The notes: generated by a model not told the origin, from the letters alone. Counted from the first letter of the stretch, positions 1-64,000 are shown. The stretch is DNA of 64,000 nt from Bacillota bacterium (GCA_017889625.1 JAGGAD010000021.1:798-64797); one strand, 5' to 3'. Made by a program: numbers and translations.

Positions 1-299
1 GTTATATTTTCCTTCCCAGCCAACCATTATTTTTTTATCTTTTATGTTGCTCCCAGGGAATTTATTGGATAGAGTTAAGCTTTTACTTGCGGGGACGTTG
101 ATAACAGCCACTTATCAACACTCCTTGTGTGACCATCTCCCCTTAGTATATGTTTTAGTCGCTAAAATGGTTTTAGTTCCCGGTGATTTTTTATTTGAAC
201 AGATGATATTCTACTTACGTTATCTTCGCTCTGTCTATACCTCTACTCAGAATATGTAAAGAGCTTGGTGGTTTAAACCAAACCCTCAATGTAAATTAT

Positions 300-572
300 T
301 TATGAAGTAAAACCAATACCTACATACACATTAGATACCGAATAACTTTCGCTACCAATACCCAACGACATTGTTGTCGAAGCGCCTGCCGCTAAGCCAC
401 CAATTGTATCTGTGAGAAAATAATCAGTCGTTGTTCCATCATAAAAAGCAGTAGCAACAAAAGTACCTGCAATAGCTGTGGTAGCACTACTATTACTAAG
501 CGTTATCCTTACTATACTGCCACCATCACTAGTATAATCTAAACTAAGGCCATAATCACTTACACCAGCCAT
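300..572 (-). CDS. Hypothetical 90-aa Ser/Thr/Gly-rich protein (element cargo)
   Basis: ORF with a strong upstream SD (AGGAGGAAAAATA-ATG on the minus strand). No recognisable family. Confidence 0.5.
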   Translation of the reverse strand: MAGVSDYGLSLDYTSDGGSIVRITLSNSSATTAIAGTFVATAFYDGTTTDYFLTDTIGGLAAGASTTMSLGIGSESYSVSNVYVGIGFTS

Positions 573-748
573 TATTTTTCCTCCTAAGATTTTTTTTTAT
601 TGTATTTATATTACATAATATTTAAGAACATCTAGAAATGTTACTAGGAATATCTTTTTGACTGCGCTAATCGAAAATCATTATTTTATACATAGTTTTT
701 CATAAATAAATCAAAAAGCCAACGGACTATTACATCCATTGACCTTTC

Positions 749-1456
749 TTATTTTTCGACTGATACTACATTAAAGCCATGCCGGATTATTTCCGGTACT
801 CGAATTTGGTTATCAAGATGCATGCAGTAAACTTTTTCTCGTACTCTCGGTTCAAAGGTTTCCATCAGCTTTTTTAATGACAGGTGGCTGTTACCGGGAT
901 AATCCAGCCCACAGGTATCTTGATATAGTCTATCGAGGCTACCAGACCACAGTTTATTTACAATTTCATCGGCAATGGCACTGGCATCTCCACTATAATA
1001 AAACATTTTTTCCTTACACTTTAGGATCAAGCCATATGCCGGTATTGTGTCAACATGCGGCACCCGGATAAATTCAATGCTGACTTCCCCCAGGTTAGCA
1101 TCAGTCCAGTTTACCTTGGCAGCACTTTCTAGGGCATACATATCACAGCTAACACCAATACAGGCTAAAAAGCTCTCCATCAATTTTTTATCAGGGAAAA
1201 AAACTTTCGGGCGTTGGTGTAAGATATAGTAGGAATAAAAAATTATCTCACCCAGGCTGCCGACATGATCAGGATGAGTATGGGTAATTACAATGTAGAA
1301 ATTGCGCAGAGTTTCAAGCAAGCGCAGTTCTTGCAACCGGGAAAATACGGTACCGCCACAGTCAATCAACAGCAGACTACTTTTCTCGGTTACGAAGGCT
1401 GCGGTATTTCCCATTCTTGTATTGAACGCACTGCCACACCCAATAAAATTAAGCAT
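749..1456 (-). CDS. MBL-fold metallo-hydrolase
   Basis: HTHPDH (HxHxDH) motif and overall metallo-beta-lactamase-fold pattern. AGGGGGT SD upstream. Confidence 0.75.
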   Translation of the reverse strand: MLNFIGCGSAFNTRMGNTAAFVTEKSSLLLIDCGGTVFSRLQELRLLETLRNFYIVITHTHPDHVGSLGEIIFYSYYILHQRPKVFFPDKKLMESFLACIGVSCDMYALESAAKVNWTDANLGEVSIEFIRVPHVDTIPAYGLILKCKEKMFYYSGDASAIADEIVNKLWSGSLDRLYQDTCGLDYPGNSHLSLKKLMETFEPRVREKVYCMHLDNQIRVPEIIRHGFNVVSVEK

Positions 1457-1508
1457 AGGTTTACCCCCTAGCTATTTTTCCAAGCTAATACCATTATTAG
1501 TCATTATT

Positions 1509-2450
1509 TTATCTGACCAAAAACCGGCGCGTGGGATTGCCGATTTTTAAATACTTGGCATAAATTTCCGGATGGCTGGCTTTAAGTTCTTTGCTGTCTA
1601 ACATCTCCCGCCCCTTAACATTAACCCATTCCACGACTTTGATACCGTTAATATAACCGACTTCATTGTCACCGAGAAGTTGTTTGAGATTATTTTCAGC
1701 TTGTGCTTTCCGCTGTTCGGCAGCTTCCAGGTCAACTATAGCGTTCAATCGATAATTTAGCCAAGTTTCGGCTTCGACCGGCAAAGTGATTGTTTGGCCA
1801 TTGGCCTTAGGATACAAGGTAAGCAATTCTTTGCCAGAGCCTGCTGCAACTGCTATTTGAGGCTTTGTTTTAGCAACTACCTCCTGCCAGAAGGTTTGTT
1901 CTTTTGGGATCATCTCAACGATAAAGTTGTCATCGCGAGGAATATATTTAGTAAAAAAGTGTTGCCCACCAATTAAAACAGCCACGTGGCATCCAACCCA
2001 GCCCATAACCGCGCAATCATGTTGCATCTGAACGTAGCTATTTTGGGGAATGTCGCTGCCCTGCCAATAGCGTGATTGATTTAAGGCGATATTCTTTATT
2101 TTAAGACCTTCTTGTTTACCGATTATTTCTCGATCTATATCGGCAAGCATAAAGGAGTATTCGGCATGCTGAAACAAAGCTCTACGGCGACGAATTTTAT
2201 TTTTTGTTTTTTCTACATATAAGTTGGCGATAGCACTTTCAATGATTTTGTAGATTATGACTTCTTCAGCATTAGCCGCATCGCCAAACGGAACTTGCCC
2301 GGTTTTATGCAGCCACAAATCTACCGGGCTGAGGTACGGATCTTCGCCGATGGCGCTAGCAGCGTCAGATCCGCATAGGCCGCATAATTTTTTTTGCCAC
2401 CATTCTTCGTTAGTTTTATCTCGAGCACGACACACTATCACAGGTTTCAT
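1509..2450 (-). CDS. YqaJ-like viral recombinase-type exonuclease (PD-(D/E)XK)
   Basis: N-terminal 'GLCGSDAASAIGEDPYLSPVDLWLHKTG' matches the YqaJ/lambda-exonuclease-like signature. Start moved to the ATG at 2450, which has a GGAGGTGGA SD. Confidence 0.7.
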   Translation of the reverse strand: MKPVIVCRARDKTNEEWWQKKLCGLCGSDAASAIGEDPYLSPVDLWLHKTGQVPFGDAANAEEVIIYKIIESAIANLYVEKTKNKIRRRRALFQHAEYSFMLADIDREIIGKQEGLKIKNIALNQSRYWQGSDIPQNSYVQMQHDCAVMGWVGCHVAVLIGGQHFFTKYIPRDDNFIVEMIPKEQTFWQEVVAKTKPQIAVAAGSGKELLTLYPKANGQTITLPVEAETWLNYRLNAIVDLEAAEQRKAQAENNLKQLLGDNEVGYINGIKVVEWVNVKGREMLDSKELKASHPEIYAKYLKIGNPTRRFLVR

Positions 2451-2486
2451 AATCCACCTCCATTTAGACTGCACCAACCTATAATA

Positions 2487-2678
2487 TTACTTTAAACTGA
2501 CATCTTGCTTAAAGCGTTGCTGATCTACTGGGATGGACTGCCAAATTATCCAAAAAGCTTTATGCCAGGCTTCAATAATACTGGCTTTATCAGCGTCAGA
2601 TACCGGCGGAGGATCAACAATATTAATAACTGATTTGCCATTATTAGCATAATAAGTTGCCGCGTATTTTTGCTCCAT
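2487..2678 (-). CDS. Hypothetical small protein (63 aa)
   Basis: ORF with a GAGGTGAG SD before the internal ATG (MEQKYAAT...). No family recognised. Confidence 0.4.
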   Translation of the reverse strand: MEQKYAATYYANNGKSVINIVDPPPVSDADKASIIEAWHKAFWIIWQSIPVDQQRFKQDVSLK

Positions 2679-2937
2679 AAACTCACCTCTACGACTATGT
2701 TTATGCATTTAATAATGGCGGACTACCATGCAGAATAACATTTTTGATCATTTCCTGGTTTTACTTGCCAAAAAGTTACTCATCACCCGTTCTCGTTAAT
2801 ATTAGCATGTAAAGACTTTCCCAAAGTGACAGTATAGTGGCATATTAACAAGCCGTATTGCTATATGAATAAAAAGTATCCACAATATACTGCAAACCGG
2901 TCTTCTACTCAGTATTTTACAGAAAGGGGGACATTTT

Positions 2938-4509
2938 ATGACTAACAGATCATCACCCATTGTTTTTGAACCAGCCTGTTTTTATCTGCGTAAATCCCGC
3001 GAAGATCATGAGGCGGAAACTCGCGGCGAAGGCGAAACGCTGGCCAAACACCGTAAAGCATTATTCAAATTGGCTAGCGAATACGGCGTGACTATCGCCA
3101 AGGTTTATGAGGAAATTGTCTCCGGCGAAAGTGTTATTCACCGCCCCGCGATGCTGACTCTTTTACAGGAGGTTGAGATTGGCCGGTGGCGGTCGGTGTG
3201 GTGTATGGATGTTGATCGGCTAGGCCGCGGCGGTATGCAGGATCAAGGCCTTATTATTGATACTTTTAAAACTGCCGGTACTAAGATTGTTACCCCGCGA
3301 AAGATTTATGACTTGAGTGATGAGTTTGATGAAGAATATACTGAGTTTGAAGCGTTTATGGCACGCAAAGAGCTAAAGATAATAACCCGTCGGCTTCAAA
3401 GCGGCCGACGCCGTTCCGTCGAGGACGGCAACTATATTGCAGCTAAAGCGCCTTATGGTTATGTAATCGAAAGTTTACCAACCGGACGCACGCTTGTCCC
3501 CCACCCCGAGCAAGCCACCGTGGTTCAGTTGATTTTCGAGCTGTATACTAATGATCAGCCTGAGCTTAGGCTCGGTAGCACAAAAATCGCTAATGAATTG
3601 AATCGTCTGGGGTATGCTACTTATACTGGCAAGAGCTGGGATGCTTCTACAGTGTTGTTTATCTTGAAAAATGAGGTCTATGCCGGCAGGGTACAGTGGC
3701 GCAAGCGGGAGGAACAAAAAGCTTCATCCCCAGACAAAAAAGAAGTTATCCGCACCCGCCCCCGTGAGGAATGGATTGATGTACCAGGAAAACATCCACC
3801 TTTAATATCACCAGCGCTTTTTGCTAAGGCCCAGCAAATACTAAAAGCCAAGTCACATGTTCCCTGCACTAAATCAAGGGGTATGACTAACCCACTAGCC
3901 GGTTTGATTAAATGCGGTCTTTGCGGAAATTCGATGGTTTATCGAAGCTATACCCGACAAAAATATTCTCATTTGGTGTGTTATAACCCTAATTGTATTA
4001 ATAAAAGCAGTCGTTTTGATTATGTCGAAACTGCGGTGTTAGAAGGGCTGCGGTCTTGGTTAGGCGCGTACCACACCAAATTTTTAGCAGCCCCCGTCCC
4101 TAATTCTTGTCTGGTAAATGTCACCACAAAAACTCTTCACCGCTTAGAAAAAGAACTAACCGCTTGTAATTTTCAAAAAGATCGCCTGCAAGATTTATTG
4201 GAGCAAGGCGTTTATGACAGTGCCACTTATTTCGCACGTTATTATAAAATAACTATGCGCATCACGGAACTCCAAATGGCTATCCGCCAGGCAAAGCTAC
4301 TTATCACTAAAGAGCAAGCGACCAATTGCAACCATGAACTTACAACCATTCCGGATGAAAAACTTATAACTGCATACGAAAAAACCGCCGACCCCAGTTT
4401 AAAAAACAACTTGCTTAAAGTTGTACTGGAATACGCGGTTTACGTTAAGAGTCCCGACCAGCGCGGACCGGAATTTGCTTTGACCTTATTCCCCAGACTA
4501 CCGCACTAA
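2938..4509 (+). CDS. Large serine recombinase (SpoIVCA/CisA-like)
   Basis: N-terminal resolvase domain with 'YLRKSRED' catalytic-Ser motif, a recombinase domain, a Cys-rich zinc ribbon (CGLCGNS...CYNPNC) and a coiled-coil tail. GGGGGA SD. Convergent with, and 36 nt from, the truncated sigK segment. Confidence 0.85.
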   Translation: MTNRSSPIVFEPACFYLRKSREDHEAETRGEGETLAKHRKALFKLASEYGVTIAKVYEEIVSGESVIHRPAMLTLLQEVEIGRWRSVWCMDVDRLGRGGMQDQGLIIDTFKTAGTKIVTPRKIYDLSDEFDEEYTEFEAFMARKELKIITRRLQSGRRRSVEDGNYIAAKAPYGYVIESLPTGRTLVPHPEQATVVQLIFELYTNDQPELRLGSTKIANELNRLGYATYTGKSWDASTVLFILKNEVYAGRVQWRKREEQKASSPDKKEVIRTRPREEWIDVPGKHPPLISPALFAKAQQILKAKSHVPCTKSRGMTNPLAGLIKCGLCGNSMVYRSYTRQKYSHLVCYNPNCINKSSRFDYVETAVLEGLRSWLGAYHTKFLAAPVPNSCLVNVTTKTLHRLEKELTACNFQKDRLQDLLEQGVYDSATYFARYYKITMRITELQMAIRQAKLLITKEQATNCNHELTTIPDEKLITAYEKTADPSLKNNLLKVVLEYAVYVKSPDQRGPEFALTLFPRLPH

Positions 4510-4544
4510 CTTGGATTCACATTTTTAGTTTACTGTAAATACAG

Positions 4545-4991
4545 TTAATGATAGAGTGGCATCTCATTTCCTTCTTTATCAACACCGATCGGATCATACA
4601 GACTAACTTCTGCTCTAGTTCGTCGCGTGCTTCTAAAATGCATAAGTATTTCATTTTCAATACACCTGGCTGCATATGTGGCTAGCCGCGTTTTTTTCCC
4701 GGAATCAAAGGTATTTATTGCTTTGATTAGGCCAATAGTTCCGATAGATATTAAATCATCTACTTCTTCGCCGGTATTGTCAAATTTTTTGACAATATGG
4801 GCGACTAAACGAAGATTGCGTTCAATCAGTACATTTTTAGCTGTTTCTTCCCCCTCTTTCAGCTGATTTAAATAAATACGTTCTTCTTTTTCTGACAGTG
4901 GTAATGGAAAGGTGTTGTTCGTTAAGTAGGCGACAAATAAAGAAAGTCCCGTGACAACTGATGTAGCCAGGGCCATAAAAACAGATACCAA
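4545..4991 (-). CDS. sigK: sigK 5' segment (spoIVCB-like): pro-sequence plus sigma regions 1.2-2.4, interrupted
   Basis: '[13 protein letters not shown]...[41 protein letters not shown]...[11 protein letters not shown]' is near-identical in pattern to B. subtilis pro-sigma-K. After GNE the frame reads MPLYH-stop. TTG start with a GGGGGGTGA SD. Confidence 0.85.
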
Positions 4992-5021
4992 AACCTTTCA
5001 CCCCCCGTTTGGACTGTGTTC

Positions 5022-5049
5022 TATTGTATGGGGGTGCTTTAGGTAACGT
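5022..5049 (-). promoter_or_regulatory. Candidate mother-cell (sigma-K/sigma-E type) promoter of sigK
   Basis: The minus strand reads AC-N17-CATACAATA, matching the sigma-K consensus AC-N16/17-CATAnnnTA. It also matches the sigma-E -10 CATACAnT. It lies about 31 nt upstream of the TTG start. Confidence 0.4.
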
Positions 5050-5149
5050 GCCTGTTAAAATATTCTAATATTTTTTTAGTAACAGCGTTACAGGGTACTC
5101 TGGGCAAACATGGAAAAATATTGTATAATCGCACCAGGAGAGTGATATA

Positions 5150-5239
5150 ATGACGTCTTATATAGGCGATATTGGTATTCTTTTTTCTATTGTAGTGGTA
5201 ATTATGTATCTTTTGTGGGACGATTTATTCCCGAATTAG
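5150..5239 (+). CDS. Possible 29-aa hydrophobic peptide (MTSYIGDIGILFSIVVVIMYLLWDDLFPN)
   Basis: AGGAGAG SD 7 nt before the ATG, with an extended -10 TGTATAAT at 5122-5129. The 3' end overlaps the convergent yyaC 3' end. Too short to validate from sequence alone. Confidence 0.25.
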   Translation: MTSYIGDIGILFSIVVVIMYLLWDDLFPN

Positions 5240-5822
5240 CCGAACCTCTATAGGCAGCAGCTTCACTGGCACAGACTTCCCGATATGCGGTTAGGATAGC
5301 CAGACTGATAACTTTACTAAGTTTTACTACTATGGACAGCGGGGTACTGTGCAGGTCTAGATATCCTAGTTGCCCTCCGGCGTTGACTACGCCGATAATT
5401 GCGATATCACCAACGCTAGGAAGCCGGTTACCGACTGCGATTCCAGCTTCAATCCCGCCTGTCCAGGCCTCAATATTTCCCACTTCCCCGATCTTACCCA
5501 AACAGGCATCTACGGCAACTAGGACCGGATGATCATGATTATTAAAGATCGTCCGGGCTGTATCTACTAAGTTTCCGGCATGCACCGGACTATCCAGGCA
5601 CCCATAGATGTTTTTTACGCCTTGTTCTGCAAGATAGCTGCCTACTAACGGTCCAAGAGCATCACCGGTATAGCGATCGGAACCAATACACAAAAATACC
5701 AAGGGTCGACTATTTATACCTTTTTCTTGGTCCATTAGCCGCAACAAGTGCTCAGTGAGTTTTGGAGCAGCACTATCTTCGCCTAGTTTGACAACTATTT
5801 TATTGACAACTTTTTTTCCCAT
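5202..5822 (-). CDS. yyaC: Spore protease YyaC (GPR-like peptidase family)
   Basis: 'RPLVFLCIGSDRYTGDALGPLVG...VAVDACLG...GDIAIIGVVN' closely parallels B. subtilis YyaC. Confidence 0.75.
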   Translation of the reverse strand: MGKKVVNKIVVKLGEDSAAPKLTEHLLRLMDQEKGINSRPLVFLCIGSDRYTGDALGPLVGSYLAEQGVKNIYGCLDSPVHAGNLVDTARTIFNNHDHPVLVAVDACLGKIGEVGNIEAWTGGIEAGIAVGNRLPSVGDIAIIGVVNAGGQLGYLDLHSTPLSIVVKLSKVISLAILTAYREVCASEAAAYRGSANSGINRPTKDT

Positions 5823-5881
5823 TCTATCTCTCCTTCGGCCAGTCTCATAAAAACTATGCGGCCAAGTGCCGAATGTTTCAT

Positions 5882-5929
5882 AAAAAAAGAGGCCGTCTAA
5901 AAAGCAGTGCTACTTTTTAGGCGGTCTCT
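5882..5929 (-). terminator. Intrinsic terminator downstream of the DEAD-box helicase gene
   Basis: 17-bp stem (AGAGGCCGTCTAAAAAG / CTTTTTAGGCGGTCTCT, including two G-U pairs) followed by a U-run on the minus strand. A second perfect 11-bp hairpin lies at 5968-5993. Confidence 0.7.
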
Positions 5930-6150
5930 TCTCACTCAAAACCACCAAAGATATTTAGACAGTAAATTACATGGCTATCCGCATAGCCATGTAATCATAT
6001 TCTAATAGTCTCTTATATTTAGTTTATCACTAATTACATTAATTGTTAATTATCCATTTATATGAATTTTATTATCTTTTCTTAGCGATAATGCGGCTAC
6101 CTTAGCAAAACTGTACTACCGTCATCTAGTTATTTATAAATGTTATACTG

Positions 6151-7545
6151 CTAATACTTGCCTGCCTTGGGGCGTTCTTTAGACCTTGGAGCAAAGGACT
6201 TTTTACTTGTACTATACCCCCGCGCACGCCTAGGCGCTTCTTCAATGTGTTTCACCGGAATAGCTTCTGTTTCTTTGGTAAGCATTTTTAACGCAGCCGC
6301 AAGTAAAGAAACCGAGTCCATTTCCGCAAGAAGTTCTTCCGCTCGTCCTTTATACTGGTCATAGTTGCCTTGCTCAATTTGGCGGAGCAATTTATCTACA
6401 GCCAAACGTCGTTGCCCCTCCAACGCATCAATCATAGTTGGCGCGGACATCCGGACGATTTTCCGTTTGGTAGTACGTTCAATGTACCGCAGTTGGTTTA
6501 ATTCGCGCGGGATAACAAAAGTGAGCGCCACCCCAGTTTGTCCAGCCCGTCCAGTGCGGCCAATTCGATGAACATAACTTTCTGGGTCTTGCGGAATGTC
6601 AAAATTGTACACATGGGTCACACCACTGACATCTAAGCCACGCGCGGCGACATCTGTGGCAACTAGGATATCAACCACGCCTTCTCTAAATTGCCGTAAA
6701 ACCCCATCTCTTCTGTTTTGTGTTAGATCGCCGTGAATGCCTTCAGCAGAATATCCACGTTTTTTTAGGGCTTCAGCAAGTTCATCAACTCGACGTTTGG
6801 TTCTAGAAAAAATTATTACCGATTCGGTAGGCTGGGTATCTAATAAGCGACACAGGACATCAACCTTTTCACGATCGTGAAGTTCAATGTAATATTGCTC
6901 GACTAGAGGGATAGTCATTTCCTTAGCCTTAATCTGAATTAACGCTGGGTTATGAAGAAATTGCTGAGCCAGATTTTGAATCTGTCTGGGCATAGTGGCA
7001 GAAAATAGAAGGGTTTGTCGTTCACCAGAGACCGCGCTCAAAATTTTCTCGATATCTTCGATGAAACCCATGTTCAGCATTTCATCAGCTTCATCCAAAA
7101 TGACGGTTGTGGTGTCCCTCAACCTAATAGTTCTGCGTGCCATATGGTCCATGAGGCGTCCCGGTGTTGCTACGATTATTTGGGGGCGCTTTTTTAATGC
7201 TTTGATTTGACGTTGAATATCTTGGCCGCCATAAATCGGCAATACATGAACATCTGTAAATTGTCCGATCTTGTTTAGTTCTTCAGCAATCTGGATGCAA
7301 AGTTCACGGGTCGGCGTTAAAACAATTCCTTGAACCGCTTCTATACTATGCTGAACCTTTTCAATTAAGGGAATGCCAAACGCTGCAGTTTTCCCAGTGC
7401 CGGTCTGGGCTTGTCCAATCATATCCTGCCCATCAAGCAAAACAGGTATCCCTTGATGCTGTATTGGCGTTGGCTCTTCAAATCCCATGTCGTTTAGAGC
7501 CATTATAATTTTTGCACTAATTCCCATTGCTTTAAATTTTTCCAA
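6151..7545 (-). CDS. cshA: DEAD-box ATP-dependent RNA helicase (CshA-like)
   Basis: Q-motif (FEEPTPIQ), [15 protein letters not shown] and HRIGRTGR motifs, with a basic C-terminal tail. Start set to the TTG at 7545, which has an AAGGGAGG SD. Confidence 0.85.
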
Positions 7546-7646
7546 GCTAGTTGCCTCCCTTAAAAGTTTTGTAACAAATAGTATAGCCACTAATAATTAT
7601 TGATATGTGATTTTTCACTGGCCTGTATTTTAATAATATTTTTTGA

Positions 7647-7676
7647 CAAAAAACTCCCCTGCATTGCGCAGGGGAG
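7647..7676 (-). terminator. Intrinsic terminator of the zinc-ribbon gene
   Basis: CTCCCCTGC/GCAGGGGAG stem followed by U7 on the minus strand. Confidence 0.7.
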
Positions 7677-7694
7677 CCATCGTTCCTACTATTA

Positions 7695-7988
7695 TTATCT
7701 ATTATTATTTTTAGTGAAACAGTCTCTGCAGTAAACAGGACGATCACTGCTCGGGCGGAAAGGTACTTGGGTCTGTACACCACAAGCGGCGCAAGTCACA
7801 TCATGCATTTCGCGCTGCTGATAGCCACCGTTACGACCAGAGTTCTGCTGTTTGCGAGCTGCCCGGCATTCTGGGCAACGACCAGGCTCATTAGTAAAGC
7901 CTTTTTCAGCAAAGAAATCCTGTTCTGATGCTGTAAAAACGAACTCAGCACCACAGTCACGGCAAGTTAAGTTTTTGTCTTGATTCAT
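7695..7988 (-). CDS. Double CxxC zinc-ribbon protein
   Basis: 'CRDCGAEFVF...FFAEKGF.NEP.RCPECR' and 'CAACG...RPVYCRDCF' form two zinc-ribbon units. Start set to the internal ATG (MNQDKN) with a GGGGGA SD. Confidence 0.7.
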   Translation of the reverse strand: MNQDKNLTCRDCGAEFVFTASEQDFFAEKGFTNEPGRCPECRAARKQQNSGRNGGYQQREMHDVTCAACGVQTQVPFRPSSDRPVYCRDCFTKNNNR

Positions 7989-8113
7989 ATTTGAATCCCC
8001 CTTAATTTTTCTACCCAGTACAGTGTGGATAATCCTCATCAGAGCTTCCCTCACCAGATAGCTTAAGAAGGATGAATGAAACTTCACCGAACATGTTTAT
8101 GGGTTACTTGTGC

Positions 8114-8142
8114 AGTATACCCTTTATTTGGCATAAAGTCAA
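8114..8142 (-). promoter_or_regulatory. Sigma-A-type promoter for the zinc-ribbon gene
   Basis: The minus strand reads TTGACT-N17-TATACT, leaving a leader of about 115 nt. Confidence 0.5.
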
Positions 8143-8389
8143 GCAAGCAAATTGGCTATTTGTAAATTATTTGTAGGTCTACCATGAAATTTGTTTTTAC
8201 CTCCTGGCTGGTCCTTCCCCTTTTCAGGCGACAGCTTTATCCCCTCTGCTCATTTAAGCTCAATATTTACATAATACTTTCATATACTATACAAACACCA
8301 TAATTTCCGGTGTATAACAAAATACGGAACCACTTATAAATATTGACTCCGGCACTTTAGAACTAAAGCCCCCATAAGGAGGTGCGCCA

Positions 8390-8563
8390 ATGACTTATCG
8401 TAATGCCGTCAAAGATGACCATAGGTTTTCAATTTTTACCTGGCTGCCGTGTGATTCCTGGCGATATTTTATTATACTTGGCCTTACTCTTTTTATTTGG
8501 CTATTTTATCCTCTGGTGTTTATCATTATCTTAGTTATTTTCTTTCTTTGGTACACTGCATAA
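8390..8563 (+). CDS. Small (57-aa) membrane protein, not in the ORF track
   Basis: AAGGAGGTG SD 6 nt before the ATG. Product MTYRNAVKDDHRFSIFTWLPCDSWRYFIILGLTLFIWLFYPLVFIIILVIFFLWYTA has two hydrophobic spans. A strong terminator follows immediately. Confidence 0.5.
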   Translation: MTYRNAVKDDHRFSIFTWLPCDSWRYFIILGLTLFIWLFYPLVFIIILVIFFLWYTA

Positions 8564-8610
8564 CAGCAAAAAAGTATAGACCCCCCGCGGGAATCTATAC
8601 TTTTTTGCTG
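8564..8610. terminator. Bidirectional intrinsic terminator
   Basis: Perfect 17-bp stem CAGCAAAAAAGTATAGA / TCTATACTTTTTTGCTG between convergent genes. Confidence 0.75.
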
Positions 8611-9177
8611 TTATATCAACGGAGGATTCTGGTATTGGGGCTGTTTAGCGGCGGCGGCCAAGGCTTTTATAACGAAGCCAATATGCTCATTTAGATCAAT
8701 GCCAAGATCGGCTGCACCATTTTTTATATTATCCCGGTTAACAGCCCGAGCAAAAGCTTTATCTTTCATTTTTTTGATAACGGATTTAACTTCGAGATTA
8801 TCCAGGCTTTTATCAGGGCGAACCATGGCACAGGCAATGATAAAGCCGGTCAATTCGTCTACGGCCAACAACGCCTTTTGTAGCAACGTTCTCTCTTTTG
8901 GCCAATCGCGAGCATGAGATTCAATGTTGGTAATAAAGTCATCACTATAGTTATGCGCTAGTAAAATTTCCCGTGCATGATTGGGATGGTCATCAGGATA
9001 TTGATCAAAGTCAACGTCATGCAAGAGTCCTACCGCACCCCAATAGTCAGTATCGTTTTCAAATTTTCCCGCGTATGCCGTCATAGCTGCTTCCACAGCC
9101 ATAGAATGTTTTAACAGAACATTACTGGTAACGTATTTTGTTAGTATTCCCCATGTTTCTTGGCGTGATCTTTCCAC
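8611..9177 (-). CDS. HD-domain phosphohydrolase
   Basis: 'LKHSMAVE...GLLHDVD' HD motif. GTG start with an AAGGAGGA SD. Confidence 0.75.
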   Translation of the reverse strand: MERSRQETWGILTKYVTSNVLLKHSMAVEAAMTAYAGKFENDTDYWGAVGLLHDVDFDQYPDDHPNHAREILLAHNYSDDFITNIESHARDWPKERTLLQKALLAVDELTGFIIACAMVRPDKSLDNLEVKSVIKKMKDKAFARAVNRDNIKNGAADLGIDLNEHIGFVIKALAAAAKQPQYQNPPLI

Positions 9178-9305
9178 TAATCATTCCTCCTTGGATGGTA
9201 TGCATCTTTATTATACCAAAAATCATTTTAGTTAAAAATTAATCTGCTTATTAATATCCCTCAATGCATAGATATAGTTATCGGCTGATTTTATGGAGGT
9301 TAGCC

Positions 9306-10223
9306 ATGAATAGTTTACTGACGTTCCTGGCAGGGATAGGGCTGCTTGTGGGCGGTTTATTTATTATGCGCTTTGGGCTAACGAACATTTTTTCACACGG
9401 TTTTCAAACTATCTTGACCAGGCTTACATTAACACCGCTTAGAGGAATTATGTTCGGTGCGGTTGCTGCTGCAGTTATGCAAAGCAGCACCGCGCTTACC
9501 CTGGTTACGATTGGTTTAATTAGCGCTGAGTATTTAAGTTTTTATGCCGGGCTGGGGATTATTTTGGGAGCCAATATCGGTACTTGTTCGACCGTACAGT
9601 TGTTAAGTATTCCCGTGCCTGCGTCGCTTTGGGTGCCGATTTTTGTTCTGAGTGGAATAGTTGGATTTATAAGCAAAAAGCATCGTTCAATGGCATTGGC
9701 AATAATTGGTCTAGCCGGGATGTTTGGCGGACTTAGTTTGATTAATTTTTCATTAAGTAATTTTGTGGCGTTGAATACTGTTGTTTTATGGCTTGAGACC
9801 GCCAGCCACAACCCGGTTTATGGTATCGGCAGCGGTATATTTTTGACTTTTTTGTTTCAATCCAGTAGCGCCGCAACAGCGTTGTTAATGGCCCTAGCTG
9901 ACCAACATCTTATTGATCTTTTGGGAGCTGCTTATGGAGTATATGGCAATAATATCGGTTCTTGCCTACCTTCACTCATTGTCGGGCTTGCCGCGCCCCT
10001 TGCCGCGAAAAGAGTTGCGGTGGCCCACTTTTTACTCAATTTACTGGGAGTTATAATTTTTTTCCCATTTACTCATTTTTTAACAGAAATGACTACGCTG
10101 CTTTCTGGTGATCTAGCCGGGCAGGTAGCCATACTTCATACTTTGTTTAATGTTATTTCGTCGTTAGCAGCCTTAGCAGTTATCCGCTACTACGCAAAAT
10201 TAATAATTTTTCTTATCCGCTGA
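9306..10223 (+). CDS. Na+/phosphate cotransporter family protein (YqeW/NptA-like)
   Basis: Polytopic protein with duplicated 'QSS(T/S)A(L/A)T' Na/Pi-cotransporter motifs. Start set to the ATG at 9306 after GGAGG. Confidence 0.8.
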   Translation: MNSLLTFLAGIGLLVGGLFIMRFGLTNIFSHGFQTILTRLTLTPLRGIMFGAVAAAVMQSSTALTLVTIGLISAEYLSFYAGLGIILGANIGTCSTVQLLSIPVPASLWVPIFVLSGIVGFISKKHRSMALAIIGLAGMFGGLSLINFSLSNFVALNTVVLWLETASHNPVYGIGSGIFLTFLFQSSSAATALLMALADQHLIDLLGAAYGVYGNNIGSCLPSLIVGLAAPLAAKRVAVAHFLLNLLGVIIFFPFTHFLTEMTTLLSGDLAGQVAILHTLFNVISSLAALAVIRYYAKLIIFLIR

Positions 10224-11066
10224 CCTACCAGCTGCCCTGGCAGTTTTTAGTAGTTTAGATATTGCATTACCAAGCCCAGAGAGCAGTATCAGATAGATGG
10301 CTACTGCTGTTATAACAATAGTCCCGCCCGGAGCGATATCAAGCTGAAAAGATAGTATTAACCCGCCCAGAACCGAAATTATCGAGAAGACTACCGACCA
10401 CGCCAAGGTTGCTTTAAAACCACGCCGCATAAGATGAGCCGCCGCTACAGGAATAATCATTAGCGAACTTACCAGCAAAATCCCGACTACCCTCATTCCT
10501 ACTACGACAACCAGGGCCGCCATCATACTAAAAATAGTTCCCACTAGGGCGGTGTTGATGCCAGCCACACGGGCGACATCTTCATCGAAAGACATTAAAA
10601 ATAACCGACCAAAATAATAATGCATTACAGCTAATACAATTATGGCACTGCCAGCAATTAACCATATGTCACTACTGGTAACTGTAAGAATGCTGCCAAA
10701 TAATACACCAATGATACCATTGCCTGGAACCCGAGCCATACTACTGAAAATTACAGCTAAGGCTAAGCCTGTATAGAAAAAGATGGCCAACGCGGTATCG
10801 GCATGTCGCGCATGACGATGCCTGACAAACTCAATAGCGCCTGCACCGAGCATGGTTACAAGGGCCGCAACCGCTGTCGGATATACACCTAGTACATAGC
10901 CACCCATCACTCCGGCAAAAGCAATGTGCCCTAAGCCATCGCCAATCATGGCTTGGCGACGAACTACAACAAAAATGCCGATCAACGGACAGACTATCGC
11001 AGTAATAAGTCCGGCAATCAGCGCTCTTTGCATAAAGTCATATTGTAACACTTCCACGGTTATCAA
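10200..11066 (-). CDS. Metal (Zn/Mn-type) ABC transporter permease, ABC-3 family
   Basis: Typical ZnuB/MntC-like polytopic sequence (FMQRALIAGL..., GDGLGHIAFAG). The exact start is ambiguous (TTG 11066 or GTG 11057). Confidence 0.85.
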   Translation of the reverse strand: MITVEVLQYDFMQRALIAGLITAIVCPLIGIFVVVRRQAMIGDGLGHIAFAGVMGGYVLGVYPTAVAALVTMLGAGAIEFVRHRHARHADTALAIFFYTGLALAVIFSSMARVPGNGIIGVLFGSILTVTSSDIWLIAGSAIIVLAVMHYYFGRLFLMSFDEDVARVAGINTALVGTIFSMMAALVVVVGMRVVGILLVSSLMIIPVAAAHLMRRGFKATLAWSVVFSIISVLGGLILSFQLDIAPGGTIVITAVAIYLILLSGLGNAISKLLKTARAAGRSADKKNY

Positions 11067-11112
11067 TCACCTTTTTATCTTTTTAAATTAGTGCGAGCTA
11101 GATTATCTCATA

Positions 11113-11838
11113 TCACTTAACTTGGTACGAAAAGAAATGTGGCTCACTGGCATGATTTTTACGAAATTCTGAGCTATCGCCGTAAAAACATATACCATTA
11201 TTAATGCAAGCTACTTTGCTGGCCACACGGACAACTTTTTCAATATCATGCGAAACTGCAACAATCGTTATACCAAGGTTACGGTTAAGTTCTCCTAACA
11301 GCCCATAAATCTTTGTACCAGTGTCGTAGTCCACACCGCTAGTAGGCTCGTCTAATAATAGCACTCCTGGATTTGCAGCTAGCGCCCTAGCCACCATTAC
11401 CCGCTGCTGCTGTCCGCCGCTCAGTTCTCCGACAAGTCGACGGCGCAGCTCTTCCATTCCTACTAATTTAAGCATATGAGTTACGATATGCCGCGCTCCG
11501 TCTCGATTGACTTTTTTGGTCCCATCAGAATTAAGGCCCAGGGCAACAATTTCTTCAACAGTTGCCGGAAACCCCGCCGTATTATTAGCATAATGCTGAG
11601 GCACATAGCCGATTTTCCCGGCTATGCAGGCGGCAACAATTTCTTTACCCGCTACCCGCACTATGCCACCGTCCGGTCGAACCAGTCCGGCAATCATTTT
11701 TAGCAACGTACTTTTCCCCGCGCCATTAGGTCCAACCATAGCGACAAAATCACCAGCGGCTATTTCGAGCGACAGGTTGTTAAGTACCTGATTGGCCCCA
11801 TAGGCGAAAGTAACATCTTTTATTGTTATATCAAACAT
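11113..11838 (-). CDS. Metal ABC transporter ATP-binding protein (ZnuC-like)
   Basis: Walker A GPNGAGKST, signature LSGGQQQR, Walker B LLLDEP. The 'GFPATVEEIV' segment is typical of the ZnuC/AdcC clade. Confidence 0.85.
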   Translation of the reverse strand: MFDITIKDVTFAYGANQVLNNLSLEIAAGDFVAMVGPNGAGKSTLLKMIAGLVRPDGGIVRVAGKEIVAACIAGKIGYVPQHYANNTAGFPATVEEIVALGLNSDGTKKVNRDGARHIVTHMLKLVGMEELRRRLVGELSGGQQQRVMVARALAANPGVLLLDEPTSGVDYDTGTKIYGLLGELNRNLGITIVAVSHDIEKVVRVASKVACINNGICFYGDSSEFRKNHASEPHFFSYQVK

Positions 11839-11888
11839 AATAAACCTCTAAACTCTTCTCTGTGCTTTTACCCACCGCAGTTAACAGT

Positions 11889-13607
11889 TTATCCGACACT
11901 AATTTCTCCATGCTCTATTGCTTGGGCATAGCTGCCGCCTTTCACTAATAGTTCTTCATGCGTGCCTTGTTCTGTTACCATGCCACCGGATAGATAAACA
12001 ACTTTGTCTGATGCCCTAAGGGTTGACAGACGATGGGTAATGATAAACGCAGTTCTACCCGCACTAGCCTTACGAATAGCTTCCATTACTTGTTGTTCGG
12101 CATAAGCATCCAATGCTGCGGTCGGCTCATCTAAAAGCAAGATCGCCGGTTCAACAACAATTGCCCTGGCAATAGCAATACGCTGACGCTGTCCGCCGGA
12201 GAGTCTGCCCCCCAGTTCTCCTACCGCTGAATTGTAGCCTTCTGGCAATTCCATGATAAACTCATGGACATTAGCTATTTTTGCAGCCCTTTCCACTTCA
12301 CAATAAGAGGCTGTAGGTCGTCCATAACGAATATTTTCAATGATGCTGGCATTAAAGAGGATTGGTTCTTGCTGGATAAAGCCAATATTTTCTCTCAATG
12401 CGCTAATTTTAAGCTGCTTAATATCGATTCCGTCAAGATATATAGAACCTTGTTGGGGATCATAAAATCTAAGTAGCAAATTCGCAAATGATGACTTTCC
12501 GGCCCCGCTTGGACCAACCACGGCAATAACCTCGCCAGGGCCAGCTGAAATATTGATGTCATGTAGCACTTCAGTCCCGCTATTGTAGGAAAATGATACA
12601 TTTTTAAAGTCCACATGACCAATGCACTCTGGCAATTCTAGTGTTCCTTCCACTACAGTAGCAGGCTGAAAATCAAGTTCTTTAATTCTCGACCACGCCA
12701 CTAAGCCAAGTTTCATTCGGGAAACTGCCTGAGTAATTTTCCCAACCGGTGCCGGCACATTAATAATGTACACAAGAAAGGCGAACATCCCGCCAATAGA
12801 AAGTTTACCGCTAATAACTTCACGACTGCCATACCAAATGATAATGGTTACGCCAATGGCGGTAAGAAACTCTACTAAAGGTATTAAAACAGCATTCCAA
12901 CGCTGTACTTTAAATAAATCCAGCGCTGCTTCTTGAAGCTTTTTACGGAATTTATCATACTCATAATCTTCCCGGACATAACTTTGCACAAGAGAAACTG
13001 ATACAATCGACTGGTGCAATAATCCAGTTACCTTGCCCAACGCCTCTTCATAGAAAGTCCCGAACGCGGCAATACGTTTATTGAAATAGCTAACTACACT
13101 AATAGTAAACGGCAGGGTGGCAAAAGTAACTAAGGCCAGCTGCCAATCAAAATAAAACATGACGGCCATAATAGCGACAAGATTTAACGATTCTACTAAT
13201 AAATCGGGAATTCCCAATGAAACTGCCTGTTGAATTAGCCATAAATCATTAGTAAAGTAGCTTATTACATTGCCAGTTGAGGCATTGATGAAATACCCAT
13301 AATCCATGGCATGAAGTTTTTTAAACATTTCATTGCGCAGATTTCGAATCATCATATTTCCGGCTTTAGCCATATTATAGCTGTAATAATAGGAAAAAAT
13401 TGTGCGTATGGCATACAACCCCGCCACACTTATGACAATGACATTCAATGCCCCCAGATTTTCACGTTCAAGAGCAACATCAATTAGAGATTTTAAAATC
13501 AAAGGCACCGCCAAAGTTGCTGCCGATGCAACAATAAAGCTGACCACTGCCGTTAAGGTCAGCGCCCAGTATGGAAGGACAAATTTTGTCCAATAAAGCC
13601 TAAACAT
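11889..13607 (-). CDS. ABC exporter, fused permease/ATPase (MsbA-like type I exporter)
   Basis: Six-TM N-terminal domain plus an NBD (GPSGAGKSS, LSGGQRQR, LLLDEPT). Confidence 0.85.
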   Translation of the reverse strand: MFRLYWTKFVLPYWALTLTAVVSFIVASAATLAVPLILKSLIDVALERENLGALNVIVISVAGLYAIRTIFSYYYSYNMAKAGNMMIRNLRNEMFKKLHAMDYGYFINASTGNVISYFTNDLWLIQQAVSLGIPDLLVESLNLVAIMAVMFYFDWQLALVTFATLPFTISVVSYFNKRIAAFGTFYEEALGKVTGLLHQSIVSVSLVQSYVREDYEYDKFRKKLQEAALDLFKVQRWNAVLIPLVEFLTAIGVTIIIWYGSREVISGKLSIGGMFAFLVYIINVPAPVGKITQAVSRMKLGLVAWSRIKELDFQPATVVEGTLELPECIGHVDFKNVSFSYNSGTEVLHDINISAGPGEVIAVVGPSGAGKSSFANLLLRFYDPQQGSIYLDGIDIKQLKISALRENIGFIQQEPILFNASIIENIRYGRPTASYCEVERAAKIANVHEFIMELPEGYNSAVGELGGRLSGGQRQRIAIARAIVVEPAILLLDEPTAALDAYAEQQVMEAIRKASAGRTAFIITHRLSTLRASDKVVYLSGGMVTEQGTHEELLVKGGSYAQAIEHGEISVG

Positions 13608-13716
13608 TCAATTAGCCTCCACAACCTGACCTGGAATCGATCATGGCTTATAAGTTTGTACTACCAAAAATAAAGCTGCAGTAATAATAACATAGCGACC
13701 GATGCCCCTTTATCGT

Positions 13717-13739
13717 GTGTATTAATAATACACATTATA
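13717..13739 (-). promoter_or_regulatory. Candidate operator (8-1-8 perfect palindrome) abutting a TGgTATAAT -10
   Basis: GTGTATTA-A-TAATACAC at 13717-13733 lies immediately downstream (minus-strand sense) of an extended -10 TGGTATAAT. It is upstream of the exporter-znuC-znuB gene string. Confidence 0.4.
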
Positions 13740-13770
13740 CCAGGCTATAAGCTACTATAAGATAAAACAG

Positions 13771-13787
13771 GGGAGGCATTGCCTCCC
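13771..13787 (-). terminator. Terminator hairpin after the NlpC/P60 gene
   Basis: GGGAGGCA/TGCCTCCC stem followed by a U-rich tract on the minus strand. Confidence 0.6.
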
Positions 13788-13793
13788 GCAAAC

Positions 13794-14459
13794 TTATATC
13801 ATTCTGCGCGCTCCGATGTAGCGCGTTCCCCAGTAACCACTGTCTAAACAATCAATAGCCACACCCTGGCTAGAAGTAGCGCTTATAAAGTTGCCATCCC
13901 CTAGGTAAATTCCGACATGCGAGACACCAGAAGTATAGGTGGTAAAGTAAACGGTATCACCTGGCTGTAACCGACTCCGGCTCACTGGACGACCAAAGTC
14001 GTATTGTTCATCAGCAGCTCGCGGCAAATACACTCCGCTATTTGCAAAAACATACCGGACAAAGCCTGAGCAATCAAATCCGGATGGCGTTGTTCCACCA
14101 AATACATACGGAACCCCTTGATATCGTAAAGCAGTTTGAATTATGCGTCGTGTATTAAGTGTTGAACCGGCACGGCTAACAGAAATCTCGCGTCCCATTA
14201 ACGCACGATAGGTGGCTGAACCGACCACGCCATCAGCTTCTAACCCCCGGTCTCGCTGGAAAGCGATAACAGCCTTTAAGGTAGACGCCCCAAAATCTCC
14301 GTCTACATTTCCAGCATCATAGCCACTAGCATTTAGCTGGGCTTGAATTTCGGCGACATCCTGTCCAGAATCTCCTTTTTCCAAGGCAGCGGCATAGGCT
14401 ACTGTCCCCACCGAAACTAAAAATAAAACTAACACTAAGGTTTGTAGTAATCTACTCAC
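13794..14459 (-). CDS. Secreted cell-wall hydrolase: PG-binding domain plus NlpC/P60 (C40) peptidase
   Basis: Signal peptide, PG_binding_1-like 'GDSGQDVAEIQAQLN..GYD.G.VDG.FG..T..AV..FQ', and a C-terminal 'FDCSGFV...GDTVYF...HVGIYLG' catalytic core. GTG start. Confidence 0.85.
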   Translation of the reverse strand: MSRLLQTLVLVLFLVSVGTVAYAAALEKGDSGQDVAEIQAQLNASGYDAGNVDGDFGASTLKAVIAFQRDRGLEADGVVGSATYRALMGREISVSRAGSTLNTRRIIQTALRYQGVPYVFGGTTPSGFDCSGFVRYVFANSGVYLPRAADEQYDFGRPVSRSRLQPGDTVYFTTYTSGVSHVGIYLGDGNFISATSSQGVAIDCLDSGYWGTRYIGARRMI

Positions 14460-14474
14460 TACTCGTCTCCTCTC

Positions 14475-14588
14475 ATATGCCTCCGGAGTTAGCTGACGGG
14501 CTGGGACAGAGAGTTGTCCTACTTTTAAAGTTTCGCCCCAAATTTTGGTTCCCCCGTACCTGAGCAGGATTCGGCAGTTTCGCTCATT
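14475..14588 (-). promoter_or_regulatory. ydaO/yuaA-class cyclic-di-AMP riboswitch
   Basis: The minus strand contains GCCGAAUCC, UACGGGGGAACCA, UUGGGGCGAAAC and CCCAGCCCGUCAGCUAACUCCGGAGGC. These correspond to the conserved ydaO blocks (GCGGGGGACCCA / GGGGUGAAUCC / CCGUCAGCUAACC). The element lies in the 5' leader of an NlpC/P60 gene, a classic ydaO target. A TATAAT sits at 14586-14591. Confidence 0.8.
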
Positions 14589-14623
14589 ATATGTTATTCG
14601 CTATTCAGTAAAAAAATCCTTCC

Positions 14624-15571
14624 TTATTTTTTATTTTTAGTATTATGTTGGGTAAGCTCTTCACGAACTAAATACAGCGGACGTTGTTTTACTTCTTCAA
14701 AAATTCTTCCTACATATTCACCTATAACCCCGATAAAAAGCAACTGCAAGCCGCCTAATAGCAAGATGCTGGCAGTAATAGTGGCCCAGCCGGGAACAGC
14801 TTCATTAGTGAACATTTTTATGTAGAGGACATGTATCGTCAAGATAAAGCTAATTATTGCGAAAGCGAGTCCGATATAAAATGATATCCGAAGTGGCATT
14901 TTGGAGTAAGCAGTTATACCATCAAGCGCAAAATGCAGCATTTTTTTTATAGAAAATTTGGAACTTCCAGCAAAACGCTTAGGTGCGATAAATTCCATTT
15001 TTATTTGCCGATAGCCAATAGCACTTATCATACCCCGGATAAATCTGGCCCGTTCCCGAAAACGACGAAAACTATCTACGACCTTTATATCCAACAGCCG
15101 GAAATCGGAGCCTCCTTCTTGCACCTGAACATTGGACATGGCATTCATTAGCCGATAAAACAGACTGGATGTAAAGTTTTTTAGCCAAGAGACCCCTTCG
15201 GTGGTTAGTCTGACAGTTTGTACCACTTCAAAGCCTTGTTCCCATTTTTCAATAAGCTTCGGCAACATTTCTGGCGGGTGTTGCATATCTCCATCCATAG
15301 TAATAACGCAATCACCGTCGGCATTATCCAAACCGCAGCTTAGTGCCACCTGATGGCCAAAGTTTCTCGCCAATACTAGTCCCCTAACTCTCTGGTCCTG
15401 TCCGGCCAGCCGTTCTAAAATTAAAGGCGTCGCATCCTTTGAGCCATCATCAACAAAGACTATTTCAAAACAATATGGCAACGCTTCCATATTTTTTACT
15501 ACTTCCTGGTAAAAAACATCAATATTTTCTTCTTCATTGTATACAGGAACGACAATAGAAACTAGTTTCAA
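14624..15571 (-). CDS. Family 2 glycosyltransferase, polyprenol-phosphate sugar transferase type (GtrB/ArnC-like)
   Basis: 'KLVSIVVPVYNEEENI...VDDGSKD...DGDMQHPP' GT-A motifs with two C-terminal TM helices. Start set to the TTG at 15571 behind GGGAGG. Confidence 0.85.
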   Translation of the reverse strand: MKLVSIVVPVYNEEENIDVFYQEVVKNMEALPYCFEIVFVDDGSKDATPLILERLAGQDQRVRGLVLARNFGHQVALSCGLDNADGDCVITMDGDMQHPPEMLPKLIEKWEQGFEVVQTVRLTTEGVSWLKNFTSSLFYRLMNAMSNVQVQEGGSDFRLLDIKVVDSFRRFRERARFIRGMISAIGYRQIKMEFIAPKRFAGSSKFSIKKMLHFALDGITAYSKMPLRISFYIGLAFAIISFILTIHVLYIKMFTNEAVPGWATITASILLLGGLQLLFIGVIGEYVGRIFEEVKQRPLYLVREELTQHNTKNKK

Positions 15572-15761
15572 ACCAAAACCTCCCATCCCCCAGATTACTA
15601 AACCCAAACCCCTTTCAATCGATACCATCATTATCATAAATAAGTTGGTTCACACTAAATTACAAATAGCAGATATCTAGGAAAGTATCGTTCCTTATTA
15701 ATATTATCCACAACCCGCTCTCCCATGTATTTTCGTACACCATTATAAAAACATTCCAGTT

Positions 15762-16133
15762 TTACTCTAGCACCTGTTTTATATCGACCCGCAAAGTACG
15801 CGCGCCACGTAAATATATATGACGAATTTCTTTGGCTGAACGATCAGTGTTCCACAGTATAAGTACCCGGACGCAGAGCGCAAGTCCCTGAGGATGTTCT
15901 ATTTCCTGCGTTCCAAATAGCGGAACTTCAGCCCAGCCAATAGCTCTAGCTGCCGCCGCCGGAAAAGCGGCGTTTAAGTCAGGCGTTGAGCTAAAAATAA
16001 CGGCCGCAATATCTTCTAACGCAAATTTATTAGCTTCTTGAACCGCTGTTAAAAGTTCAATTACTCGTTCAGTAATTTCTTTTTGTTCATTGACATCAAC
16101 TGTGATTGCTCCCCGAATACCGCGTAGCAACAT
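15762..16133 (-). CDS. aroH: Chorismate mutase, AroH class
   Basis: 'MLLRGIRGAITVD...FSSTPDLNAAFPA.AAR..GW..VP...' parallels B. subtilis AroH. Start set to the ATG at 16133 with an AAGGGGTGG SD. Confidence 0.8.
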   Translation of the reverse strand: MLLRGIRGAITVDVNEQKEITERVIELLTAVQEANKFALEDIAAVIFSSTPDLNAAFPAAAARAIGWAEVPLFGTQEIEHPQGLALCVRVLILWNTDRSAKEIRHIYLRGARTLRVDIKQVLE

Positions 16134-16236
16134 CAACCACCCCTTTTTACAGAATATGATAACTTTCGCGGCTACAGGCAAATATCCTCTTTATAGCAAA
16201 AACCCGGATTGTATCTCTCCGGGTTTTTGCGGTCCT

Positions 16237-16395
16237 TTATTTTGCTGAAAAAGTGTTACAGTTAGTTTGTTGACTGGCCCGAGCACTTTGCCCACCGCCA
16301 TCAACATTCACTTCTATGGCGGAAGCCGAACATAGATTGTTGGAGTCATTATATGTACAGTTAGACACTGTACATTTTACGCCTGATAAAGCCAC
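16237..16395 (-). CDS. DUF1540-family small Cys-rich protein (52 aa), not in the ORF track
   Basis: Hand translation gives (M)ALSGVKCTVSNCTYNDSNNLCSASAIEVNVDGGGQSARASQQTNCNTFSAK. The 'C.V.NC.Y......C.A..I.V' pattern is typical of DUF1540. GTG start with an AGGGGGTGA SD. Confidence 0.65.
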   Translation of the reverse strand: MALSGVKCTVSNCTYNDSNNLCSASAIEVNVDGGGQSARASQQTNCNTFSAK

Positions 16396-16525
16396 ACTAT
16401 CACCCCCTAACTTTAGCGATGCTAGTATTTCTATAAGACTATAACTTTATACGGATAAACTATTATCCTGCTTCCACATTTTTTCATTGTAACTCGCTTC
16501 TTTATTTTTAAAATATGTAAGTATT

Positions 16526-17509
16526 TCATCTTCCATAACTACACCATGGTTCTTCAGCTAAGTAGTCCCCATCGGCATAGTAATACGCCCTGGCCCGACA
16601 ACCACCACACACATCATCATAACCACATTTGCTGCAGGCTCCAGTAAGTGGCTGATTCCTAAACTCATCAAACAGCAGACTATTACTCCATATTTGATCA
16701 AAGTCCGTAACTCGTACATTACCAGCGTTAATCGGCAAATACGGACAAGGCTGAACATCGCCGTTTGGCAAAATTACGCAATAGGCTGTTCCGGCTAAGC
16801 AGCCTTTTGTAAACCGAAGTGATAAGTTACGTTGTTTGGCGATCCGCATAAATTGCGGCGCACAGGTTGGTTTTAGTTCGATTGATACCTGCTGTTGTTT
16901 ATCCAAAATCCGTTCTAACAGCGTTTCATATTGGGCTGTCTTTAGCGTAGTTTTTTCGATATTTTCCCCCCGCCCGGTTGGAACGAAGAAGAAAATGTGG
17001 TGCGCCACTGCCCCTAACTTTATCGCCAAGTCAGTGATGTCAGTAATTTCACCCTCATTCCAGTTGAATACCGTCGTATGTATTTGAAATGGCAGACCAA
17101 CTTCCTTGGCGGCTTTGATTCCAGCTATGGTCTGTTCCCAAGCCCCATTTTGTCCACGAAAGCAATCGTGTCGTGCTTTTTCAGTACTGTCCAGACTGAT
17201 TCCCGCACAGGCTAACCCGGCGGTTTTTAGCTTTACTGCTACTTGGGAAGTGATTAGCATGCCGTTAGTCCCAATGACTGGCCGCAAGCCAACATTTTTA
17301 GCATAGCTGATAAGTTCGTAGATATCCGACCGCAAAAGTGGCTCCCCGCCACTAAAAATCATAATTTTAAAACCAGCTTTAGCAATTTGGCTTAAGAGTT
17401 TTTTGCCTTCAGCAGTGTCAAGTTCGTCAAAACGTTTTGCGCCTGCGTCACGGTAACAATGACTGCAACTAATATTACAAGCCTGAGTGGTGTTCCAGGA
17501 AATAATCAT
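16526..17509 (-). CDS. Radical SAM/SPASM protein, NirJ2/AhbD-like
   Basis: CNISCSHCY (CxxxCxxC) near the N-terminus and a C-terminal Cys cluster (CPYLP...CSKCGYDDVCGGCRARAY) of SPASM type. GGAAGGAG SD. Confidence 0.7.
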   Translation of the reverse strand: MIISWNTTQACNISCSHCYRDAGAKRFDELDTAEGKKLLSQIAKAGFKIMIFSGGEPLLRSDIYELISYAKNVGLRPVIGTNGMLITSQVAVKLKTAGLACAGISLDSTEKARHDCFRGQNGAWEQTIAGIKAAKEVGLPFQIHTTVFNWNEGEITDITDLAIKLGAVAHHIFFFVPTGRGENIEKTTLKTAQYETLLERILDKQQQVSIELKPTCAPQFMRIAKQRNLSLRFTKGCLAGTAYCVILPNGDVQPCPYLPINAGNVRVTDFDQIWSNSLLFDEFRNQPLTGACSKCGYDDVCGGCRARAYYYADGDYLAEEPWCSYGR

Positions 17510-17513
17510 GAAT

Positions 17514-18686
17514 TTACTCCTTCCAATCAGTTAGGTAACAAGCTGGGTCTTCTCCCCAAATATTGCCCGAGACGGCTTCAGCTCGAATGCGGCAGCCACA
17601 ACACAGGCTTTTATACCGGCATTCGGCACAGCGCCCTTCGACATGGCTTTCTTTACTACGTATTTTAAGGATAAATTCACCTCTGTTTTTTTGCCAAATG
17701 ACGCTAAATGGTGTTTGGCGAACATTCCCCAGCGTTTCATGCCCCCAGAACTGGCAAGCATGAACATTTCCTAATGGATCAACATTCGCCATTTTTTGTC
17801 CAGCGGAGCAGCCGCCATGCATTTCCAAGAGGGCTTTAATTTCCGGCACTCGCTCAGGGTTCGTGCGTTCAATGTATTTTAATATGTAAATTCCGTCGGC
17901 ATGATTATCCGTAGTCAAAACCTCAACCTCAATGCCTCGCTCGTGAAAGTCCAACGTTCGCCTAATTAATAATTCTATTGTCTGGCGTTTTTCTTCGGCG
18001 GTAGTATCAAGTGCTGCTATACTTTTGCCCCGTCCGGCGTAAACCAAATGGTACATACAGAATCGCTGAATTTTTTCTTGTTCAACAATATTTAGGATAT
18101 CCGGCAAAGCCGCTTGATTAAGTCTATTAATGGTAAACCGAATACCTGTTTTGTTCCCCGCGGCTAAGGAATTTCTAATACCATTGATGGCCGCTTCAAA
18201 TGCCCCTTTTTGTCCCCGGAATTTATCATGAATTTCTTCGTTACCGTCAAGGCTGACTCCAACATACTGAAACCCACTTTCTTTTATTTTAGCAGCTATC
18301 TTGGATGTTATCAGTGTTCCATTAGTAGATATTACCGGGCGCAGTCCCTTCATCGCGGCATAAGCACCTAATTCAAATAAGTCCTCACGCAATAACGGTT
18401 CACCGCCGGAAAATAACAACACCGGAACACGGGATTGGGCTAAGTCGTCGATAAAGGTCTTAGCTTCGTCGGTGGTTAGTTCACCATTGTAGACTCGGTC
18501 TTCAGCCTCAATATAGCAGTGCTGGCAAGCCAGATTGCATCGGTTGGTGGTATTCCAAACCACAATTGGCGTGGTATCTGACGAAAACTGCAGCATATGT
18601 GGCGGTAGATTACGTGAACTACGACCATATTTTACAATATCCGAAACAGTAGCCGTACCGCAAAGTAGTTTTGTACATCCAATCAC
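17514..18686 (-). CDS. Radical SAM/SPASM protein, NirJ1/AhbC-like
   Basis: CNLACQHCY motif and a C-terminal SPASM cluster (CSAG...C..W...CAECRYKSLCCGCRIRA). Paralogous to and tandem with the downstream gene. GTG start with an AGGAGGG SD. Confidence 0.7.
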   Translation of the reverse strand: MIGCTKLLCGTATVSDIVKYGRSSRNLPPHMLQFSSDTTPIVVWNTTNRCNLACQHCYIEAEDRVYNGELTTDEAKTFIDDLAQSRVPVLLFSGGEPLLREDLFELGAYAAMKGLRPVISTNGTLITSKIAAKIKESGFQYVGVSLDGNEEIHDKFRGQKGAFEAAINGIRNSLAAGNKTGIRFTINRLNQAALPDILNIVEQEKIQRFCMYHLVYAGRGKSIAALDTTAEEKRQTIELLIRRTLDFHERGIEVEVLTTDNHADGIYILKYIERTNPERVPEIKALLEMHGGCSAGQKMANVDPLGNVHACQFWGHETLGNVRQTPFSVIWQKNRGEFILKIRSKESHVEGRCAECRYKSLCCGCRIRAEAVSGNIWGEDPACYLTDWKE

Positions 18687-18952
18687 CCAAAACCCTCCTA
18701 ATACTCTGTAGAGATTTTAAAAAGCCCACCGTGATATTTAGATCTTGATTAATCTTCACAAGACCTGTCCCTAATCATTCTTGCTATCCATAGCACTAAA
18801 GGCTACTTATATGCCTAGGCAATATAAAGCAGCCTTTTATATTAGAATTAACTATTTTGGGGAACCAAAGTTCATAACCTTTAGCTGCTTTTTTAGCAGT
18901 CTAAAAACTTATGGTTTTTTGTATCAATAACTAAACAGCGGGTACCCCGCTT

Positions 18953-19276
18953 TTATAGTATATTATTAATCGCCGCCTCAAACTGTCCTCTAGGACGGAA
19001 ACCGACTAACCGATTTACTTCTTTGCCATCTTTGAAAATAAGAATAGTGGGGATACTCATTACCTTATAAGTTTTTGCCATTTCTTGCTGTTCATCGACA
19101 TTTACTTTAACTACAGTAGCCTTTCCCGTAAAATCCGCTGCCACAGCCTCCAATTCCGGAGCAACCATTTTGCATGGTCCGCACCAAGTAGCCCAAAAGT
19201 CAACAACAACCGGCTGCTTTGATTCTAAAACCTGCCTTTTAAAGTCCTCCGAACTGCTAATATTGTTTACACTCAT
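18953..19276 (-). CDS. trxA: Thioredoxin
   Basis: WCGPC active site; 107 aa with typical thioredoxin sequence. Confidence 0.9.
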   Translation of the reverse strand: MSVNNISSSEDFKRQVLESKQPVVVDFWATWCGPCKMVAPELEAVAADFTGKATVVKVNVDEQQEMAKTYKVMSIPTILIFKDGKEVNRLVGFRPRGQFEAAINNIL

Positions 19277-19526
19277 AATTAGTCCTCCTTATCAGTTTAA
19301 TTCTATGATATGAAACAAGTAATATTTTTTATATCATCCCCCACAGAGATGGTTAATTGCATTGTAGATAACTTTTTCTTAATTGTCAATGTTTTACTAT
19401 TATTGTAACCTAAGGTCTTTGCGTTCTAAAACTTTCCATGGTTATCGCCGTAATAACTTTAACATTTCTCCTATATCTAGCGTACTATATTACAACCATA
19501 ATAGAGTTACTACAAGGAGGCATATC

Positions 19527-19655
19527 ATGAATCTTCGCTCATGTTTCGGCCCTGGCGGCGGATTTGGCGGCGGTGGCTTTATCATCGTCATTGTCATTAT
19601 TATCATCCTGCTCCTACTCTTTGCTGGAAATGAAGAATCTAGTTCTGTAATATAA
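19527..19655 (+). CDS. Tiny Gly-rich transmembrane protein (YjcZ-like)
   Basis: AAGGAGG SD 6 nt before the ATG. Product is MNLRSCFGPGGGFGGGGFIIVIVIIIILLLLFAGNEESSSVI. The longer track ORF from 19383 has no SD. Confidence 0.5.
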   Translation: MNLRSCFGPGGGFGGGGFIIVIVIIIILLLLFAGNEESSSVI

Positions 19656-19711
19656 AGTTTTAGTTAGTCACTTTTGCCACCTCAAACAAATTTATCTAAT
19701 ATTTACTGCGT

Positions 19712-19730
19712 GACGGGGATAACCCCCGTC
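19712..19730 (+). terminator. Terminator hairpin
   Basis: GACGGGG-ataac-CCCCGTC followed by CTTTGCTTTT. Confidence 0.5.
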
Positions 19731-19765
19731 CTTTGCTTTTCTATCATCTACTATACGTACTTAAA

Positions 19766-19796
19766 GGAATCGGCCACATTTTAGTGCACCGATTCC
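19766..19796 (-). terminator. Terminator-like hairpin after the Cys/His-rich gene
   Basis: GGAATCGG / CCGATTCC stem with a 15-nt loop. Confidence 0.4.
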
Positions 19797-19836
19797 TTTA
19801 TAAAAGCTTATTTATTAAAAAACCTATTTATATTTC

Positions 19837-20055
19837 TTACATATATTGTCCTGGATGTGGCATGCCATGGTGCATGCCATGGGGCATACCGCAACGTGGA
19901 CATTGCGGGCGATGATCGTGTCTATACTCACAACCGCAATGCGGACATACCATTACAACATTATAGCAGCATGATTCATATACTCTGAATTTTATTTCCC
20001 CCACGCATTTTTTAAAGCAGTTACTTTTACACATTGGCTTACAGCCTTCATACAT
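19837..20055 (-). CDS. Cys/His/Met-rich 72-aa protein (putative spore-coat or metal-binding protein)
   Basis: AAGGAGGGG SD. The product has 14 Cys, including CPHCGC and CPRCG, and a C-terminal GMPHGMHHGMPHPG repeat. Confidence 0.6.
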   Translation of the reverse strand: MYEGCKPMCKSNCFKKCVGEIKFRVYESCCYNVVMVCPHCGCEYRHDHRPQCPRCGMPHGMHHGMPHPGQYM

Positions 20056-20079
20056 TGTTTAAACCCCTCCTTTCTACTA

Positions 20080-20107
20080 TACGATATGCAAAACCCCTGG
20101 AACATGT
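20080..20107 (-). promoter_or_regulatory. Sigma-K-type promoter candidate for the Cys/His-rich gene
   Basis: The minus strand reads AC-N17-CATATCGTA (consensus AC-N16/17-CATAnnnTA), about 22 nt upstream of the ATG. Confidence 0.45.
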
Positions 20108-20168
20108 TATGTATATTAATATTTTTTTTATTTTACCGCTAATTACAGCAAACCAATAATTAGCGGTA

Positions 20169-20196
20169 ACAATATTTCTGCTTTGTTCATACAGTA
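20169..20196 (+). promoter_or_regulatory. Sigma-K/sigma-E-type promoter candidate for the 20239 operon
   Basis: The plus strand reads AC-N17-CATACAGTA, which also fits the sigma-E -10 CATACAnT. Confidence 0.45.
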
Positions 20197-20238
20197 TAGT
20201 AAGTTAAATAACATTCCGGCAGGGAGGTAAACATTTAT

Positions 20239-20820
20239 ATGAGCATTTTTAGAGAACTTTTAAATCCCGCTCTGGTCAGAGAGTTAGAGCGCGAATTTAA
20301 TACTGATGTGCTTTTATTTGGGTTTGATGGCTTTACCTATTTCGGCAATTTGCAGGCTATTGATGATTGCCGCATTGCCATTTTAACCCCGGCGGTATCT
20401 GCAAGAAGCGGCAATGTTGAAATTTTAACGCCAGGAGGCGAGCTCGTCGAAGTTAGATTTGCCCGGGTTGATTTATGGCAATTAGTAGGTAAAGGTACTG
20501 GTATTGTTTCCAATCCCCTAATCTCATCACCGCCTGATGGGCCTATTGTGTTACAACAAGTAGGTATGGAAGCAACGGAACGCCAGGAAAGCAGTGACTT
20601 ACTCAAGTGGCTAAGTCGTCAGCTTGGCGATGATGTCCTAATAACTACTCTTGGCGGATTCCTAGTCGAAGGTACACTTAGTGAACTCAATGATTGTTTG
20701 GCAGTTTTATCGGTAGATGATGTCTTCATTCCTGGTACTAGTTCCAGTATTTCAAGTGACACTTTGCGTTCGGTTGTAATAAATCTCAAAGCCATCACCT
20801 CGGTTTCCGGAGCTACCTAA
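20239..20820 (+). CDS. Hypothetical protein with an internal tandem duplication (two ~75-aa repeats)
   Basis: GGGAGG SD. Repeat 1 'LVRELEREFNTDVLLFGFDGFTYFGNLQAIDDCRIAIL' aligns with repeat 2 'LLKWLSRQLGDDVLITTLGGFLVEGTLSELNDCLAVL'. Confidence 0.6.
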   Translation: MSIFRELLNPALVRELEREFNTDVLLFGFDGFTYFGNLQAIDDCRIAILTPAVSARSGNVEILTPGGELVEVRFARVDLWQLVGKGTGIVSNPLISSPPDGPIVLQQVGMEATERQESSDLLKWLSRQLGDDVLITTLGGFLVEGTLSELNDCLAVLSVDDVFIPGTSSSISSDTLRSVVINLKAITSVSGAT

Positions 20821-20905
20821 TATTGCTTTTCTTCTTGAATATACAAAGGACCCGGTTGATTTGATACCGGGTCTTTTATTAATTATCCTTGAAGGAGGCA
20901 CGCTT

Positions 20906-21736
20906 ATGCTTATCGCGGTTGAGTATCTTGGCGAAGTCGGAATCGGAGTAACAGCGCCGCATTTTTTTCGGGCTGATGACGGTAAGGTTTATGTGGTTAA
21001 GTTTAAAACTAACCGTCTTGGCCCCACAGTATTAGTTAACGAGTTTATTGCCGCCCAGCTTGGCAATATTATTGGACTATGTTTTCCTTTAAGCGATGTT
21101 ATTTTGCTTACTGATTCGTTGATTTCAAAAACGCCACAACTTATATCTATCGGTGTAAACGCTGGGCAGCATTTTGCCTCACAGTATCTTACCAATACCA
21201 AACATCTGGACAAAAACAATTTGTCACTGGCAATAAATATAAAAGAGCTAGCCGGAATACTTTTGTTTGATCATATGTTTCACGATCTTGATCACTTCGC
21301 TAATAAAAATAATTTTTTATTGCACCGTGAAGAAGTTGGCTGGCGAATTTATGTTATTGATAATTCGCACTTGTTTAAAAGTGGACGCTGGACACTACAA
21401 GTTCTCGATAAACTGGCCAACAACAAAAAAATTTACTACCGACATCTTTTCAAGGTGTTGTTAAATGACTGTCTTGTTCCTTCAGATTTTGTTCCGTATT
21501 TGGAAAGGGTAAAAGGTCTTAGTGATATTGCTATTACAGCTATTACAGATGGTATTCCCGCTGAATGGCTGACCGAGGAGGGTGAACGTGAAGCCTTAGC
21601 ACACCATATAAGCCTGAGACGAGATATTGCCGAGCAACTGTGGCATCGATTATGCCGCCATATTCCACTGGTACACGGTGGGCAGCGGTCCTCTGCTGCG
21701 CGTATTATTCGCAGCACCGAAAAAAGTAAGATTTAG
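20906..21736 (+). CDS. HipA-like / PI3-4-kinase-fold protein (uncharacterised)
   Basis: N-terminal 'DDGKVYVVKFKTNRLGPTVLVNEFIAAQLG' plus 'FDHMFHDLDHFANKNNFLL' and 'YVIDNSHLF' resemble the HipA-type kinase core layout, with non-canonical catalytic-loop residues. Start set to the ATG at 20906 after GGAGG. Confidence 0.5.
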   Translation: MLIAVEYLGEVGIGVTAPHFFRADDGKVYVVKFKTNRLGPTVLVNEFIAAQLGNIIGLCFPLSDVILLTDSLISKTPQLISIGVNAGQHFASQYLTNTKHLDKNNLSLAINIKELAGILLFDHMFHDLDHFANKNNFLLHREEVGWRIYVIDNSHLFKSGRWTLQVLDKLANNKKIYYRHLFKVLLNDCLVPSDFVPYLERVKGLSDIAITAITDGIPAEWLTEEGEREALAHHISLRRDIAEQLWHRLCRHIPLVHGGQRSSAARIIRSTEKSKI

Positions 21737-21792
21737 GCGTTAAGAAAGGACCCCGGCCTCTGCCTAAAACAGGCAAATGCCGAGGTTCTTGT

Positions 21793-22878
21793 TTATTCCA
21801 AGTGATCATGAACACTATATCCGTGATTCTGGCATAACAATTCTTTTTGAGTACGTTTTATATCTTCTTGGACCATCATCCTGACAAGTTCGATAAACGT
21901 TGTTTGCGGCTGCCATCCTAGTTTATTTCTGGCTTTATTAGAATCTGCCACCAATAAATCTACCTCCGTAGGCCTAAAATAGCGGTGATCGATTTTTATG
22001 ATGGTTTTACCGGTTAAAGTATCGATTCCTTGTTCAGCAAGACCTTCGCCCTGCCATTCGAGATTAATATCGACGCTTTGGCAGGCCAATTCGACAAACT
22101 CTCGCACCGAATAGGTTTCACCAGTGCCAACTACATAATCATCCGGCTTGTTTTGCTGCAGCATCAGCCACATCGCTCGAACATAATCAGCAGCATATCC
22201 CCAGTCTCGTTTTGCATTAAGATTTCCTAAGTACAACACATCTTGCAACCCTAGTTTTATCCGGGCAATGCCGCGCGTAATTTTCCGAGTGACAAAGGAT
22301 TCTCCCCGGAGTGGTGATTCATGATTAAATAATATGCCATTACAAGCAAAAATGCCGTAGGCTTCGCGGTAATTGACGGTAATCCAATAGGCGTAGATCT
22401 TTGCTACACCATAGGGACTTCGAGGATAGAACGGGGTTGTTTCCCGCTGGGGTATTTCTTGGGCTTTGCCAAATAGTTCACTGGTTGATGCTTGATAAAA
22501 TTTCGTTTTTGCGGCAAAGCCACTCAGGCGTACCGCTTCTAACATTCTCATCGTACCAAGAGCATCGGTGTTAGCGGTATATTCTGCGGATTCAAAGGAA
22601 TTCTTCACATGGGACTGAGCCGCTAAGTTATATATTTCATCTGGTTCTACGGTTTTCACTATGCGGGCTAAGTTAGCCCCATCTGTCAAATCTCCATAAT
22701 GAAGAAAAAATCGTTCTTCTAATTTATTTGCTGAGTGGTATAACCCATCAATACGGTCTGTATTTGGTACTGAGGTTCTTCTCATAATCCCATGTACCTG
22801 ATAGCCGTTATTTAGCAAATAATCAGCTAAATAAGCACCATCTTGCCCAGTTATCCCAGTTATTAACGCTTTTTTCAC
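21793..22878 (-). CDS. gmd: GDP-mannose 4,6-dehydratase
   Basis: '[27 protein letters not shown]' and a full-length Gmd pattern. GTG start at 22878 with an AAAGGAG SD. Confidence 0.9.
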
Positions 22879-22947
22879 ATACTCGCTCCTTTCCCGCCTC
22901 ATTACCTTATGGTATTCACCGAGTTAAGTTGGTGTGCACTGCTATTA

Positions 22948-22994
22948 GAAAAGCCCGGTTTATCAGCAACATTTGCCAATAAACCGGGCTTTTC
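22948..22994 (-). terminator. Intrinsic terminator
   Basis: Perfect 16-bp stem GAAAAGCCCGGTTTAT / ATAAACCGGGCTTTTC downstream of the 23039 gene. Confidence 0.65.
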
Positions 22995-23038
22995 TATTCC
23001 TATACTGCTTACACTGCTATTAGTACGCTCAATATCCT

Positions 23039-23632
23039 TTACTCTGGAAGATAACACTCACGATTAAATCGATTCAAAGCTTTTTCCAGTCCTCGCCGTA
23101 CGGCGTAGGATTGTTTTACAAAACCAACTAAGGCCTGATGTTCACCATTTTCAGTAATTACACTATCATAGATCACATATCCATTGTTTACATCGGTTAC
23201 TGTCATATAAAGCGGCACTACCGCCGTCCAGCGCTTAAGCAATATTATAGCGTTAGGAAAATCTAACTGCTGGTCGGTATAAACAAACTGAATTTCTGCC
23301 CGAACACTATAGTCTACTCTCATGTCGCTAAAAGCAGCTTGCAATGAGCCCCAATCGGCAGTCGAGTAATCATATATACCCTCCGCGCTCAATCTGTCCA
23401 GTAGGCTCTGACCAGAAAGCACTATGTACCTATCGGCCGGAAATTTATCCGCCAAGGCCTCATTAATCATCTCCGCGGTATAACCACCGCCTCTTAGTCC
23501 AGAATTGTTTATAGCCGGCAAAACGGCAACTACCGCTTTAGAACCATAGTGCGCCTCAACTCCGTTAGGCACTAGAGCAAAAGAAACTAAAGCCAATAAA
23601 AAGCAGCACGCAACAAGTACATTTCTACGCAT
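23039..23632 (-). CDS. Secreted hypothetical protein (197 aa)
   Basis: N-terminal signal peptide (MRRNVLVACCFLLALVSFALVPNGVEA). The 'AVVAVLPAINNSG' segment is reminiscent of LpoB/CsgG-type periplasmic proteins, but the similarity is weak. Confidence 0.55.
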   Translation of the reverse strand: MRRNVLVACCFLLALVSFALVPNGVEAHYGSKAVVAVLPAINNSGLRGGGYTAEMINEALADKFPADRYIVLSGQSLLDRLSAEGIYDYSTADWGSLQAAFSDMRVDYSVRAEIQFVYTDQQLDFPNAIILLKRWTAVVPLYMTVTDVNNGYVIYDSVITENGEHQALVGFVKQSYAVRRGLEKALNRFNRECYLPE

Positions 23633-23930
23633 AGTTTCCCTTCACTCCTCGGAATTTTGCAGTTTTTATAATTTAGTCATTTAGCTCAATAATTAAAATC
23701 ATTTTTCTGCCTGTATATTATTTTGCTATTGAACAGAAAAAACCTCTTATTTTTCGCACATAATTGATAATCTTGTACTTGGTAGTTTCGGCCAGCACCA
23801 CTACGCTATTACTCTTTTTCCCTAATACTGGAGGAATAACCCACAAAAAAGAGAACATTATAAAAGCAGCAAGTGCCCTATTTACTATGATAGTCACACA
23901 AGACAACGCCATCGAAGAGGTGATATTTTT

Positions 23931-25838
23931 ATGATTAAAATTGCTTTGGGCCAGATAGAAATTGTTCCCGGTCGACCGGATTTAAATACTACGGCTATGT
24001 TGACAATGATGGATGAAGCTCGCCGTCAGCATACCGATATTATCATTTTTCCGGAAATGGCCATTCCTGGTTACCTTTTAGGTGACACATGGGAACAGCT
24101 AGCCTTTTTACGCGAATGCGAAGAATGCGGTCGGAAAATAATTGCGGCTTCGCACGAGCTATGCGTGATTTTCGGTAATGTCGGAATTGATTGGCACAAA
24201 CATGGTGATGATGGTCGGGTGCGCAAATATAACGCTTTGTTTACAGCTACTAACGGTACTTTGTGCGGCCAGGATAATTTTTGTTACCCCTTCAGGATAA
24301 AAACCCTCCATCCAAACTACCGCGAATTTGACGATACCCGTCATTTCTACAGTTTGCGTAAGCTGGCTCTGGAACTTAATCAACCACCTTCCGAACTACT
24401 CCAACCAATTAATGTCATTATAAATGGTCGATCACTTACAATCGGCGGAATATTGTGTGAGGATGGCTGGAACGACGATTATCCACTCAACCCGCTTGCC
24501 ATTCTAAACGCCAAAGCAAAGCTAGATCTTATTGTTAATATTTCATGTTCTCCGTTTACGCTAGGTAAAAACAACAAACGTAACCGGGTTTTTTCGAAAC
24601 AAGCAGCAAATTTTGGGGTTCCGCTGGTATATGTAAATGCTGTTGGTATCCAAAATAATGGTAAAACAATTTATACGTTTGATGGGTTTAGTACGATTTA
24701 CAATTCCCAGGGAGAGATCATCAACGGTTGTCATAATTTCCAACCGGAGTTAACAATTGTAGATATTGATGATCCGGCCATAAATAGTACATATAACAAT
24801 GCATCTACTCTGTCTAAGGACGACAATATTGATAGCGTTTACCAGTCATTAACTTACGGCATCCAAAAGTTTATGGAGCAAACCGGCCTAACTAAGGTTG
24901 TTATCGGTGTTTCCGGAGGTATTGATTCGGCGGTGAATGCGGCCTTATTCGCTAATGCTATCGGTGCAGAAAATATTTTGTTGGTGAATATGCCGAGTGT
25001 TTATAATTCGGATACAACTAAAGGGCTGTCGGAAAAATTGGCCAGCAATCTTGGTTGCCGCTATGCCATTTTACCTATTCAGGATTCTGTTGACCATACT
25101 ATTAAGCAAATAACTACGTCATTAGTTACCGACCTTAAAACCGGCACTAAATCTACGTTGGAGGTATCTTCGTTTGTGTCCGAGAATATTCAGGCCCGTG
25201 ACCGCTCGGCCCGTGTCTTGGCAGGAATGGCTGCAGCCTTTGGCGCCGCTTTTACTTGTAACGCTAATAAAGCAGAATTTACGGTAGGTTATTCTACATT
25301 GTACGGTGACCAGGCTGGCTTTATAGCTTCATTAGGAGACCTTTGGAAGCATCAAGTCTACGCCCTTGGTGATTATCTGAATACCAAGGTTTTCCCAAGC
25401 CCAGTAATTCCCCAAGGCATCTTTGATATCGTTCCCAGCGCAGAGCTGTCGTTAGCCCAGGCGGTTGATGAGGGAAAAGGAGATCCGCTTATCTACCCAT
25501 ACCATGATTATCTTTTTCGAGCCTTTATGGAATGGTGGAACAGAGCCACCCCTGAGGACATATTAACTTGGTACGCCGCTGGTGAACTTGATGCCCGGCT
25601 AGGCTGTGAAGCAGGATTAACCGCGAAACTTTTCTCAACACCGGCCGACTTTATCGCCGATCTTGAACGGTGGTGGAAACTTTATACCGGGATGGGCGTG
25701 GCCAAACGCATCCAAGCTCCGCCAGTACTTGCTATCAGCCGCCGGGCTTATGGTTTTGATCATCGCGAAGCCCAAAATCAGTCCTATTTCACCAGCGTTT
25801 ACTACGCCTTAAAAGCACGCTTGTTGTCTACAAAATAA
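23931..25838 (+). CDS. nadE: Glutamine-dependent NAD+ synthetase (nitrilase domain plus NAD synthase domain)
   Basis: N-terminal CN-hydrolase domain (FPEMAIPGY...C.D.W) and a C-terminal 'GVSGGIDSA' PP-loop. Confidence 0.9.
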   Translation: MIKIALGQIEIVPGRPDLNTTAMLTMMDEARRQHTDIIIFPEMAIPGYLLGDTWEQLAFLRECEECGRKIIAASHELCVIFGNVGIDWHKHGDDGRVRKYNALFTATNGTLCGQDNFCYPFRIKTLHPNYREFDDTRHFYSLRKLALELNQPPSELLQPINVIINGRSLTIGGILCEDGWNDDYPLNPLAILNAKAKLDLIVNISCSPFTLGKNNKRNRVFSKQAANFGVPLVYVNAVGIQNNGKTIYTFDGFSTIYNSQGEIINGCHNFQPELTIVDIDDPAINSTYNNASTLSKDDNIDSVYQSLTYGIQKFMEQTGLTKVVIGVSGGIDSAVNAALFANAIGAENILLVNMPSVYNSDTTKGLSEKLASNLGCRYAILPIQDSVDHTIKQITTSLVTDLKTGTKSTLEVSSFVSENIQARDRSARVLAGMAAAFGAAFTCNANKAEFTVGYSTLYGDQAGFIASLGDLWKHQVYALGDYLNTKVFPSPVIPQGIFDIVPSAELSLAQAVDEGKGDPLIYPYHDYLFRAFMEWWNRATPEDILTWYAAGELDARLGCEAGLTAKLFSTPADFIADLERWWKLYTGMGVAKRIQAPPVLAISRRAYGFDHREAQNQSYFTSVYYALKARLLSTK

Positions 25839-25863
25839 TTTTGTATATGGAGGAACTTAAGTT

Positions 25864-26754
25864 ATGTATTTTGATAATGCTGAGGGGATGGTCTTTCGTC
25901 CTCCCAGTGAGGCTAATAGTTTGATATTACGCGTAACTATCGGTTGTTCGCATAATGCCTGCACTTTTTGCGGCATGTATCATGATACCGCGTTTCGAAT
26001 CCGGCCAGAGGCTGAGGTTACGGCTCTTATCGAGCGGGCAGCCGCGCTTTATCCTTATCAGCGCAGAATATTTCTGGCGGACGGCAATGCGCTGATACTG
26101 CCTACCGACCGCCTGCTAAAAATTATGCACCACCTGGCTCAGGCTTTTCCTAAGTTAGCCCGCATTACTTGCTACGGCGGCCCTCATGACATCTTACGTA
26201 AAACTCCGGAGGAACTGGCCGCACTGCGTAATGCGGGACTCCATATAATTTATTTAGGCATCGAAAGCGGCGATGACGAGGTTCTTTCTGCCGTAAACAA
26301 GGGAGTAACCGCCGCACAAATGAGTGCGGCCGGACAAAAGGTGATAGCCGCCGGAATAAAGTTGTCGGGAATGATTATTCTCGGTCTTGGCGGTAAGGAT
26401 CGGACGAACGGCCACGCAATTAATACTGCCAAAATTATTAATGAGATCAACCCAACGATGCTTGGCGCACTGACACTTATGCTCCACGAAGGCTCGCCCA
26501 TGCGCCAAGCGGCAGAAAATGGTGAATTTTATCCGCTTTCACCTTATGAATTGATGCTGGAACTAAAAGAAATGGTGGCCCATATCAATGTTACTCAACC
26601 TTGTATTTTCCGTAGCACTCATATTTCTAATTTTTTACCACTCGCAGGAACTTTGCCTAAGGATAAGGATCTTCTTCTGACAGCCATTGACCAAGTACTT
26701 GATGTTTTTCGTAATCAAACTAGTCCTACCTATAATGCCAGAAATCAATATTAA
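25864..26754 (+). CDS. Radical SAM protein (function unknown)
   Basis: CSHNACTFC (CxxxxCxxC-type cluster) in a TIM-barrel-like context. GGAGGAA SD. Confidence 0.8.
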   Translation: MYFDNAEGMVFRPPSEANSLILRVTIGCSHNACTFCGMYHDTAFRIRPEAEVTALIERAAALYPYQRRIFLADGNALILPTDRLLKIMHHLAQAFPKLARITCYGGPHDILRKTPEELAALRNAGLHIIYLGIESGDDEVLSAVNKGVTAAQMSAAGQKVIAAGIKLSGMIILGLGGKDRTNGHAINTAKIINEINPTMLGALTLMLHEGSPMRQAAENGEFYPLSPYELMLELKEMVAHINVTQPCIFRSTHISNFLPLAGTLPKDKDLLLTAIDQVLDVFRNQTSPTYNARNQY

Positions 26755-26784
26755 AGCCGCCCTTCGGGGCGGCTTTAATATTGA
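26745..26784. terminator. Bidirectional terminator
   Basis: 18-bp perfect palindrome TCAATATTAAAGCCGCCC-TTCG-GGGCGGCTTTAATATTGA between convergent genes. Confidence 0.75.
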
Positions 26785-26797
26785 TTTTTCTTATTTA

Positions 26798-27169
26798 TTA
26801 TTTTCGCAAAAATTTTACCATCATCCAGATTAGACTTACACCAATAGCCACCAAAACAGCTAGCGGCAAAAAAACAAACACAATTATGGCGATAATTGCG
26901 GCAATCATCAACTTTGTTGTCCACTTCATCTGCCCGACACCGAAGTTCATTTGCCGAATATGAATACGCTGATTCGAATTATTCGATCGGTATTCATAAT
27001 AGTTATTTCCCGAATTTTTATCATCTAAACGCGGACTTGGCGAAGATTCAACAGTTATTCCCCGAAATTTTTCCCGTTCCTCCGAGTTCAGTATTGTCGC
27101 TTCTGGCTGCTGCCAGCAGGAACATTTATCATCCGCGCCCACTTCTCGTCCACAATTTGCACAACGCAC
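26798..27169 (-). CDS. Zn-ribbon (CxxC...CxC) single-pass membrane protein
   Basis: GTG start with an AGGAGGGGG SD, 16 nt after the upstream stop. N-terminal 'RCANCGREVGADDKCSC', a low-complexity linker and a C-terminal TM helix. Confidence 0.6.
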   Translation of the reverse strand: MRCANCGREVGADDKCSCWQQPEATILNSEEREKFRGITVESSPSPRLDDKNSGNNYYEYRSNNSNQRIHIRQMNFGVGQMKWTTKLMIAAIIAIIVFVFLPLAVLVAIGVSLIWMMVKFLRK

Positions 27170-27185
27170 GACTATCCCCCTCCTA

Positions 27186-28700
27186 TTACGACGTAAACAA
27201 TGAATAAATCAGCCCTTCTGTACTCAAGTAACGCGGATCATATTTTGCAAGTTCCAACGCTTTAAATATTTTATCCCGATTAGTATATATGCTACTAGTC
27301 GAAACAGCTAAATCATTGGCTAGTTGCTCTGCCGAAATGCCTTGCGGAGAATTAATAAGAGCAAAGCTATAGATGACTGCCGCAGCCCAAGCACCGGCTT
27401 TACGAACCGCTACCGAGCTTAATTGACTAAAATCATTCCACAACTTTTCCGCTAAAGATTGGTCGTGTTTTGAAAAACCATATTCCGGCATAATTTTAGC
27501 AAACAGCGCCATTACCTGTTCATTAGGCTGACGCTGATTCACTATAATAGGGAAACTGCGTTCTATCTGGTCAAAGGGAGTAACATTGAGTTTTGCCATA
27601 TTTAGCAGTACATCTACCGTATGGCGAAAAGCTAAGGCATGGCGACTGAAGAACTCAGTCCACGTCGCACCTGGCTGTTGAATTTCAAAAATAGCCTTTT
27701 GCCGCAAGGCCTCGTCTTTAATCCGGCGGCGAAGATTTGAGCTGAGCTTTATGCTGGTTATACAATTTATCAATACAGTTTCACGGGAAAAAACATGTCC
27801 GAAAAACAGCATATGCTTCATTTCTTTGTAATCAAACTCAGGATGCGGCAATTTAAATACTTCTTCCGTGAACATATTTACACATTCAACCCAATCTGTA
27901 TTTATTACCTTATTTATAGTAAATACAGCAAATTCCGTATGCAAAAGATCTTCAACCACCCGTTGCTCTTCTGAGTTAAGTTCGTTCCAGTGGGTTGTCG
28001 CAAATTCTTTAATCGGAGTCTGATCATTTGCTAATAGCCGATAGTCAAATAAAAAGTAATCCCAAAATTCTTGCCAAAACATACTAACTTCGCCTGGCTC
28101 TGCTTCGGGAATCGAGTTAAAGGGGCCAGAAAACAGAAACAAAGCCCGTTGAAAATCATCGTTGAATTCTTTACGTTGAAAAAACTCTCCTAATTTCAAC
28201 ATAAGTCCTTCGACAACTTCACCAACTATGTTAATAAACTCTTCCGTCAACAGTGACGAATTTTGCTTTAATATTAAGCTACTGTTGTCAATCAGTCTTA
28301 CTTTGTCGCCTCCGGCAATTTCTTCAGCAGCTTGTTCAAGTTCCGTAGTATCGGTCACAAGCTTTTTTAATGCTAAATACCGATAAAATTCTAACAAGAC
28401 ACTAAAAAACTTACGCACCGGTTTCAACGTCGCTTTAAATCCTTTAACATGATTCGTCAACCATTCTATAACCCGACTATATTCTTGATAAGAGATTTCC
28501 TCTAAATAATCAGCATCAGTGTGTTCCAGATAGACTAAGAACATTTTTAAATTGCGCCAAAGCTCCCTGAGTTCCTCATCATTCGTACCCTGCCATGCTT
28601 TCTGACGTAAATAGCCTTCAATCCAGTCGCGACTAATGGCTAATTCCTGCTCTATTTCTTTTTCATAAAAAACATGAACTTCTTCATAAACATTTTTCAT
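27186..28700 (-). CDS. Uncharacterised 504-aa protein with C-terminal HTH
   Basis: Long uninterrupted ORF with a GAAGGAGA SD. The C-terminus 'AWAAAVIYSFALINSPQGISAEQLANDLAVSTSSIYTNRDKIFKAL' looks like a sigma region-4 or TFIIB-cyclin-type HTH. No catalytic motif recognised. Confidence 0.6.
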   Translation of the reverse strand: MKNVYEEVHVFYEKEIEQELAISRDWIEGYLRQKAWQGTNDEELRELWRNLKMFLVYLEHTDADYLEEISYQEYSRVIEWLTNHVKGFKATLKPVRKFFSVLLEFYRYLALKKLVTDTTELEQAAEEIAGGDKVRLIDNSSLILKQNSSLLTEEFINIVGEVVEGLMLKLGEFFQRKEFNDDFQRALFLFSGPFNSIPEAEPGEVSMFWQEFWDYFLFDYRLLANDQTPIKEFATTHWNELNSEEQRVVEDLLHTEFAVFTINKVINTDWVECVNMFTEEVFKLPHPEFDYKEMKHMLFFGHVFSRETVLINCITSIKLSSNLRRRIKDEALRQKAIFEIQQPGATWTEFFSRHALAFRHTVDVLLNMAKLNVTPFDQIERSFPIIVNQRQPNEQVMALFAKIMPEYGFSKHDQSLAEKLWNDFSQLSSVAVRKAGAWAAAVIYSFALINSPQGISAEQLANDLAVSTSSIYTNRDKIFKALELAKYDPRYLSTEGLIYSLFTS

Positions 28701-28774
28701 AAGAACTAAGAATCTCCTTCAACAACGCTACGGGTTTCATTATATCACTTTCATGCGCCGCCTACTACCCGTCA

Positions 28775-29059
28775 TTATTGAACTAAACCTTGCCAAGCAT
28801 CAATTGGTTCTGACACCAGTTCTGAGGTTACTTCTAAATCAGTCGCACTATTTGGCAGTGCGACTTGCTCTACATCCGCGTGCTGAGCACCTTGTATTTT
28901 CAGGTTAGGTATTTCTAATTGAGGTATTGCAGGCACTGGCACACGGCGGGGAACGTCGGGATATTCGTATTTCTTAGGGTTTTTGCTTTTAAAGATAATT
29001 GGCAATATATAAAATACCACCACAAATATGATAACTAAAGCCACATCCATACTTATCAC
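28775..29059 (-). CDS. Small membrane protein downstream of floA (positional equivalent of yqfB)
   Basis: N-terminal TM helix; directly abuts the floA stop. Confidence 0.5.
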   Translation of the reverse strand: MISMDVALVIIFVVVFYILPIIFKSKNPKKYEYPDVPRRVPVPAIPQLEIPNLKIQGAQHADVEQVALPNSATDLEVTSELVSEPIDAWQGLVQ

Positions 29060-30061
29060 CTATTTCTTGGGTTCGGTTTTAACCGGCGCTGCTGGTCCGA
29101 TTTTGGCGATTGTTTCCCGCATATCAGTATCTGCCATAATATTGTTCATATTGTAATAATCCATTACTCCCATTTTTCCCTCTTTTAACGCCATAGCCAA
29201 GGCGTGCGGAACCTCAGCCTGAGCTTCTACCACTTTAGCTTGCATTTCTTGAGTATAAGCCCGCATCTCTTGTTCTTTAGCTACGGCCATGGCTCGCCGT
29301 TCTTCTGCTTTGGCCTGAGCTACGCGTTTTTCAGCTTCAGCTTGATCAGTCATAAGTTCGGCCCCTATATTCCGTCCAACATCGACGTCAGCAATATCTA
29401 TTGACAATATTTCAAAGGCAGTTCCAGCGTCTAGTCCTTTAGCCAACACCGTCCGCGAAATATAATCAGGGTTTTCTAATACATCTTTATGGTCAACTGA
29501 GGAACCAACATTAGTAACAATGCCCTCCCCAACCCGGGCAATGATTGTCGCTTCACCGGCCCCACCAACAAGACGATCAATATTAGCTCGTACTGTTACC
29601 CTAGCCTTTACTTTAAGTTCAATGCCATTTTGGGCTACCGCTGAAACAAAAGGGGTCTCAATAACTTGCGGGTTAACACTCATCTGGACAGCTTCCAACA
29701 CGTTGCGGCCTGCCAAATCAATAGCTGCTGAACGCTCGAACGGCAAGCTAATTTGCGCCCGATGAGCGGCAATTAAGGAGTCTATAACACGATCAACATT
29801 TCCTCCGGCTAAAAAGTGAGCCTCTAGTTGATTGACACTAACCTCAAGCCCCGCTTTATTGGCTTTAATCAGTGGCAAAACAATTCTCGCTGGTGGCACC
29901 CGTCTCAGCCGCATACCAATAAGATTAATAATAGCCACATTTACCCCTGCCGCTAGTGCTGATATCCATAATCCAAGCGGCACAAAATGCAAAAACAATG
30001 CTAACACCATAATAACGACTACTAAAATAATAATACTTCCCACCATAATACCATCCTCCAT
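29060..30061 (-). CDS. floA: Flotillin-like protein FloA (UPF0365/YqfA)
   Basis: '[10 protein letters not shown]...[21 protein letters not shown]......[13 protein letters not shown]' matches the FloA family. Confidence 0.85.
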
Positions 30062-31366
30062 CTATTTGTTATTATCAATCGACCGAACTACAATCCGATT
30101 GCCACTAACATCAACAACCCTAACCAAAGTCTTAGGAACAAGATATTCACCTTCAGATACAACATTAAGGTATACACCATCAATGTTAATCACCCCTGCC
30201 GGACGAAGCAGGGTGACCGTAACTCCGCTACACCCAAGGTATGACTGATAATCAGCGCTACTTATATATCCATTATTGGTTGTTGCCGCATTTTTTAACA
30301 CAAGCCTTGACCACACCTGACTTGTCGGCAAATTTTTTAAAATAAGCAAGAATATTATTATAGCTGTAACCAAACTAACTGCCAATATATTTAGCGCAAC
30401 AGCATTAGCCCCTAATGTTAAAAACAAGCTTGCCAAAATCATTAGCGTTCCGACCACCCCAAACAAACCTAACCCCGGTGTATAAAGTTCGGCAATAAGC
30501 GCCAGTACTCCGGCAACAAATAGTAATAGCTCTAACCAGCCAGAAAAACCAGTAGCCCATTGACTACCAAAGAAAATCAGGGCCATAACAATTGCTATAA
30601 GGGCAGCTATTCCAGTGCCTGCCGTTTTAATTTCAGTAAGTATACTTAAAAAAATTATAGTAATAACCACTGATTTTATTAAGGAACTAGACATCCATCC
30701 GGCCAATTTTTCCGGCCACCCAAACGTGCATTCAATAACCGGAGCATCGGTCAAATTATAATAGGACAAAACATCGCCTCGAGTTGCGGCAATCACTTCC
30801 GCATACCCAAGCTTCACTGCCTGGTAATCTGTAAGAGCCAAGATCTGCCCCGGCCCTGCATACTCGCTATAGCCCAGTGATTTATCAACCATGGCTTGAG
30901 CTATGCGAGGATCACGTCCTGTTTTATTGGCCGTAGCGGCAAATTCCGCTTTTAGCGCTGCAATCGTCTTTTCCGTGGCGGGAATAGGCTCAGCAGCACC
31001 AATGCTCCCACCAGGAGCAATCGCAATTCGGGAGTGAGCGATAGCAATAAGCGCCCCAGCCGACCACGCTCGATTTTTTATGTAACATATAGTTTTTACC
31101 GGTGATTCACCAATAAGGTCGCGGATTTTCGTGCCAGCCTCCACCAGACCGCCAAAAGTATCCAGTTCTACTAATACAGCTTGAGCATTATTTTCCTTAA
31201 CTTCGTTAATTGCTCTATGGACGAGTGCAACTTGTCCATCATCGATTTCTCCCTTAATTTGAACAACTACAACCGGAGATTCGTTAGCAAAACAACCAGA
31301 ACTACAGCTTAATACTAGCAAAATACTTACTACAGACAGACACATCCATCTTACTATATTGTACAT
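30062..31366 (-). CDS. NfeD-family membrane-bound serine protease (YqeZ-like)
   Basis: ClpP-like N-terminal domain, several TM helices and a C-terminal NfeD OB-fold. Stop abuts the floA start. Confidence 0.8.
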   Translation of the reverse strand: MYNIVRWMCLSVVSILLVLSCSSGCFANESPVVVVQIKGEIDDGQVALVHRAINEVKENNAQAVLVELDTFGGLVEAGTKIRDLIGESPVKTICYIKNRAWSAGALIAIAHSRIAIAPGGSIGAAEPIPATEKTIAALKAEFAATANKTGRDPRIAQAMVDKSLGYSEYAGPGQILALTDYQAVKLGYAEVIAATRGDVLSYYNLTDAPVIECTFGWPEKLAGWMSSSLIKSVVITIIFLSILTEIKTAGTGIAALIAIVMALIFFGSQWATGFSGWLELLLFVAGVLALIAELYTPGLGLFGVVGTLMILASLFLTLGANAVALNILAVSLVTAIIIFLLILKNLPTSQVWSRLVLKNAATTNNGYISSADYQSYLGCSGVTVTLLRPAGVINIDGVYLNVVSEGEYLVPKTLVRVVDVSGNRIVVRSIDNNK

Positions 31367-31522
31367 TACAATTTTTTACCCTTTCATTTTATTGGTAATC
31401 ATTTGTGTTTTATTCTTCATTAGCCCTACTATTCCTTTCTATATTGTTTCATCATCCAGTTAATGTATTTTATATTTTATTTTTTTCATTTAGCTTAGCT
31501 TTATTTGTTATATCTTTTCAGC

Positions 31523-31551
31523 TTGACTTATTTCGCAATATATGATATTTT
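31523..31551 (+). promoter_or_regulatory. Candidate plus-strand promoter inside the AT-rich gap
   Basis: TTGACT-N17-TATTTT with TG at -15/-14. No ORF lies downstream before the terminator at 31771. Confidence 0.3.
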
Positions 31552-31770
31552 TTTACTGTAGAAGTGAAGCATCGACATATTTCGTACTTTTTCTACAGCA
31601 TACATTCTTCAAATACTACGCTAGTTTCCTACTTAGTATCTCACTTTTTATTAAGCAATATTAGACCTATTACATGTAGTTTTATTGTAGTAGAAATTTT
31701 AGTTGTTATTGTAGTTTATTTGTAGCGTTTATTTTTGTTAATTTATTTTTACGCTTCACTAACACCAAAT

Positions 31771-31795
31771 AAAGACAGGCCTCCGGCCTGTCTTT
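31771..31795. terminator. Bidirectional intrinsic terminator
   Basis: AAAGACAGGCC-tcc-GGCCTGTCTTT with T-rich flanks on both strands. Confidence 0.7.
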
Positions 31796-31824
31796 ATTTC
31801 ATTTTTTTGCTGCACGAGAAATAA

Positions 31825-31850
31825 ACCCGGCATCCTTTTGGATACCGGGT
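31825..31850 (-). terminator. Hairpin immediately after the yqeY stop
   Basis: ACCCGGCATC / GATACCGGGT stem (one mismatch) followed by UUAUUUC on the minus strand. Confidence 0.5.
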
Positions 31851-31855
31851 TTGTA

Positions 31856-32308
31856 TTATTGATTTAGCAATTCTTTAACGATTGAATTAACCATTTTTCC
31901 ATCAGCCCGACCTTTTACCTTCGGCATTAACAAGGCCATTACCTTGCCCATTTCTTTAGGCCCCGTAGCTTTAGAATCACGAACCGCCTCAACAACTAAC
32001 TCTCTTACCGCTTCCTCACTCAGTTGTTCGGGAAGGTACTTGAGTAATATGGCAATTTCCTGTTCAAGAGCTTCAACCAAATCTGGTCTGTTCCCTTTAC
32101 GGAATTCATCCATCGAGTCCCGGCGCATTTTGACTTCTTTAGCCACTACATCCAGAACTTCATCTTCAGTAAGATCTTTTTTTTGATCTATTTCCAAGTT
32201 TTTGATACTGGCACGAACCATCCGGATAACTGATAAGCGAGTTTTACCTGCCTCTTTCTCCTTCATGGCCAGCTTCATGTCTTCATTCAATCTGTCTTTT
32301 ACTGACAT
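31856..32308 (-). CDS. yqeY: GatB/YqeY domain protein
   Basis: 'RLNEDMKLAMKEKE...LSVIRM....K..EID' is a typical YqeY sequence. Confidence 0.8.
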   Translation of the reverse strand: MSVKDRLNEDMKLAMKEKEAGKTRLSVIRMVRASIKNLEIDQKKDLTEDEVLDVVAKEVKMRRDSMDEFRKGNRPDLVEALEQEIAILLKYLPEQLSEEAVRELVVEAVRDSKATGPKEMGKVMALLMPKVKGRADGKMVNSIVKELLNQ

Positions 32309-32325
32309 ATAAAAAACCTCCGAAA

Positions 32326-32502
32326 CTATTTAAACTTACGCTTACGCGCCGCTTCGGATTTCTTTTTGCGCTTTACACTTGGTTTCTCATAATGTTCGCG
32401 TTTTCTAACTTCCGAAAGAACACCGGCTTTTTGGCAATTGCGTTTAAACCTGCGGATTGCACTATCCAATGTTTCGTTTTTTCCAACTTTGATTTCTGAC
32501 AC
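32326..32502 (-). CDS. rpsU: 30S ribosomal protein S21 (not in the ORF track)
   Basis: Hand translation gives (M)[60 protein letters not shown] start with a GGAGGGAGGGAG SD. Confidence 0.9.
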
Positions 32503-32596
32503 CTAATCTCCCTCCCTCCACACAGACCTCGGGAAGCTACTGTTTGGCTTATGGGTTACCTGAAAATTATACACGAAATAGCCATTCATGTCAATA

Positions 32597-32944
32597 TTAG
32601 CCTGGCGGCCACTCCATAAATCTACCGCCCAATAAATGACAGTGCAAATGATGAACTGTTTGTCCACCGTTATCTTTGGTATTGATTACTATACGAAACC
32701 CATCCTCAGCAATACCAGCCTTAGCGGCAATTTTAGGAATGACCGTCATTATATGCCCTAGTAAAGCAGTGTCATCACTGCCTATTTCGGTCAGGTTTGA
32801 AATGTGGCGTTTGGGAATGACCAGGATATGAACAGGCGCTGCAGGATTGATATCAGGGAAAGCGAGTACATGTTCATCTTCATAAAATACTTCTGATGGA
32901 ATCTCCCGGTTTATAATTTTACAGAAAATACAATCTTGCTGCAT
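32597..32944 (-). CDS. HIT-family (Hint-like) nucleotide hydrolase
   Basis: 'CIFCKI...' N-terminus and the histidine triad HLHCHLLGG. Confidence 0.85.
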   Translation of the reverse strand: MQQDCIFCKIINREIPSEVFYEDEHVLAFPDINPAAPVHILVIPKRHISNLTEIGSDDTALLGHIMTVIPKIAAKAGIAEDGFRIVINTKDNGGQTVHHLHCHLLGGRFMEWPPG

Positions 32945-33057
32945 ATGTCACCTCCTCTCATTCAATGGTCCAAATCTCAGCATTTATTGACATATGTAAG
33001 AAAATATTCGCCCAAGTTATCAGATTATCCTGCCTAAACCTTCCCGCCTTGGAATTT

Positions 33058-34353
33058 TTAGTAAATTATTTTCCCCCACACCCCGTCTTTGTAGTGTTTT
33101 TCAAGCATTACTCGTAAAAGTTGCCCTCTGGGAGCTTGGCTATCTGTATACACTCTAATATAATTTCCAGTAAGGCCTTCTAGCTCAGCACCGCCATGCA
33201 GCTCCGACAAAATTGTCATTTGTCGGCCAATAAACCGAGCGCGAAATTCGGTAGCTTTTGTCTCAGCTACTTGTTGCAAAAGATTAACTCGGTGCTTTTT
33301 TTGATTTTCAGCAATTTGATTACTAAAATCAGCAGCCGGCGTTCCTTGTCGCGACGAATATGGGAATACATGGATACCAGAAAAATTTATGGTTTTGACA
33401 AATTTCAACGTGTTATTGAACATTTCTTCGGTTTCCCCAGGAAAACCAACAATAATATCGGTGGAAATTGCAACATCCGGCACTTTAGTCTGAATACCAG
33501 TCACCAGACTACTATACTCAGTGGTAGTATAATGACGATTCATCGCTTTCAAAACAGTATCATCACCTGACTGAAGGGGCAAATGAAAGTGATGGCACAG
33601 TCTGTTGTCGTTTTTCATAATATCAATAATTTTCTCGTCTACTTCCACCGATTCAAGAGAACCTAACCGAAGCCGCACAAGGCCCGTAACTTCCAGTACT
33701 CGTTTAACAGCATCGGTAAGCGTAATTGATCCCCCGAAATCATGGCCATACGCCCCTAAATGTATGCCGGTAAGTACAATTTCTTTAAACCCAGCCGCTA
33801 CTAATTTTTCAGTTTCCCGCACAACACTGTCAAGTGGTCGCGACCTAAGCGGACCTCTGGCATAAGGAATAATACAGTACGTACAGTAATTGGTACAGCC
33901 TTCTTGAATTTTTAGAAACGCCCTTGTTCGCCCCGGTGCCGCAAAAAGCGGAATATCTTCAAATTCTCGGGCAGACATTATGTCCCCTACCAGTTTTACT
34001 TTCTCTCCTTTTAACAGCGCCGCTTCAGCCAGTTCTACAATGCGTTGACGCTCTTTAGTGCCAACGACTATATCTACCCCGGGTATTTGAGCGACTTTAT
34101 CGGGTGAAAGCTGAGCATAACAACCAGTTACTACGATAGCAGCCTCAGGATTTAACCTAGTGGCGCGACGAATCAATTGGCGGGATTTACGTTCCCCCAG
34201 ATGGGTAACTGAGCAAGTATTGATCACATATATTTCCGCCGCCTGTTCAAACTTTACTGTTTGGTATCCCTTTTCTTTAAATAATCCGGCGATAATATCA
34301 GTTTCAAACTGATTAACTTTGCAACCTAAAGTGGTCAGCGCCACACGCGGCAC
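33058..34353 (-). CDS. mtaB: tRNA (N6-threonylcarbamoyl-A37) methylthiotransferase MtaB (YqeV)
   Basis: UPF0004 domain 'TLGCKVNQFE', radical SAM CTNYCTYC and a TRAM-like C-terminus. GTG start at 34353 behind GGAGGGAG. Confidence 0.85.
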   Translation of the reverse strand: MPRVALTTLGCKVNQFETDIIAGLFKEKGYQTVKFEQAAEIYVINTCSVTHLGERKSRQLIRRATRLNPEAAIVVTGCYAQLSPDKVAQIPGVDIVVGTKERQRIVELAEAALLKGEKVKLVGDIMSAREFEDIPLFAAPGRTRAFLKIQEGCTNYCTYCIIPYARGPLRSRPLDSVVRETEKLVAAGFKEIVLTGIHLGAYGHDFGGSITLTDAVKRVLEVTGLVRLRLGSLESVEVDEKIIDIMKNDNRLCHHFHLPLQSGDDTVLKAMNRHYTTTEYSSLVTGIQTKVPDVAISTDIIVGFPGETEEMFNNTLKFVKTINFSGIHVFPYSSRQGTPAADFSNQIAENQKKHRVNLLQQVAETKATEFRARFIGRQMTILSELHGGAELEGLTGNYIRVYTDSQAPRGQLLRVMLEKHYKDGVWGKIIY

Positions 34354-34382
34354 ACTGCTCCCTCCCCATATCAAAGGTTAGC

Positions 34383-35117
34383 CTAACCTAAATCACCATT
34401 TTGATACATAATAATCGATAAAGTAGCCAGCGCGGCCGTCTCGGTTCTTAAAATACGCGGTCCTAAAGTACAAATATGAGCACGATGCTGCAAACAAAAT
34501 TCTACTTCATCTAAACTAAAACCACCTTCAGGCCCAATTAAGATTAAGTAGGATTTTGCTTTTGAGGTGGTTGTCATAATTTCCTTAAAACCTTGTTTAG
34601 TTTCACCCTCATACAGCATTATACTGACAGTATCCGGGCCAACAGCATCAAAAACTTCGGCTAAGCTTTTGATCTGAGTAACCTCAGGCACAGTGCCTCG
34701 GCCGCACTGTTTGGCCGCTTCGCGGGAAATTTTTTGCCAACGCTCAACTCTTGTTTTTTTCTTGGTCTCGTCATAATTAACAGTACTAAAACGAACATCC
34801 ATCGGGATTACATTACTAACACCAAGTTCTACGGCCTTTTGTATTATATAATCCATTTTGTCGGCTTTGGGCAGTCCCTGAGCCAAGAATACTTTGATGG
34901 GAGGCTCTGTAAGTACATCAATCGTCTCAAGCATTACTGCTTCAACGCTCGTCGCTTTTATTGTCCTGATATGGAATCGACCAGCTTGTCCATCACTGCC
35001 AACCACAACTAGTTCATCCCCCGGCTCCAGTCGGAGAACTTGACCAATATGTCGTGCATCTTGGCCTTGGATCGTTATAGTTGGGGTTAATAATTCGCTA
35101 ATAAAGAACCGCCGCAA
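34383..35117 (-). CDS. rsmE: 16S rRNA (uracil1498-N3)-methyltransferase RsmE
   Basis: 'RRFFI...' N-terminus and 'IGPEGGFS..E.......LGPRILRTETA'. TTG start at 35117 with a GGGAGGAAA SD. The long track extension overlaps prmA. Confidence 0.85.
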   Translation of the reverse strand: MRRFFISELLTPTITIQGQDARHIGQVLRLEPGDELVVVGSDGQAGRFHIRTIKATSVEAVMLETIDVLTEPPIKVFLAQGLPKADKMDYIIQKAVELGVSNVIPMDVRFSTVNYDETKKKTRVERWQKISREAAKQCGRGTVPEVTQIKSLAEVFDAVGPDTVSIMLYEGETKQGFKEIMTTTSKAKSYLILIGPEGGFSLDEVEFCLQHRAHICTLGPRILRTETAALATLSIIMYQNGDLG

Positions 35118-35118
35118 A

Positions 35119-36054
35119 TTAGTTTCCTCCCTTGCGGGCCAAGATGTTTCCCCAACCGCCTTCCTCAGTGGCCTTCTCCAAGATAAGACCATTAGCTGAT
35201 AGTGCCAGCAGCACTTCGCCGATCCTTTCAACAATGATTCCGCCAGCGATAAAATAACCTCCATCGGTTAGGCGTGGAGAAACATCCGGCAGCATTTTCA
35301 GAATAATATCAGCGACAATATTGGCTACAATAATATCCGCCTGCCCTGTAAACCCAGCCAATAGGTCTCCAACATCGACTTTGACAACAGACTCTACATT
35401 GTTAACTTTGACATTTTCATTGGCAACACGCACGGCTACCGAATCAAAATCTGCAGCCAATACTTTCTTTGCGCCAAGCTTGGCCGCAGTTACTGCCAAT
35501 ACCCCTGATCCTGTGCCAACATCATACACGGTATCACCTGGTTTAACAACCTCTTCCAACATTCTGATACACATAGCGGTTGTATGGTGACTGCCTGTGC
35601 CAAACGCCATTCCAGGGTCAATTTCAATAATGATATCTTCAGATTCGGGAATATAGTCTTTCCAGGTTGGTTTGATTACCACCCGTTCGCCAATTTTAAC
35701 CGGCAAGAAAAACTCTTTCCAAGTTACTGCCCAATCTTCATCCTGAACTTCCCGTCGTTCGACCGGGCCAAGACTTGTTTCAATGTTATGTTCAAGTTCT
35801 TCCAGTGAATCGCTAAGCACCCGGATTTTATCATCTATGGCATCGTCAACCGGCAAATAGGCTTTAACCGTTACTATCCCGGTGTTAAGTTGTTCAGGAA
35901 TATCGCAATAATCCCAGGCACCGGAGCGCCGGTACGAATTAATAAGGTCCGGGTCTTCGATAACAACCCCAGCTGCTCCCAGTTCATGAAAAATATTGGC
36001 CACCGCTTCGGTGGCCTCACTCATGGTCTGAATGCTAAGCTCAGCCCACTTCAT
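35119..36054 (-). CDS. prmA: Ribosomal protein L11 methyltransferase
   Basis: 'MKWAELSIQT' start and the 'DVGTGSGVLA' SAM motif. Confidence 0.9.
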   Translation of the reverse strand: MKWAELSIQTMSEATEAVANIFHELGAAGVVIEDPDLINSYRRSGAWDYCDIPEQLNTGIVTVKAYLPVDDAIDDKIRVLSDSLEELEHNIETSLGPVERREVQDEDWAVTWKEFFLPVKIGERVVIKPTWKDYIPESEDIIIEIDPGMAFGTGSHHTTAMCIRMLEEVVKPGDTVYDVGTGSGVLAVTAAKLGAKKVLAADFDSVAVRVANENVKVNNVESVVKVDVGDLLAGFTGQADIIVANIVADIILKMLPDVSPRLTDGGYFIAGGIIVERIGEVLLALSANGLILEKATEEGGWGNILARKGGN

Positions 36055-36079
36055 TATACAATCGCCCCCTGTTATGCTA

Positions 36080-37225
36080 TTACACCCCAAAGACGTCTTT
36101 TACTTTTTTAAAAAAGCCTTTTTCTTCAGGATTGATATCAGAGCCGTCGACTTTTGCGAATTCTAGTAATAGTTCCCGCTGCCGTTCAGAAAGTTTCTTG
36201 GGGGTTACTACTTTAACTCGGACATGCTGATCGCCTCGCCCATGACTTCTCAGATGTTGAACTCCTTTATCTTTAATCCTAAATAAAGTGCCAGACTGCG
36301 TACCTTCTGGGATCCGCAGACTAACTTTGCCATCTAAGGTCGGGACTTCTAATTCATCGCCGATGGTCGCTTGAACGATACTGATGGGAACTTCACAGAT
36401 TACGTCATCCCCTTCACGTGTAAACAGTTTATGCGCTTTTACGAAAATATAAACATACAAGTCCCCAGGCAAACCGCCGCGAGTACCAGCTTCGCCTTCA
36501 TTGGACACTCTCAGCCGTGCCCCCGTATCAACACCTGCCGGAATTTTAACCTTAATCCGCCGCCGGTTACGTACTTTACCCCGGCCATGACAATCTTTAC
36601 AAGGGCTATGAACTATTTTTCCTTCGCCCCGGCAGCGTTCACAGGTAGTAACATTAACCATGCGACCAAGCGGAGTATTGCGGACCACTTGGGTCTGACC
36701 AGTACCACGACACTGTGGGCAAACTTCCGGCTGAGTGCCAGGAGCAGCTCCGGTTCCTTGGCACTCAGCGCAATCTTCGGTACGGGGTACAGTTATTTCA
36801 GTTTCCAAGCCAAAGGCCGCTTGTTCAAAAGTCATTTCTAAATCATAGCGAAGATCATCGCCCCGTTCCGGTCCTGCCTGTCGGCTACCACCGAAACCGG
36901 ATTGATTGAAAAACATGTCGAATATATCATTTATTCCACCACCGCCAAAGCCACCGAAACCGCCACCAAAGCCACCTGCACCGCCGCCCTGACTGCCGTC
37001 AACAGCAGCATGCCCAAACTGATCGTATTGCTGTCGACGTTCAGCGTTAGACAACACCTCATAGGCTTCATTAACCTCTTTAAATTTCTCTTCAGCATCT
37101 TTTGCATTGTCACGGTTTACGTCCGGATGATATTTACGGGCCATTTTACGAAACGCTTTTTTTAATTCGTCCTCTGAAGCTGTTTTCGGTACTCCCAGCA
37201 CTTCATAATAGTCTTTTTTACTCAC
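36080..37225 (-). CDS. dnaJ: Chaperone DnaJ
   Basis: J domain (HPD), G/F region and four CxxCxGxG zinc-finger repeats. GTG start. Confidence 0.95.
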
Positions 37226-37287
37226 ATTACACCACCAAATTACCGATATGACAAGTTAATGCAACGCAAAACTGCCAATTGACCAAA

Positions 37288-37310
37288 GTGCCTGCCACCA
37301 AGGCAGGCAC
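37288..37310 (-). other. Hairpin between dnaK and dnaJ (possible partial terminator or processing site)
   Basis: GTGCCTGCC-accaa-GGCAGGCAC, followed by UUUGGU on the minus strand. Confidence 0.4.
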
Positions 37311-37366
37311 CTCTTGATCGATCGGCGCCCAGCTACTTATCTTTTGCCAACCGGGATTATATGTTG

Positions 37367-39199
37367 TTATTTTTTTTCATCATCCATAACTTTATAGTCA
37401 GCATCAACTACGGTTTCGTCTTTACCTCCGCCTTGTGCTCCATTAGCCGTTTCGCCCGCTTGCGCCCCAGCCTGGTTGTACATAGCGGAAGTCAATTCAT
37501 ATAGTGGTTTAGTCAATTCTTCCGTATCGGCTTTGATTTTTTCCAAATCGCTACCTGCAAGACTTTCTTTAAGCTTAGCGGCGGCTTTTTCAACTTTTTC
37601 AACCAATGTTTTGTCCGCTTTGTCGCCAATATCTTTGATGGTTTTTTCGGATTGATATACCAAAGAATCGGCGTTATTTCTTACTTCAACTTCGTCACGG
37701 CGTTGCTTATCTTCAGCGGCATGTGCTTCAGCTTCTTTAACCATGCGTTCTACTTCATCTTTAGCTAGACCACCAGAAGAGGTAATGGTTATTTTCTGTT
37801 CCTTGCCAGTGCCAAGATCCTTAGCCCCTACATGGAAAATACCGTTAGCATCAATATCAAAGGTTACTTCAATACGCGGCACACCACGTGGTGCCGGAGG
37901 AATACCGGAAAGTTCGAACCGACCAAGAGTTTTATTGTAAGATGCCATTTCACGTTCACCTTGAAGCACATGAATATCAACCGACGGCTGATTGTCAGCC
38001 GCAGTAGAAAATACTTGGCTCTTTGAAGTAGGAATAGTTGTATTACGATCAATAATTTTTGTAAATACACCACCCAAAGTTTCAATCCCCAAGGAAAGCG
38101 GAGTAACATCTAAAAGAAGTACGTCTTTTACCTCACCGACTAAAACACCAGCTTGGATAGCCGCGCCTACAGCTACACATTCATCAGGATTAACGCCTTT
38201 ATGCGGCTCTTTACCCAAGAATTTCTTAATAGCTTCTTGCACTGCCGGAATACGTGATGAACCCCCCACAAGAATTACTTTAGCAATATCTTTAGCACTC
38301 AAGCCAGAATCAGTCAAGGCTTGACGGGTTGGTCCCATAGTTGCTTCAATAAGATCAGCAGTTAATTCTTCAAATTTAGCTCTAGTAAGGCTAACATCCA
38401 AATGCTTAGGACCACTCTGATCGGCAGTAATGAACGGCAGATTGATGTTGGTAGTCAAAACACCAGAAAGTTCAATTTTAGCTTTTTCAGCTGCTTCACG
38501 AAGACGTTGCATCGCCATACGATCAGTCGAAAGATCAATACCTTCGGTTTTCTTGAATTCAGCGACAAGCCAATTCATAACTTTTTCATCGAAATCGTCA
38601 CCACCAAGACGGTTGTTACCGCTAGTAGCCTTAACTTCAAATACCCCATCACCCAATTCCAGGATAGATACGTCGAAAGTACCGCCACCCAAGTCAAATA
38701 CCAGAATAGTATGGTCTTCGCCTTTATCCATGCCATAAGCGAGAGCTGCCGCAGTCGGTTCGTTGATAATGCGAAGTACTTCAAGGCCAGCAATTGCACC
38801 TGCGTCTTTAGTTGCCTGGCGCTGGCTGTCTGAAAAATATGCTGGAACGGTAATAACCGCTTGAGTAACTTTTTCGCCAAGATAGGCTTCGGCATCAGTT
38901 TTCATTTTTTGCAGAATCATTGCTGAAATTTCTTGCGGTGAATACTCTTTATCACCAACACGGACTTTGTAGTCCGTGCCCATATGACGTTTTATTGAAC
39001 TAATGGTGCCATCAGGATTAGACACTGCCTGACGTTTTGCCAGTTGTCCCACCAAACGCTCACCATTTTTTGAAAAACCTACTACCGATGGAGTTAGACG
39101 GCTACCTTCGGCAGTTGGAATTACCACCGGTTCGCCACCTTCCATAAACGCTACAACCGAATTGGTTGTACCTAAGTCTATCCCAATTACTTTTGCCAT
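37367..39199 (-). CDS. dnaK: Chaperone DnaK (Hsp70)
   Basis: 'GIDLGTTNS', 'DLGGGTFD' and full-length Hsp70 sequence. Confidence 0.97.
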
Positions 39200-39241
39200 T
39201 TTACATTCCTCCTAAGCAAAATTATCTTTTATATTTTAAAA

Positions 39242-39820
39242 TTAGCTGTTGCTGATAACCTTAACCATACTAGCTCTAAGTACTTTGTTATGGGCCATAT
39301 ATCCTTTTTGCAGCTCTTGAACAATAAGTCCATCTGGCTGATCGGGATCTTCAACCCGCATAACAGCTTCGTGTTGTGCAGGATCAAGAGTTGCGCCTAC
39401 AGCTTCAATTGATTTTAAGCCGAAACCTTCCAGTATCTGCATCAACTGACGAAAAACCATGTCAACTCCGGTTAAAAGCTGCCCCGAGTCCTGAGTAGCC
39501 CCAGCCGCAAGAGCCCGTTCAAAATTATCCAAAATCGGCAGCAATTGATTAATAACCCCATTAGAAACAATCTGCGAAAGTTCTTCTTTTTCCTGACGTG
39601 TCCGTCTGCGGAAATTATCAAAGTCGGCCTGCAGCCTAAGTAATCGGTTATTTAGTTCCTCTACTTCCTTGGTCTTTGCTTCAATTTTAGTCTGCAGTTC
39701 ATCCTGGGTATCATTTTGAACTTCGTCCTGATTTAAGCAAACTTCTGCTTCGGCGTCTACAGCCACCTCAACATCATTAATTTCCCCTTCCCTTGTGCCA
39801 TCTAAATCTTTATCACTCAT
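39242..39820 (-). CDS. grpE: Nucleotide exchange factor GrpE
   Basis: Coiled-coil 'RLQADFDNFRRRT..E' and a C-terminal beta domain. Start set to the ATG at 39820 with an AGGAGGTGGA SD. Confidence 0.9.
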   Translation of the reverse strand: MSDKDLDGTREGEINDVEVAVDAEAEVCLNQDEVQNDTQDELQTKIEAKTKEVEELNNRLLRLQADFDNFRRRTRQEKEELSQIVSNGVINQLLPILDNFERALAAGATQDSGQLLTGVDMVFRQLMQILEGFGLKSIEAVGATLDPAQHEAVMRVEDPDQPDGLIVQELQKGYMAHNKVLRASMVKVISNS

Positions 39821-39839
39821 TGTATGATCCACCTCCTGG

Positions 39840-41426
39840 TTAAAAATCCGGAATCGATGCGTCACTCGCAGCAGCAGGCTGATTAGCGCCCGCACCTTCT
39901 TCTTTCTTCTTGATAATAGTATCAATCCGAAGTATCGCCACTGCCACCTCGCCTGCAGCTTTTATCGCATGCATTTTGACCTGAACCGGGTCAACGACAC
40001 CTAACTCTAATAAGTCAGCAATTTCACCAGTGTCACAATTAATGCCCAGCGAATCTATTTTTTGATTTGCTTGAGCAGCTACAACTTCCTCCACCTTTTC
40101 CAAGGGATTGAAGCCTGCATTTTCAACAATTTGCGCCAGCGGACGTTTGAGAGCATTAGACACACAGTCTACGCCATAAGCCACCATACCTTTTACCTGC
40201 TCTCTGCTCTTTTCCACAGCGCGGGCAATAGCAATTTCCACTGATCCGCCACCGGGCACATAGCCCCCTTTTGCGGCCGCCTGCACACTCGAGGCAGCAT
40301 CCTTGGCGATACGTTCACGTTCACCAACAACCTCTTCAGTAGCTGCTCCCACTAAAATCGTGGCCATCGGTTTACCTTTACCACCAATAATACGCACTTG
40401 TTCCAGTTTTTCATCTTCATATACCTTCTCGGCATAACCAAGATATTTTTGCAAATCTACCAATTCTTTTTTTAATCCAGTCCGTTTAATGACCCTAGCG
40501 CCGGAGTGTTCGGCCACTCGGCGCATATCCTTCATTGATACCCGCTGGATAACCATTACCCCCGCATCAGTTAGCAGTTCTTCCGCCGACTCATGAACTC
40601 CGCGGTCAACTAACACCACTTTAACTCCAAGATCGACAATTTTTTGGAGATTCCCTTTAAACTCTGTTTGAAGCTCAATATACCGTTTAAAACCGGCATC
40701 AGTGCTAAGCGCTTCATCTTCGATTTCTTCCGGTTCCAATGCATCGTCCACTAACAGCAGCTTAGCATCAATTGCCTCTTGTGGCATATCTTTGCTAAGA
40801 CGCTCTTTATCAACAATAACCCCTAGAAAGACTTCGTTCTCAGCGCCTTCTTCAGCAGTAATAATATCCGACAGTTTGAAACTAGGTTCATTTAGTTTTT
40901 CCAAACCAACCAACCGTGCCGCAGATACTACTAAATCAGCAATATCGCTGTGCTCGCGTCCAGCAATCATAGCAATTTTTTCTAATACCGGATCCGTAAT
41001 ATCATGTACTTGGCGACCACGTTTCTTGACCTCTTCCAGTGCACAGCTAATTCCGTACTTGACCCCTTCAATAACCCGAGCTACCGGCACACCCCGCATT
41101 ACCTGATTAACGCCTTCGCCAACCAACCCTCCAGCCATAATAGTAGCAGTAGTGGTACCGTCACCGACTTCAGCTTGCTGGGCTTTAGCAATGTTAATCA
41201 GCATCTTGGCCGCAGGATGATTTACATCCATCTTATCTAAAATGGTTACGCCGTCATTGGTAATGATAACTTCGCCAAACCTATCTACCAGCATAGTATC
41301 AAGGCCTTTAGGCCCTATTGTACCTTCAACCGCCGCGGTTATCGCCCGAACAGCATTTGCATTGGTCACTAACGCGGCTAAACGCTCATCAACTTCAGCC
41401 CCGCTCCCCGCCTGCTTCAAATTCAT
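39840..41426 (-). CDS. Thermosome-like chaperonin (TCP-1/cpn60 family, archaeal-type group II/III)
   Basis: 'IGPKGLDTML....G...ITNDGVTIL....V.HPAAKML' and 'GDGTTTATI.AG.L' are hallmark group II chaperonin motifs. The protein is 528 aa with no GroEL-type GGM tail. GGAGGAAA SD. Confidence 0.85.
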   Translation of the reverse strand: MNLKQAGSGAEVDERLAALVTNANAVRAITAAVEGTIGPKGLDTMLVDRFGEVIITNDGVTILDKMDVNHPAAKMLINIAKAQQAEVGDGTTTATIMAGGLVGEGVNQVMRGVPVARVIEGVKYGISCALEEVKKRGRQVHDITDPVLEKIAMIAGREHSDIADLVVSAARLVGLEKLNEPSFKLSDIITAEEGAENEVFLGVIVDKERLSKDMPQEAIDAKLLLVDDALEPEEIEDEALSTDAGFKRYIELQTEFKGNLQKIVDLGVKVVLVDRGVHESAEELLTDAGVMVIQRVSMKDMRRVAEHSGARVIKRTGLKKELVDLQKYLGYAEKVYEDEKLEQVRIIGGKGKPMATILVGAATEEVVGERERIAKDAASSVQAAAKGGYVPGGGSVEIAIARAVEKSREQVKGMVAYGVDCVSNALKRPLAQIVENAGFNPLEKVEEVVAAQANQKIDSLGINCDTGEIADLLELGVVDPVQVKMHAIKAAGEVAVAILRIDTIIKKKEEGAGANQPAAASDASIPDF

Positions 41427-41519
41427 GCTGTTTCCTCCAATATAATATTATTACCTTACTTATCCTATGTATGATAGAGCCGGTTGAAGGCAGACCTTAC
41501 GGTCTGCCAGCCGCTCCGG

Positions 41520-42548
41520 TTAAAGCTTATATTTTTTTAAAATATCACCAAGATGACGATGCATAAACTCCAACACCGTAATTATCTTGCCATATTCCAT
41601 TCTGGTCGGACCAAGCACCGCCATAGTGCCGATAACCTGGCCTTCAACTCGATAGGTAGCCTGCACCATACTGCAATCTTGAATACCGCTGTACTTATTT
41701 TCTTGACCAATGGTAACCACAACCCCGTCGCCATCCTGCATGTGGAGAATATCACACAATAATTGTTCCTCTTCCAGCATGCTCAATAGTCCCTTGATCT
41801 TTTCAACTTCCCTAAATTCAGGCTGATTTAATAACTGAGTTGTACCACCTAAATATACCCGTTCACCGCCTTCTACCACCAGCGCTTGCCGCAGTACAGA
41901 CAAGGCGGCTTCAAAGAGAACGGGATTAGCCATAATATCTTGCTTAGCTTCTTTCAGGAGCGAAGTCTTAATTTGGTCAAAAGACAACCCTGCCAAATGA
42001 TTATTGATGCCATTAGCTATCTCTTGTAAATCATGAAATGAAGTTCCTTCAGGAATATCAATTACCTTATTGTCCACAAACCCACTATCAGTGACTACTA
42101 TAACGATAGCCCGCCGTTCATCAAGCGGCAAAAACTGAACATACTTGAACAACGATTTAGCTGGCGCTGGCGCTACCATCAAGGAGACATTCCTAGTCAT
42201 TCGCGATACCATTTTTACCGTTTCTTGAAAGACCTGTTCAATGTTCTTAACCTTGGTTTCGTACCAATTGGTGATTAGCGCAACCTCACGATCAGAAATC
42301 TTTTGTGGTCGCATTAAACAATCGACATAAAACCGATACCCTTGGGGCGATGGCACCCTACCAGCTGAAGTATGCGGCTGTTCCAAATAACCTAACGATT
42401 CAAGATCGGCCATTTCATTACGGATTGTAGCTGGGCTCAACCCCATTCCTGGTTTACGGGAAATAGACCGTGATCCGACCGGTTCAGCAGAGGTAATGTA
42501 GTCATCAACGATAGCCTGGAGAATCTTTTGTTTTCGTTCATCCAGCAT
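41520..42548 (-). CDS. hrcA: Heat-inducible transcription repressor HrcA
   Basis: 'ERKQKIL.AIV.DYI....PVGS..I......GLSPATIRNEMADLE..GYL.QPHTSAGR.P' is a canonical HrcA sequence. Confidence 0.92.
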   Translation of the reverse strand: MLDERKQKILQAIVDDYITSAEPVGSRSISRKPGMGLSPATIRNEMADLESLGYLEQPHTSAGRVPSPQGYRFYVDCLMRPQKISDREVALITNWYETKVKNIEQVFQETVKMVSRMTRNVSLMVAPAPAKSLFKYVQFLPLDERRAIVIVVTDSGFVDNKVIDIPEGTSFHDLQEIANGINNHLAGLSFDQIKTSLLKEAKQDIMANPVLFEAALSVLRQALVVEGGERVYLGGTTQLLNQPEFREVEKIKGLLSMLEEEQLLCDILHMQDGDGVVVTIGQENKYSGIQDCSMVQATYRVEGQVIGTMAVLGPTRMEYGKIITVLEFMHRHLGDILKKYKL

Positions 42549-42566
42549 CGGCCTTCCTCCTTGTTG

Positions 42567-42593
42567 TTAGCACTCTATTCAAGAGAGTGCTAA
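42567..42593 (-). promoter_or_regulatory. CIRCE operator (HrcA binding site)
   Basis: Perfect TTAGCACTC-N9-GAGTGCTAA, 19 nt upstream of the hrcA start. Confidence 0.9.
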
Positions 42594-42604
42594 CACCTAA
42601 TAAA

Positions 42605-42633
42605 AAAATACCATTCCATGCTGCGAATGTCAA
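42605..42633 (-). promoter_or_regulatory. Sigma-A promoter of the hrcA operon
   Basis: The minus strand reads TTGACA-N17-TATTTT, with CIRCE starting 11 nt downstream of the -10. Confidence 0.55.
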
Positions 42634-42732
42634 GATGTTTAGCATGTTTTATCGTATATTCGGTAAGAAAAAACCAGAACTGCACCAAGATATTTCCTGG
42701 ATACCGCTCTGGGTAAAAAACCTGTTCTCTTT

Positions 42733-43872
42733 TTATTCCGGCAAAAAAGCTGCAAAAACAACATTACCATATTTCATGCCAACAGACGTTAGCCGTATAC
42801 CCCGCTTATCTTGGCTTAGCGCGCCTTTAGCGGTCATCTCCTTGACAACCTCACCATATCGCCCAATAAAATCAATGCCAAAACGTTCCTTAAAGCCAAT
42901 ATATTCCAGACCATCAGCCGTTCTTAACGCTAAAAAAACATACTCAGCCATAGCATTTTGTATACTCAGCAGTTCCTCTTCGTTCGTAGGAAGTTGGCCC
43001 TGCCCCAGCATTGCTGAATATTCGTCGATATTTTTGGTATTGGCAAACCGCCGCCCCTTTAGGAACGAATGTGCCGCCGCCCCCAACCCCAAATAAGGCT
43101 GATAGCGCCAGTACTTTAAATTATGACGGCTCTCATAGCCAGTAAGGGCATAATTTGATATTTCATACCGATGATAGCCTTGTTCCGGTAAAAACTTTAC
43201 CACTTCACTATACATTGCGTCTTCTTCGTCTTCGTCCGGTAGTGCTAGGCGGCCTGCCGCCAGCCATTCACCAAACGGAGTAGCAGCTTCGACCTTCAGA
43301 CCATATACCGATAAATGATGAACCGGCAAGGCTAAAGCTTCTCTGAGACTTTCGCCAAAACTTGCCAGCGACTGTTCAGGCAAACCATACATTAAATCCA
43401 AGCTGATATTATCAAAGCCACACTTATTAGCGGTCAGTATTGCTATTTTCGCTGCTCTAGACGAATGAATCCGCCCTGCGGCTTTTAAAACTCCATCATC
43501 AAAGCTCTGCACTCCGAAACTAATGCGATTAACACCGATTCCTCGCAAGGCAGCAAGCTTATCCTCATTCACCGTGTCAGGATTAGCCTCCACCGTAATC
43601 TCCGCATCATTTTCAATAGCGCAACAGTCTTTTAGACGTTCAATCATTGTGGCAAAAGCGTCCGCCGGAAAAAGCGTTGGTGTTCCGCCACCAAAATATA
43701 TCGTATCTACGGTATACTCGGACAAAACACCGCCCCGACCGGTTATTTCCCGGCACAGAGCGGCAGTATAGCTCAGATAATAACGCCCGACATCACGAGC
43801 ACTGGACGAAAAGTCGCAATACAAACATTTTTTGCGGCAAAACGGAATATGGATATACACCCCAAGCTTCAT
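42733..43872 (-). CDS. hemW: Radical SAM heme chaperone HemW (HemN-like, YqeR)
   Basis: 'YIHIPFCRKKCLYCDF' and a HemN_C-like C-terminus. Conserved position between lepA and hrcA. Confidence 0.85.
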   Translation of the reverse strand: MKLGVYIHIPFCRKKCLYCDFSSSARDVGRYYLSYTAALCREITGRGGVLSEYTVDTIYFGGGTPTLFPADAFATMIERLKDCCAIENDAEITVEANPDTVNEDKLAALRGIGVNRISFGVQSFDDGVLKAAGRIHSSRAAKIAILTANKCGFDNISLDLMYGLPEQSLASFGESLREALALPVHHLSVYGLKVEAATPFGEWLAAGRLALPDEDEEDAMYSEVVKFLPEQGYHRYEISNYALTGYESRHNLKYWRYQPYLGLGAAAHSFLKGRRFANTKNIDEYSAMLGQGQLPTNEEELLSIQNAMAEYVFLALRTADGLEYIGFKERFGIDFIGRYGEVVKEMTAKGALSQDKRGIRLTSVGMKYGNVVFAAFLPE

Positions 43873-43884
43873 GGGCCACCTCCA

Positions 43885-45681
43885 CTAATCCATTTTTAAA
43901 ATCGCCATAAACGCTTCTTGGGGTACCTCGACATTACCCACTTGCTTCATGCGTTTTTTACCTTCCTTTTGCTTTTCCAACAATTTTCGTTTACGACTAA
44001 TGTCCCCACCATAGCATTTGGCCAAGACATCTTTGCGCATCGCCCGCACCGTTTCCCTGGCAATAACCTTGTTTCCGATAGCTGCCTGAATAGGAATTTC
44101 AAACATCTGCCGGGGAATAATACCCCGCAGTTTTTCAGCCAACAGGCGGCCACGATATTGTGCTCGGTCACTATGAACAATCACACTTAATGCGTCAACA
44201 GCAGTTCCATTTAGTAGTATGTCAAGCTTCACCAAATCAGAAGCTTTGTACCCACTCAATTCATAATCCAGCGACGCATAGCCGCGCGTCGAGGACTTAA
44301 GCCGATCAAAATAATCATAAATTATTTCACTTAGCGGCAAATGATAGGTAAGCATCACTCTCGTAGGGTCAAGATATTTCATATCTTTAAATTCGCCGCG
44401 TTTTTCCTGAGACAGCTCCATTACACTGCCAACAAAATCATTCGGCACAATAACAGTAGCTTTGACATATGGCTCTTCAATGCGGTCAATTTCCTGCGGT
44501 GTCGGCAGATGAGACGGATTATCAATTTTTAGCACTTCACCATCGGTTTTATAAACCATATAGATAACGTTAGGTGCGGTGGTAATCAACGCCAAATTGT
44601 ATTCACGTTCTAAACGTTCCTGAATTACATCCATGTGCAATAAGCCCAGGAATCCGCATCTAAACCCAAAACCTAGTGCAACCGACGTTTCCGGTTCAAA
44701 AATCAGTGAAGCATCATTAAGTTGCAATTTTTCTAAAGCATCGCGTAAAGTATCATACTCACTGCTTTCTACCGGATAAAGGCCACAGAACACCATCGGA
44801 GTAACTTTACGATACCCTGGCAACGGTTCATTGACCGGCCTTTCAGCATCCGTTACCGTGTCCCCAACTCTAGTATCTTTAACATTTTTAATGCTAGCAG
44901 CAAAAAAGCCAACTTGACCTGGCCCAAGTTCGTCAACCCCGACAAGATGCGGTCGAAATATACCGACCTCAGTAACTTCAAAACGCTTGTCAGTAGCAAT
45001 CATTTTTACTTTCATTCCTGGCCGAATTACACCATCAACGACTCGTACATATACAATAACCCCTTTATAGGAATCAAAATGTGAATCAAAAATAAGCGCC
45101 CTAAGCGAAGCCGACCTATCTCCCGTAGGAGCAGGAACTTTCTGGACAATTGCTTCTAAGATTTCTTCAATCCCAATGCCAGTCTTAGCGCTTGCCAATA
45201 CAGCATCCGATGTATCAAGTCCAATTACGTCTTCAATTTCGGTCTTTACGCGCTCAGGATCAGCACTAGGCAGATCTATTTTATTAATTACTGTAATAAT
45301 TTCGAGATCATGTTCTAGGGCTAAGTATACATTAGCCAAAGTCTGGGCTTCAATTCCTTGGGCTGCATCAACCACTAATAGTGCCCCTTCGCAGGCGGCC
45401 AAGCTGCGTGAAACTTCATAGGTGAAATCCACGTGTCCTGGAGTATCGATAAGATTGAGCATGTACGTCTGACCATCACGTGCCTTATAATCAAGGCGCA
45501 CCGATTGAGCCTTAATAGTAATGCCCCGTTCCCGTTCGAGATCCATATGGTCAAGTACCTGATCTTCCATTTCCCTGGCACTAAGTGTACCGGTATACTC
45601 TAATATGCGGTCAGCCAGCGTTGATTTTCCATGATCAATATGGGCAATAATCGAGAAATTACGTATATTTGCGGTATTCAT
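43885..45681 (-). CDS. lepA: Translation elongation factor 4 (LepA)
   Basis: '[20 protein letters not shown]', 'DTPGHVDF' and a LepA-specific C-terminal domain. Start set to the ATG at 45681. Confidence 0.95.
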
Positions 45682-45760
45682 TAGGCGTCTTCCTCTCACT
45701 GGGCGAAATCACTCGTTCAATTATATCACTTGCTGAGTGCCACCCGCAACCATTTCCCCT

Positions 45761-46210
45761 TCACCGCTTTATCCACCTGAAAAATTCATCAAGGTATTGC
45801 CCAAACTCATAACTGTAACCCCTTAAATCCAGCTTAGTCTCAATAGCTTTAGTCACAAATTGCGTCCGCCATTCTTTAAACCAAAAAATCGTCGGCGCTA
45901 ATTCGATATTGATAACGGTAGGCACAGTAAGACACACTCCTGCGGCTTCTATTTTCAAAGCCGTGCCGATATTATTACAGCTTGCTAACTCATACACCGA
46001 CTTTATTCTTGTGCTATTGCCCAGAACCGCGGCAGTATAAACCCCAGCCTCATCGCGGGTAATAGCAAACGCCTGCCCATAACCTTGTTCAAACGTTAAC
46101 TTTGTTAACTGCCTTCCAGTAACGCCTACCCCCATTACGACAATCAACAAAAGAGCTATTAACCCATGGCCGAGCACAACCATATCTCTATTCGCCAGTC
46201 GTGCCAGCAC
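45761..46210 (-). CDS. Hypothetical membrane protein (position of B. subtilis yqxA)
   Basis: GTG start with a GGAAAGGATGGTGA SD and one N-terminal TM helix. The assignment is positional only. Confidence 0.5.
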   Translation of the reverse strand: MLARLANRDMVVLGHGLIALLLIVVMGVGVTGRQLTKLTFEQGYGQAFAITRDEAGVYTAAVLGNSTRIKSVYELASCNNIGTALKIEAAGVCLTVPTVINIELAPTIFWFKEWRTQFVTKAIETKLDLRGYSYEFGQYLDEFFRWIKR

Positions 46211-46243
46211 AAGTTCACCATCCTTTCCCTGAAGGGCCTTCCC

Positions 46244-47329
46244 CTAAGACTCAGCTAAAATTTCAGCCAGCACATCCCCTAAGAACTCCATACTACGTAA
46301 TACTTCCTCTTTACTGTTTTCCTGACAGCCAACTTCTAATAATAACGACCTGGGAAAAAGATGCTGGTTAAATCGCCAATCAACAAGTTGTATGCCTCTT
46401 GAAAGCCCAGGATAATGCTGATTTAGTTTAGCATCAATAAGCTTAGCAAAAGCATGATTTTGCTGCCAATGCGGCTGGGGCAGACCCTCTTGCCCAATCG
46501 CTACTATAATACTAATTCGTGCCGTTGAAAGACCATTAACCATCACTGTAGTATCTTCTTTTTTACCAGCATCACGGTGAATATCAAACAACATCTGCAA
46601 GGAAGGATTTTCAGCCAACATCTTTTTGGCCGTTTCTTCTGACGGGCCATAGGCCATCATAAAACTCGGATAATCATGCACCGTCTTACTTTGCATTGCC
46701 GCAATATCATGTTCAGCAAGTCTTTTGACCAGCGCTTCACCGGCATCAACAATATCACCGCATTTTCCACCACGGGCATGGTCAACACCAGACCACGGCA
46801 CATACGCTTCAGAAGTATGGGTGTGATATATCCCCACAAGCGGTTTACCTGACGGCACATTACCTTTCCACATAAACTTAGGAAAGTCTGGTAAACTAAG
46901 CGCACTCACGGCAGGTTGATTTTGTTTAAACGCGGCCAGAATAGGAATTTCAGCCCGAAAAACTGAACTTAAATCCCTAATATCAACCCCAGTTAACCTA
47001 TCAACTGTACCCACCATTATAGTGCGAAGCGAAAGTTCCGGTTCCACCTTTACCGGCACCTGACGTTCAGTAGCTTGGGCAAATCCGGGAATGCCCAAAG
47101 ACAAAACATAGCGCCAACCAGGCATCTGCGAAATTGCCCCTTCATCACTTTGGTATGATGGAACAGAAACAGGTACAGCATCTCCCGCAAAAATACTAAA
47201 ACACATGCGAATCACGGCTATCACTACAAACCCACAAAAAGCTCCTATTATCCATAACATGTTTCTTTGTCGTTGCCGTCGTTGTCTTCTGCTTCCCATC
47301 GCCGCCTCCTGCACTTGGTTTACATACAA
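46244..47329 (-). CDS. spoIIP: Stage II sporulation protein P
   Basis: Basic N-terminus plus TM, then 'GIYHTHTSEAY' and 'FDIHRDA' SpoIIP amidase motifs. Synteny with gpr. Confidence 0.8.
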   Translation of the reverse strand: MYVNQVQEAAMGSRRQRRQRQRNMLWIIGAFCGFVVIAVIRMCFSIFAGDAVPVSVPSYQSDEGAISQMPGWRYVLSLGIPGFAQATERQVPVKVEPELSLRTIMVGTVDRLTGVDIRDLSSVFRAEIPILAAFKQNQPAVSALSLPDFPKFMWKGNVPSGKPLVGIYHTHTSEAYVPWSGVDHARGGKCGDIVDAGEALVKRLAEHDIAAMQSKTVHDYPSFMMAYGPSEETAKKMLAENPSLQMLFDIHRDAGKKEDTTVMVNGLSTARISIIVAIGQEGLPQPHWQQNHAFAKLIDAKLNQHYPGLSRGIQLVDWRFNQHLFPRSLLLEVGCQENSKEEVLRSMEFLGDVLAEILAES

Positions 47330-47372
47330 TCTATATGCACAGCGACAGGAAAAATATTACAGTTTGGACAAG

Positions 47373-48344
47373 TTAGTGCAGATACATATGAATATTCTCA
47401 TAATCAATATTAGGATGGAGTGCCCGGTTAATACCTCCGGCGATAATAGCAGCAATATCCTCGATCATTCGGTCTACTTCCTTAGGCGTAACCATAAGAT
47501 CACCTAAAGCTTCTGGCAAGACTTGCCCAATAATCGCTCTACGGTCCGCCTCTAGAATATTCTCCATACTCTTAAAATACCGGGAAAAGGAAGAATATTC
47601 CTGGAGCGCATTCAACGTATCCATCGCAATAGTCGAAGCATGAACAACCGTCGGCACCCCCACCGCAACAACCGGAACCCCTAAAGATTCGCGAGTCAAC
47701 CCAAACCGCTTATTTCCGACGCCAGAGCCGGGACTAATCCCCGAATCAGCTAATTGTACAGTAGTTACAACCCGTTGACTGGAAGCTGCGGCCAACGCAT
47801 CAATAGCAATTACCAAATTAGGCCGTATTTTGCTTACCAACCCGCTGATAATCTCTAATGTTTCCATACCGGTAATCCCCAACACTCCTGGAGCTATCGC
47901 ACATACTGACCTAACTCCGCCCTTAAGTTCAGGCGACAGCATCTCCTGGATATGACGGGTGACAACCACTTTGTCCACAGCCCTAGGTCCTAGCGCATCG
48001 GGAGTAATATTCCAATTTCCCAGTCCTACCACTAAAATAGTACTATTCGGAGCAAGCTGAACCATGCCGACTAATTCCTTTGCCAAAAACTCCATAACTT
48101 TAGTCTCAAGCGGCGTATTCTTATACCTAAGTCCCCCGGCTTCAATCGTCACATAACGTCCCTGACGTTTACCCAACGCTTGCTCAGCCTCAGTGGTAGT
48201 AATGCTTACTCTGGTAATGACAACCTCGTCATCCCCCAACGTTTCAGCAATTACCCCCGGAATGTCTTCCCGTACTTGTCTAACTAAGGCCTCCCTCGCC
48301 TCCAAAGCCAAATCGGTGCGTGGCGTACTTAAACTTTGGGTCAT
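47373..48344 (-). CDS. gpr: Germination protease GPR
   Basis: 'RTDLALEARE' N-terminus and 'VVGLGNWNITPDALGP'. Full-length GPR pattern. Confidence 0.9.
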   Translation of the reverse strand: MTQSLSTPRTDLALEAREALVRQVREDIPGVIAETLGDDEVVITRVSITTTEAEQALGKRQGRYVTIEAGGLRYKNTPLETKVMEFLAKELVGMVQLAPNSTILVVGLGNWNITPDALGPRAVDKVVVTRHIQEMLSPELKGGVRSVCAIAPGVLGITGMETLEIISGLVSKIRPNLVIAIDALAAASSQRVVTTVQLADSGISPGSGVGNKRFGLTRESLGVPVVAVGVPTVVHASTIAMDTLNALQEYSSFSRYFKSMENILEADRRAIIGQVLPEALGDLMVTPKEVDRMIEDIAAIIAGGINRALHPNIDYENIHMYLH

Positions 48345-48515
48345 GAAACTTCACTCCTGTCTGACTAAATACAACTAAGCATTAAACTATGGATTATCTT
48401 AACCTATTTTTTACATCGTTATGCGGGGCATGCCAAACATGACAATTGTTGCTTGCATTTTTTTTTATGACATGCTAAAATAGTTCAGGTAACATGGTCA
48501 AAGGAGGTGAACTAT

Positions 48516-48782
48516 TTGCCAAACATTAAATCCTCAGAACGCAGCGTAAAAACCGACGCATTACGGCGCTCACAGAATTTGTCGACTAAATCGGCGGTAA
48601 GAACTGCAACTCGTAAAGTTACTACAACTATCGATGCCGGAAACGCTGATGAAGCAAAAACCCTCCTGACCAAAGCCAGCAGCGTTATTGACAAAGCAGT
48701 CGCCAAAGGCGTTCTTCATAAAAATGCCGCGGCTCGGAAAAAATCCCGTCTGGCCAAGAAAATTAACAAGGCTAATGCTTAA
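48516..48782 (+). CDS. rpsT: 30S ribosomal protein S20
   Basis: 'PNIKSSERSVKT...R...KS..RT..RK' sequence. TTG start 6 nt after AAGGAGGTGA. Confidence 0.9.
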   Translation: MPNIKSSERSVKTDALRRSQNLSTKSAVRTATRKVTTTIDAGNADEAKTLLTKASSVIDKAVAKGVLHKNAAARKKSRLAKKINKANA

Positions 48783-48820
48783 TAGGAACTAGCTTGCCGG
48801 ACGGTACGGCGAGTAACACT

Positions 48821-48860
48821 AGCGACAAAGCGTCCTATCTCGACTCTTTGTCGCTTTTTT
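48821..48860 (+). terminator. rpsT intrinsic terminator
   Basis: AGCGACAAAG / CTTTGTCGCT stem followed by TTTTT. Confidence 0.7.
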
Positions 48861-48866
48861 GTGTTT

Positions 48867-48902
48867 AAAAAGGGGCTGTGTAAAAACACAGCCCCTTTTT
48901 TT
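48867..48902. terminator. Bidirectional terminator (serves holA)
   Basis: AAAAAGGGGCTGTG-taaaaa-CACAGCCCCTTTTT. Confidence 0.7.
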
Positions 48903-48915
48903 ATACGCAAACCAC

Positions 48916-49947
48916 TTACCGGCATATATCAATAATTATCTGCTCTAAAATAAAATTATCCGCCTGTCCCGACTTTAATTTGCGATCCGCTTCAGCGATC
49001 GTGACCAACGTAGCCGCTAATTTAGCACCAGTAAACCCCCTGCTTAGCTCTACAATTTTTCCTCCGATAAACGATGGCAGGCCAAGTTCTTCGGCTATAT
49101 AGCTACTAGACCGGCCTTGCATTGACAGCTCCCACGCCTCCCACATCATCCGTACCTGACGGGCTAGCAAGGCCAAAATTTTCAAGGCGCTTTCACCAGC
49201 AACAAGTTGTTCTTCCAACAATTCGAGCGCCAAAGCAAGCTGTTTTCGGCTTACCGCATCAATCACTTTAAACACCGAAATTTCCGGTACAGCCGCCATA
49301 ATACTGGTAACTTCGTTCCGACTAATCACCCTACCTTTGCTATACAACGCAATCTTTTCCATTTCCCCATGGAGAAACCCCAATGAAACCTGCGACATAA
49401 GACTTACCGCCTCTAACACATACTCCATCGCATCCGGAGCCATTTTTTTCCCAAGCTCGTCCAATTCAGCTACAAGCCAAGGCCGTATTTCTCTGGGCTT
49501 TAGCGGGCTAAAATCAACCACCGCACCGTACTTTTCTACCGCTTTATATAGTTTTCGCCGTTTATCAGCCTTTTCAGTAGTAACAAATATTACATAGCTG
49601 TACTCAGGCATGTTCCCCAACAGATTAATAATCCGCTCACTACCATTATCCAGAGCTCCCTCAGCAGCTTCCCTCTTCCGCCCACTCTTAAACAACTGGG
49701 TTCCCCGAATCACAATAACATTTTTGCCGCCCATAAATGGCACAGTTTCGATCATACCAGCAATTTCTCCAAACGCTGGGTCATGCTCCATCACTACCAA
49801 ACTAAAATCCCGTTCTTCAAGGGTTAAAAGAGCATTAACAACTTCATTTTCAACTTGCTTTATTAAAAAAGGTTCTTCGCCAGTCAACAAATACACTTGC
49901 CGAATGTGGCCTTTTTTTATTTCCAGCAAAATCTGCTTATAATCCAT
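48916..49947 (-). CDS. holA: DNA polymerase III delta subunit
   Basis: HolA-like N-terminus ('YLL.GEE.FL') and length. Conserved position next to comEC. Start set to the ATG at 49947. Confidence 0.85.
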   Translation of the reverse strand: MDYKQILLEIKKGHIRQVYLLTGEEPFLIKQVENEVVNALLTLEERDFSLVVMEHDPAFGEIAGMIETVPFMGGKNVIVIRGTQLFKSGRKREAAEGALDNGSERIINLLGNMPEYSYVIFVTTEKADKRRKLYKAVEKYGAVVDFSPLKPREIRPWLVAELDELGKKMAPDAMEYVLEAVSLMSQVSLGFLHGEMEKIALYSKGRVISRNEVTSIMAAVPEISVFKVIDAVSRKQLALALELLEEQLVAGESALKILALLARQVRMMWEAWELSMQGRSSSYIAEELGLPSFIGGKIVELSRGFTGAKLAATLVTIAEADRKLKSGQADNFILEQIIIDICR

Positions 49948-49999
49948 GAACGCCTCCATATGCTGAATCGATAATAACTTAAATGCTGATATCTATCAT

Positions 50000-52375
50000 T
50001 CAATTTTCAAAATTAAACTTAGCTTGCTCCTGTTTAAACGTCGTAACCGACAGGCTCGTACCATTCGTTGTAAACACTACAGCTCCATCATCGTCGGTAC
50101 GTAAAATCTTAATCTGTTGTTGACTAAGCCGCTCTAAGGTTTCCTTATGAGGATGACCAAAATTGTTATGCCCTACTGATATAATAGCAAACTGCGGCGA
50201 AAATTCCTTTAAAAATTGCGCTGTACTTGAGGTTTTTGCTCCATGATGCGCTACTTTAAGCACAGTACCGGTGCCTAGTCCATGCCTAAGCATTGCCCGC
50301 TCCCCTTCAGCGCCGACATCGCCGGTTATAAGAAAACTATGTCGACCATAACACACTAAAATGACATTTGAACGCTCATTTTCCTGCTCTATCGAACCGC
50401 CACCGTCGGTATGTACCATCTTGAAGGTTACTCCATCTAAACTAATGGTCTGCCCGGAAACTGCAGTTATTACTTGACTGGCAGGAGATACCTTCATAAG
50501 CGCTTTTATTGCGGCACTGTCATCCCCGGCTGGCATAACAATATGCCGAACTGGCACAGCCGCTGCCACCCCAGCCGCACCCCCAGCATGATCCTGATGG
50601 CCATGTGTCAAAATAAGATAATCCACTCTGGTTACACCATAATGGTGTAAATATGGTACTACTACACGCTCACCAATGTCAAATACATCATTATTACTCC
50701 CGCCGCAATCCACTAACACAGAGTACCCATGCGGAGTAATAATAAGCGATGAATCCCCCTGCCCTACATCAATAAAATGGACAGCGACAGGACGCGGATA
50801 ATATAAATAAATAAACCCACCAATAATAATTGCCAGGACCCCAACCGTAGCTTTTGTCGGCCATCGCGCTAAAACTTGCAGCAGCGTAGGGACTCGGGGC
50901 GGCAAATAACCATAAATCCAAGCCAAAATTAAATAATAACCTGCCCCAAACATTCCCCCCATCGTCGGTAAATAGACCCGACTAAACGGCAACAGCGCAA
51001 TAAGAGCCGTCATTTTAGTCGCTGTCCCTAGTAATAGGGCACACCCAACTAACAGTATCTTTCCTCCAAGCGGCCAAACTGCCGCACCGATAATTCCTAA
51101 TAGCCCTACAACCACTACCATTTCAATGATTGGCAGCACCAGCAAATTAGCAATAAAGGAGCTAACCGGAAAAGCATTGAAATACCAAGCAACCACAGGC
51201 AGTACTCCCAGTTCTGCCGCCCAAGTTACAGCGGCGGCACTCCGCAAGCAACACGGCAAAAAGCTCAGGGTTTCTTTCGTTTTAGCATAAAATAAAATTA
51301 GACCACCACTAGCGCCAAACGACAACTCAAAACTGATATCAAATAACAGCGCCGGCTGGTAAATTAGCATACCCAAGGCCGCTATCACTATCGCCTGAAA
51401 AGCGTTATTATCACGTCTTAGTCCAATTGCCGCCAGCGCAGTCAGCCCCATAATGACCGACCTCACCACTGGGGCAGTAAGCCCCGCAAATACCGCATAG
51501 CCCGCCAAGGCAACAGCACTAATCAACGCCGTTTTCCCCGTGCCAAGGCCAAGCATCCCGCCCAGCCAAGCTACTACTCCGGCTACCAAAGCGATATGCG
51601 TTCCCGACACCGATAAAATATGAACCAGCCCCGTAACAGAAAAATCCTGCACCACTTGCCGATTAATACCAATATAGCCGCCAAACAACACCCCGTTTAA
51701 AATAGCGGCATCACTCTCACTCATTGCCTGATTAATACCTGCCGCAGCCCGCTGTCGTCCCTGGGAAATTATCGCTTGCCAACCACCGTTTTTAACCGAG
51801 CAAATAGTAAAATGCCCCTTTCTAGCATTTAATTTGGCAGTTATACCCCGAAGCCGCATTGAGGCTATATTGTCCACCTGACCAGGATTTTTTAGACCGT
51901 TAATCGGGGCTATTTCACCAGTCACCTGCACCCTATCGCCATAGGCAGCCACTCGTTCATTACCAGCCTGGCGAAACGTTACCATAAGATTACCGACCGC
52001 CGGATGACTGTTATCACTGCCATCCACGACTTGATCTATACCCACAACGTATTTCACAACTACTTGACCATCAGCCTCATAACACTGTGGCAATTCGGTC
52101 ACCATACCTTGTACCGTGATCACGCGACCGCCCCACCGACTGATATCAATAGCCGAAATTTGCTCCACATGAATAAATCGAATCATCCCTGCAATAAAAA
52201 ACAACCCTAAAACCAGCGGCAAAACATACCTTGACCCTCGCCATACCGCATAGCCAGCAGCACCAAAAAGCACTACTATTAAAACATACAATGGCATAAG
52301 GGCTATTGCTAATACTTTAGCCAGCCATATCCCCGCTGCAAAACAAATAACTACCCCAAACATTGCTTTAGGCAT
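50000..52375 (-). CDS. comEC: DNA internalisation competence protein ComEC/Rec2
   Basis: OB/DUF4131 N-terminus, polytopic competence domain and a C-terminal MBL domain (HGHQDHAGG). Confidence 0.9.
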   Translation of the reverse strand: MPKAMFGVVICFAAGIWLAKVLAIALMPLYVLIVVLFGAAGYAVWRGSRYVLPLVLGLFFIAGMIRFIHVEQISAIDISRWGGRVITVQGMVTELPQCYEADGQVVVKYVVGIDQVVDGSDNSHPAVGNLMVTFRQAGNERVAAYGDRVQVTGEIAPINGLKNPGQVDNIASMRLRGITAKLNARKGHFTICSVKNGGWQAIISQGRQRAAAGINQAMSESDAAILNGVLFGGYIGINRQVVQDFSVTGLVHILSVSGTHIALVAGVVAWLGGMLGLGTGKTALISAVALAGYAVFAGLTAPVVRSVIMGLTALAAIGLRRDNNAFQAIVIAALGMLIYQPALLFDISFELSFGASGGLILFYAKTKETLSFLPCCLRSAAAVTWAAELGVLPVVAWYFNAFPVSSFIANLLVLPIIEMVVVVGLLGIIGAAVWPLGGKILLVGCALLLGTATKMTALIALLPFSRVYLPTMGGMFGAGYYLILAWIYGYLPPRVPTLLQVLARWPTKATVGVLAIIIGGFIYLYYPRPVAVHFIDVGQGDSSLIITPHGYSVLVDCGGSNNDVFDIGERVVVPYLHHYGVTRVDYLILTHGHQDHAGGAAGVAAAVPVRHIVMPAGDDSAAIKALMKVSPASQVITAVSGQTISLDGVTFKMVHTDGGGSIEQENERSNVILVCYGRHSFLITGDVGAEGERAMLRHGLGTGTVLKVAHHGAKTSSTAQFLKEFSPQFAIISVGHNNFGHPHKETLERLSQQQIKILRTDDDGAVVFTTNGTSLSVTTFKQEQAKFNFEN

Positions 52376-52431
52376 AAACCATCTAGCTCTCCCAACTTAA
52401 GCTAAGATATTCTACCTTTTTTATTAATTAT

Positions 52432-52800
52432 TTACCGTACCAACTTGCTCTCTATCTTCTTAAACTTGGCACTACTAATTCCTGGAACGCGTGTTAAATC
52501 GGAAATGTTATGAAAAGGACCGTTAACCTTGCGAAATTCCACGATTCGCCCTGCAAGCACCGGTCCAATCCCCGGCAGTTTATCCAATTCATCCTTATCA
52601 GCGCTATTAATATTCACCTTACCACTACCTGCGTTAGTGGCATCAACCATACTATTATTTGACGGCTCATAAATTGGAGTACTCACAACATCTTCTACCG
52701 TACTCTTTTGCCATTGACCATAAAAACTTCCCACTATAATTAGCCCGGCTAAAATAAGAATGAGCACCCAACGCCGTTTAATGACATCTATCTTGCTCAC
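52432..52800 (-). CDS. comEA: Competence protein ComEA (helix-hairpin-helix DNA receptor)
   Basis: TM anchor plus 'VNINSA....L..LPGIGPVLA.RIV.FR..NGPF'. The start is uncertain: GTG 52800 is proposed, and the track ORF extends to 52887 without an SD. Confidence 0.7.
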   Translation of the reverse strand: MSKIDVIKRRWVLILILAGLIIVGSFYGQWQKSTVEDVVSTPIYEPSNNSMVDATNAGSGKVNINSADKDELDKLPGIGPVLAGRIVEFRKVNGPFHNISDLTRVPGISSAKFKKIESKLVR

Positions 52801-52908
52801 CTCCCAGTTTAAGCTAACAAATTCTCTATTTATTTCCAATTTCCTATAATTCTTAATTGCATTTGCAAAAAAAATAAGCCGGCACAATACCGGCTCATTA
52901 CCCTGTTG

Positions 52909-55392
52909 TTACTTAACAACGATATTTACTAATTTTTGTGGTACCGAAATTACTTTAACCACCGTTTTACCCGCTAACAATTCTTTAACCTTTTCTTGTT
53001 CAAACGCTTTACTTTCCAATTCAGTGGCGTTTAAGCCCACCGGTACAATGATTTTATCCCGCACCTTGCCATTAATCTGGAGAACTATTTCCACCTCATC
53101 TACTTTAACAGCCTCAAGATCAACTTCCGGCCATGCTTGCTCATGCACACTGCCTTCAGCAATAACCTCATGCCACAGTTCTTCCGTAATATGCGGCGCA
53201 AACGGCGCTAAAAGCCTTAACAGGCCTGACACAACTTCCCGGATTAAACCAGGCTGAGCATTCGCATCTGCTTCTTTAAACGCATATAGAGCATTGACAA
53301 GTTCCATAATAGAGCTTATTGCAGTATTAAAACTAAACCGTTCGCCAACCGCGTCCGACACTTTACCAATAGTAACATGCAGTGCCCGGCGCAACTCCCG
53401 CCCGTTCTTATCCAAACTGTTAACATCATATTTAGCCGGAGCATTAACCAAGCTGTCCGCATAATGCCCTACGATACGCCATAGCCGACCCAAGAAACGA
53501 TACGCGCCCTCTACACCTTGGTCACTCCACTCAAGATCGCGCTCCGGCGGTGCGGCAAACAAAATAAACACCCGAGCAGTATCCGCGCCGTACTTAGCAA
53601 TAATCTCTTCCGGCGATACAACATTCCCTTTTGATTTAGACATCTTCGAACCATCTTTAATTACCATACCTTGAGTAAGCAGATTCTTGAACGGCTCGCC
53701 AATATTAATCAGCCCGGCATCCTTAAGTACCTTGGTAAAAAATCGCGCATACAAAAGATGAAGTATTGCATGCTCAACCCCGCCGATATACTGATCGACT
53801 GGCATCCAATAATTTGCCTTCACTGAATCAAAGGGCTGCGATGTATTCCGGGGATCCGTATACCGGAAATAGTACCATGAAGAGCATATAAATGTATCCA
53901 TGGTGTCAGTCTCTCGCCTTGCGGCCCCACCACATTTAGGGCAAGTGCAATTAACGAACTCTTCTACTTTAGCTAAAGGCGAAACTGAACCTGTCTCAAA
54001 ACTAATATTCTGCGGCAAAGTAACCGGTAAATCAGTCTTAGGAACAGGAACAACCCCACACTTATCGCAATAAATCATCGGAATCGGCGCACCCCAGTAC
54101 CGCTGACGAGAAACCAGCCAATCCCTCAACCGATAGTTAACCCGCCGTTGACCGATACCGCGTTGTTCCAGCCAGGTGCAAATTGCATTTTTTCCAGCCT
54201 GATTATCCATTTCACTAAACTCACCAGAATTAACCATTTTACCAGGGCCATCATAAGCCTCGGTCATAGTATCAGTTGCCAATTCACCATTTGGCGCTTG
54301 AATAACTAACCGTTTCGGCAAACTGTATTTTACCGCAAACTCCCAGTCCCTCTGGTCATGCGCCGGCACACCCATAACTGCGCCGGTGCCGTATTCGACA
54401 AGAACATAATTAGCAACCCAAATAGGAACTTGCTCACCATTGAACGGATTAACCGCATAAGCTCCTGTAAATACCCCCTCTTTCTCAGTCTCTGAGGAAG
54501 TCCGGCTTATCTCACTCATATTTCTGACCCGATCAACAAAAGCTCGCACTGCCGCTTGCTCAGCTTTTCCGGCAATAAGCTTTTCCACCAACGGATGTTC
54601 CGGAGCTAACACCACATAACTAACCCCAAAAACAGTGTCTTGGCGAGTAGTATAAACCGATATTTTTTCTGAAATTTCCGGTACATCAAAGCTGAACTCA
54701 GCTCCAGTGCTCCGGCCAATCCAGTTTTCCTGCATGGTCTTTACCCGATCCGGCCAGCCCTTTAGGTCTTTAAGATCTTCTAACAGCCGATCAGCATATT
54801 GGGTTATTTTAAAGAACCATTGTTCAAGTTCCTTTTTAACTACAATAGAATCACACCGCCAGCAACATCCGTCTACTACCTGCTCATTTGCCAGTACGGT
54901 ATTACACTCATTACACCAGTTAACCGTTGCTTTTTTCTTATAGGCCAGACCTTTTTCATAAAACAAGAGAAACATCCATTGCGTCCATTTATAGTACTCA
55001 ACATGACAAGTAGCAATCTCACGATCCCAATCATATGACAATCCCAATTGATGTTGCTGCCGCCGCATGTTGGCAATATTCTCCCACGTCCAGTCGGCAG
55101 GATTAACCCCATGCTTAATTGCCGCATTCTCAGCAGGCATACCAAAAGCATCCCACCCCATTGGGTGCAGTACGTTATACCCTTGCATCTTTTTATATCT
55201 AGCGACAACATCACCAATAGAATAATTACGAACATGTCCCATATGCAAATTGCCGGAAGGATAGGGGAACATTTCCAGCACATAGTACTCAGGACGCTGG
55301 CGATTTACCTCGGTACTAAACGCCTGCTCTTTAGCCCAATTTTTTTGCCATTTCGCCTCAACTTCACTTGGAATATACTTTTCATTAATCAA
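52909..55392 (-). CDS. leuS: Leucyl-tRNA synthetase
   Basis: '[11 protein letters not shown]' (HIGH) and 'KMSKSKGN' (KMSKS) motifs; 827 aa; TTG start. Confidence 0.95.
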
Positions 55393-55527
55393 CTAAAATG
55401 CCCCCCATACTGCTCTTCAAATTAAGAAAAGACTCGACTTGCGCCAGTCCGTTGGACGCAGGCGAAAGCCCAGTCATTCTATGCGTTCATAATCAACACT
55501 TTTATAGACCATATAATTATCAGAACT

Positions 55528-55557
55528 ATTATATAGCAAAAATTTAATAAAAGTCAA
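55528..55557 (-). promoter_or_regulatory. Sigma-A promoter of leuS
   Basis: The minus strand reads TTGACT-N18-TATAAT (or N16-TATATA), about 135 nt upstream of the start. Confidence 0.5.
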
Positions 55558-55683
55558 CTTTATCCACCTTAATTGCCAAATTCACCTTGTATTTGGAACC
55601 TTTGCTACCTTTTCCATATTAGTACAAAGGTTGTTCTAAAACCATTGCTTAAATGCATAAATTTTGGAGTGAGGAGGTGCATT

Positions 55684-56088
55684 ATGTATAAACTAATTAT
55701 CGGTAACGTAAGAATTTCGGTTTTCGATGAAAACGTCAGCCACGAACAGGCTGCTATTATGGCTCGGCAAGCCATTCAGGAAGCTCATCATCACGGCAAA
55801 GTGCTTAGCCATATTGAAATTACCAACGGTGAATACGGCCCAGAAGTCAATACTACTGAAAAAACCGGTTATCGTGCGACAATTAGAAAGTCTATTAAAC
55901 AGAGCCTATTAGACGGCATCTATGCCGCCGCTCACGAAAAACTTTATCCCTCCAATGCTTATAGCAGTCCAAATACCTGGTTTGATACTGATACGGGCCA
56001 AGAATGGTACGGTGAAACAGTCGACGTCGCTAGAGATGAAATCATGCAAGAATTAGAAAAATGGCAAAAATCTCTTAGCACCCCATAA
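55684..56088 (+). CDS. Hypothetical protein (134 aa)
   Basis: GAGGAGGTG SD before the ATG at 55684 (the track ORF starts earlier without an SD). A strong terminator follows. Confidence 0.55.
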   Translation: MYKLIIGNVRISVFDENVSHEQAAIMARQAIQEAHHHGKVLSHIEITNGEYGPEVNTTEKTGYRATIRKSIKQSLLDGIYAAAHEKLYPSNAYSSPNTWFDTDTGQEWYGETVDVARDEIMQELEKWQKSLSTP

Positions 56089-56125
56089 ACCTTGTCCCAA
56101 CACCAACCTATACTATTTTGTAAAA

Positions 56126-56160
56126 AGCCCGCACTGTCAAACCTGCAGTGCGGACTTTTG
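56126..56160 (+). terminator. Intrinsic terminator
   Basis: CCGCACTG / CAGTGCGG core stem followed by CTTTTG. Confidence 0.7.
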
Positions 56161-56262
56161 TACTTATCCGCCATATTTCAGGCCAACATTGAAATAATTT
56201 GCTGCAATTTACAAAATGCCATATAATAGAAGCATTATTGTTAACTACAGGAGGCTATTCTT

Positions 56263-57174
56263 ATGCGGTTTAAAACCAATCTATTACTATTACTCGCAGC
56301 AATTATCTGGGGTTTTGCCTTTGTCGCCCAACGCGTAGGAATGGATCATATCCAGCCCTTTACATTTAGTGGCATTCGATTCATTTTAGGCAGTCTTTCT
56401 TTACTACCGCTTATTTTCTATTTTAAAGCTAATTCACCAACAACAAACAAGGCTGGTGTTCATGTAAAGCCGGCTCTGAAAGCCGGTCTTTTAGCTGGTG
56501 CGGTGCTATTTCTAGGAGCCTCGTTCCAACAATGCGGACTTGTCTATACAACCGCCGGGAAATCAGCCTTCATTACTTGCCTGTATATTATTCTTGTCCC
56601 CATCTTCAGCATCTTTCTTAAACATCGTATTACTGCCAAAACTTGGCTAAGTTCCTTAATTGCCATCACCGGCTTGTACCTTTTGTGCATAAAAACCGGC
56701 TTACAAATATCCTACGGCGATTTGCTTACCCTTGGCGGAGCTTTTTTTTGGACAATCCACATTCTGCTCATTGACCATTTCTCTCAAAAAGTTGATGCTT
56801 TAAAACTTGCGTGCATTCAATTTATCACCTGCGGTGTCCTTAGCCTGCTAGCTGCGGTTATCACCGAAAAAATAACCGTCGAAGGCATCACCCAAGCCGG
56901 TATCCCCCTGCTATTTGGCGGTATTTGTTCAGTAGGCATTGCCTACACCATCCAAATTATCGGGCAAAAACACGCTGCTCCGACGCATGCCGCTATTATT
57001 CTCAGTATGGAGTCAGTTTTTGCAGCGATTGGCGGTTACTTGATTTTAAGCGAACACTTGACCATTCAAGAACTAGCAGGCTGCATCTTTATGTTTATTG
57101 GTATGCTAATTTCCCAACTTCAGGGCACAAGACCACAAGATCCAATGACTCTCAGTCCCAAACCAACCAAATAA
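56263..57174 (+). CDS. DMT-superfamily (EamA) transporter
   Basis: Ten predicted TM helices in two EamA repeats. AGGAGG SD. Confidence 0.85.
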   Translation: MRFKTNLLLLLAAIIWGFAFVAQRVGMDHIQPFTFSGIRFILGSLSLLPLIFYFKANSPTTNKAGVHVKPALKAGLLAGAVLFLGASFQQCGLVYTTAGKSAFITCLYIILVPIFSIFLKHRITAKTWLSSLIAITGLYLLCIKTGLQISYGDLLTLGGAFFWTIHILLIDHFSQKVDALKLACIQFITCGVLSLLAAVITEKITVEGITQAGIPLLFGGICSVGIAYTIQIIGQKHAAPTHAAIILSMESVFAAIGGYLILSEHLTIQELAGCIFMFIGMLISQLQGTRPQDPMTLSPKPTK

Positions 57175-57236
57175 ATTCACCTGAAATTTATTCTAACTAT
57201 TAAATCCACTTTTATACAAAAAAACATATGAAACCA

Positions 57237-58334
57237 TTATGATTCATTCTTTACCCGCCCAACAGACACTATATTAATAAAAGCATCAACCAGCGATGGA
57301 TCAAACTTCCGGCCTTTTTCGGCTCGTAGTACAGCCAAAGTAGCCTTAACATCCATTTTATCAATTCCCGACCGTCCGGCGGTCATTGCTTCAAACGCAT
57401 CTACTACCGCGATAATCCTTGACCCAAGCGGGATTTCAGTTCCGCGCATCCCCGCCGGGTACCCTTGACCATCAAACCGTTCGTGATGGTGCCTGACAAG
57501 TATAGCAATATCACGAAAATTCTCAATACTGCTTAAAATATCTGCTCCCATCCCGGAATGGTCCTTTATATTATTATAGTGTTCATCAGTCAGTAAATTG
57601 CCCATATCTAATAAATTACCAGAAGTCATAGTCTTACCAATATCACGTAACAGCGCTGCTGTAGCAATAAGCTTGACCTCCGTTTCCGCTACTCCCGCTT
57701 CCCTGGCCAAATCCTGAGCCAGATCACTCACCACTTCTGAATGGCCGTGACAATAAGGATCTTTCATTTCAAACATATTTACCAGGATTTTAATAATCCT
57801 TAAATAATCTTCTTCTCTTTGAGCGATCTCAAGCAAACGCTCAGACACATCAAAGAGAAACTCAACAACATAACCGCCATTAATCCCAATTACGGGAATA
57901 ATAAGCCTATCGGCATATCTTCTTTCACCGTCAGGCAAAACACAGACTTCGGTTTGAGTCACTGGATAGGCGCATTTACCTTCATCTGCCAATACATTAT
58001 AATTAGTTTTAGCCCCGGAAAAACCAAACAACTCGAAAAGTTCTTTTTCACCATAAACTTCAGTCTCTCCAGTTCTTCCCGTTACCGCAAACCCACAAGA
58101 TATTTGTCGCCACGCATAATCATATATTGCAATTTTCTTCCCGGCCACCAGCAAAGCATGTTTAAGATATACTGAATACATAATCAACGTTGCCAAAACT
58201 AGTAACAATATAATATAGCCTACTATTTTAAACTCTTCGCTTCGCACTAAGGCCGTTAAGAAGTTATCAATGACCAACGTAACCACCAACAAAAGTCCGA
58301 AAGAAATAACCATCGGCCCATATCCGCCCCTCAT
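57237..58334 (-). CDS. Membrane-anchored HD-GYP domain protein (putative c-di-GMP phosphodiesterase)
   Basis: Two N-terminal TM helices, an unassigned ~110-aa middle domain, then 'HGHSE...LRDIGK...HHERFDGQGYP'. Confidence 0.8.
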   Translation of the reverse strand: MRGGYGPMVISFGLLLVVTLVIDNFLTALVRSEEFKIVGYIILLLVLATLIMYSVYLKHALLVAGKKIAIYDYAWRQISCGFAVTGRTGETEVYGEKELFELFGFSGAKTNYNVLADEGKCAYPVTQTEVCVLPDGERRYADRLIIPVIGINGGYVVEFLFDVSERLLEIAQREEDYLRIIKILVNMFEMKDPYCHGHSEVVSDLAQDLAREAGVAETEVKLIATAALLRDIGKTMTSGNLLDMGNLLTDEHYNNIKDHSGMGADILSSIENFRDIAILVRHHHERFDGQGYPAGMRGTEIPLGSRIIAVVDAFEAMTAGRSGIDKMDVKATLAVLRAEKGRKFDPSLVDAFINIVSVGRVKNES

Positions 58335-58566
58335 TAAAACACCTCCTTCATTTTTAAAATTTCTATTATATATTATGTTTACTAGATTTAAATGTTCCTT
58401 ACAACAACGGGCAGCAATTCTTGCTTTTGACTAAGTCGCACTAGAATCATTATTTTGTTATAATTTGACACAGTACTATCTTAATATATCGTTTTACTTA
58501 CTGAAGTTCTTAACCTATTGATTAAATTTCGAAATAAAAACACATCCTTAACGGAAGGAATGTCAC

Positions 58567-59253
58567 ATGAAAATATTTGCTATTGCCGACACCCATTTGT
58601 CAGGTAATCCACCTTATAAGCCCATGTCCATCTTTGGAGATCACTGGGAAAACCACTGGGAAAAAATCAAAACTGACTGGCAAACCAACGTTTCCGAAGA
58701 AGACACCGTTCTCCTAGCCGGAGATATATCATGGGCCATGAAACTAGAAGACGCCCTTGTTGACCTTAACGAAATAGTAGCGTTGCCGGGAAAGAAAATA
58801 ATTATTAAAGGAAATCACGACTATTGGTGGCAAACAATCGGCAAGATGACAACCGCAGTTAATGGTCAGCTTACTTTTCTGCAAAATAGTTTTATGGGAA
58901 TTGACACTTATGCCGTATGCGGCAGCCGCGGCTGGATATGTCCAGAAGATCCATATTTTGGCGAATCAGACCAGTCAATCTATGCCCGAGAAGTAAGCCG
59001 AGTTAAAACTTCGTTAAAGGCTGCCCGTGATGCCGGATACTGCCGCCTCATTCTCATGCTTCATTATCCCCCTCAATATGCAGATTTACCTAGCGGCTTC
59101 ACCCAGCTAATGGAAGAATATCATGTCGAACTCTGTGTTTTCGGTCATCTTCATGACGAAGCTATCAAAATCGCCCCTACTCAGGGAAACGGCACCGTTT
59201 ATCACCTGGTATCAGCCGATTCCCTAAACTTTAAGCTAAAACAACTTATTTAA
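58567..59253 (+). CDS. Metallophosphoesterase
   Basis: 'IADTHL', 'GDISW', 'GNHDYWW' and 'GHLH' calcineurin-like motifs. Confidence 0.8.
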   Translation: MKIFAIADTHLSGNPPYKPMSIFGDHWENHWEKIKTDWQTNVSEEDTVLLAGDISWAMKLEDALVDLNEIVALPGKKIIIKGNHDYWWQTIGKMTTAVNGQLTFLQNSFMGIDTYAVCGSRGWICPEDPYFGESDQSIYAREVSRVKTSLKAARDAGYCRLILMLHYPPQYADLPSGFTQLMEEYHVELCVFGHLHDEAIKIAPTQGNGTVYHLVSADSLNFKLKQLI

Positions 59254-59287
59254 ATCTCAAGCGACCTAGCGCCGCCGATCACACCAT

Positions 59288-59316
59288 TTGCATTTATTGG
59301 CAAAGATTTGTATAAT
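59288..59316 (+). promoter_or_regulatory. Sigma-A promoter of the CsoR-family gene
   Basis: TTGCAT-N17-TATAAT with TG at -15/-14. Confidence 0.55.
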
Positions 59317-59328
59317 CAAAATGAATTT

Positions 59329-59345
59329 ATACCCACCCCCGGGGA
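59329..59345 (+). promoter_or_regulatory. Candidate CsoR-family operator (G/C tract)
   Basis: ATACCCACCCCCGGGGA sits between the -10 and the SD. It contains the palindrome CCCCGGGG, and C/G tracts are typical of CsoR/RcnR-family sites. Confidence 0.3.
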
Positions 59346-59363
59346 GAAGGAAGATGATACACC

Positions 59364-59636
59364 ATGATTCCAACCGAAGCACGAACCGAAGTGCTTAACC
59401 GTCTGCGCAATGTAAAAGGACATGTCGCTGGAATCGAGCGAATGATTGAGGATGGCCAAGAATGTGCTAATGTACTAATCCAATTATCCGCGATCCGGGC
59501 TGCCATCGAAAAAATCGGCATTTATATATTAGAAAATAACGCTATTGAATGCCTACTGAAAGATATAGATCAAAAGCCCGAAGATAAAGAAAAAATATCA
59601 CACATCGTAAAACAGATGCTGGCGTTTTTAAAGTAA
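59364..59636 (+). CDS. CsoR/RcnR/FrmR-family (DUF156) metal- or persulfide-sensing repressor
   Basis: 'R.EVLNRL..V.GH..GI.RMIE....C..VL.Q..A...A' family pattern. Ligand positions are C34, N59 and C63. Confidence 0.85.
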   Translation: MIPTEARTEVLNRLRNVKGHVAGIERMIEDGQECANVLIQLSAIRAAIEKIGIYILENNAIECLLKDIDQKPEDKEKISHIVKQMLAFLK

Positions 59637-59673
59637 CAAATAGCCTTAAGCTAACCAACAAAAGGAGACAGTT

Positions 59674-60468
59674 ATGCATCAGTACCTTTTTTTCATCGGT
59701 AACTTTCCCATCCGTGCCTACGGACTTATTATCAGTCTCAGCATTATCTTGGCAACAGGCACCGCTTACTTTTTAGCCAAACAAGATGGCCGCTGGCATA
59801 ATCACGTTGTTGATATTGGCCTCTACTGCGGTTTAGCTGGTATAATTGGAGCCAGGCTATGGGATGTTTTCTTTTTCGACTGGGGCTATTATGGCCACCA
59901 CCTCTTAGAAATACCTTATGTCTGGCAGGGCGGAATGGCCATTCAAGGCGGAGTTATTTTTGGGTTCTTAGCTGGCTACGTCTATACTAAGCACCACAAT
60001 ATCGACACCTGGGCCTTCACAGACATTGTCGCCGCCCCGGCCATTATTATCGGTCAATCCATTGGACGCATGGCCAACCTTTTGAATGGCGATGCATTTG
60101 GCCGCCCTACCGGCGACAGTTTTGGTATAATCTATCCTTCTTCCACCCTAGCTCATCAGGTATATGGCAACCAACCGCTTTGGCCAGCCGAAATATGGGA
60201 AGGCCAGCTAGATATAATTATTTTTGTCCTGCTCCTCCTGTTCCGTACAACTAATCATGCCAAAGGACAAGTGTTCATTCTCTATGCGGTGCTTTACTCT
60301 ACTGCCCGATTTTTTCTGGAATTCTTGCGGGGCGACTATGGCACCCTAGCCTTTGGTCTCAAATCCGCTCAATTAACCAGTCTTACCATCATTATCATCG
60401 GTGTTATTTTGTTTGTGTGGTGTGGCCTTAAAGCCCCGCGTATCACCGATCAGAAAGTAGCTAAATAA
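59674..60468 (+). CDS. lgt: Prolipoprotein diacylglyceryl transferase
   Basis: 'F.I..YG......I' N-terminus, 'GGMAIQGG' and 'GR..N..NGD..G' Lgt motifs. Confidence 0.9.
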   Translation: MHQYLFFIGNFPIRAYGLIISLSIILATGTAYFLAKQDGRWHNHVVDIGLYCGLAGIIGARLWDVFFFDWGYYGHHLLEIPYVWQGGMAIQGGVIFGFLAGYVYTKHHNIDTWAFTDIVAAPAIIIGQSIGRMANLLNGDAFGRPTGDSFGIIYPSSTLAHQVYGNQPLWPAEIWEGQLDIIIFVLLLLFRTTNHAKGQVFILYAVLYSTARFFLEFLRGDYGTLAFGLKSAQLTSLTIIIIGVILFVWCGLKAPRITDQKVAK

Positions 60469-60478
60469 GAAAAAAGGA

Positions 60479-60507
60479 GCTGTGTTGAAACAAAGTTTCA
60501 ACACAGC
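60479..60507. terminator. Bidirectional terminator
   Basis: Perfect 13-bp stem GCTGTGTTGAAAC-aaa-GTTTCAACACAGC between lgt and cstA. Confidence 0.75.
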
Positions 60508-60547
60508 CCTTTTAGTATTAAACACTAACCTTGCTATTAATACTAAT

Positions 60548-62344
60548 TTACTTGCCAGAGGAAACAGGATTAGGAACACTGTTTTCAGCAGAAGTCCGCG
60601 ACAATTCAATCCAGCGGCGTATTGAGTCAATGATAACCACAACAACCAGTACCATCATAATACCAGTGATGGTAGCCAATAGATAATTTTTAACTGGCAA
60701 ATAAATATTGGCGATATTTTCATAGCCCGCACCAAAAGTGGTAATTGCCATAAAAATCATCGGACAAATAGTTATCCAGGTATAACGCGCTTTCCCCATC
60801 CGAAATAACATCGTTGTACCTACCGCCAGTGTAAGTGTGCCTAATAGCTGATTAGAAACACCAAATAGCGGCCAGATCGTTGAAATGCTGCCTTGTAATA
60901 CCAGATATCCCCACGCTGCAGAAATTAAAGCACTAGTAATTAAAATGCCCGGCAGCCATTGGGTATTTTTTAGCGGTTTATAGATTACTCCGCCCATTTC
61001 CTGCAAGAGGTATCGGCCAACCCGAGTACCAGCATCAATAATAGTAAGAATAAACAACGCTTCAAACATGATACAGAAATGATACCAGAAGGACATTAGC
61101 GATTTCATTCCTGGGATATTTGAAAAAATATGCGCCATACCAACCGCTAGGGACACTGCTCCGCCAGGACGGCCCGCGATATTTTCACCAACCATTTGTG
61201 CCAACGCCGGCAGTTCATTAACTTCCATCCCTAATTTTGCAAATGCAGCAACGGTAGTATTTATCGCGAAATAATCGCCAGGGTCTAAACTGGTTGCCGC
61301 AATGAGGGCCATAAGAGCGACAAAACTTTCCACTAACATCGCTCCAAAACCAATTGGAAGAATATCCTTCTCATTTGTCAGCATTTTAGGAGTAGTGCCG
61401 GTACTGATTAAAGCATGAAACCCGGAAAACGCACCACACGCTACCGTAATAAATACATAGGGCCATACCGGACCACCAATAATTGGGCCACCGCCGTTAA
61501 TATATTGAGTAAGAGCCGGCATGTGAATGTCCGGTCTAACGAAAATAATCCCCAACGTCAAAGCTAAAATAGTCCCGATTTTCATATAAGTACTGAGATA
61601 GTCCCGTGGAGCCAATAGCAACCATACCGGCAAAGCTGCCGCAAAAAAGCCGTAGATTGTTAGCATTATCGATAACTGAGTCAAACTAAAAGTAAAGTAC
61701 GGAGCTAGCACCGAATGTTGTACCCACGCCCCGGCGAAAACACCGGCAAGTATTAGAATTACACCAATTACTGATGCTTCTCTAATCTGACCTGGTCTTA
61801 ACCATCTAAGATAAATACCGATAAAAATAGCAATTGGAATGGTAACAGCAACCGTAAATGTCCCCCATGGACTATTAAACAACGCATTGGCTACGACCAC
61901 AGCCATTCCTGCCATGGTCAGTACAAGCAGAAACAGCACCGCGATTGACGCACAGAAACCAGAAACATTGCCGATTTCTTTTTTAGCTATTTGCCCCACC
62001 GACAATCCGTCATGCCGCACCGAAGCGAACAAAATAACCATGTCATGAACCGCTCCGCCAATTACTGCGCCAATCAAAATCCACAGCGCACCAGGCAAAT
62101 AACCAAATTGAGCGGCAAGTACCGGCCCAACCAATGGCCCCGCCCCGGCGATAGCAGCAAAGTGATGACCAAAAATAACCCATTTATTAGTAGGAACGTA
62201 ATCCCGACCATCATTATGCGCTACAGCTGGTGTAATCCTCTCCTTGTCAAAAGTCAAAACTTTCGCCGCAATAAAAGAACCATAAATCCGGTAAGCAAAA
62301 ATTAACCACAGCGCCGCAATAATAACCAAATAAATCGCATTCAC
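60548..62344 (-). CDS. cstA: Carbon starvation protein CstA (pyruvate/peptide transporter family)
   Basis: 'Y.GSFIAAKVL..D....TPA....DG.DYVPT.KWV.FGHHFAAIAGAGPLVGP' canonical CstA N-terminus. GTG start with an AAAGGAGG SD. Confidence 0.9.
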   Translation of the reverse strand: MNAIYLVIIAALWLIFAYRIYGSFIAAKVLTFDKERITPAVAHNDGRDYVPTNKWVIFGHHFAAIAGAGPLVGPVLAAQFGYLPGALWILIGAVIGGAVHDMVILFASVRHDGLSVGQIAKKEIGNVSGFCASIAVLFLLVLTMAGMAVVVANALFNSPWGTFTVAVTIPIAIFIGIYLRWLRPGQIREASVIGVILILAGVFAGAWVQHSVLAPYFTFSLTQLSIMLTIYGFFAAALPVWLLLAPRDYLSTYMKIGTILALTLGIIFVRPDIHMPALTQYINGGGPIIGGPVWPYVFITVACGAFSGFHALISTGTTPKMLTNEKDILPIGFGAMLVESFVALMALIAATSLDPGDYFAINTTVAAFAKLGMEVNELPALAQMVGENIAGRPGGAVSLAVGMAHIFSNIPGMKSLMSFWYHFCIMFEALFILTIIDAGTRVGRYLLQEMGGVIYKPLKNTQWLPGILITSALISAAWGYLVLQGSISTIWPLFGVSNQLLGTLTLAVGTTMLFRMGKARYTWITICPMIFMAITTFGAGYENIANIYLPVKNYLLATITGIMMVLVVVVIIDSIRRWIELSRTSAENSVPNPVSSGK

Positions 62345-62586
62345 ATTAAAGCCTCCTTTGTCGAAATATTTTGATCATTTTTATTATAAATTTTATTGGC
62401 CTCAGGTGAAATGAGAACTTTGTCATCGGATTAAATTAACCATCAAACAGCAATATAGGCAGGACAACCAGAAATATACCTGCCCGCGCCGCCAGCATAG
62501 ACAGATTGACTAAAAATTTCTCGTACTATAAAATTTAGATAAACTCCACTTGTCTTGAAAATTAAACGGGAAAGCAGGTCTGAGCA

Positions 62587-64000
62587 ATGACGCTTTTCGG
62601 TAATGAGTATCTGACCATAACCAGCGGCAGCCTTTTGCACATTAACATTCTCATTGAAATGTTAGAACGATTAAGCGTACTTACAACCTTTGCCTTTATT
62701 TTATCCCACACAAAAACATTCCGCCGCCTAGCTTCACGGCAGTTTCAAAAATTGGATTGGTGGCTCTTGACCGTACTCTTCGGACTTATCGGCATTATCG
62801 GAACTTATGCTGGAATACCGGTAAACGATGCCCTAGCTAATTCACGGGTAGTCGGTGTTATGGCCGCAGGGTTAATTGGCGGCCCCAAAATGGGCTTAGC
62901 CGCCGGACTGATTGCGGGCAGTCATCGCTACCTTTTAGGCGGATTTACCGCATTTTCTTGCGCCATGGCTAATTTATGCGAAGGCCTTTTAGGCGGTTTG
63001 ATTAACCGGTTTTATCCGTCGAGGTCAATCTCTTGGTGGGTTGCCTTGGTCGGCGGAGTGCTCGGCGAATGCCTTCAAATGGGGATTATATTATTAACCG
63101 CTAAACCTTATGAAAATGCTGTTTCCTTGGTAACAACCATTGCTATACCAATGGTCATAATTAATTCGTTTGGGCTGGCAATTTTTATGATGATTATTAA
63201 CTCAGTCAAAGACTCCAGAGAAAAAGTTGGTTCCGAAAAATCCCACCAAGTGTTGGCTATTGCTACCAAAACATTGCCGTATCTTCGGCGTGGTCTAAAC
63301 AATACCTCGGCCGCAGCTACCACCAAGATCATTTATGATATTGGCGACTATGATGCTGTAGCTATTACCGATACAACTAAAGTTCTGGCCTTTACCGGAG
63401 CCGGATGTGCTCACCATCAGCCTAATATGACCAGCTTAACTCAAGCGACGTTGCATGTTCTAGCCAGCGCAAAATCGGCAATAGCCAAAACTCCTGAAGA
63501 TATAGGTTGCTCACACCCAAATTGCCCACTTGCCAGTGCCATAATCGTGCCACTGAAAAAAACAGATAAAGTAATTGGTGCCCTCAAATTGTATTACACC
63601 AAAAAAGTGAAAATTAGTCAGGCCGATACTGTATTTGCAGAAGGAGTCGCTACTTTATTTTCAACCCAGCTGGAATTAGCGGAAATCGACCGCCAGGCAA
63701 AATTGGCATCACGGGCTGAGATTAAAGCTCTTTACGCGCAAATAAACCCCCACTTTTTATTTAATGCATTGAATACTATTACTTCACTGGTCAGAACAGA
63801 ACCAGACCTTGCCCGCCAACTACTTATTCAGTTAGGAGCATTATTTAGAATAACTATGCATAATACCGGAAAGAACATCACCATTAACGAAGAACTAACC
63901 CATGTTCGGGCTTATCTGGCCATTGAAAAAGCCCGTCACGGAGATAAACTGGTTATTATTGAAAATATTATAGACTCAACCCTTGACTATATGATTCCTT
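62587..64000 (+). CDS. LytS/BtsS-type sensor histidine kinase (5TMR-LYT plus GAF plus HisKA_3-type), 3'-partial
   Basis: Open frame to the window end, absent from the track because it has no stop. Hand translation gives '...MLERLSVLTTFAFILSHTKTFRRL...GIPVNDALANSRVVGVMAAGLIGGP' and later 'NPHFLFNALNTI'. The start is uncertain (ATG 62587, TTG 62635 or ATG 62659). Confidence 0.8.
   Translation, partial: MTLFGNEYLTITSGSLLHINILIEMLERLSVLTTFAFILSHTKTFRRLASRQFQKLDWWLLTVLFGLIGIIGTYAGIPVNDALANSRVVGVMAAGLIGGPKMGLAAGLIAGSHRYLLGGFTAFSCAMANLCEGLLGGLINRFYPSRSISWWVALVGGVLGECLQMGIILLTAKPYENAVSLVTTIAIPMVIINSFGLAIFMMIINSVKDSREKVGSEKSHQVLAIATKTLPYLRRGLNNTSAAATTKIIYDIGDYDAVAITDTTKVLAFTGAGCAHHQPNMTSLTQATLHVLASAKSAIAKTPEDIGCSHPNCPLASAIIVPLKKTDKVIGALKLYYTKKVKISQADTVFAEGVATLFSTQLELAEIDRQAKLASRAEIKALYAQINPHFLFNALNTITSLVRTEPDLARQLLIQLGALFRITMHNTGKNITINEELTHVRAYLAIEKARHGDKLVIIENIIDSTLDYMIP

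Follow-up and report, generated by a model that had tools for sequence, protein, structure and literature searches.

The window, that is, the whole 64,000-nucleotide stretch of DNA that was analysed (positions 798-64797 of contig C71), begins inside an element that interrupts sigK. The 5′ fragment of this gene, the equivalent of spoIVCB, lies on the minus strand at positions 4563-4991 and comprises codons 1-143, which encode the pro-sequence and regions 1.2-2.4 of sigma-K. As read in the preliminary description, its frame continues into the element as MPLYH followed by a stop codon, and the resulting minus-strand ORF (4545-4991) encodes 148 aa that match the Pfam model Sigma70_r2 (E = 4.7e-19). 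In front of the interrupted gene an intact promoter sequence of the form AC-N17-CATACAATA can be read (5022-5049, minus strand); it agrees with the consensus of sigma-K promoters and with the -10 element of sigma-E promoters, both as established in B. subtilis. The same description stated that sigma regions 3/4 are missing from the 64-kb window and proposed a search for them upstream of its first position, and both points were borne out: no region 3/4 of sigK was found within the window, and the sole location returned by whole-genome tblastn is C71:27-275. The 3′ fragment, identified by tblastn and ORF listing, spans C71:3-278 on the minus strand, which places it outside the window, some 0.5 kb before its first position. 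It reads NEITLIDVL...GISRSYVSRIEKRAITKL and is located on the same contig and in the same orientation as the 5′ fragment, 5.09 kb away.

Alignment of the two junctions revealed a 9-nt direct repeat, AAATGAGAT, at C71:268-276 and C71:5358-5366, which corresponds to nucleotides 423-431 of sigK. The copy on the sigK 5′ side, the core of attL, occupies 4561-4569 (minus strand). Because both junctions carry the repeat, the element, previously described as at least 4.5 kb and running off the window, can be assigned a length of exactly 5,090 bp (C71:277-5366, equivalent to window positions -520 to 4569); positions 1-4569 lie in the window, and the remaining 520 nt and the second junction are upstream of position 1. 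Joining the sigK halves at the repeat gives an in-frame 234-aa pro-sigma-K (143 + 91 codons) that scores 351.8 bits against the SigK equivalog model TIGR02846 (cut-off 298.65) and also passes NF004471. No intact second sigK is present in the genome, where no unjoined match exceeds the TIGR02846 cut-off and the next best is SigE-like; a decayed paralogue, accompanied by an intact sigK elsewhere and lacking a matching 3′ fragment, is at odds with this arrangement. The 5′ fragment shares 87% amino-acid identity with intact orthologues (dN about 0.1, dS saturated), and across both halves dN is 0.05-0.12, with dS saturated, and dN/dS is 0.035 in comparison with another split copy. These values point to strong purifying selection on both halves.

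[quoted passage not shown] It and the sigK 5′ fragment are convergent, and it ends 35 nt from the ORF of the fragment. The three Pfam models expected of such enzymes (Resolvase, Recombinase and Zn_ribbon_recom) each match the protein over nearly their full length; it also matches PHROG 95 'integrase' at 3.7e-100, and contains the catalytic-serine motif YLRKSRED and a DRLGR motif. Its best relative of solved structure is SPbeta SprA (9dxh, 2e-48; alignment over residues 15-512), and with the integrases of phages PhiS63, phiCT9441A and THSA-485A it shares 43-50% identity. In the LSR tree the Negativicutes enzymes form one clade (100/100) that branches along host taxonomy, and the three phage integrases form another (97/98); these clades and the Bacilli LSRs fall into one 17-member group, the internal order of which the tree leaves open. 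We found no recognisable promoter for the LSR gene.

The remaining genes of the element are on the minus strand, the first of them divergent from the LSR gene and encoding a conserved 63-aa protein (MEQKYAATY...; 2487-2678). Two phage-type genes follow, in agreement with the preliminary description. One (1509-2477) encodes a YqaJ/RecE-like member of the lambda-exonuclease family (313-322 aa; Pfam YqaJ, 4e-19; PHROG 434, 5e-68; TIGR03033), for which the element contains no RecT-type partner. The other (749-1456) encodes a 235-aa MBL-fold hydrolase with the HxHxDH motif THTHPDH, which matches Pfam PF23023 at 62.2 bits (cut-off 50) and PHROG 392 at 3e-39. In PDB searches it is closer to an uncharacterised MBL protein (7fct, 1e-53) than to the anti-Pycsar nuclease Apyc1 (7u2s, only 1e-14), and it scores 25.6 against the NCBIfam cyclic-nucleotide phosphodiesterase model, far under the cut-off of 400; its family matches suggest an Apyc1-like member of the phage family that includes this nuclease. 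A terminator-like hairpin immediately 3′ of the MBL gene (713-748) would close an operon of the small gene, YqaJ and MBL genes, and the latter two are probably leftover phage early genes. Beyond the hairpin are an orphan 90-aa ORF without a family match (300-572) and, as the final gene before the sigK 3′ fragment, a 201-aa DNRLRE-domain ORF (C71:303-908; its 5′ end at window positions 1-111; NCBIfam NF033679, 46.6 bits with a cut-off of 34). Profile searches with Pfam, PHROG and NCBIfam detected neither a repressor/cro module nor any genes for packaging, capsid, replication, structural or lysis functions in the element. The suggestion that it might carry defence or prophage modules did not hold up, as the cargo is small and none of its genes has a PADLOC match. 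The GC content of the element is 40.9% compared with 42.1% for the genome, and this composition, along with the LSR tree following host taxonomy, is consistent with long residence.

sigK was compared across 40 related genomes, in 20 of which it is uninterrupted. Thirteen relatives possess an LSR orthologue, each time convergent with an adjoining sigK 5′ fragment, and at E <= 1e-60 no orthologue occurs in any of the genomes with intact sigK. The break falls at one and the same codon, about aa 143-147, in 12 of the 13. The exception is the same-genus genome G001, which carries the closest LSR; since its sigK fragment stops short at aa 124 and has no core, at least one copy in the lineage may be dead. 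A cultured carrier is Sporomusa acidovorans DSM 3132. The elements that could be measured span 2.8 to about 58 kb. The distribution of the LSR supports the earlier recognition of a skin-like architecture, as do the matching 3′ fragment, the 9-nt repeat and the score of the rejoined gene.

Six related elements, the present one included, have in common the core AATGA, and conserved attP arms are found in five. GA is the one stretch over which attL and attR are identical in all six, which makes the GA of AAT-GA the putative crossover dinucleotide. An ACAG(a/t)TAA-type motif flanks the core of the reconstructed attP sites as an inverted repeat, about 20 nt away on each side, the left arm in the five elements being ACAGATAA(A/C) and the right arm its inverse; here, the motif is carried by the arm of attL that lies inside the element (4510-4560, minus strand) and makes up half of attP. 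The core of phage PhiS63, which has been proven experimentally, is GTAATGAAAT at nucleotide 427 of sigK (PMC3442830). The core of the present element fits the sequence (G)TAATGA(A/G)AT near nucleotide 427, a site of the PhiS63 and C. tetani type.

The 63-aa gene is the sole ORF apart from the LSR gene that is common to all five mini-elements (2.8-5.1 kb), and it is kept even in an element of 2,779 bp in which almost nothing else remains. Its family comprises 126 members, none of which is annotated or contains a Pfam domain. The gene was found in 10 of 14 LSR-positive and 2 of 27 LSR-negative genomes (Fisher p = 5e-5, ignoring phylogeny); the four LSR-positive genomes lacking a match at the threshold are three drafts and G039, which has a weaker match. 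Wherever coordinates permit checking, it is within the sigK element. The protein accompanies the LSR across four classes, and in LSR prophages of Desertibacillus, Anaerobacillus, Neobacillus and Anaeroselena and in phage THSA-485A its gene directly follows a cro-like gene.

A promoter-like motif, GTCC-N14-CATAAACAT (2697-2723, minus strand), precedes the small gene; its -10 half stops some 18 nt before the ATG, and a ribosome-binding site, AGAGGTGA, lies in between. GTCC and CATA are invariant, at a fixed spacing of 14 nt, in 12 elements from three classes, and of the 14 copies of the motif in the genome the one before the small gene is the only copy upstream of an ORF. In the same genome, the promoters of sigK and spoIIID have -10 elements similar to the -10 half (CATAnAnAT); the upstream half departs from the -35 consensus of both sigma-E and sigma-K and, read on the opposite strand (GGACnG), resembles a SpoIIID box.

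We conclude that the 5,090-bp element is a heavily reduced remnant prophage that interrupts sigK at codon 143/144 in a Negativicutes spore former. It is almost certainly a skin-type sigK-intervening element and is likely to excise during sporulation; the two parts taken together provide what we regard as a likely account of the locus. In the mother cell of sporulating bacteria, the LSR would pair attL with attR and cut the central GA of AAT-GA, freeing the element in circular form. Transcription of the rejoined sigK would then start from its own promoter and the pro-protein would be processed, and since excision would be confined to the terminal mother cell, the spore would inherit the element. 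Two further steps are proposed with less certainty, namely that the divergent 63-aa protein sets the direction, favouring excision over integration, as a recombination directionality factor (RDF), and that its conserved GTCC-N14-CATAnAnAT promoter provides the timing.

From its conservation, co-occurrence and position, the 63-aa protein is on balance probably the RDF. There are precedents for small orphan proteins as RDFs, namely CD1234 (72 aa; PMC5025042), Skr (64 aa; PMC6957869) and GirX (42 aa; PMC5595907), the last of which was found by the same logic of conservation (PMC5595907). The alternative that survives best accepts the excision machinery and regards the 63-aa protein as a conserved early protein of phages that has a different role, the RDF being an overlapping unannotated ORF like Skr or a host factor, or there being none; we consider this possible, with the odds clearly against it. 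In its favour, the protein has no sequence match in the PDB, including the chain that contains SPbeta SprB, its predicted model, which is confident at pLDDT 89, has no fold match, and it was not detected in the compared portions of the two sigK-targeting Clostridium phages, PhiS63 and phiCT9441A. Position alone would moreover be weak evidence, since the RDFs of LSRs are unrelated, 'scavenged' proteins according to one report (10.1101/2024.08.21.608926). A 43-aa ORF in the +1 frame overlaps the 5′ end of the LSR gene (2960-3091) and recalls Skr (PMC6957869), but it has no counterpart in four orthologous elements and a Skr-type arrangement was rejected on this ground. Against the alternative as a whole stand the survival of the 63-aa gene in every mini-element, down to the smallest, and its association with the LSR across classes.

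Could the element instead be an immobile relic, with sigK permanently broken in a lineage that has lost or is losing late sporulation? Only the integrated form occurs in all six assemblies, and a scan of metagenome contigs for attB and attP junctions returned one chance match only; the damaged junction in G001 and the want of a recognisable LSR promoter might be taken in the same sense. The integrated form alone is, however, what bulk metagenome reads are expected to give, because vegetative DNA dominates them. Both sigK halves, the sigK promoter, the full-length three-domain LSR and both att sites are all intact, the purifying selection on the halves is strong, and the genome retains intact genes for SpoIVA and SpoIIID and for SigE, SigF and SigG-like factors, which leaves a relic improbable.

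Slightly less probable still, and in our view to be doubted strongly, is a satellite or mobilisable island whose excision is triggered by a helper phage or by stress and is not a step of sporulation. Such a mobile element would be in keeping with an LSR clade that includes the integrases of active temperate phages (PMC3442830) and with the fact that, where prophages are intact, the small gene belongs to their early lytic operon. It accords poorly with the missing repressor/cro, packaging, capsid and replication genes, with an LSR tree that follows host taxonomy and gives no sign of recent transfer, and with the ameliorated composition; in addition, a lysogen unable to excise the element in sporulation would make no sigma-K. 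Lastly, a chimeric contig of two strains or two loci, suggested by a draft of 113 contigs and by the end of contig C71 just beyond the sigK 3′ fragment, is scarcely credible, given that five further independent assemblies from metagenomes (ENA, JGI, Logan) contain the 5,099-nt stretch, both junctions included, in integrated form and at 100% identity, and that the contig end is explained by a prophage inserted at the stop codon of sigK, an insertion that varies between strains.

Skin elements of 2.6 to 48 kb have been published, including one from Pelosinus fermentans of the Negativicutes (Galperin et al. 2022, bioRxiv 10.1101/2022.02.25.481979), and the skin-type element described here is an ordinary example of them; its interest is that it points to a candidate excision factor, the 63-aa protein. 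Like the published elements, it has a split sigK, a SpoIVCA-like recombinase at the edge and unshared cargo. The recombinase was reported as the only gene in common, to which the present LSR clade adds the 63-aa protein, and the recombinase was said usually to adjoin the 3′ fragment, whereas here it adjoins the 5′ fragment (10.1101/2022.02.25.481979). The closest parallels in insertion point are the sigK prophages of the PhiS63 and C. tetani type (phiCT9441A group), which target the same point (GTAATGAAAT at nucleotide 427, compared with AAATGAGAT at 423-431) and likewise have an integrase gene opposite in direction to sigK. Their integrases are 43-46% identical to the LSR here and form a sister clade, in the wider 17-member group of open order. 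These prophages are, however, complete temperate phages of 34-47 kb, in contrast to the present element of 5.09 kb, which lacks structural, lysis, repressor and replication genes.

In skinCd of C. difficile, the LSR CD1231 is likewise combined with a small orphan protein, the 72-aa RDF CD1234, although CD1234 was not among the matches listed in the search of the 63-aa family. Expression of CD1234 is controlled by sigma-E plus SpoIIID, its gene having a SpoIIID box at the sigma-E promoter and a leader of 14 nt (PMC5025042), and the small gene here would resemble it in its CATA-type -10 sequence, GGAC-containing upstream box and leader of similar length. The two systems differ in that C. difficile sigma-K is made without a pro-sequence, which is present here, and in that the skinCd recombinase gene has the other orientation relative to sigK (PMC3442830). 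In the developmentally excised skinBs of B. subtilis (SpoIVCA and Skr), as here, the recombinase gene adjoins and opposes the 5′ fragment and the product is pro-sigma-K. That element is 48 kb compared with 5.09 kb, is inserted in a different region of sigK (PMC3442830), and has its Skr ORF overlapping the 5′ end of spoIVCA, whereas no conserved overlapping ORF is present here. Sporulation genes other than sigK are rebuilt by an LSR and a very small RDF in gin, which interrupts gerE in B. cereus (GirC/GirX), and in SPbeta, which interrupts spsM (SprA/SprB). SprB has no sequence similarity to the 63-aa protein; its gene has a sporulation promoter (PE/K) besides a stress promoter, in parallel to the motif that precedes the small gene even in intact prophages.

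The preliminary description read this locus as a sigK gene split by a skin-like element carrying a large serine recombinase, and searching upstream of the window bears this out. The minus-strand ORF at 4545-4991, taken there for the 5′ fragment of sigK, has the sequence quoted, ends in MPLYH-stop and matches Sigma70_r2, and inspection of its sequence reveals the hydrophobic pro-sequence. The window corresponds to C71:798-64797, contig C71 being one of 113 in a 3.3-Mb genome. The recombinase gene reported beside the fragment (2938-4509, plus strand) is convergent with it; the 523-aa product has Resolvase, Recombinase and zinc-ribbon domains that are all close to full length, and it strongly matches PHROG 95, a family of phage integrases. 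A whole-genome tblastn search with a SigK sequence located the missing regions 3-4 at C71:27-275, on the same contig (C71) and strand; this 3′ fragment, which reads NEITLIDVLGT...GISRSYVSRIEKRAITKL, was missed at first because it lies ~0.5 kb upstream of window base 1. The 9-nt sequence AAATGAGAT is present at both junctions (C71:268-276 and C71:5358-5366), and the element delimited by this repeat is therefore 5,090 bp long. When the halves are joined at the repeat, the product reads ...DKEGNE/ITLIDVL..., the same as in intact SigK proteins. C71 terminates two codons short of the sigK stop codon, and the final codons (...AEDGS-stop) can be read from other assemblies of this organism and from the end of its contig C98. 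The joined pro-sigma-K of 234 aa scores 351.8 bits against the NCBIfam SigK model TIGR02846 (cut-off 298.65) and also passes NF004471; unjoined, no locus in the whole genome reaches the TIGR02846 cut-off, the runner-up, on contig C47, being SigE-like. An assembly artefact is excluded, since the whole stretch and both junctions are 100% identical in five independent assemblies (ENA, JGI, Logan). In the Logan run SRR9651461 the contigs break in the sigK promoter/DUF1256 spacer (end of L053 and start of L039, window ~5090-5120) with an overlap of ~30 nt, which hints at a sequence variant or an assembly-graph branch.

In six related elements, the break in sigK falls at AAT-GA(A/G), which encodes the Asn-Glu of GNEI. 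The experimentally determined core of phage PhiS63 is GTAATGAAAT at nt 427 of sigK, and the B. subtilis skin element is inserted in a different region of the gene (PMC3442830). The core here lies at nt 423-431 of sigK, so that the insertion site is that of the characterised phage PhiS63. The stretch that is identical between attL and attR, the junctions on the sigK 5′ and 3′ sides, differs by element (AATGA in Pelosinus, GAGATAACA in the related genome G002 and 16 nt in G006), and the only bases that all of these stretches share are GA, from AAT-GA. Strand exchange by serine recombinases takes place at a central dinucleotide, which must match, and we therefore infer that this GA is the crossover dinucleotide. 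In the reconstructed sites of attP, the junction of the circle, inverted copies of a ACAGATAA-type motif flank the core at a distance of ~20 nt, and the right arm includes a short palindrome at 4532-4545. The predicted junction of attB, the rejoined sigK, is ...GATAAAGAAGGAAATGA/GATTACACTTATTGATG..., and that of attP is ...CCTCAAGGGTAAATGA/GATGCCACTCTATC.... Several unoccupied sigK genes of relatives (loci L002, L003, L011 and L013) have AAC-GA, with a synonymous Asn codon, in place of AAT-GA at the core. G002 has AAC in attL and AAT in attR, which places the T/C position outside the crossover, and this position may give no protection against integration.

Loci with related recombinases belong to Sporomusa, Pelosinus, Massilibacillus and Selenomonadales/Bacillota MAGs, which makes the host a spore-former of the Negativicutes. 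In a set of 40 related genomes, sigK is uninterrupted in 20 (74-88% identity to the joined protein) and is present as a 5′ fragment ending at ~aa 143-147 in 12; where both fragments are on the same contig, the gaps between them are ~2.8, 3.7, 4.5, 19.6, 25.6, 42.5, 51.5 and 58 kb. A recombinase orthologue (51-65% identity), always adjoining and convergent with the sigK 5′ fragment, is carried by 13 relatives, namely the 12 genomes broken at aa 143-147 and the same-genus genome G001, which breaks at aa 124; no orthologue at E <= 1e-60 was found in any relative with intact sigK. In a maximum-likelihood tree, the Negativicutes recombinases form a single clade (100/100) whose branching tracks host taxonomy, with the host's own genus and family followed by Pelosinus with Massilibacillus and then Sporomusa. 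Outside this clade are recombinases of Bacilli and a phage integrase clade that includes THSA-485A, the C. tetani phiCT9441A group and C. perfringens PhiS63. The GC content of the element is 40.9%, compared with 42.1% for the genome, and both sigK halves have a dN of 0.05-0.12 against saturated dS, with a dN/dS of 0.035 relative to another split sigK copy. Taken together, the tree, GC content and dN/dS fit a long-resident element with a vertically inherited core, cargo turnover and repeated loss, and a split sigK that is still in use.

It is unlikely that the element is an immobile relic, given that both sigK halves, the sigK promoter (AC-N17-CATACAATA), the recombinase and both att sites are intact, as are genes for SpoIVA and SpoIIID and the SigE, SigF and SigG-like genes. 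Such a fate is suggested by G001, in which the closest recombinase (62% identity) lies beside a sigK 5′ fragment (L014:9540-9994) that stops at aa 124 (...MHFRST/HRCK-stop) and has neither the AATGA core nor the attP-arm motif; this junction looks deleted and the copy may be immobile, and individual copies of the element can therefore die. For the element studied here, the sequence instead leads us to predict excision during sporulation. All assemblies contain the integrated state, as expected of bulk DNA, which is vegetative. An IUPAC pattern search of metagenome contigs for attB, attP, attL and attR returned one match, by chance, in a molybdate transporter, and no contigs were found with the neighbouring DUF1256 gene beside an uninterrupted sigK.

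An all-vs-all ORF comparison of the five small elements (2,779-5,090 bp) identified a protein of 61-76 aa as the product of the only non-recombinase gene common to all of them. In the window, this gene (2487-2678, minus strand; 63 aa) is divergent from the recombinase, and its real start, MEQKYAATY, follows the ribosome-binding site AGAGGTGA. The same conservation logic led to the recognition of GirX as the recombination directionality factor (RDF) of the gin element (PMC5595907), and in size and orphan status the protein is like the known skin RDFs CD1234 (72 aa) and Skr (64 aa). On these grounds we propose that the small protein is probably the RDF of this element. The gene is present in 10 of the 14 recombinase-positive genomes and in 2 of the 27 recombinase-negative ones (Fisher p = 5e-5, indicative only, as the genomes are related); of the other four recombinase-positive genomes, G039 gives a weaker match, and the remaining three are draft assemblies in which the elements are broken. 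Wherever coordinates permit checking, it lies inside the sigK element. A profile search retrieved 126 related clusters, none with a Pfam domain and nearly all of those that carry a name called hypothetical; the named sources are all spore-forming Bacillota, of the classes Negativicutes, Bacilli, Clostridia and Tissierellia. The AlphaFold model, predicted with confidence (pLDDT 89), consists of a beta-hairpin followed by two helices and has no structural neighbour in the PDB by Foldseek. Sequence searches gave no PDB match, the chain containing the SPbeta RDF SprB included, and no homology to known RDFs by Pfam, PHROGs, NCBIfam, PADLOC or tblastn against phages.

The gene is found in various contexts outside the Negativicutes. 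In Brevibacillus thermoruber it adjoins the same recombinase type and a sigK 3′ fragment, and in Laceyella putida and Paenibacillus taiwanensis this recombinase is a few kb or less away. It directly follows a cro-like gene in phage THSA-485A and in intact prophages of Desertibacillus, Anaerobacillus, Neobacillus and Anaeroselena, the last of which is itself inserted in sigK; the position after cro is the classic place of an excisionase. No recombinase of this type is within 6 kb of the gene in two family members, from Desulfonispora and Tissierella, and the gene was not found in the examined parts of PhiS63 and phiCT9441A. Two copies of the small protein are encoded a few hundred nt apart in Tissierella sp. 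P1 (L034:6001-6490, adjacent) and Laceyella putida (L022:7168-8027). An alternative candidate, a basic 43-aa ORF in the +1 frame inside the recombinase 5′ end (2960-3091, plus strand), recalls the B. subtilis RDF Skr and was rejected, being neither conserved in orthologous elements nor preceded by a ribosome-binding site.

The motif AGGGCnGTCC-N14-GCATAnACAT precedes the real start of the small gene in 12 elements from three classes. Its GTCC and CATA do not vary, nor does the spacing between them, and the ribosome-binding site is ~10 nt further on. In the intact prophages, the motif falls within the annotated N-terminal extension of the gene. A general sporulation promoter was discounted, since among 14 genome copies of GTCC-N14-CATA the sole one upstream of an ORF is that of the small gene. 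An RNA hairpin masking the ribosome-binding site could be formed by pairing in three sequences and is absent in others, and we prefer a two-box promoter with fixed spacing. The -10 half of the motif resembles the -10 of two mother-cell promoters of the same genome, those of sigK and spoIIID (GCATATACAT); the upstream half does not fit the -35 consensus of either sigma-E or sigma-K and on the other strand reads (A/T)(A/T)GGACnR, which we take to be close to the B. subtilis SpoIIID box WWRRACAR. The spoIIID promoter has TTGTCC and then GCATATACAT immediately. Strict sigma-E and sigma-K regular expressions had zero matches in the spacer between integrase and small gene, as did a sigma-70 scan, and no recombinase promoter was found by these means. 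Transcription of the C. difficile RDF gene relies on sigma-E with SpoIIID and starts 14 nt ahead of the start codon (PMC5025042), and the SPbeta RDF gene has a sporulation promoter besides a stress promoter (PMC6957869). By analogy we infer, less firmly than we propose the RDF itself, that the small gene is transcribed in the mother cell.

The phage-type genes said in the preliminary description to follow the recombinase are a YqaJ/RecE-type exonuclease and an MBL hydrolase, typical phage early genes; the possible defence cargo raised there was not substantiated, as the element has no meaningful PADLOC match. A terminator-like hairpin immediately past the MBL gene points to a single operon of the small gene, YqaJ and MBL. 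None of the four cargo genes is common to related elements, the exception being a distant YqaJ in a Desulfonispora prophage, and the exonuclease has no annealing partner within the element. The MBL protein scores above the cut-off of the Pfam Apyc1 model, contains the metal motif and is much closer to the uncharacterised MBL structure 7fct, a PDB entry for which no paper was found, than to Apyc1; an anti-Pycsar role is possible. Of the remaining cargo, a 201-aa ORF has a DNRLRE domain and a 90-aa ORF has no family match in Pfam, PHROGs, NCBIfam or PADLOC. The small gene of Tissierella likewise has an MBL-fold gene ~1 kb downstream, which recalls the pairing in the window.

The element is a real and correctly interpreted member of a well-known class, the skin phenomenon reportedly having been known since 1989. 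Our additions are its exact limits, the putative GA crossover, evidence of long vertical residence and an RDF candidate whose control motif is conserved. A survey of skin elements, 2.6-48 kb in size and including one Negativicutes case in Pelosinus fermentans, states that the recombinase is the only gene common to them (Galperin et al. 2022, bioRxiv 10.1101/2022.02.25.481979); the shared small protein qualifies this statement, at least within this recombinase clade. We see an even chance that the family comprises new, widespread RDFs of the largest sigK-targeting serine integrase clade and that GTCC-N14-CATA is a mother-cell promoter (sigma-E/K with SpoIIID). As the motif is already in intact prophages, sporulation-coupled excision might be built into the phages themselves, and mini-skins would be the residue once all but integrase, RDF and promoter has decayed; the motif could reveal whether sigK prophages carry their own sporulation switch. 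Naming an RDF candidate for an integrase clade without one bears on the control of sigma-K timing in diderm spore-formers and is relevant to integrase/RDF pairs for synthetic biology. The element is a near-minimal, fully delimited recombination unit of two att sites, an integrase and a 63-aa gene; relatives hold versions down to 2.8 kb, and one of 3.7 kb (3,714 bp) is open to direct testing in a cultured isolate, Sporomusa acidovorans DSM 3132.

Other interruptions of sporulation genes were also observed. In one metagenome assembly (ERZ27260953, L036:13476-20192), a second element at the last two sigK codons changes ...AEDGS-stop to ...AEDG-stop; this prophage encodes a tyrosine integrase of 390 aa along with a cI-like repressor and AntA. 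Its site is empty in other assemblies and on contig C98, and C71 starts exactly at the breakpoint (~0.8 kb upstream of the window). Two kinds of integrase therefore target the sigK of this species, at two different places. In the relatives G018, G032 and G035 (Sporomusa), sigK is broken near aa 118 (IENEILMH) at GAAAATGAAAT, which resembles the GNEI core, and none of the three has a recombinase orthologue, which points to a second insertion site used by a different recombinase; in G032 the 3′ part of sigK is also present a second time, 4.6 kb downstream. A skin-like element has been reported in spoIIID of Ruminiclostridium (Galperin et al. 2022, bioRxiv 10.1101/2022.02.25.481979). In the present genome, spoIIID is split mid-gene by a contig break between the end of C96 (40455-40573) and the start of C46 (1-137), with a 16-nt overlap and a continuous frame, and this break may be another strain-variable insertion.
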